Part shown: piece after piece, positions 1-25,293 of the stretch
Numbering within the stretch: the stretch's first letter is position 1
Layout of the letters: every line of letters starts with the position of its first letter
DNA from: Myxococcota bacterium
Lineage (GTDB): Bacteria; Myxococcota_A; UBA796; GCA-2862545
Direction: 5' to 3'
Assembly: GCA_039208735.1 (NCBI GenBank)
Contig: JBCCQY010000140.1
Location: 1 to 25,293, forward strand
DNA: 25,293 nt
Notes under the pieces: generated by a model
The model's input: the letters and a program-made list of their open reading frames with translations, nothing else
Database searches by the model: none
Told to the model about the DNA's origin: nothing
Translations under genes and position numbers: made by a program

Positions 1-199
1 ACCAGGGACACACCAAGACCGGTGTTCAGTGGTTCGTTCCGGTCTAGCTCTGCCCACTCCGACCCATGAAGATCCGCGCCACTACGTGACGATCGCGTTC
101 CGGTGGGATTCGCGGCAGACTGCCGCGTTGATACCGGATACAGCGCGGACAACTCGACCAAAGGCCGTCACGAACAGCCTCCAAGGACCTCAAATCGCC

Positions 200-2017
200 A
201 TGCCCAGCTTCCGCAACGTCGCGATCATCGCGCACGTCGACCACGGCAAGACCACCCTCGTAGACGCCATTCTCCGACAATGCCGGGCCTTCGCTGAACG
301 TGAAGAGGTCGTGGACCGCGTCATGGACTCGATGGATCTCGAGCGTGAACGTGGCATCACCATCGCGAGCAAGAACACCGCGGTGCACTACGGTGACGTC
401 AAAATCAACATCATGGACACCCCGGGCCACGCCGACTTTGGTGGAGAGGTCGAACGGGTGCTCTCGATGGTCGAAGGCGCCATCCTGCTCGTCGACGCGA
501 GCGAAGGTCCCCTGCCTCAAACGCGCTTCGTGCTGCGCAAGGCGATGGACGCAGGGCTGCGTATCCTGGTTTGTCTCAACAAGATCGACCGGCCCGACGC
601 GCGCCCCGAAGAGGTGCTTTCGGAGGTCTACGACCTCTTCATCGACCTCGATGCAGACGATTCGCAGATCGAATTCCCGGTGATCTACGCCTGTGCCCGC
701 GATGGCCAAGCCACCTTGGAACTGGACGTCCCTAGCGACAACCTTCGGCCCCTCCTCGACACGCTCGTGGCCGAGGTTCCGCCTCCAGAACCGGCTCGTG
801 ACGATGATCGGACCCAGCTCGTGGTCACGAACCTCGACTACGACAGCTACGTCGGACGCCTCGCCCTCGGTCGGCTGCGCGGCGGGGTGTTGAAGCGCAA
901 TGCGTCCGCCGTCATGTTTACCGAAGATGGCAAGAAGAACGTCCGCATCCAGATGCTCTACACCTGGAACGGCCTGAAGCGCAGCGAGGTAGACGAAGCC
1001 GTCGCGGGCGACATCGTCGCGTTCGCTGGAATCGAAGGCATCACGGTGGGCGACTCCATCGCTACCGGGGCAGACCCCGAACCGCTGCCTCGCATCACGG
1101 TCGATGAGCCCACGATCGGCATGACCATCACGATCAACAACAGTCCGTTGTCGGGCCGCGAAGGCAAATACCTCACCTCTCGTCAAATCAAGGAACGGCT
1201 GGAGCGCGAACTCATCCAAAACGTCAGCATGAAACTCGAAGGTGGCGACTCCGCCGAGACGTTCAAGCTCTACGGACGAGGCGAGTTGCAGTTGGGCATC
1301 CTTGTCGAACAAATGCGGCGAGAAGGATTCGAGCTTTCCATGTCTCGTCCGGTGGTCCGGTTCCGAGAAGACGAAGACGGAAACCTGCTCGAGCCGTTCG
1401 AGGAAGTCACGCTGGACGTTCCCGACCCGTACGTGGGCGCCATGACGCAGCACCTCGCGGCACGCAACGGAGAGATGCGGGACCTCATCACAGATGGGCA
1501 CGGTCGCACTCGGATGGTCTACAAAGTCCCGTCGCGAGGCCTGATCGGCTTCCGGTCTAGGTTGCTCACCGACACCCGCGGCGAAGGCGTGATGAACACC
1601 ATCTTCGACAGTTGGGGACCCCACTCCGGAGAGATCGCCCGACGCAGCAATGGCGCGCTCGTGGCCGATCGCTCCGGCAAGACCACGTCCTACTCGTTGT
1701 TCCATCTCCAGCCGCGCGGCGAACTGTTCGTGGGTGCAGGGACCGAGGTTTACGAGGGGATGATCATCGGCGAGCACGCTCGTGAGACCGACCTCAACGT
1801 CAATGCGGTACGTGGGAAACAGCTCACGAACTTCCGCTCTTCGGGGGCTGACGAGAAAACCGTTCTCGCACCGCCACGCCAGATGACCCTCGAAACGGCG
1901 ATGGAATTCATCGACGACGACGAATGGATCGAGGTCACGCCGACACAGTTGCGCCTTCGCAAGCGGGAACTCGCAGCGAATCAGCGTTCCATCGTGCGTT
2001 CCGGCAAGAAGGCCTGA
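200..2017 (+). CDS. typA: Translational GTPase TypA/BipA
   Basis: [18 protein letters not shown] (G1), [22 protein letters not shown] (G3), NKID (G4), [20 protein letters not shown] and the BipA C-terminal [13 protein letters not shown]...EVTP. ATG at 200 preferred to the ORF-track GTG at 29 because family similarity begins at [10 protein letters not shown]. Confidence 0.97.
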
Positions 2018-2032
2018 GGCGTCACCAAACGA

Positions 2033-2048
2033 GCCCGACTCGTCGGGC
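2033..2048 (+). terminator. Short GC hairpin after typA (possible terminator or processing stem)
   Basis: GCCCGAC-TC-GTCGGGC inverted repeat 15 nt after the stop codon; no clear U-tract. Confidence 0.3.
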
Positions 2049-2093
2049 CGGGTTGATATTCGCCGGACAGTTCACGACGTCAGGGAGATGGAC

Positions 2094-3026
2094 GTGTCGC
2101 TGTATGGTGCGCTGGTATCGAAGGGACCGAGCGGATTCGGCTACAACTCGACGGCCGAGCAGGTCACGGAGGGCCTCGATCTCACCGGTAAGACCTACGT
2201 GGTCACCGGATGCAATTCTGGCCTGGGTGCTGAGACGGGGCGAGTGCTCGCCCTTCGCGGCGCTCGCGTCATCGGACTCGCCCGCACAAAGGACAAGGCG
2301 CTCGCTGCCGCTGCGAACTGGACGAGTGCCCCGCTTGGGGTGGCATGTGACCTGTCGGAGCCTTCGTCGGTGCGTCAGGCGGTGACCGAGGTGCGCACGC
2401 TAGGACTTCGCATCGACGGCATCATCGCCAATGCGGGCATCATGGCCCTGCCCGAGCGCCAGGTGAAACACGGCATCGAGATGCAGATGCTCACCAACCA
2501 CGTAGGACACTTCATCCTCGTCACCGGCCTGGTCGACCAGCTCGCGAGCGACGGGCGAGTGGTCATGCTCTCGAGTTCGGCGCACACGCATCCTTACCGA
2601 GAGGGCATTCGCTTCGACGACTGGTCGGCCGAGCGTGGCTACACCTCGTGGTTGGCATATGGTCAGTCCAAGCTCGCGAACCACCTTTTCGCGGTGGAAC
2701 TCACCAAGCGATTGGGGCCTGGTCAGGTCGCGAACAGCGTGCATCCCGGCGTCATCGCGACCAACTTGCTGCGCCACCAACCCGGCATTCTGCAAACGGT
2801 GGTGAAGGCCGTCACGCCCCTGGTCATGAAGTCGATTCCCCAGGGTGCGGCTACGCAAGTCTACGTGGCGGTCCATCCGGACACCGCGACCATCGAAGGG
2901 CGGTACTTTACGGATTGTCAAGTGCGAACGCCGAGTCGTCACGCGCGAGATGAGGCCATGGCCAAACGACTGTGGGAAGAGACGGCGTCCCGAGTCGCCG
3001 CCCTTACTGCGGAGTTTGCGGCTTAG
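2094..3026 (+). CDS. Short-chain dehydrogenase/reductase, WWOX/retinol dehydrogenase-like
   Basis: VVTGCNSGLG Rossmann motif, IANAGIM, NHVGHF, YGQSK catalytic YxxxK, HPGVIATNL, QGAATQVY. GTG at 2094 is well spaced from GGGAG; ATG at 2088 is the alternative. Confidence 0.92.
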   Translation: MSLYGALVSKGPSGFGYNSTAEQVTEGLDLTGKTYVVTGCNSGLGAETGRVLALRGARVIGLARTKDKALAAAANWTSAPLGVACDLSEPSSVRQAVTEVRTLGLRIDGIIANAGIMALPERQVKHGIEMQMLTNHVGHFILVTGLVDQLASDGRVVMLSSSAHTHPYREGIRFDDWSAERGYTSWLAYGQSKLANHLFAVELTKRLGPGQVANSVHPGVIATNLLRHQPGILQTVVKAVTPLVMKSIPQGAATQVYVAVHPDTATIEGRYFTDCQVRTPSRHARDEAMAKRLWEETASRVAALTAEFAA

Positions 3027-3321
3027 GTCCCCCGGGCTCGCAGATGCCGGTCCTCAGGTCGCAAGTCGCAAACGGCTCCGGTCCACAGCGGTATTCGCAA
3101 GGCCTCAAGCCCTGCTGGTAGCGATCCGCGAGTTCCGCGGCGACGCCGAGCGCCTCGGCCTGAAACCCTTGGGGCACCCCGGCGTAGCACCCAAGCGGGC
3201 AGCCTGGCGCGATGACCGCGCAGTCCGCATCAACGGAGCACGTGCCGGTCTGCTCGAGGTAGGTTCGCCAGTCGTTTTGGACCTCCACCAGCGATACGCA
3301 AGACGCGAGCATCCAGAACAC
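3004..3321 (-). CDS. Small Cys-rich putative lipoprotein
   Basis: GGAGG 8 nt upstream of GTG 3321; short hydrophobic leader with lipobox-like LASC; eight further Cys including CSVDADC and CPLGC. Overlaps the convergent SDR 3' end by 23 bp. Confidence 0.6.
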   Translation of the reverse strand: MFWMLASCVSLVEVQNDWRTYLEQTGTCSVDADCAVIAPGCPLGCYAGVPQGFQAEALGVAAELADRYQQGLRPCEYRCGPEPFATCDLRTGICEPGGPKPQTPQ

Positions 3322-3344
3322 CAAGGGAGCCTCCAACCTACATC

Positions 3345-4217
3345 CTACCGTCGCGGACCGGGAGGCAACGCGGTCTGAATGCACTGGAGCTGCTCGGATT
3401 CCCCGACGAACGAGCGGTCACAGGACTGGATGACCTCAGGCGCCCGGCCTGGTCGCTGCAACCCGAGATCGATGCAATTGAGTTCCGCGTTGGACGACAC
3501 GAACGCCCGCCCGCACGCTTCGACAACCGAAGGGCTCATGGCTGGGTCGACGACCGCTCGTCGCACGCATTCGAGTTCGTCACGCGACGACGTGAAGGCC
3601 TGGCCACACGCTTGAATGGCGGCGCCCGGATTGCGAGGCGCCTGCGCCGCAGCCGCCACGCACGCCAGCTCGCTCGCGCTTCCAACGAAGGCATGGCCAC
3701 ACGCCTCAATCGAGGACACGGGGTTCACGACATACTCAGAGGCCATTTCGAGGCATCGCAGCTCGGCCCGATCCGAGATGAAGGTTCGCTCACAGGCCCG
3801 AATCACCGACGGTTCGGCGGCCCAGGCCGGACGAGGCACCGGAGTGACCGAGGCGCGTGGCGGACGCGTGGGCTGTGGTCGAGGCGCATCCGAAACGGAC
3901 GCCACACCGACAGAAAGGGAGCGGATCGGAAGGTCCCGGACCATGCAGCCCCGCGGACACCTCACTTCGACCCACTCAATGCCACGAGGCAGCCTGGGAA
4001 ACGTCCATTGCCCACGGCGACGCCCCACCGAGGCGGGCATCGAAAATCGGCCGTTCGGAGTGACCACCACAAGCCGCACCGCCGCTCCCGCATCGATCGG
4101 CCCTCGCTCCCGGACGTAGTCGACGATGAGCGTCCGTCCGACCTGCTCCGCCTCGATCCACTCGAAGTTCGGTCCGCCACCAAAGGCCGTGGCCGCAGCT
4201 AGCGCGATTCCCCACAT
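3345..4217 (-). CDS. Secreted protein with five 31-aa Cys-containing repeats
   Basis: ATG 4217 preceded by GGGAGAG; signal-like MWGIALAAATAFG; beta-rich N-domain, Pro-rich linker, then five C-x3-F-x5-[EQ]L-x-C repeats. Confidence 0.8.
   Translation of the reverse strand: MWGIALAAATAFGGGPNFEWIEAEQVGRTLIVDYVRERGPIDAGAAVRLVVVTPNGRFSMPASVGRRRGQWTFPRLPRGIEWVEVRCPRGCMVRDLPIRSLSVGVASVSDAPRPQPTRPPRASVTPVPRPAWAAEPSVIRACERTFISDRAELRCLEMASEYVVNPVSSIEACGHAFVGSASELACVAAAAQAPRNPGAAIQACGQAFTSSRDELECVRRAVVDPAMSPSVVEACGRAFVSSNAELNCIDLGLQRPGRAPEVIQSCDRSFVGESEQLQCIQTALPPGPRR
3372..3810 (-). repeat. Intragenic 93-bp (31-aa) degenerate tandem repeat, 5 copies
   Basis: ACERTFISDRAELRC, ACGHAFVGSASELAC, ACGQAFTSSRDELEC, ACGRAFVSSNAELNC, SCDRSFVGESEQLQC at 31-residue spacing; boundaries approximate. 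Confidence 0.85.
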
Positions 4218-4271
4218 GTTCCGTCTCTCCCGGCAAGGTCGGTACCATAGACGGCCACGGTGACCTCCCAT

Positions 4272-5633
4272 TCACGCAAGCGTGGACTCCTTCTCACCAA
4301 CCGCCAAGAACAACGGTAGCAAGTGCCCCCCCATGCCGACCGTGTCGCCGGGGATCCGTTGTTCCAAGGCCGCAACCTCGTCGAAAACGCGGTCGAGTTC
4401 TGGGGAATCTTCGAGGCCCGCCACCGACGCCAACGCCTGCGGATAGCGGCGGAGTCGCCTGGCGAATCGCGCAAACGTGATCGGCTGGAGGTTGTGGGAG
4501 CCATGGATCCGCACCGCCCCGGCCACGAATCCCGCGGCGACCATCCGAGTCGGCAGCGTCGGTCCGATCGCGATTCCCGGTCGCCCGGGCGCCGCCGCTT
4601 CGCCCCCCAACCGGTGGTCAACCTGCATCGATAGGGCGTGGAACGCTGCGTTGTAGTGCTCGAGGTGGCCGCGGAAGTAGAACGTCTCCGCCAGTCCATC
4701 GGGCTCGGCGATGACGAGCCGCCCCCCGGGCCGAAGCACCCGGTACGCTTCATGAAGTACCGGGGCCGTATCTGCCATATTGGCCAAAGCACGAATGGCC
4801 ACCGCATAGTCCATGCTCTCGTCGGGCAAGGGCAATGCACCAGGATTGCCCTCGATCAAGCGCACCCGCGACATCGTGCCGCCTGATTGCTTCGCAAGTG
4901 CATCCCGCGCTTCGGCCAACCGCTCGGGCTTGCGATCCACGCCGGTCCACGACAGCTGTGGTCGCTCCGGAAGAATCGTGGACGCCGAGAGCCCTGCTCT
5001 GCAGTAGACGTCGACCATCTCCCCCGGGCCTGCGGGAATTGTCTCGAGGAGCAGGCGCGTAAACGCAGCGTCCCACCAGCCGTGTCCTTCGGCTCCCCTC
5101 AGTTTCGACGTGCGAGGAATCTCGGTCTCGGGATCGCGAATCGGAATGCCCGAAACCGAGGTGACCTCGTCGGACACCGTTCCCAAACCGGTCTCCAACA
5201 CCACGTTGTGAGCTGCGGCCTGGACCGCGAGGACCTCTTCGTAGCGTTCCTCGCTGATTCCCAATCGGACGGCGGCTTGCCGAAGGAACGACTCTTCGTT
5301 CGCCGACAGTTTGCCGTCCATCATCGCGCTTTGCAGTGCGAGTTCAAGCATGGGGATCTGCTCGTCTTCGCGCTCTCGCCGCATTTGGGCGAGGTGCGCT
5401 TCCGGATGATCGAGAACCCGCTCGATGGTGCGGTAATTCTTGATCAAGAACGTCGCAGAATCCCTGAATTTCGGGTTCGCCTGCATGCTTTGCATGCGTC
5501 GACGGCGCTTGGTGAAGGCGTCGTGGATCTCGGCATTGGGCGCCGTAGGATCAACCCCCAAATATTCGAACAGGTTGGCCGCCTGGACCAGCCGGCAGAA
5601 CGACGAGGCAACCCGCAGATCTCCGGGCTCCAT
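4272..5633 (-). CDS. J-domain-like / TerB-like / class I methyltransferase-fold fusion protein
   Basis: NLFEYLGVDPTAPNAEIHDAF (DnaJ helix I-II like, no HPD); SAMMDGKLSANEESFLRQAAVRLGIS (TerB-like); TGVDR, LPLPDESMDYAV and LHEAYRVLRPGGRLVIAEPD (Methyltransf_11-like). Confidence 0.8.
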   Translation of the reverse strand: MEPGDLRVASSFCRLVQAANLFEYLGVDPTAPNAEIHDAFTKRRRRMQSMQANPKFRDSATFLIKNYRTIERVLDHPEAHLAQMRREREDEQIPMLELALQSAMMDGKLSANEESFLRQAAVRLGISEERYEEVLAVQAAAHNVVLETGLGTVSDEVTSVSGIPIRDPETEIPRTSKLRGAEGHGWWDAAFTRLLLETIPAGPGEMVDVYCRAGLSASTILPERPQLSWTGVDRKPERLAEARDALAKQSGGTMSRVRLIEGNPGALPLPDESMDYAVAIRALANMADTAPVLHEAYRVLRPGGRLVIAEPDGLAETFYFRGHLEHYNAAFHALSMQVDHRLGGEAAAPGRPGIAIGPTLPTRMVAAGFVAGAVRIHGSHNLQPITFARFARRLRRYPQALASVAGLEDSPELDRVFDEVAALEQRIPGDTVGMGGHLLPLFLAVGEKESTLA

Positions 5634-5796
5634 GGCTCATCCCCCTTTCCACGATCCCGCCGCCAAGGTTTGTACCATGACGGCACGCACAGGCTCGCTC
5701 TGGCCCTCGGTTCACCCGCGTTTGGCCTTGTTCCACAGGCCCGGCCTCGCAGTCGAGTAAGGGCTACAGGTACACTCGACCACGACAGGAGGTCCC

Positions 5797-6858
5797 ATGA
5801 ACCTCAACGAAATCTCTGCGCTGCTTGGCGACGAAGCGGCTTCCCTGCTCGAGCACCGGTGCAAGGTCTCGGCCGACAATCTCCACTTGCCCGGCCCAGA
5901 CTTCGTCGATCGCGTGTGGTTCAATAGCGACCGTAAACCAGGTACGCTCGTGAATCTCCAACGGTTGTTCGATCACGGGCGGCTCGGAGGGTCAGGCTAC
6001 ATCTCCATCCTCCCCGTGGACCAGGGCATCGAGCACTCGGCGGCCGCGTCCTTCGCTCCGAACCCGCGCATGTTCGACCCCGAAGGCATCATCGAGTTGG
6101 CCATCGAAGGCGGCTGCAGCGGCGTGGCCAGCACGTTTGGCGTGTTGGGCACGATGGCCCGCAAGTACGCCCACAAAATCCCGTTCATCGTCAAGGTGAA
6201 CCACAACGAGCTGCTGTCTTACCCGAACCAGCATGACCAGGTCATGTTTGGCAACGTCCAGCAGTGCTTCGAGATGGGTGCCGCAGGCATCGGAGCCACC
6301 GTGTACTGGGGTGCCGACGTAAGCCGGCGGGAGCTGCAAGAAGTCTCCGAGATGTTTGCTGAGGCTCACGAACTCGGCATGTTCACCATCTTGTGGTGCT
6401 ACGTCCGCAACCCTGCCTTCAAGACGGCCCGCGGCGACCACCAGCTGTCTGGCGACCTCACGAGCCAGGCCATCCACCTTGGCGTGACGATCGGGGCCGA
6501 CATCATCAAGCAGAAGGCTCCGGTCGGCAACGGTGGCTACCTCGATCCCGAACTGCCGAACTTCGGCAAGACGCACGACAAGGTCTACAGCGACCTCACC
6601 TCCGACCACGCCATCGATCTGACCCGCTATCAGGTGATGAACGCCTACATGGGCCGCTGCGGCGTAATCAACAGCGGAGGCGCGTCGGGGCAGAACGACC
6701 TGCAGCAGGCGGTGCGAACCGCGGTCATCAACAAGCGCGCTGGCGGCATGGGGCTGATTGCGGGTCGCAAGGCCTTCCAAAAGTCGCTTGCCGAAGGCGT
6801 ACAGCTCCTCAACGCGATTCAGGACGTCTACCTCTGCAACGACGTCACCGTCGCGTAG
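5797..6858 (+). CDS. fbaB: Class I fructose-bisphosphate aldolase (FbaB/DhnA type)
   Basis: [37 protein letters not shown] (Schiff-base Lys), [35 protein letters not shown] upstream. Confidence 0.96.
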
Positions 6859-6877
6859 CTCGGGTGCGGAGGACCCC

Positions 6878-7828
6878 CTGAAGTACGCCATCGCCGGCGG
6901 GACGGGGCTGATTGGTCGCCACCTCGCGGAGCGCCTGCGCGCGCGAGGAGACGAGGTGTGGGTGCTCACCCGCAAGCGCCCCACGCACGACCACGAGGTG
7001 CAGTGGGATCCCACCAAGGGGTTCAATCCCGCGCGCCTCGACGGTCTCGATGGGTTGTTCAACCTGGTGGGCGAGCACCTCGCCGATCGACCATGGACCA
7101 AGCAGCGTCGCCGCAAGCTCGTGGCCAGCCGAGTCCAAGCGACCGAGACCCTCCTCGAGACCATGCAAGTCCTAGATCGGCCTCCAGACGTCGTGATCGG
7201 CGTCAGTAGCCTGGGGTACTTCGGCGATCGGGGCGACAGCTTCATCGACGACGACGATCCTCCGGGAACCGGTTTCCTCGCGGATCTTTGCGTCGATTGG
7301 GAACGCGCTCAACTGGCGGCGCTCGAAATCCTTGGCGCACGCACCAGTGTGTTGCGAATGAGCGTCGTGCTTGCGCCCGACGGCGGCGCTTTTCCGCTCA
7401 TGGTCCGTCCATTCCGCTACGTGGGCGGCTGGCTTGGCAACGGCCGACAATACAGCCCGTGGATCAGCATTCGAGATTGCGTGGGTGCCCTCGTTCACCT
7501 GGCTGATCACGTGGAATGCGAAGGCCCGTTCAACGGTACGATTCCCACGCCCATCACCAACAAGGCGTGGCTCCGGGCGCTCGGCCGCGTCATGCATCGG
7601 CCCGTCGCCAACATCGCTCCTAAGTGGGCCCTAAAGGGTGCATTTGGCGAACTCGCCGAGTCGTTGTTGCTCGCTTCCATTCGGGCGGTGCCGCGAAAGT
7701 TGCTCGAGTCGGGATACACGTTCGTCGATGCAGACGCCGAAGAAGCGTTTCGCTGGTTACTCCTTGAGTTCGAGGCTGATCGTAAACGACGTCGCGGCGA
7801 GCGCCGGTCGCGACGACGGTTGCGGTAA
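6878..7828 (+). CDS. TIGR01777 family NAD-dependent epimerase/oxidoreductase (YfcH-like, DUF1731 C-terminus)
   Basis: KYAIAGGTGLIG, NLVGE, SRVQAT, GFLADLCVDWE, GNGRQYSPWISIRD, PRKLLESGYTF. Probable CTG start at 6878 behind GGAGG; the ORF-track start at 6758 lies inside fbaB. Confidence 0.9.
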   Translation: MKYAIAGGTGLIGRHLAERLRARGDEVWVLTRKRPTHDHEVQWDPTKGFNPARLDGLDGLFNLVGEHLADRPWTKQRRRKLVASRVQATETLLETMQVLDRPPDVVIGVSSLGYFGDRGDSFIDDDDPPGTGFLADLCVDWERAQLAALEILGARTSVLRMSVVLAPDGGAFPLMVRPFRYVGGWLGNGRQYSPWISIRDCVGALVHLADHVECEGPFNGTIPTPITNKAWLRALGRVMHRPVANIAPKWALKGAFGELAESLLLASIRAVPRKLLESGYTFVDADAEEAFRWLLLEFEADRKRRRGERRSRRRLR

Positions 7829-7829
7829 A

Positions 7830-7862
7830 GGTTCCCCGCAACCAGGGACTGCGGGGCAAACC
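7830..7862 (+). terminator. GC-rich stem-loop between the TIGR01777 gene and ppa
   Basis: CCCCGCA (7834-7840) pairs with TGCGGGG (7850-7856), extendable by GGTT/AACC; starts immediately after the stop; no U-tract on the plus strand. Confidence 0.4.
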
Positions 7863-7902
7863 AGGGCCATGGGTTACCGAGCGCACAGGCCTGGAGCGCC
7901 CT

Positions 7903-8454
7903 TTGTCTGCACACCCCTGGCACGATCTTCCCAACAACCCCGACACGGCCGAAGAGTATTTCAACGTCGTCATCGAGATCGCGAGGGGCTCACGGGTCAA
8001 ATACGAACTCGACAAGCCCACCGGACTCATGCGGGTCGATCGCGTGCTCTACAGCGCGGTCCACTACCCCTGTAACTACGGGTTTCTTCCGCGAAGCTAC
8101 TGCGATGACGGCGATCCGCTCGACATTCTCGTGCTTGGCGACGAGCCGGTAATTCCCGGCGCGATCATGCAAGCTCGCGCGATTGGCGTCATGAAAATGC
8201 TCGATCAGGGCAAGGCCGATGACAAGATCATCGGCGTTCATGTCAACGATCCGGCCGTCACTGGCTACCGTTCCATCACGCAGCTTCAACAGCACAAACT
8301 CGACGAAATTCGTAGGTTTTTCCAGGACTACAAAGCGCTCGAAGACAAGGACGTCGAGGTGGAAGAGATCCTGGGACCTGTCGAAGCGCTCGTTTCGGTT
8401 CGTGACTCCTTCAAGTTGTACCGAAAGGAAGAGAACCGACTTCGCGGCTGGTAG
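7903..8454 (+). CDS. ppa: Family I soluble inorganic pyrophosphatase
   Basis: VIEI.RGSRVKYELDK, DRVLYSAVHYPCNYGFLP, DDGDPLDILV, DDKII, FFQDYKALE; TTG start with GGAG upstream. Confidence 0.96.
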   Translation: MSAHPWHDLPNNPDTAEEYFNVVIEIARGSRVKYELDKPTGLMRVDRVLYSAVHYPCNYGFLPRSYCDDGDPLDILVLGDEPVIPGAIMQARAIGVMKMLDQGKADDKIIGVHVNDPAVTGYRSITQLQQHKLDEIRRFFQDYKALEDKDVEVEEILGPVEALVSVRDSFKLYRKEENRLRGW

Positions 8455-8567
8455 TCGTCGATCGCTCGCGTGGAGCTTCCCGCAGTTGCACAACGGAGTG
8501 CTCCGGATAGCTGGGACCAGTCTCGCGACCAGCGACGGGCGACCCGATTGCCCCCTGGAGGCCCCGC

Positions 8568-8975
8568 ATGGACCAGTATTCGAGTCCCGACCCCGAAGTA
8601 ATGGCCTTCGAGCGCGGCCAAATGCAATTCGTCCGCTACGCGACGATCCTGCTGTGGGTCCTCGTGACCCTCGATATTCTCGGCTTCCTTGGCGCCATTG
8701 CCGGCGCTATCGGCCTCGGGCTCAACGTCGATGACCCGACCGAACTCATCGGTCAGCTCGTGGGCATTGTCTGCCTTGGCCTGATGTTGTTGGTCTTTGC
8801 CGTGCCCCAAATCGCTGCGGCCATCGGCTTGCGCAGCGGCTCAAAGTGGGCCTGGTACCTCACCATCGGCATTGGAGCGCTCTACGTGCTTTCGTGCTGC
8901 AATGTCTTGTGGGGCGCCGCGTTGTTGTTCTTCATGCTCAACGACGAAGTACGCACGACGTTCCAGGAAATCTAG
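8568..8975 (+). CDS. Hypothetical integral membrane protein (3-4 TM)
   Basis: GGAGG RBS; several hydrophobic helices; C-terminal LLFFMLNDEVRTTF. Confidence 0.75.
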   Translation: MDQYSSPDPEVMAFERGQMQFVRYATILLWVLVTLDILGFLGAIAGAIGLGLNVDDPTELIGQLVGIVCLGLMLLVFAVPQIAAAIGLRSGSKWAWYLTIGIGALYVLSCCNVLWGAALLFFMLNDEVRTTFQEI

Positions 8976-9020
8976 CGATCTGTCTTCCGCGATGGCCGGG
9001 CGCCCGGATATCGCGGTTGC

Positions 9021-11120
9021 ATGGACAACGCGGACGTTGCCGCCGTCTTCACCGAAATGGCGGACCTTACCCAGATCGTCGGGGGCAATCCCCACCGCAT
9101 TCGTTCGTTTCGACGCACGGCCCGCATCATCGAGTCGTTGCCCGACGAAGTGGCCACGATGATCAAATACGGCACCCTCGACCGCGTGCCGGGCATCGGC
9201 CCAGGCAGCTTGCGAAGGGTCAAAGACATCCTGCGCACTGGCACCACCGACGACCACCGTCGACTTCGCCAACAGCTCCCGCCTGGCCTCCGTGAACTGC
9301 TGGATGTCAAGGGCATCGGGGCCCCCACCGCACGTCGACTCTGGCAGCAGCTGAAGATCGGCAGCATCGATCAACTCGAGTGGGCCATTCGCGCCGGAGC
9401 GGTACGAAACCTACCGCGAATGGGTCAGCGAACCTCGGAAAAGCTGCTCAAAGCGATCCGAGACCACCGGCTCCGCATCGGCCGGGTGCCGTGGGTCGAG
9501 TCTCGCCGACTAGGGCAGCGCTTGGTGGACGGGCTCCTCGACCGGGCACCGATCGTGGCCGCAACCTTAGCCGGGAGCGTGCGACGGGGAAAAGCCACGA
9601 TCCGCGACATTGACGTGCTCGTCGCGAGCGAGCGCGGCGCCGAGGTCACGGCCACGTTCGCCACGTTGCCCGAGGTCGAAGAGGTGCTCATCCGCGGCGA
9701 AGGGCGTTGCAGCGTGCGCCTGTTCAACCGACAGCAAGCGGACCTTCGCGTGCTCCCACCCGACAATTGGGGCGCCGGCATGCACTATTTCACCGGGAGT
9801 AAGCTTCACAACATCGCGGTGCGAGTCCGCGGTCTGAAGGTGGCCGGACTCAAGATCTCCGACAAGGGCATTTTCCTGCGAGACACCGAAATCCGGGTCC
9901 ACAGTGCCCCCAACGAGGTCGACGTCTTCACAGCCGCGCGTCTCCCCTTCATCGAGCCTGCGATTCGCGAGAACACAGGCGAAGTCGAAGCCGCCGCCGC
10001 CGGACGATTGCCGCGCCTCATCACGGGGCGGGACCTCGCCGGTGACCTGCACATGCACACCCTGGCGAGTGATGGCCGCGGCACCGCGCAAGCGATGGCC
10101 GAGGCCGCGATGCGCCTCGGTCATCGCTACATCGCAATCACCGACCATACCCAATCCCTCACCCTGGCCAACGGGCTCGACGAACGCAGGCTCCTCTCCC
10201 AGGGGCGGCACCTGCGTGATCTCGAAGATCGCCTTGGAACCCTTCGGATCGCACGAGGGGTTGAGGTCGACATCCTGGCCGATGGTTCGCTCGACCTTGA
10301 CGAGGGCATCCTTCGCGAGCTCGATTGGGTCGTGGCCAGCGTCCATTCTCACCTGGACATGGATGGGGACAGCATGACCGACCGGCTCATCGCGGCCATC
10401 GAGTCAGGCGTAGTGGATTGCATTGGGCACCCCCTGGGCCGCCGCCTCGGCGACCGCGCGGCCGCCGATCTTGATCTCGGAAGGCTCCTTCAAGCGGCGC
10501 GACGGGCGGGCGTCGCCCTCGAGATCAACGGAAACCCCTACCGCATGGATCTCGACGACATCGGATGTCGCCGCGCAAAGGAAATGGGAGTGGCCCTGTG
10601 TCTCAACACCGATGCGCACGCTCCTGACCACCTCGCTCGGCAGGAGTTCGGAGTCATCACTGCGCAGCGTGGCTGGATCGAACCCACGGACGTGCTGAAT
10701 ACTCGCAACTGGACCATCATCGCGGATCGTCGACGAGACCGGTTCCGCACGCGGGGCGTCGCCGTTGGATTGGGAGCCGCCTCGGGGGTGTTTGATACGC
10801 AGGTGCATACCGGCGATCCCACGCTCGCGGACCACCATTGGCCCGAGCACACACCGGTCCGATCCACACCGAAAGACTCGGGCGATGGCCCTCCGGTGGA
10901 CGTCGATGACGCCCCCATCGATGAAGCTGTGGATGACGCCGACGAAGTATCGGTCAGGTCGCTGAACGCGCGCCCGCTCGCCGCTCACCTTCGCCTACGG
11001 ATCGAGACGTGGCTGCGCCAAGGCGAAGACGAACCGCTCGAAGAAGCGCTGAAGCGACTGGGGGATAACCCGATGCAAACCGCATTCGACCTTCTCTTTA
11101 CCAATCCCGCGGAGGAATGA
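9021..11120 (+). CDS. polX: DNA polymerase X family / PHP 3'-5' exonuclease
   Basis: MDNADVAAVFTEMADL, HhH motifs VPGIG and VKGIG, AGSVRRGK..IRDIDVL and QADLRV catalytic Asp residues, HYFTGSKLHN; PHP motifs DLHMHT.ASDG, ITDH, GVEVDI, ASVH, IGHP, LEIN, NTDAH. Confidence 0.95.
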   Translation: MDNADVAAVFTEMADLTQIVGGNPHRIRSFRRTARIIESLPDEVATMIKYGTLDRVPGIGPGSLRRVKDILRTGTTDDHRRLRQQLPPGLRELLDVKGIGAPTARRLWQQLKIGSIDQLEWAIRAGAVRNLPRMGQRTSEKLLKAIRDHRLRIGRVPWVESRRLGQRLVDGLLDRAPIVAATLAGSVRRGKATIRDIDVLVASERGAEVTATFATLPEVEEVLIRGEGRCSVRLFNRQQADLRVLPPDNWGAGMHYFTGSKLHNIAVRVRGLKVAGLKISDKGIFLRDTEIRVHSAPNEVDVFTAARLPFIEPAIRENTGEVEAAAAGRLPRLITGRDLAGDLHMHTLASDGRGTAQAMAEAAMRLGHRYIAITDHTQSLTLANGLDERRLLSQGRHLRDLEDRLGTLRIARGVEVDILADGSLDLDEGILRELDWVVASVHSHLDMDGDSMTDRLIAAIESGVVDCIGHPLGRRLGDRAAADLDLGRLLQAARRAGVALEINGNPYRMDLDDIGCRRAKEMGVALCLNTDAHAPDHLARQEFGVITAQRGWIEPTDVLNTRNWTIIADRRRDRFRTRGVAVGLGAASGVFDTQVHTGDPTLADHHWPEHTPVRSTPKDSGDGPPVDVDDAPIDEAVDDADEVSVRSLNARPLAAHLRLRIETWLRQGEDEPLEEALKRLGDNPMQTAFDLLFTNPAEE

Positions 11121-11169
11121 TGCCCGGGAGCCGGCGGGACCGAGTAAGGCAAGGCATGGAGATCGCGGC

Positions 11170-12111
11170 ATGAATTTGGGGACCGAGCCACCACCCCCTG
11201 CGCTGTCGGGCGCGCTCGCGGCCGCGTTTGAGCAACCAATGCATGCCCGCTGGCCCAGTTTGCTCCAAGTCGAGCAAGCGGTCCCCGAGACCCCATGGCT
11301 CCGGTGGGCACAGGTCCGCGCGCTTCGGTCGATGGGTCGTCTCGTGGAAGCGGAAACCCGTGCAAGACGGGTCATGGACAACCTGGCTTCCAAGCTCTCC
11401 ATCGCGGAGCGGCGCCGGGTCCTCGTCGAATGGGGATGGTGCCTTTCTGCCCTCAACCAGCCCGACCAGGCCTACCAGGTGGCCCGTGAAGCCCTCATCG
11501 AAGGCCGCGAGACCTGGAACGGCACCGTCATCGACCCGCTCGAAGAATCCCGCATCGCATGGGCCATTGCGCGGTTTGCCGCCCAAGGCGGCGACGAGGA
11601 CGAAGGGGTGGTGTGGCTTCGGTGTGCGGTGACGGCGGAGACCGACCTTTACCAAGCCCTTCCCGAAGATCCGGTGCTCTCCTTGCTAACGTCCCCCCCT
11701 CCCCTCCCTCTGCTCGAACGCCTTCGCGCCCCATTGCTGTGTTTGGTGGCCGATGGACTGGCCGAAGCGCAAGACAACATGACCGAGGACAACGCTCGAA
11801 TCATTCTTTCGACGGTTTCAGGGCTCATTTGGGTCGGCCGGTACTCGACCCACCACGGAATGGACCGGTCGATTCCAGAGGTTCTGCGAAATGGCGTGAC
11901 CCATGTGGGCGAAAGCCTTGTGGACACCTTGATCTCAAAGCGGACAAGGGTGCCTGCCGAGCGGCTATGGCCCGCCCTGCACGTGCGCGCCCATCTGCAA
12001 GATGTCGAACTTCCCCACACCGATCAAGCCCTCGCCGGCCGGCGGCCCCCCAACGACAATCCGCAAGACCCTTGGATCCAGGCCGTCCTTGAGTGGTGGC
12101 CCCGAGACTAA
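11170..12111 (+). CDS. Hypothetical alpha-helical (TPR-like) protein
   Basis: GGAG RBS; TPR-like segments WGWCLSALNQPDQAYQVAREAL and IARFAAQGGDEDEGVVWLRCAV...EDPVLSLL. Confidence 0.65.
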   Translation: MNLGTEPPPPALSGALAAAFEQPMHARWPSLLQVEQAVPETPWLRWAQVRALRSMGRLVEAETRARRVMDNLASKLSIAERRRVLVEWGWCLSALNQPDQAYQVAREALIEGRETWNGTVIDPLEESRIAWAIARFAAQGGDEDEGVVWLRCAVTAETDLYQALPEDPVLSLLTSPPPLPLLERLRAPLLCLVADGLAEAQDNMTEDNARIILSTVSGLIWVGRYSTHHGMDRSIPEVLRNGVTHVGESLVDTLISKRTRVPAERLWPALHVRAHLQDVELPHTDQALAGRRPPNDNPQDPWIQAVLEWWPRD

Positions 12112-12428
12112 CGCCAACGAGAGGGCATCGGGCCCATGTCACCGGCGTCGTAGCCCGCAGCTCGGAGGTAGGCGGCGCCCCTTCGGCTTCGCGCTCCTGA
12201 GAAGCAATAGAGCACCACCGGCCCGCCCTTTGGAATCTCGGAGACCCGTTCGCCAAGATCCCCAATCGGAATGTTGAGGGCATGGGGCAGGTGTCCCGAC
12301 GCAAACTCTGCCGCAGACCGCACGTCCACCAGCGTAGCCCCAGCTTCAACCCGCTTTCGGCCCTCATCGACCGAGATGCGATCGGGTCCTGAGGTCATCC
12401 AACCCAGGATGGTTTTGAAAAGGCTCAT
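12108..12428 (-). CDS. Single-domain rhodanese (PspE-like sulfurtransferase)
   Basis: LVDVRSAAEFASGHLPHALNIP and active-site loop VVLYCFSGARS; GGAG upstream. Confidence 0.92.
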   Translation of the reverse strand: MSLFKTILGWMTSGPDRISVDEGRKRVEAGATLVDVRSAAEFASGHLPHALNIPIGDLGERVSEIPKGGPVVLYCFSGARSRRGAAYLRAAGYDAGDMGPMPSRWR

Positions 12429-12497
12429 ACCGTCTCGTCTCCTGTCTCAATTCGGCTCATGCAACGGAACGCCGCAGCGCGATGAGCACGATGTTGC

Positions 12498-12513
12498 TGG
12501 CACATCCGTTGCA
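12498..12513 (+). promoter_or_regulatory. Putative sigma-54 (-24/-12) promoter
   Basis: TGGCAC-ATCCG-TTGCA matches TGGCAC-N5-TTGCW with exact spacing; intergenic, 58 nt upstream of ATG 12572. Confidence 0.65.
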
Positions 12514-12571
12514 GAGCCCATGCCGAAGCGTAAGCGTCACGGTACGGCGCATTCAGTCCCTCGGAGCCGCC

Positions 12572-12787
12572 ATGTCTCAACCGACCTCTACCCTTGCCCG
12601 CCTGCTCGTTCGCCGCGACGTTCAGATCTGGATCGTTCTGCTCACGACGATCGGCCTGATCGGTTCGTTTACCCTGTTGCCCGAAGACTGGTCGGTGCCG
12701 CGGCGCATCGCAGCGGGCGTGCTGTTTGGCGTGGGTTCCGCGTTCTGCTTCGCTCTGCCGCGCATGATCGGCGGCCGCGAGTTCTGA
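12572..12787 (+). CDS. Small two-TM membrane protein (71 aa)
   Basis: GGAG RBS before ATG 12572; hydrophobic helices IWIVLLTTIGLIGSFTLL and IAAGVLFGVGSAFCFAL. Confidence 0.7.
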   Translation: MSQPTSTLARLLVRRDVQIWIVLLTTIGLIGSFTLLPEDWSVPRRIAAGVLFGVGSAFCFALPRMIGGREF

Positions 12788-12948
12788 AGCTCGGAGACCC
12801 GCAGATCGCGAAGATCGCAAGATGTTGAAACGGCCACGAAACGGCTTCAAGGGAACCAATGAAGCAGTCGTAGAGCCACGATCCCGCACGGATGGGCCTG
12901 GCGCGGTACGTGATCGTCACCCCACACGATCGAGGGTGACACAACGCC

Positions 12949-13251
12949 ATGGCGCTGACCAACCCACCACATTCGCACAACGTTCCGATGCCTCACCCCA
13001 AGGTTGAAAGCGAGCAAGATCTGCTCGACACCGAGTTCTACGCATCGCACGAACAAGTAGAGATGACCGATACCGGGTCGTTGGTGGTGGTCAACCCTGA
13101 TGCATCGTTGTCGCAAGAGCCCTGGCGCACCCATCCCGTGCCCCCACCCCCCATCGATGCGTGGGCCTGGGTCGGCCCCGCGTTGCTGATGGTGGCATCG
13201 GTCACGGTGCTCGCGGCGGTTCTTCTGGTCGGCTACACGCTTTTCGCGTAG
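12949..13251 (+). CDS. Hypothetical protein with C-terminal membrane anchor
   Basis: Acidic N-part, PVPPPP linker, terminal TM helix; GAGGG upstream; stop abuts the stop of the convergent gene at 13252. Confidence 0.6.
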   Translation: MALTNPPHSHNVPMPHPKVESEQDLLDTEFYASHEQVEMTDTGSLVVVNPDASLSQEPWRTHPVPPPPIDAWAWVGPALLMVASVTVLAAVLLVGYTLFA

Positions 13252-16131
13252 CTACCGACGGACATCGCGATCCCGCGTGGCGGACTGGCCTTGCAAGATG
13301 AGGCCAATGAACACTCCAAGGAAAAGCGCCAGACTGCTCCACAGCACCAACGTGGGGATGGCATTGGGTCCGGGCAGCTTCTTGAGCGTGGCCATGGCGA
13401 TGGCCGACACGAAGAGGCTGACCGCAGAGGCCTGTACGAAAGTGGGCAAGGCTCGTACGGCCAACCGGGCGTACCGCCGTTGGGGACTCTCGCTCGTTTG
13501 GGGAACCCGAGGAGCGAGGTCGGATAGCAGAAGGCCAAAGCTCGCAAGCAGCGTGAGGCCTACCGTGGCGGCATAGCCCCACCAGGCTTCCTTTTCGACC
13601 AATGCAAGCCAGCTTTCCCCTACGTCCAAAACAAGGAACGTGCCCCCGCCGACCGCCGCAAACAACGGCATCAGGTAGCTGAACCGGCTGGGCAAGTCGC
13701 AGCGGTCGGCCACGGTGCGCCGCAGCATTGCGGCATCCCGAAACCGGAGCTGACCGAGGAAGTTTAGATGGACCCGTCGGATCTCGTCGACCGGCAACAA
13801 CGCCAACTGGTCGCGGTCCCGAATCATGGCGCCAATGCCCTTATCATCGGCGGTTTCCATGAGTCGATGGAGCTGCTTGACCGCGGCCGCGGACTGTCGA
13901 CCATGGGCGAGCGCTTCCTCAGACCGACCCTCGAGGCGTTCGAGCAGCGTGTCCATCAATCGCTTCTCGGGCCATCCCAACGTACCGACTTTGGTCTGGA
14001 GAGCCTTTGCGGCAGCCACCAGCTCCTCATGCTGGTCGACCGTGACCGTGGGCTGGGCCGAACGGAGCATCGTTACAGCGGTGCGCAAGCGCCCCAACGC
14101 ACGTTCGGTGCCTCGTCGACGTTCGGCGAGTTCGCCCCTTGGTCCGCGAGGACGACCTCCGATCGCCAGTTCCCGTGTATTGATGCTCAGCGAATCGTCC
14201 CGGTTGCCGAGCCCCGCTTCTTCCTCGGCGGTCAGCCCAAGCCACCACCCCCAACCCACCAAGCCTCCTCGCGGATCGCGGCCGATCACCACGTCTTCCA
14301 GCCGCCCAAACCAGTTCGGATCGGCCAGCGGATCGGTGTCGTGATCGACGGCGGCGAGGAATGCGTTGGCCAATTGGTCAAGGGCATCTCGACCTTGGTG
14401 GTTGTCTTTCAAAATAACCTTAGTACATCGAACCAAATCGGCGAACGCCTTCGCGATTTCCTCAATCCCCGACCCCTCATCGCGGTGTCGGTCGAGCGTG
14501 CTCACGGAATTGACCATCGCGTGCAGCGGAGTGTCCTCTCCGGCATCGGACGGCGGCTCTTGGGTAGGCAACGCAAAATCGGTGCGCAGAACCAACCCAA
14601 GCTCCTGAAAGGTCTTGTAGGGCGGATCCTGCTGCAGCAGCTGCCAAAGAAAGCGGACCCGGTCACTGTCTTTGGTGGCCTCCCGCAAGATTCGTTCGGT
14701 TTGGACCGCCACCTGACCCGCGATGAACCCGTCCTGCAGCCGGCCAAGCGCCAACACGTGTTGAGGCGAAAGCTCGACGTCGCGCATCAGCGTGCGACTC
14801 GTCAAGCGGCGCTCCGCCAACAGCCCACAGAGGCTCGGCTCGGCCACCTCGGCCACCGTGCCCTCGAGCATGCCGAGCTGGGAGTCATCGATGGCAAGCC
14901 GCACAAGCGAGCCCCAAGGCAGCGACTGCGCCTCGGGCAGGTGCATCCACAGGCGAATCTCGGCGAGGAGGCTCGCGAGCTGCGGCTTGGCGGTCACGGC
15001 CAGGCGGTCGCGGTTGAGCAGGCGTTCGAGCCGTTCGACCAAGATCTCGGTCACCACGCCCTCAGGCACCATGCCCAGCCGCAAGGTCAGCGCATCGATG
15101 GCCACGCCTGCCGATTCGCGCATGGTCTCCAGCGCGGCGTCGTCCCCTGCCGCCTGGAACCAGGCCGCGGTATTCAGCCACTCCCACAGCGCATCCACCC
15201 GACCGGGCTTCCAGCGGGGTTTGAGCAGGGACGCTCGGATCGCGTCTCGGGCCCCTCCGGGCGGCAGGGCATCATGGAGTCCTCGGAACGCCGATTCCGT
15301 CAATTCTTCGGCGCCAACTTCGTTGCTGCGCGCGACGAGGGCCGATTCCATTACCTCTCGATGCGGGCCCACCAACTCCGTCAGCGCCATCACGATCACC
15401 GAGCGGTCAGCGTCGTCCCGGGGCAGGGCCATCGAGGCGAGCCAATCCGGATCAATACCTGCCAACTCTGGATCTCCGCCCACCGCCCGCCAACAGCAGC
15501 CCAAAAAGAGCGTGTGCCGGATGAGGTGAACCGCCTTGGTGCCCCCGTCGAACAAGGTTCGGCGCGCTGAGGACAGCCCGGTCTTCGGCCATTGGGTCAC
15601 CGGGTTGGGAAAGCACATCGCCCAAAGCCGCCGCAGCCGTTCCCGCAGCTCGTCGTCCTCTAGCGCGAGCCGGGCCCAAGCCCGACATGCCTCGGGCCAC
15701 GTCTGTCGGCGACGAATCTGGAACGCGACCCCAATAAGGCGACGCACGCGATCATCCACCACCGGGGGGTGTTGCCAAAAGATCCGGCACCACGTGACAA
15801 GTTCGCTCTCCGACATGACGAACGGTGCATCGTGGGGCCACACCCCCATCGCCTGGTCGCCAAGTAAGGGCCTGAAGACTTGCGCCGCCTCGAAGTTGTC
15901 GTCACGAGATAGCCAGCTTGCGAGCGACCGCGGCTGTCGTTTGGCGTTGGCATACAACTCACAGGCCTTCGCCAAACCGCGCAATACCGGCGGGGCCCCC
16001 GCCCCCAACCGTAGGCGTTCTTGGGCCTGCACGGCCCCTCGAAGGTCCATGGCCTCGGCTTCATCGCCCTGCCAGGCGACCAGCCGGTCCGCCAGGCTCA
16101 GCGCTGGCTGCGATTCACTTGCGGCGGACAC
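13252..16131 (-). CDS. Large hypothetical protein (959 aa), helical with about four C-terminal TM helices
   Basis: Long ORF with protein-like composition; GTG start overlaps the upstream ATPase gene by 17 bp; four hydrophobic segments in the last ~145 aa; no enzymatic motif recognised. Confidence 0.8.
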   Translation of the reverse strand: MSAASESQPALSLADRLVAWQGDEAEAMDLRGAVQAQERLRLGAGAPPVLRGLAKACELYANAKRQPRSLASWLSRDDNFEAAQVFRPLLGDQAMGVWPHDAPFVMSESELVTWCRIFWQHPPVVDDRVRRLIGVAFQIRRRQTWPEACRAWARLALEDDELRERLRRLWAMCFPNPVTQWPKTGLSSARRTLFDGGTKAVHLIRHTLFLGCCWRAVGGDPELAGIDPDWLASMALPRDDADRSVIVMALTELVGPHREVMESALVARSNEVGAEELTESAFRGLHDALPPGGARDAIRASLLKPRWKPGRVDALWEWLNTAAWFQAAGDDAALETMRESAGVAIDALTLRLGMVPEGVVTEILVERLERLLNRDRLAVTAKPQLASLLAEIRLWMHLPEAQSLPWGSLVRLAIDDSQLGMLEGTVAEVAEPSLCGLLAERRLTSRTLMRDVELSPQHVLALGRLQDGFIAGQVAVQTERILREATKDSDRVRFLWQLLQQDPPYKTFQELGLVLRTDFALPTQEPPSDAGEDTPLHAMVNSVSTLDRHRDEGSGIEEIAKAFADLVRCTKVILKDNHQGRDALDQLANAFLAAVDHDTDPLADPNWFGRLEDVVIGRDPRGGLVGWGWWLGLTAEEEAGLGNRDDSLSINTRELAIGGRPRGPRGELAERRRGTERALGRLRTAVTMLRSAQPTVTVDQHEELVAAAKALQTKVGTLGWPEKRLMDTLLERLEGRSEEALAHGRQSAAAVKQLHRLMETADDKGIGAMIRDRDQLALLPVDEIRRVHLNFLGQLRFRDAAMLRRTVADRCDLPSRFSYLMPLFAAVGGGTFLVLDVGESWLALVEKEAWWGYAATVGLTLLASFGLLLSDLAPRVPQTSESPQRRYARLAVRALPTFVQASAVSLFVSAIAMATLKKLPGPNAIPTLVLWSSLALFLGVFIGLILQGQSATRDRDVRR

Positions 16132-17854
16132 TAAGCCCCTTCCCGTCGGTCGTCTGAAGCAGCACGACCGGCCCGTCGATATCGGGCAGCGGCTGCCCTC
16201 CGACGTCCTGAATGTTGTCGACGATCAGCGGGATCCATTCGCGTTCAAGAACCCTGCGAATGGCAGCGCGGAGCCACATGTCAGCGACCACCTGGCGGCC
16301 CCGACTCGCCAACCACCACGGTCGCTTGTCGATCAGCACTTCGACGGCCGGATTGTCGCCAAACTCCAGTGTAACGGGGCCCAAATCACCTAGGGCGAGG
16401 GCCTGCCGCTCCGCCACGCCCGACGGCGCCGCTCGCACCGCATCGAGCAGTGCCGAGAACCGCTCGAACTCCCGCGCTGCATCCGCCTGTCGCTGGGACT
16501 CCCGCTCGACGGTGGCCTTGGCCGTCTCCACATCGGCCTTCCACTGCGAAAACGCGCCTTCAAAGGTTGCGGACGCACGAAGCGTCGCTTGGGCCTTGGT
16601 GAGGAGATCCGGATCGGGCCGCGGCACCTGTGGCCTGGCGGGTGCATCATCCGGCACGTCCGGCAAGGCAGGCTCGTCACCAAGCCGCTTCAACTGATCA
16701 CGCCACGAAGCCCGCTTCAACGTGGCTTCTCGAGCCTGGGCAGCAAACTCGGACGCAACTTGAAGTTCTTGATTGGAGGCTTGGTACTTGGTGTTGGCAT
16801 CATCGAATGTCGCCTGCACCTGGATCTGGAACGTCTGCAGCTGCTGGACGTACTGCTGCCCGGCTTCCCACCCCGGTCGACGACACGTGGGGCAAATGGT
16901 AGGATCGATGCCTTGAAACTGCTGCAGCTGGGTTGCCACGGTCTGGTATTGGCCGTAGGCCTGCTGGTAGACCTGCATCGCCTGACTGGCCGCCCACTGC
17001 GCCTGCTGAAGCCGCTGGTCCGCCCCGGTAAATGCTTCGTCCCACGCAGGTTCATCGCCGAGCGCCGTTCGGGACTCGCTCCACCGACGCAGGGCCTCTT
17101 CAGCGGCCGTGCGCAGGTCGCTCGCGCCGACTTTGCGATCGTACTCAGCCCATTGCGTCGCCGCCTCTAGCACCTCGGGATCGACGGCTTCGGCCTCATC
17201 GAGGGTGGGTTCGTTGGCGCGCAATGTGGCGAGCCGTTCGTCGGCGGCGTCGAGACGGCCCTGTGCTTCATCCCGAGCTTTTCGCGCAGCGAGACGCTTG
17301 GCCATCACCTCTTTTTCGGACAGCTCGGTCTCTCCGTCCTTTAGCTCTTGGCCGGCCTCGACCATGAGGCGCTCCACCTCGCCCCCTACATCGGCATCCG
17401 GAAGAATCGAGGTGAGCAGGTCACGGAACGGCCTTGCATTGCCCCCGACCATCGGCACCCACTCCATGGGCGCCAACACTACCCGCAACGTGTCGACGTT
17501 GCGGCCCAGGTCGCCGAGTGCATCGAGAAACTTCGCCTCGGTTGAATACTCCTCGGTCTCTTCGCCGATCGTGATGGATCGTTTTTGGGATCGTCCCCGC
17601 GTGACACTACGCCGAATTCGGCGTCCAGAGTCGAGAACCATCTCGACCACTGCTTTGGTCATTCCGTCGTGGATCGCCTCCGGGCGGAATTTTCCGCCCC
17701 AAGATCGCCCCCAAAGGCAGAACGTGATCGCTTCGAGGATCGATGTCTTGCCAGATTCGGAAGGACCCGTCACGACGGTACGTCCCGTCGGATTGAATTG
17801 GGCCGTGAAGTCCTTGTGGGGACCGAGACCGCTCACCGTGAGTTGCTGCAGCAT
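16115..17854 (-). CDS. Rad50/SbcC-like (SMC-type) ABC ATPase with zinc hook
   Basis: MLQQLTVSGLG..., Walker A GPSESGKTS followed by ILEAITFCLWG, coiled coils, central CPTC (res 321-324), signature-like ASRGRQ, Walker B PLIVDN. Confidence 0.88.
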   Translation of the reverse strand: MLQQLTVSGLGPHKDFTAQFNPTGRTVVTGPSESGKTSILEAITFCLWGRSWGGKFRPEAIHDGMTKAVVEMVLDSGRRIRRSVTRGRSQKRSITIGEETEEYSTEAKFLDALGDLGRNVDTLRVVLAPMEWVPMVGGNARPFRDLLTSILPDADVGGEVERLMVEAGQELKDGETELSEKEVMAKRLAARKARDEAQGRLDAADERLATLRANEPTLDEAEAVDPEVLEAATQWAEYDRKVGASDLRTAAEEALRRWSESRTALGDEPAWDEAFTGADQRLQQAQWAASQAMQVYQQAYGQYQTVATQLQQFQGIDPTICPTCRRPGWEAGQQYVQQLQTFQIQVQATFDDANTKYQASNQELQVASEFAAQAREATLKRASWRDQLKRLGDEPALPDVPDDAPARPQVPRPDPDLLTKAQATLRASATFEGAFSQWKADVETAKATVERESQRQADAAREFERFSALLDAVRAAPSGVAERQALALGDLGPVTLEFGDNPAVEVLIDKRPWWLASRGRQVVADMWLRAAIRRVLEREWIPLIVDNIQDVGGQPLPDIDGPVVLLQTTDGKGLSVRRK

Positions 17855-18003
17855 GTTCTACCAGGCGTTCGAAATGGCGGTGTACTCGATTAATGGGCCT
17901 CGGGTGGGTCCGCTGCCACGATGCGGACAACGACTGACCCCCTGGTCGCGACGAGCGACGCTACCCGATACGATTCTTGGCCGCGGCCCCCGGTGAACGA
18001 CTC

Positions 18004-20505
18004 ATGGACAGCACCCGCCTGATCGATCAGCTGATCCGAACCTCGTTCCCCCATCCCGTTGCCGCAACGTGGCATCGGGTGTCGTTGGTGACGTCCGATG
18101 CTGATCGCATCGATCGCCTGTTTGGAAGCCTTGAAGTCGTCATTCGACTGTTGGCGGCGTTTCTCCTTCCCGACTACCTGCGAGGGCCCGCCGACGAAGC
18201 GGTTGAACGCGCCCTTGCCAACCTCGAACGACCCTCGATGGGACACTGGGTCCAGCTGCTCCGGGCGCTGGTGAAGGCGCTCGCCAATCGTCGATTGTCG
18301 CCGTTCATGCCTGAGGTCGTGCCTTGGTACCTGACCAAGGGCCGCCCGAGCGACGTCGCCAAGCAGATCGACGAGTTGGTCCAGCTGCGCAACGAGCACG
18401 TGCATGGGCATCGCCTGGCCGCTGGAGAGCAAGAAGCTCGGGTCAACCACGTCATCGAGACACTGCGCACGGTTCTCGGGAAACTCGACTTTCTGGCTGG
18501 TTACCGACCGTTTCGCGTGATGACCAGCGAGCTGTCACGAAAGGGCGGCTTCGACGGCCGCGTCCAGTTCCTCACCGGGGTCGCCGCCCAGGCGGAACCG
18601 GTTCGAGCGCATTGGGAGTCCCAGCTGCTGGCGGATTGTGTCTACCTGGCTAAGCCCGACGGCTCGGCGGTCCTCGAGGTTTCACCATTCGTACAGGTGG
18701 TCCACGATGCGGGCCCTCGTGAAGATCGCGTGTTCATCGTGGCCGCGACCAAGAAGCACAAGAAGCTGCTGCTGAAGAACGACGTGACCGGAGGCGAAGT
18801 CTCTCGCCTGGTGGCCTCGGTCGACGGCGACATTGCGCTCGACCGCTGGCTCGAGCGTCGCCCCAAGGCCGAACTCCACAAAGACCATCCCAACGCCTCA
18901 CGGGAATTCCGGTCGGATGCCTTTCGCACGGGAGGGGCCGAGCTGCTCGGCGATCGGTTCGAGGTTCGAGGCCGCCTTGGTGAGGGCGGCATGGCGACCG
19001 TGTTTCACGTTTGGGACCAGTGGGACGAAGAAGAATTCGCACTCAAGGTGCTCCACCAACGGCTGTCGGACGATGCGCTGTTCCGCGAACGGTTCACGCG
19101 TGAAGCCCGCACGATGAAACGGCTGCACCATCCCCACATCATTCGGGTCCATGAAACTGCCCAAATCGATGACGGACGACTGTACCTGAAGATGCCGCTC
19201 ATCACCGGCGGCACCTTGCAAAACCGCGTCGATGCCGGACGGTCGCCCGTCGAGTTCGTGCGGCGGTGGGGCCTGCAGATGCTGTCGGCACTGGCCTACC
19301 TGCACGAAAAAGGCATCGTGCATCGCGACGTCAAGCCGTCCAACTTCCTCGTCGACGACCAAGAGAACGTCTACCTGACCGACTTTGGCATTGCCGTTCA
19401 GGACGATGATGTCCGACTCACCCGCACGTTGGAGCAAATGGGCTCCATGGCCTACATGTCGCCGGAGCAGCGACGGGGTGGTGACGTAGGCCCTCCGACC
19501 GATGTCTACAGCCTAGGGGTGGTGCTCCACGAACTCATCACCGGTAAGGCGGGCACGCATCCTCCAGGGCGCGGCATCGGGGGCGCCCTCGGTGCGCTGG
19601 TGCGGGCACTGGCGGTGGAAGATCCCGAAGAACGGCTCACCGCCAACGATGCGCAAGAGCGGCTCGGACGCATCCAACCCCCCGGCAAGCCACCCAAGCT
19701 CGTTCCTCCGCGACGCCCCACCGAAGTCCCCGACGTGGAGCCCGCGGAACTCCCCGAGATCGAAACGCTGCCTGTGCCTCCAGGACAATTCGAGATGGCC
19801 CCGGGGCGAACGGCCGAGTGCACGGTGCCCTTCGTGGTGACTCCACGGGTTTCGCGGTTGCTGTGGCACCGCGTGATGGACCTGCCCGACCCTCTCATCA
19901 CCCAAGAAGGCATCGATGAGGTGACGTGGTTGCAGGCGGTGGAGTTCTGCAATGCGCTGTCGCGGCGGCTCGATCTCATCGCACCCTACGCGTTGTCCGA
20001 TCTGCGACCCAAGAAGGCCTACACCATCGACGACATCGGCCGCATGCTCCTCCGCGTGCTCCCTGTGAAACGCCGTGACGCGGTGCTGGCCCAGTTTGGC
20101 ACCGAGGCCCTGCATGTCATGCAGTTCGAGCCCCAGCGGCTTGCCGAGGTCACGGGCATCGGCGTCAAGACCGCGGAGCGCTATGCCGCGCAATGGCCGC
20201 GGGATGCGTACTTTGTGCGCGACGTGGGGTGGGATCGCACCGCCGATGGGTTCCGGCTTCCCACCGAGGCCGAGTGGGTGCATGCGGTGCCCGAACCCGA
20301 ACCCGACGTCGATGACTGGGTCTGGGACGCAGACCCGGGACCCGCGGTGCAGAACGTGCCCACGCCACTTCCCGAAGGCCATGCCGTGGACCCGACTCGA
20401 GACGACGGGGTGCTCCGCATCGTACGGTCCCAAAAGGGCCGGGCCGTCCTCAAGCTCGATGGCCGACGGACCGGCTTAGGGTTCCGCGTCGTCCGCAATG
20501 CCTGA
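18004..20505 (+). CDS. Multidomain Hanks-type Ser/Thr kinase: HEPN-like N-domain, kinase, FGE/SUMF1-like domain with HhH insert
   Basis: LGEGGMATV, ALKVL, HRDVKPSN, TDFG, GSMAYMSPE, DVYSLG; FGE-like VTWLQAVEFCNALS, GFRLPTEAEW, DWVWD, LGFRVVR; LRNEHVHG; EVTGIGVKTAER. ATG 18004 preferred to TTG 17977. Confidence 0.9.
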   Translation: MDSTRLIDQLIRTSFPHPVAATWHRVSLVTSDADRIDRLFGSLEVVIRLLAAFLLPDYLRGPADEAVERALANLERPSMGHWVQLLRALVKALANRRLSPFMPEVVPWYLTKGRPSDVAKQIDELVQLRNEHVHGHRLAAGEQEARVNHVIETLRTVLGKLDFLAGYRPFRVMTSELSRKGGFDGRVQFLTGVAAQAEPVRAHWESQLLADCVYLAKPDGSAVLEVSPFVQVVHDAGPREDRVFIVAATKKHKKLLLKNDVTGGEVSRLVASVDGDIALDRWLERRPKAELHKDHPNASREFRSDAFRTGGAELLGDRFEVRGRLGEGGMATVFHVWDQWDEEEFALKVLHQRLSDDALFRERFTREARTMKRLHHPHIIRVHETAQIDDGRLYLKMPLITGGTLQNRVDAGRSPVEFVRRWGLQMLSALAYLHEKGIVHRDVKPSNFLVDDQENVYLTDFGIAVQDDDVRLTRTLEQMGSMAYMSPEQRRGGDVGPPTDVYSLGVVLHELITGKAGTHPPGRGIGGALGALVRALAVEDPEERLTANDAQERLGRIQPPGKPPKLVPPRRPTEVPDVEPAELPEIETLPVPPGQFEMAPGRTAECTVPFVVTPRVSRLLWHRVMDLPDPLITQEGIDEVTWLQAVEFCNALSRRLDLIAPYALSDLRPKKAYTIDDIGRMLLRVLPVKRRDAVLAQFGTEALHVMQFEPQRLAEVTGIGVKTAERYAAQWPRDAYFVRDVGWDRTADGFRLPTEAEWVHAVPEPEPDVDDWVWDADPGPAVQNVPTPLPEGHAVDPTRDDGVLRIVRSQKGRAVLKLDGRRTGLGFRVVRNA

Positions 20506-21384
20506 ACGGTCCGGCGACGCAAGGACCCGCGCCAGTTCCTCGACGACCCCGCCCACACCAAGGATGAGCAGACGGCTCACCAGGCTGTGGTCGACCGCAT
20601 GGGGCTGGGCCTGGAAGGTCGCCGCCGCCTCGGCCATGGCTGCTGCATCGTCGCGATGGGGCGCCATCGCCTCGAGCAACCCACTGTAGTAGTCCCGCAT
20701 CACCAGACGTTCGTGCTCAGGGTCGTACCACCACCGGGGGGGCACCCGGCCTTGGCCAAAGTAGTCCTCCGCCTCATCCCAGTTGAACGCGGCCATCAGG
20801 GCGTCGCTGCAGCGCGCTGCGTGGACGGCCGACCGATACAACCCCTCGGCCGAAGGCTCGGGGAGTTCAACCTCAGGAGCCAGACTACGGGCATCCGCGT
20901 AGATCGCGATGCCGATGGCATGGATCACAAGATCTTGCCCGTCGCGTAGCTCGGACGCGATCCGACCGGCCAGGTCCACCTCTCCCACATCCATGAGGCG
21001 CCGGGACGCTTCAAGCCAGTCGAACGGCGAAATGTAGAACTCCGCCCCGACTTCATGCGGAACTGCGGTGCAACCGTAATGTGGGACGGCGGCTCCCTCT
21101 GCGAGCACCTCGATCAGGCGGGCGAGATCGGCGTCGGGTACGGGCTCATGCGCAGGTTTTCCATCGAGCGCCGCCATCGCCGCGGCGAGCTGGGGCGCCG
21201 CGGGCTGGGGCGTCGTAGCGCCCTGCACGCTCCCGACCGCCGCCGTCCAGCGAGCGTGGACCTCCTCATCGGTCCGGTCGAGCGCCGGGGGGCGAGGCCA
21301 GATGGCATCGAAGACCTGAAACGCCGCAACGACGAACAGCGCCAGTCCAATGCCCACTCCGATCGCCACCACACGCCACTGCAT
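20476..21384 (-). CDS. Hypothetical protein with N-terminal membrane anchor
   Basis: MQWRVVAIGVGIGLALFVVAAF TM/signal after GGGGGA; helical Ala-rich body; overlaps the convergent kinase end by 30 bp. ATG 21429 is an alternative start. Confidence 0.7.
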   Translation of the reverse strand: MQWRVVAIGVGIGLALFVVAAFQVFDAIWPRPPALDRTDEEVHARWTAAVGSVQGATTPQPAAPQLAAAMAALDGKPAHEPVPDADLARLIEVLAEGAAVPHYGCTAVPHEVGAEFYISPFDWLEASRRLMDVGEVDLAGRIASELRDGQDLVIHAIGIAIYADARSLAPEVELPEPSAEGLYRSAVHAARCSDALMAAFNWDEAEDYFGQGRVPPRWWYDPEHERLVMRDYYSGLLEAMAPHRDDAAAMAEAAATFQAQPHAVDHSLVSRLLILGVGGVVEELARVLASPDRSGIADDAEP

Positions 21385-21447
21385 CGATCCCCCATGGAAT
21401 CCCGGCTTCGCTCGCGGTATCTTCGGCACTCCCTCTCGAGGAGGCCC

Positions 21448-22458
21448 GTGCCGGACTGCTCACGCCGTAACCAACTCCTCGCCGCCCTACGGCGCAACCG
21501 CAACGACCCCCAGCCCTACCATGTCTATGCCGACTGGCTCTCCGAGGTCGGAGACCCCCACGGCGCCCTCATCGCAAGTCAACTCCACCAAGGCGACACG
21601 ATCGACGGGGTGAACCTCATTCCTGCGGATCGCGCGTGGTTGGCCCACCATGCTCCGTCCATCCTGGGGCGGTTCGGATGGTGGCTCGACGGCCAACACG
21701 ACCGCTCGGGCCGTGCGCTGCGATGGCGATGGGGATTTCTCGCCTCCGTGACCATCAGTGCCCGCTTTCAGCCGATCGACGCCATCGTTGATGCTGCACT
21801 AGCAAGTCCGGCCGCGGCCGTGTTGGACACCCTGACGATCGGGGCCCAAGGTGCGGCCAGCCCACCGATCTTGGATGCGCTCTGCCAAACCCCGATCCCA
21901 CTACTAACCATGCGATTTGGCGAGCTTGGCGATCCGGACGACCCCGCTTGGCGTAGGTTTCTAGGCCGTACCGATTGGCCGTTGCACACGCTTTCCGTCG
22001 GTGGCGGCTTTACCACCTCGCCAAGTGGCGCCCGCTTCATCGAACGTCTCGCCGAATCCACCTTGCTGCGCCAGCTTCGGGTGGTTCGCCTGCCGGGCCA
22101 CTTTCATCAGGCCACGCTGTTTTCAGGCGCGCTTGAAACCCACGCCGAGGCGTTTGCCCATCTCGACCAGTTGCAGCTCTACTGTTGGCCCGGACGCGAG
22201 TCGGTCCTCGAAGACCTGGCCGCTCGGCTCGGCAACATCGTGTGGCAGCGCGATCCGAACGTCTTTTTGCCGGTGACCGTCCGCGACCATCGCCACTTCG
22301 ATCCTCCGGTGGTCTGTCCCGAATGTACGACCTCGTTGAACCGCGCCTCACTCGAGAACGAACGGCTCATCTGCACCGCATGCGGCCGGTCGTTTCTCCC
22401 TCCGGTGACCTCAGGCGTGGGCCACCCCGGTCCGCCCGCGGCCCTTACGAGACCTTGA
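21448..22458 (+). CDS. TIGR02996 domain protein with LRR-like body and C-terminal zinc ribbon
   Basis: GAGGAGG RBS then GTG 21448; LLAALRRNRNDPQPYHVYADWLSEVGDPHGALIASQL; WRWGFL; LHTLSV, LRQLRVVRL, FAHLDQLQL; CPEC...CTAC. Confidence 0.85.
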   Translation: MPDCSRRNQLLAALRRNRNDPQPYHVYADWLSEVGDPHGALIASQLHQGDTIDGVNLIPADRAWLAHHAPSILGRFGWWLDGQHDRSGRALRWRWGFLASVTISARFQPIDAIVDAALASPAAAVLDTLTIGAQGAASPPILDALCQTPIPLLTMRFGELGDPDDPAWRRFLGRTDWPLHTLSVGGGFTTSPSGARFIERLAESTLLRQLRVVRLPGHFHQATLFSGALETHAEAFAHLDQLQLYCWPGRESVLEDLAARLGNIVWQRDPNVFLPVTVRDHRHFDPPVVCPECTTSLNRASLENERLICTACGRSFLPPVTSGVGHPGPPAALTRP

Positions 22459-22945
22459 TGAAGGGCTTGAGCAACTCGACGATGCGCCGAGGCAGAAACT
22501 CAATGGCCGCCTCGCTCACATCGAGCACATGCTGAAGCGTCGCGAGCAATCGGTCGTCGCCCACCCAGTGGCGTCCAATCGCCTTGCGAACGGCCTCATC
22601 TTCGATGTCGAGGGCGTGACGGAGGGCCAAGGTCAGCACGACCAAGTCGTCAAACCAGCCAAACACGGGAATCGCGTCGGGGATGAGGTCGAGAGGCGAA
22701 ATGGCATAAGCCAAACCCGCGATCAATGCCCCCTTCCGACCCGCGGGAAACGCACTGTCGAAGACGAGCTTGACGGTGAGGTGGAAGAGATCGGGAAGAA
22801 ACAACAGTCCCTTCAGCAATCGCGAGGCGACCGAATCTGGGTTCGAAAAATGGGCCGTTTGCTTATCGAGCCTCCGCCGAAGGGCTTCGTAGAAGTCCTC
22901 ATACACGTCGATAGGCTGTAGCGAGTACTCGGGTTCGTCGGCCAC
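22445..22945 (-). CDS. YkvA / DUF1232 family membrane protein
   Basis: LAYAISPLDLIPDAIPVFGWFDDLVVL signature; GGAGGAGG upstream of GTG 22945. Confidence 0.9.
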   Translation of the reverse strand: MADEPEYSLQPIDVYEDFYEALRRRLDKQTAHFSNPDSVASRLLKGLLFLPDLFHLTVKLVFDSAFPAGRKGALIAGLAYAISPLDLIPDAIPVFGWFDDLVVLTLALRHALDIEDEAVRKAIGRHWVGDDRLLATLQHVLDVSEAAIEFLPRRIVELLKPFIKVS

Positions 22946-23067
22946 GTCCGCTGCCTCCTCCTTGCCCTCGTAACGTGGGCTGTGCAGGCCAGGAGGTAGA
23001 CCATACGGCGCTTTAGGGAGGGTCGGTGGTTCAGTCGAGCTTGGGGGTGGCCCACAATCCGTCACGC

Positions 23068-23991
23068 ATGGCGTTGGTTCGGCTCGCCAACGCGCTGTGG
23101 CGTCAGTCCTCGCGAACCCTGGCCGACTGCCCCGAGCGGCCACGGCTCGATGATCAGGTGGCGTTGGTGACCGGCGCGAATTCGGGCATCGGACGGACCA
23201 CCGCCGAAGGATTGCTCGTCCGGGGGGCCGAGGTCGTGCTGGCCTGTCGGGATCCCGAACGAATGCACGCAACCCTCGCGGAACTTCGCCAGCGGCATCC
23301 GGAGGCTGCAGATCGGCTCCATCCGCTGGCTCTGGACCTCTCTGACCTCAACAAGGTTTCCGCCGCAGCCGACGTTTTGCGCGAACTGCTGGGCTCGCGA
23401 CGCCTCGATATTCTGGTCGCCAATGCGGGCCTCTGGCCGCTTACGTACGGCGAATCTGCCCAAGGCCATGAAATCGCGTTTGCCGTGAACCTACTTGGTC
23501 ACCACCTTTTCGTGCGGCGATTGCTTGACGATGGCCGCCTCACGGGCCGGCTGGTCTGGGTCACTGGCGACATCTACATCCTTTCTCGCCGTTGCACCCC
23601 TGACTATCGCTATCGCGGCGCATGGGGGGGCCAACTCGCCTACAGTCGAAGCAAGCTTGGCGTGTTGTGGATGGCCGGGCAGCTTCGAGAGCGATACCGC
23701 AATCTGGCTATTTACACGGTTCATCCTGGTGTCGTCGACACGAACCTGGTGCGGCTCAACCACCCGCTCGTCGATCAGGTCAAGCAGTCGCTGTTCATCG
23801 GTGCCGCAAAGGGAGCCCAGACCTCGCTGATCTGTGCGACGCAGCCCGAGCCCCCCGGCTACTACCACAACACCTTAGGGCGCGTAGAGCTGCATCCTCA
23901 CGACCCCGCCCGCAACCTCGCGGCGGCCCAAGAACTCTGGATGACCTGCGAGCAGCTCTGCGCTCCGTGGTTGGATGCGGTCGACGAATAG
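23068..23991 (+). CDS. Short-chain dehydrogenase/reductase, WWOX/retinol dehydrogenase-like
   Basis: ALVTGANSGIG, LDLSDL, LVANAG, NLLGH, YSRSK, HPGVVDTNL, KGAQTSL; start approximate. Confidence 0.9.
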   Translation: MALVRLANALWRQSSRTLADCPERPRLDDQVALVTGANSGIGRTTAEGLLVRGAEVVLACRDPERMHATLAELRQRHPEAADRLHPLALDLSDLNKVSAAADVLRELLGSRRLDILVANAGLWPLTYGESAQGHEIAFAVNLLGHHLFVRRLLDDGRLTGRLVWVTGDIYILSRRCTPDYRYRGAWGGQLAYSRSKLGVLWMAGQLRERYRNLAIYTVHPGVVDTNLVRLNHPLVDQVKQSLFIGAAKGAQTSLICATQPEPPGYYHNTLGRVELHPHDPARNLAAAQELWMTCEQLCAPWLDAVDE

Positions 23992-23993
23992 CG

Positions 23994-25151
23994 TCAGTCT
24001 GACCCGGGCAGGAACTGGATGCGAAGCACCTTCTGGTCTGTTTCGGCTTCCCAAACGATCTCACCCTTAGGGGTCACTTCCCAAAGCTGGCCGACCGCGC
24101 TGAATGCGATGAGCCGATTGCCTCCGGGGAGGCGAACCACGTCGCCTCGGGCGCCAAAGAAGCGCCCCAGCGGGTCACGGTAGGACCACACTTCTTCGTA
24201 GGTGAGCGCCTCCACATCGATCGCGTACTCCACGATGCGCGTGATCGGATCGAGTTCGTGGCCTCCGTTGTCGAACACGATCAGCCCATCCGCCCAGGCC
24301 TCACTGAAGTGGCCGTGACGGGGCGGCTGAGCCCCATTCAACGGCGTGAGACGATTCGGCACAGCAATCGCCCGAGGATTCCCGAACCCCCCGAGCCCCC
24401 CCGGAGGGGCCCCCAACCACCACTGCACCTTGCCGTCGAGTCCCACTCGGGCGACCGCGTCAAAGTGGCGGAGTCCTAGGGTCAGGCTCTGCGTCGCTTC
24501 GTCGAAAACCAGGCTGTTGGCATGCGTCCAGTCCAACGCCCCCTTCACAAAATTGCGCGCCCCCATATGGCTGCACGACCAAAAGGGCTCGACCCCCAAG
24601 GTGCCCAAAAGATCGATCAGGACCTCATTGTCGGGGCCTTCCATGCGCACGACGTCCACCGCAAGGGGCCATTTGGTGCCAAACCACTTGTCGGGCAACC
24701 GGTTGCGCGAGAGGTAGGCGATGCGCCCATCTTCAAGCTCCACATGGTCGTGGTGGTGGTCGAAACCGCTGGTCCGGGAAAGCTCCTTGCCCGTCTCGAG
24801 CTCGAGGCGAGCGAAGAAGGCGTCGAGTTCTCGATTGTCAGGTGGACGGAGGCCCACCGTGATCGTCTCCCCATCGCGACCCAATCGGGAACGGATGAGC
24901 CGTAGACCTGGATCAGGCTCCCACCAAAACACCTGCTCGGCGCTTCCGTTGATGATGGTCGTGAAGGACGTCGTGCTTTGGTCATCGATTTGGGTCAGCA
25001 AGAGCCGCCCGTTCATCATCTCGGAGAGGCCTGGATCGACCGAAATCAGTCGAAACGGGGCCAATTCGGCGGGACGGCAGGCCGGATCGAGCGATGGACA
25101 CAGTTCCCCCCCTGTACAGCCCACCAATCCAAGACCAAGCACCAAGCGCAT
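23994..25151 (-). CDS. Arylsulfotransferase (ASST)-like beta-propeller lipoprotein
   Basis: Lipobox-like LGLVGC; HHHD, DWTHANSL...LR, HGH, IVFDNG, RIVEY.ID, RLPGGNRLI, EVTPKGEIVWE; GGAGG RBS. Confidence 0.82.
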   Translation of the reverse strand: MRLVLGLGLVGCTGGELCPSLDPACRPAELAPFRLISVDPGLSEMMNGRLLLTQIDDQSTTSFTTIINGSAEQVFWWEPDPGLRLIRSRLGRDGETITVGLRPPDNRELDAFFARLELETGKELSRTSGFDHHHDHVELEDGRIAYLSRNRLPDKWFGTKWPLAVDVVRMEGPDNEVLIDLLGTLGVEPFWSCSHMGARNFVKGALDWTHANSLVFDEATQSLTLGLRHFDAVARVGLDGKVQWWLGAPPGGLGGFGNPRAIAVPNRLTPLNGAQPPRHGHFSEAWADGLIVFDNGGHELDPITRIVEYAIDVEALTYEEVWSYRDPLGRFFGARGDVVRLPGGNRLIAFSAVGQLWEVTPKGEIVWEAETDQKVLRIQFLPGSD

Positions 25152-25293
25152 GAGCGACCTCCGAACAATTTAACATCTCTTTGAATACCGACAAAGCCTA
25201 CTTTCTGACCTTCTCAGTGGATTGGAAGTTAACTGACCCCACCAAGTTGAGGTATCTTCTTGCTTACCTTCTGTGGTTTGCCAGAACCTTTCC

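Follow-up and report, generated by a model that had tools for sequence, protein, structure and literature searches.

A conserved RecD2-like helix-hairpin-helix insert in the FGE-fold domain of a myxococcal kinase, and its linkage to a Rad50-like ATPase gene

The FGE-fold domain of the Ser/Thr kinase P0001 carries a real and conserved graft, a RecD2-like helix-hairpin-helix (HhH) insert, in an architecture for which we found no report; the kinase gene is tightly linked to an orphan gene for a Rad50-like ATPase. Both genes lie within a 25,293-nucleotide stretch of DNA from a Myxococcota bacterium, the whole of which was analysed (hereafter, the window). Literature searches, which covered main texts from few subscription journals, found no account of either the kinase+FGE+HhH architecture or the kinase/ATPase gene pair, although published domain-architecture tables may list the family.

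Layout of the kinase and its FGE-fold scaffold

The P0001 gene (18004..20505, + strand; assigned from the open reading frame, Pfam and homologs) encodes an 833-aa protein consisting of an N-terminal HEPN-like domain, a Hanks-type kinase, a Pro-rich linker and an FGE-fold domain with the HhH insert; the peptides quoted in a preliminary description of this DNA lie in frame within it. Homologs are 41–72% identical to P0001 across its C-terminal part. The kinase domain (18955..19668, +; Pkinase E 3e-43) matches Pfam at residues 320–516 with 148.5 bits against a cut-off of 31.7, and its Gly loop, ALK, HRDxKPxN, DFG and SPE motifs are intact. The equivalent elements—Gly loop, catalytic Lys, HRDxKPxN, DFG and (A/S)PE—are intact in all 14 full-length kinases of the family. 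The remaining Pfam matches in the tail of P0001 (FGE-sulfatase, HHH_5 and HHH_RecD2) fall below cut-off. P0001 shows no evident transmembrane segment: its hydropathy over 19 residues peaks at 1.61, within the N-terminal domain. None of the 14 full-length family proteins checked contains a strong hydrophobic segment. The absence of a membrane segment and the cytoplasmic location that had been proposed for the kinase are both supported, and P0001 is probably a soluble Ser/Thr kinase that has no membrane anchor.

The N-terminal domain (~300 aa; 18004..18903, +) is found in type A members of the family only (kinase types are described below). It contains the motif RNxxxHG (18388–18408), which occurs in nine of ten type A proteins and is retained in all four of a set of paralogs that share 35–37% identity and differ in their C-terminal domains. 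It fits the HEPN RNase motif, given in PMC3710099 as Rx4-6H with a polar residue after the R. The only Pfam matches are to two HEPN families, with weak E values of 0.12–0.15 and in three and one of eight members, respectively; a PDB search with the N-terminal profile gave nothing useful. Structure rows in the Atlas (TM 0.66–0.83) name no family; in them this fold is joined to proteins of the Macro, type I restriction S subunit, N6 methylase, CHAT, HSP70 and NB-ARC kinds. Of the 154 genomes of the order, 37 contain the domain. 'HEPN-like' seems a fair label, with a putative RNase role.

The C-terminal domain was modelled with AlphaFold2 from a 64-row alignment (24 family members, 10 RecD2 pieces and 30 FGE domains). 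The resulting model has a pLDDT of 97.0 and a pTM of 0.91, and places a helical insert between two strands; a model from the single sequence (pLDDT 42) was unusable. The scaffold around the insert consists of an N-terminal half (19750..19995, +) and a C-terminal half (20215..20502, +), delimited by motif counts and by the match of the model to TvpA. TvpA (2y3c) is the top structure match of the scaffold (Z 19.8, rmsd 1.7 over 169 residues; Foldseek E 3.5e-9), followed by CarF (Z 17.1) and PvdO (Z 15.0). The C-terminal half retains RLPTEAEW and GFRVVR and is missing the GLxDMxGN segment, which, together with a CxxxxC pair, we take to be a feature of formylglycine-generating enzymes. The pattern GLxD[MLT]xGN occurs in none of 19 family proteins versus 121 of 149 other stored proteins, bearing out an earlier impression that the fold is pared down, and CxxxxC is found in none of the 14 full-length family proteins. 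The scaffold is an FGE/C-type-lectin fold stripped of FGE enzyme features. A kinase followed by a C-terminal FGE fold (kinase + FGE-sulfatase, SUMF1-like) is an arrangement that appears among the Proteo1 kinase families in 10.1101/2025.01.12.632604; P0001 differs from FGE-type proteins in its lack of GLxDMxGN and the catalytic cysteines, and in the HhH module grafted into a hairpin loop.

Identity, fold and conservation of the insert

The insert spans P0001 residues 668–737 (20005..20214, +), as delimited by profile, reciprocal and structure tests. The spacer between the conserved Tyr and GxRLP is 86 aa long in 10 of 11 family matches and 106 aa in the other; in 233 other FGE domains it has a median of 27 and a range of 11–61, plus two of 138 and 142. 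With a spacer of 86 against a median of 27, the excess is ~60 residues (72 relative to the shortest common class). The preliminary description had placed about 70 extra residues at 20030..20200; the insertion is real, but it is slightly wider (~20005–20214) and its excess over the median somewhat smaller.

The insert is a homolog of the first N-terminal repeat of RecD2, as confirmed by concurring profile, reciprocal and structure tests; the RecD2-type HhH homology proposed by eye thus holds, with Pfam scores that lie below cut-off. Submitted alone (19996–20214), the insert matches HHH_RecD2 (PF14490; E 0.0024, 18.2 bits) and HHH_5 (PF14520; E 0.0025, 18.7 bits), both under the gathering score of 27 bits; the first repeat of the genome's own RecD2 likewise reaches only 25 on PF14490. 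Among 18,950 NCBIfam models, one was matched: RecD2 TIGR01448, at positions 94–133 (E 5e-4). The whole protein matches this model at residues 693–733 only (13 bits; cut-off 500), and hence has no SF1B helicase motor. Profile–profile alignment (hhalign) of the insert with ten RecD2 first repeats gave a probability of 99.0 and E 2.8e-18 over 44 columns. When 61 related genomes were searched with the tail sequence, weak matches at the insert turned up in ORFs of ~710–1190 aa; nine such ORFs and the genome's own RecD2 were checked, and all ten score above the RecD2 cut-off. Eight of the nine align with the insert at 41–49% identity over 41–42 residues, up to the W-x-R-D that ends RecD2 repeat 1. 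In the reciprocal search, against 55,646 six-frame ORFs of the insert's own genome, the top non-self match is RecD2 (E 0.0015). A viral scan with the insert returned seven loci. Each is an ORF of 745–777 aa resembling a RecD2-like helicase (one was checked with Pfam), and the kinase/FGE module is present at none of the seven. The GC3 of the insert is 0.84, near that of the remainder of the gene (0.74–0.79).

In its predicted fold and sequence, the insert resembles the N-terminal (HhH)2 repeat of RecD2 (TIGR01448; HHH_5/HHH_RecD2) throughout the pattern FG-x-x-T-L...P-x-R-L-x-E-V-x-GIG-x-K...W-x-R-D. The stretch DAVLAQFG...AQW occupies residues 692–731 (window 20077–20196). Unlike RecD2, the insert consists of a single repeat, without the OB fold, helicase motor or SH3 domain, and sits inside another domain. 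In PMC12143592, DNA binding by the RecD2 N-terminal region is only proposed and the region is termed uncharacterised; nothing on HhH was found in the portion seen of a HELB preprint (10.64898/2026.07.16.738708).

The insert of the model aligns with the (HhH)2 domain of DNA-bound topoisomerase V (Z 7.6, rmsd 2.3, 59 residues) and with those of Hef (Z 7.1), FAAP24 (6.2), RuvA (6.1) and DisA (6.0). The NusA AR domain falls in this Z range too (6.0–7.6), and ERCC1-XPF also matches. The Z values of the insert are below 8, a range that the tool grades as a 'possibly common arrangement', and are modest taken alone. The alignment behind the AlphaFold2 model included RecD2 rows, so an independent check matters. 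In the Atlas's own model, ten of ten structure rows for residues 670–736 are RecD2-family clusters (TM 0.52–0.61, each below the naming bar). An Atlas feature search with the insert returned FGE clusters only, at a score of 0.8, which is chance level. The helical, (HhH)2-like insert of the AlphaFold model, with which the Atlas model concurs, agrees with the HhH fold first proposed, and the insert is predicted to adopt an (HhH)2 helical fold.

Two features of the hairpins bear on function. Firstly, the second HhH motif (residues 713–727; 20140..20184, +) is intact: G[IV]Gx[KR] is found in 21 of 24 aligned family rows and, within GIGxKT, the two Gly are present in 23 and 22 members, Lys/Arg in 21 and Thr in 20. 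P0004 and P0028 carry acidic residues in place of the second-motif Gly/Lys. Secondly, the GhG of the first hairpin is missing from all family rows, and this hairpin is four residues shorter than in RecD2 proteins of the same order. A viral RecD2-like helicase aligns with it without gaps; since its first hairpin is equally short, the shortness need not be decay. In RuvA, ligase and Pol beta, HhH motifs grip the DNA backbone irrespective of sequence, and (HhH)2 domains also serve protein pairing, as in Hef/XPF-ERCC1.

We consider it rather unlikely that the insert is a protein-binding module, one that dimerises the kinase or binds a partner of RecD2 or the ATPase, and whose ligand is not DNA. 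Several observations point that way: the Hef HhH is the sole PDB sequence matched across the whole insert (E 0.42); the structure matches include Hef, ERCC1-XPF, FAAP24 and the NusA AR domain; the family has a degenerate first hairpin and, in two members, an acidic second one; and the net charge of the last 43 insert residues is close to zero (-3 to +4). Further, the family-invariant residues, among them R670, D676, R680 and Q707, include some (Q707, F708) that are foreign to RecD2, which fits a role in packing or at a protein surface. Against this, the DNA-type signature G-I-G-x-K-T is retained in most members (Lys/Arg in 21/24), and the viral helicase offers a precedent for the first hairpin.

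Within the module, conservation is highest in the insert, and selection is concentrated there: its consensus identity is 0.64, versus 0.49 and 0.55 for the FGE halves, and non-synonymous distance is smallest in the insert for 68 of 78 pairs (the pairs are non-independent). It is therefore very improbable that the insert is a functionless passenger which the domain merely tolerates. The loop does accept insertions, with lengths of 11 to ~60 residues in ordinary FGE domains; however, the insert is of fixed length and more conserved than its host domain, whereas the functional segment of the scaffold itself is gone.

Distribution of the module and its linkage to the ATPase gene

The kinase with the HhH module was found in one small group of Myxococcota. 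Of the 154 genomes of the order, 12 gave a single full-length match each; these 12 belong to four genera in two families, and another 16 genomes above threshold contain partial matches only. In a sample of the phylum, 3 of 401 genomes are positive, all from the same family as the window. Among 1.84 billion representatives of all protein lengths, 14 of the best 150 matches are family members. A scan of genome contigs (2 of 64 parts), the results of which were swamped by the common FGE pattern, found one family locus among 79. Chance and misassembly are ruled out as sources of the insert, which is present in 19 of 168 stored proteins. Homolog source names read Myxococcota or Deltaproteobacteria; two shorter family matches are marked partial, and the automatic NCBI name of one fragment already reads helix-hairpin-helix.

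The family kinases fall at three separate places among 93 paralogs from the window's own genome: type A (10 members), type B (7) and type C (1). Type A and B kinases are 32–35% identical to each other, while type B kinases are 47–55% identical to other paralogs. Three kinase lineages thus stand before one module.

A 149-bp spacer (17855..18003) separates the start codon of P0001 from that of a divergent gene, and presumably holds a shared promoter region. This gene (16115..17854, -) encodes a 579-aa Rad50/SbcC-like ATPase with a Walker A motif (GPSESGKT), a central CPTC zinc hook, a LASRGRQ signature and a VDN Walker B. Walker A, the central CxxC hook between coiled coils, the C-terminal signature and Walker B are conserved in 12 of 12 aligned ATPases; the Walker B reads DN/DR instead of DE, so hydrolysis is not assured. 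Pfam returns AAA_23 (55.5 bits), and the top PDB match is Rad50 (E 0.001). No nuclease gene was found beside the ATPase gene, such as the adjacent SbcD/Mre11 gene expected of SbcCD or Mre11-Rad50. The genome's SbcD matches lie on C35 and C1, each adjoining its own AAA_23 gene, and none on C140; with the host SbcCD pairs elsewhere, housekeeping SbcC is ruled out as the identity of the ATPase. The most distant ATPase relatives (in G044, G098 and one viral contig) adjoin genes for RecT, YqaJ-like or PD-(D/E)XK nucleases and integrases, and the best phage family is phrog_1499 (E 2e-15). Together, these suggest that the ATPase is likely of phage origin, the direction of transfer being inferred. Overlapping the stop codon of the ATPase gene is a gene for a 959-aa protein of no family (13252..16131, -); it comes after the ATPase gene in a single clade, and is thus a possible accessory. 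The genes around the pair are housekeeping genes, and there is no defence island.

The kinase module and the ATPase are linked and co-inherited. The ATPase occurs in 21 of 154 genomes, of which the 12 best matches are the 12 module genomes; in all 12 the two genes are head-to-head, in two cases across contig breaks (the module of G071 and G083 lies at the tip of one contig, and the ATPase gene at that of another, where it faces a type A N-terminus). Counted by loci, the arrangement is present at all 10 of the genome loci that have upstream sequence, and on one metagenome contig. Start-to-start distances are 33–210 bp in 12 other loci, versus 149 bp in the window. Other flanking genes vary between genera. 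Trees of the module and of the ATPase share, with strong support, the groups {G070, G071}, {G030, G081, G013, G002} and {G000, G001, G004, G083, G084, G085}, which cross genus lines. G002, of the window's genus, has a g10-type pair, yet its PolX is 74% identical to the window's (versus 62–64%), a mismatch that points to transfer of the pair as a unit. PolX itself was rejected as part of the system: it lies near the pair in both the window and G070, but among ten other genomes it is close by on the same contig only in G001. A complex prediction for the ATPase and module scored 0.01 against a mark of 0.32 and counts neither way.

Could the kinase read DNA through its insert but act alone, in the manner of YabT, with the ATPase kept as a neighbour by a shared promoter or by inertia? 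We regard this as unlikely. It is in keeping with the divergent genes, which are not co-transcribed, and with the nine of 21 ATPase genomes that have no module; in four of these other genes lie upstream of the ATPase, and the ATPases of module-less genomes intersperse with linked ATPases in the tree. Linked pairs are also not independent, since all may descend from one ancestral locus—a single linkage could account for every case—and adjacent genes vanish jointly from incomplete assemblies. On the other hand, the pair persists at 43–46% ATPase identity while the flanks change and the kinase is replaced, and the case of G002 argues for movement as a unit.

Possible roles of the kinase–ATPase pair

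The preliminary description suggested a DNA-responsive kinase, which is plausible and gains indirect support from the conserved HhH motif and from the linkage to the ATPase gene; the description had overlooked that gene and the HEPN-like domain. Given a RecD2-related HhH and a head-to-head gene for a Rad50-like ATPase, it is likely that the two proteins signal from DNA ends or forks. The reading that we tentatively prefer, and to which we give slightly less than an even chance, is that a soluble kinase docks on DNA via the insert and, together with the nuclease-less Rad50-like ATPase, surveys DNA ends or forks. Under this reading, (i) the second hairpin would bind the DNA backbone without sequence preference, by analogy with RuvA, ligase and Pol beta, (ii) the ATPase dimer would recognise DNA ends or tether DNA, like Rad50, LmuB and RloC, (iii) docking on DNA would gather kinase molecules and allow trans-autophosphorylation, and (iv) the activated kinase might then phosphorylate the ATPase or proteins of repair and recombination. 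In type A members, the same clustering could dimerise the HEPN-like domain, giving an RNase that slows growth. Counting against the preferred reading are the first hairpin without GhG, the acidic residues of P0004 and P0028, the neutral charge and the module-less ATPase genomes. The outcome may be repair signalling or abortive defence: the HEPN-like domain and patchy spread point to defence, and the housekeeping genes around the pair do not.

Several known systems supply parts of this logic. YabT of Bacillus subtilis is, according to PMC3708118, a Hanks kinase activated by its DNA-binding part and linked to DNA repair. It differs in being membrane-anchored with a basic juxtamembrane region (PMC6333020), and the sections consulted of these two descriptions mention no FGE, HhH or linked ATPase. 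In RloC, according to PMC3458546 and PMC3710099, a Rad50-like coiled-coil/zinc-hook ATPase controls a HEPN nuclease on a DNA cue. RloC is a single, kinase-free polypeptide, whereas here the ATPase and HEPN-like domain are encoded by separate, divergent genes (so that the single-chain ATPase+HEPN arrangement of RloC and PrrC is absent), and type B members have no HEPN-like domain.

Lamassu (LmuABC) also provides part of the proposed logic (10.1101/2025.03.14.643221): a ~600-aa SbcC-derived, SMC-like ATPase that senses DNA ends and is combined with exchangeable effectors (10.1101/2025.04.02.646746). Here, by comparison, the genes are divergent, six scanned proteins contain no LmuA or LmuC match, and the nearest relatives of the ATPase belong to phage RecT/YqaJ modules. 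LmuB models match short stretches, nearly all N-terminal, the best covering residues 16–99 only; neither a full-length LmuB match nor the co-oriented lmuA(-lmuC)-lmuB order was found. PglW of type 2 BREX resembles P0001 in combining a nuclease domain, a kinase and nucleic-acid-binding helical modules in one chain (PMC12839542); its effector and binding domains are different, and no BREX genes were recognised near the kinase.

A more elaborate version of the preferred reading, which we think quite unlikely, is a two-gene alarm for DNA breaks: a phage-captured Rad50-like ATPase would hold the ends, and a kinase gripping DNA by its RecD2 repeat (with, in type A, a HEPN RNase) would be switched on there. 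Eukaryotic damage signalling runs from Rad50 to kinase; if the alarm were true, the same logic would have been reached independently.

P0001 clearly illustrates how an FGE-fold domain, otherwise an enzyme or receptor, can come to serve as a display scaffold. Because the RecD2 repeat stands alone here, under strong selection, on a small scaffold and with a confident model, its function is directly testable. YabT is the known bacterial example of a Hanks kinase activated by DNA, and in RloC and Lamassu nucleases are controlled by Rad50-like sensors; a kinase tied to a Rad50-like sensor, if true, would join both themes.

Variation within the module and among HEPN-like paralogs

Among the 14 full-length members (proteins carrying the FGE-fold scaffold with its RecD2-like HhH insert), five contain an additional GYF_2-like, Trp-rich domain between the kinase and the module: P0004, P0005, P0007, P0031 and P0064. 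The P0031 domain matches Pfam GYF_2 with an E-value of 3e-4. Two divergent members, P0064 and P0077, possess a further basic insertion of ~20 residues within the HhH module, where it replaces the FG turn. In viral RecD2-like helicases (L193:4785–7019, L195 and L196), the first HhH repeat shares the short first hairpin of the insert.

The HEPN-like domain of type A kinases, including P0001, is also found in paralogs at L208, L209 and L210 (all genus g10) and at L211. In the g10 paralogs it is followed by a kinase domain that lacks both HRD and DFG, and the C-terminal domains are of other kinds; the L211 paralog has a hydrophobic segment as well as an intact kinase after this domain.

Neighboring genes in the window

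The 959-aa protein gene (window 13252–16131, minus strand) overlaps the stop of the gene for the Rad50/SbcC-like ATPase; its product matched nothing in Pfam, NCBIfam, PADLOC or PHROG. Homologs are present in 15 of the 154 genomes surveyed. The ATPase gene is followed by the 959-aa gene in all six genomes of one clade; the g10 homologs are unlinked to the kinase/ATPase pair. Frame breaks were observed in the kinase gene of G070 (L142) and, in G085 (L133), in both the 959-aa gene and that for the ATPase; these may reflect assembly error or decay.

Two further genes noted in the window are both on the plus strand. The first (9021–11120) encodes a PolX that has a PHP domain and is extended at its C terminus by an acidic stretch of ~130 aa; a second, distant PolX copy is present in most relatives checked. 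The other (21418–22458) encodes a repeat-companion protein (TIGR02996) in which a cluster of Cys residues lies at the C terminus.

The ATPase in other settings

In G078 (L157:1779–2480, minus strand), the ATPase gene sits directly after, and on the same strand as, the 3′ part of a gene for a type B-like kinase (type B being one of three kinase lineages that precede the module); this kinase ends in a hydrophobic segment and lacks the FGE module. ATPase relatives also occur in viral or prophage recombination modules (L200:3971–5962, L175:6102–7898, L169:1088–2824 and L181:7294–8382), where they adjoin genes for RecT, YqaJ-like or PD-(D/E)XK nucleases, and integrases.
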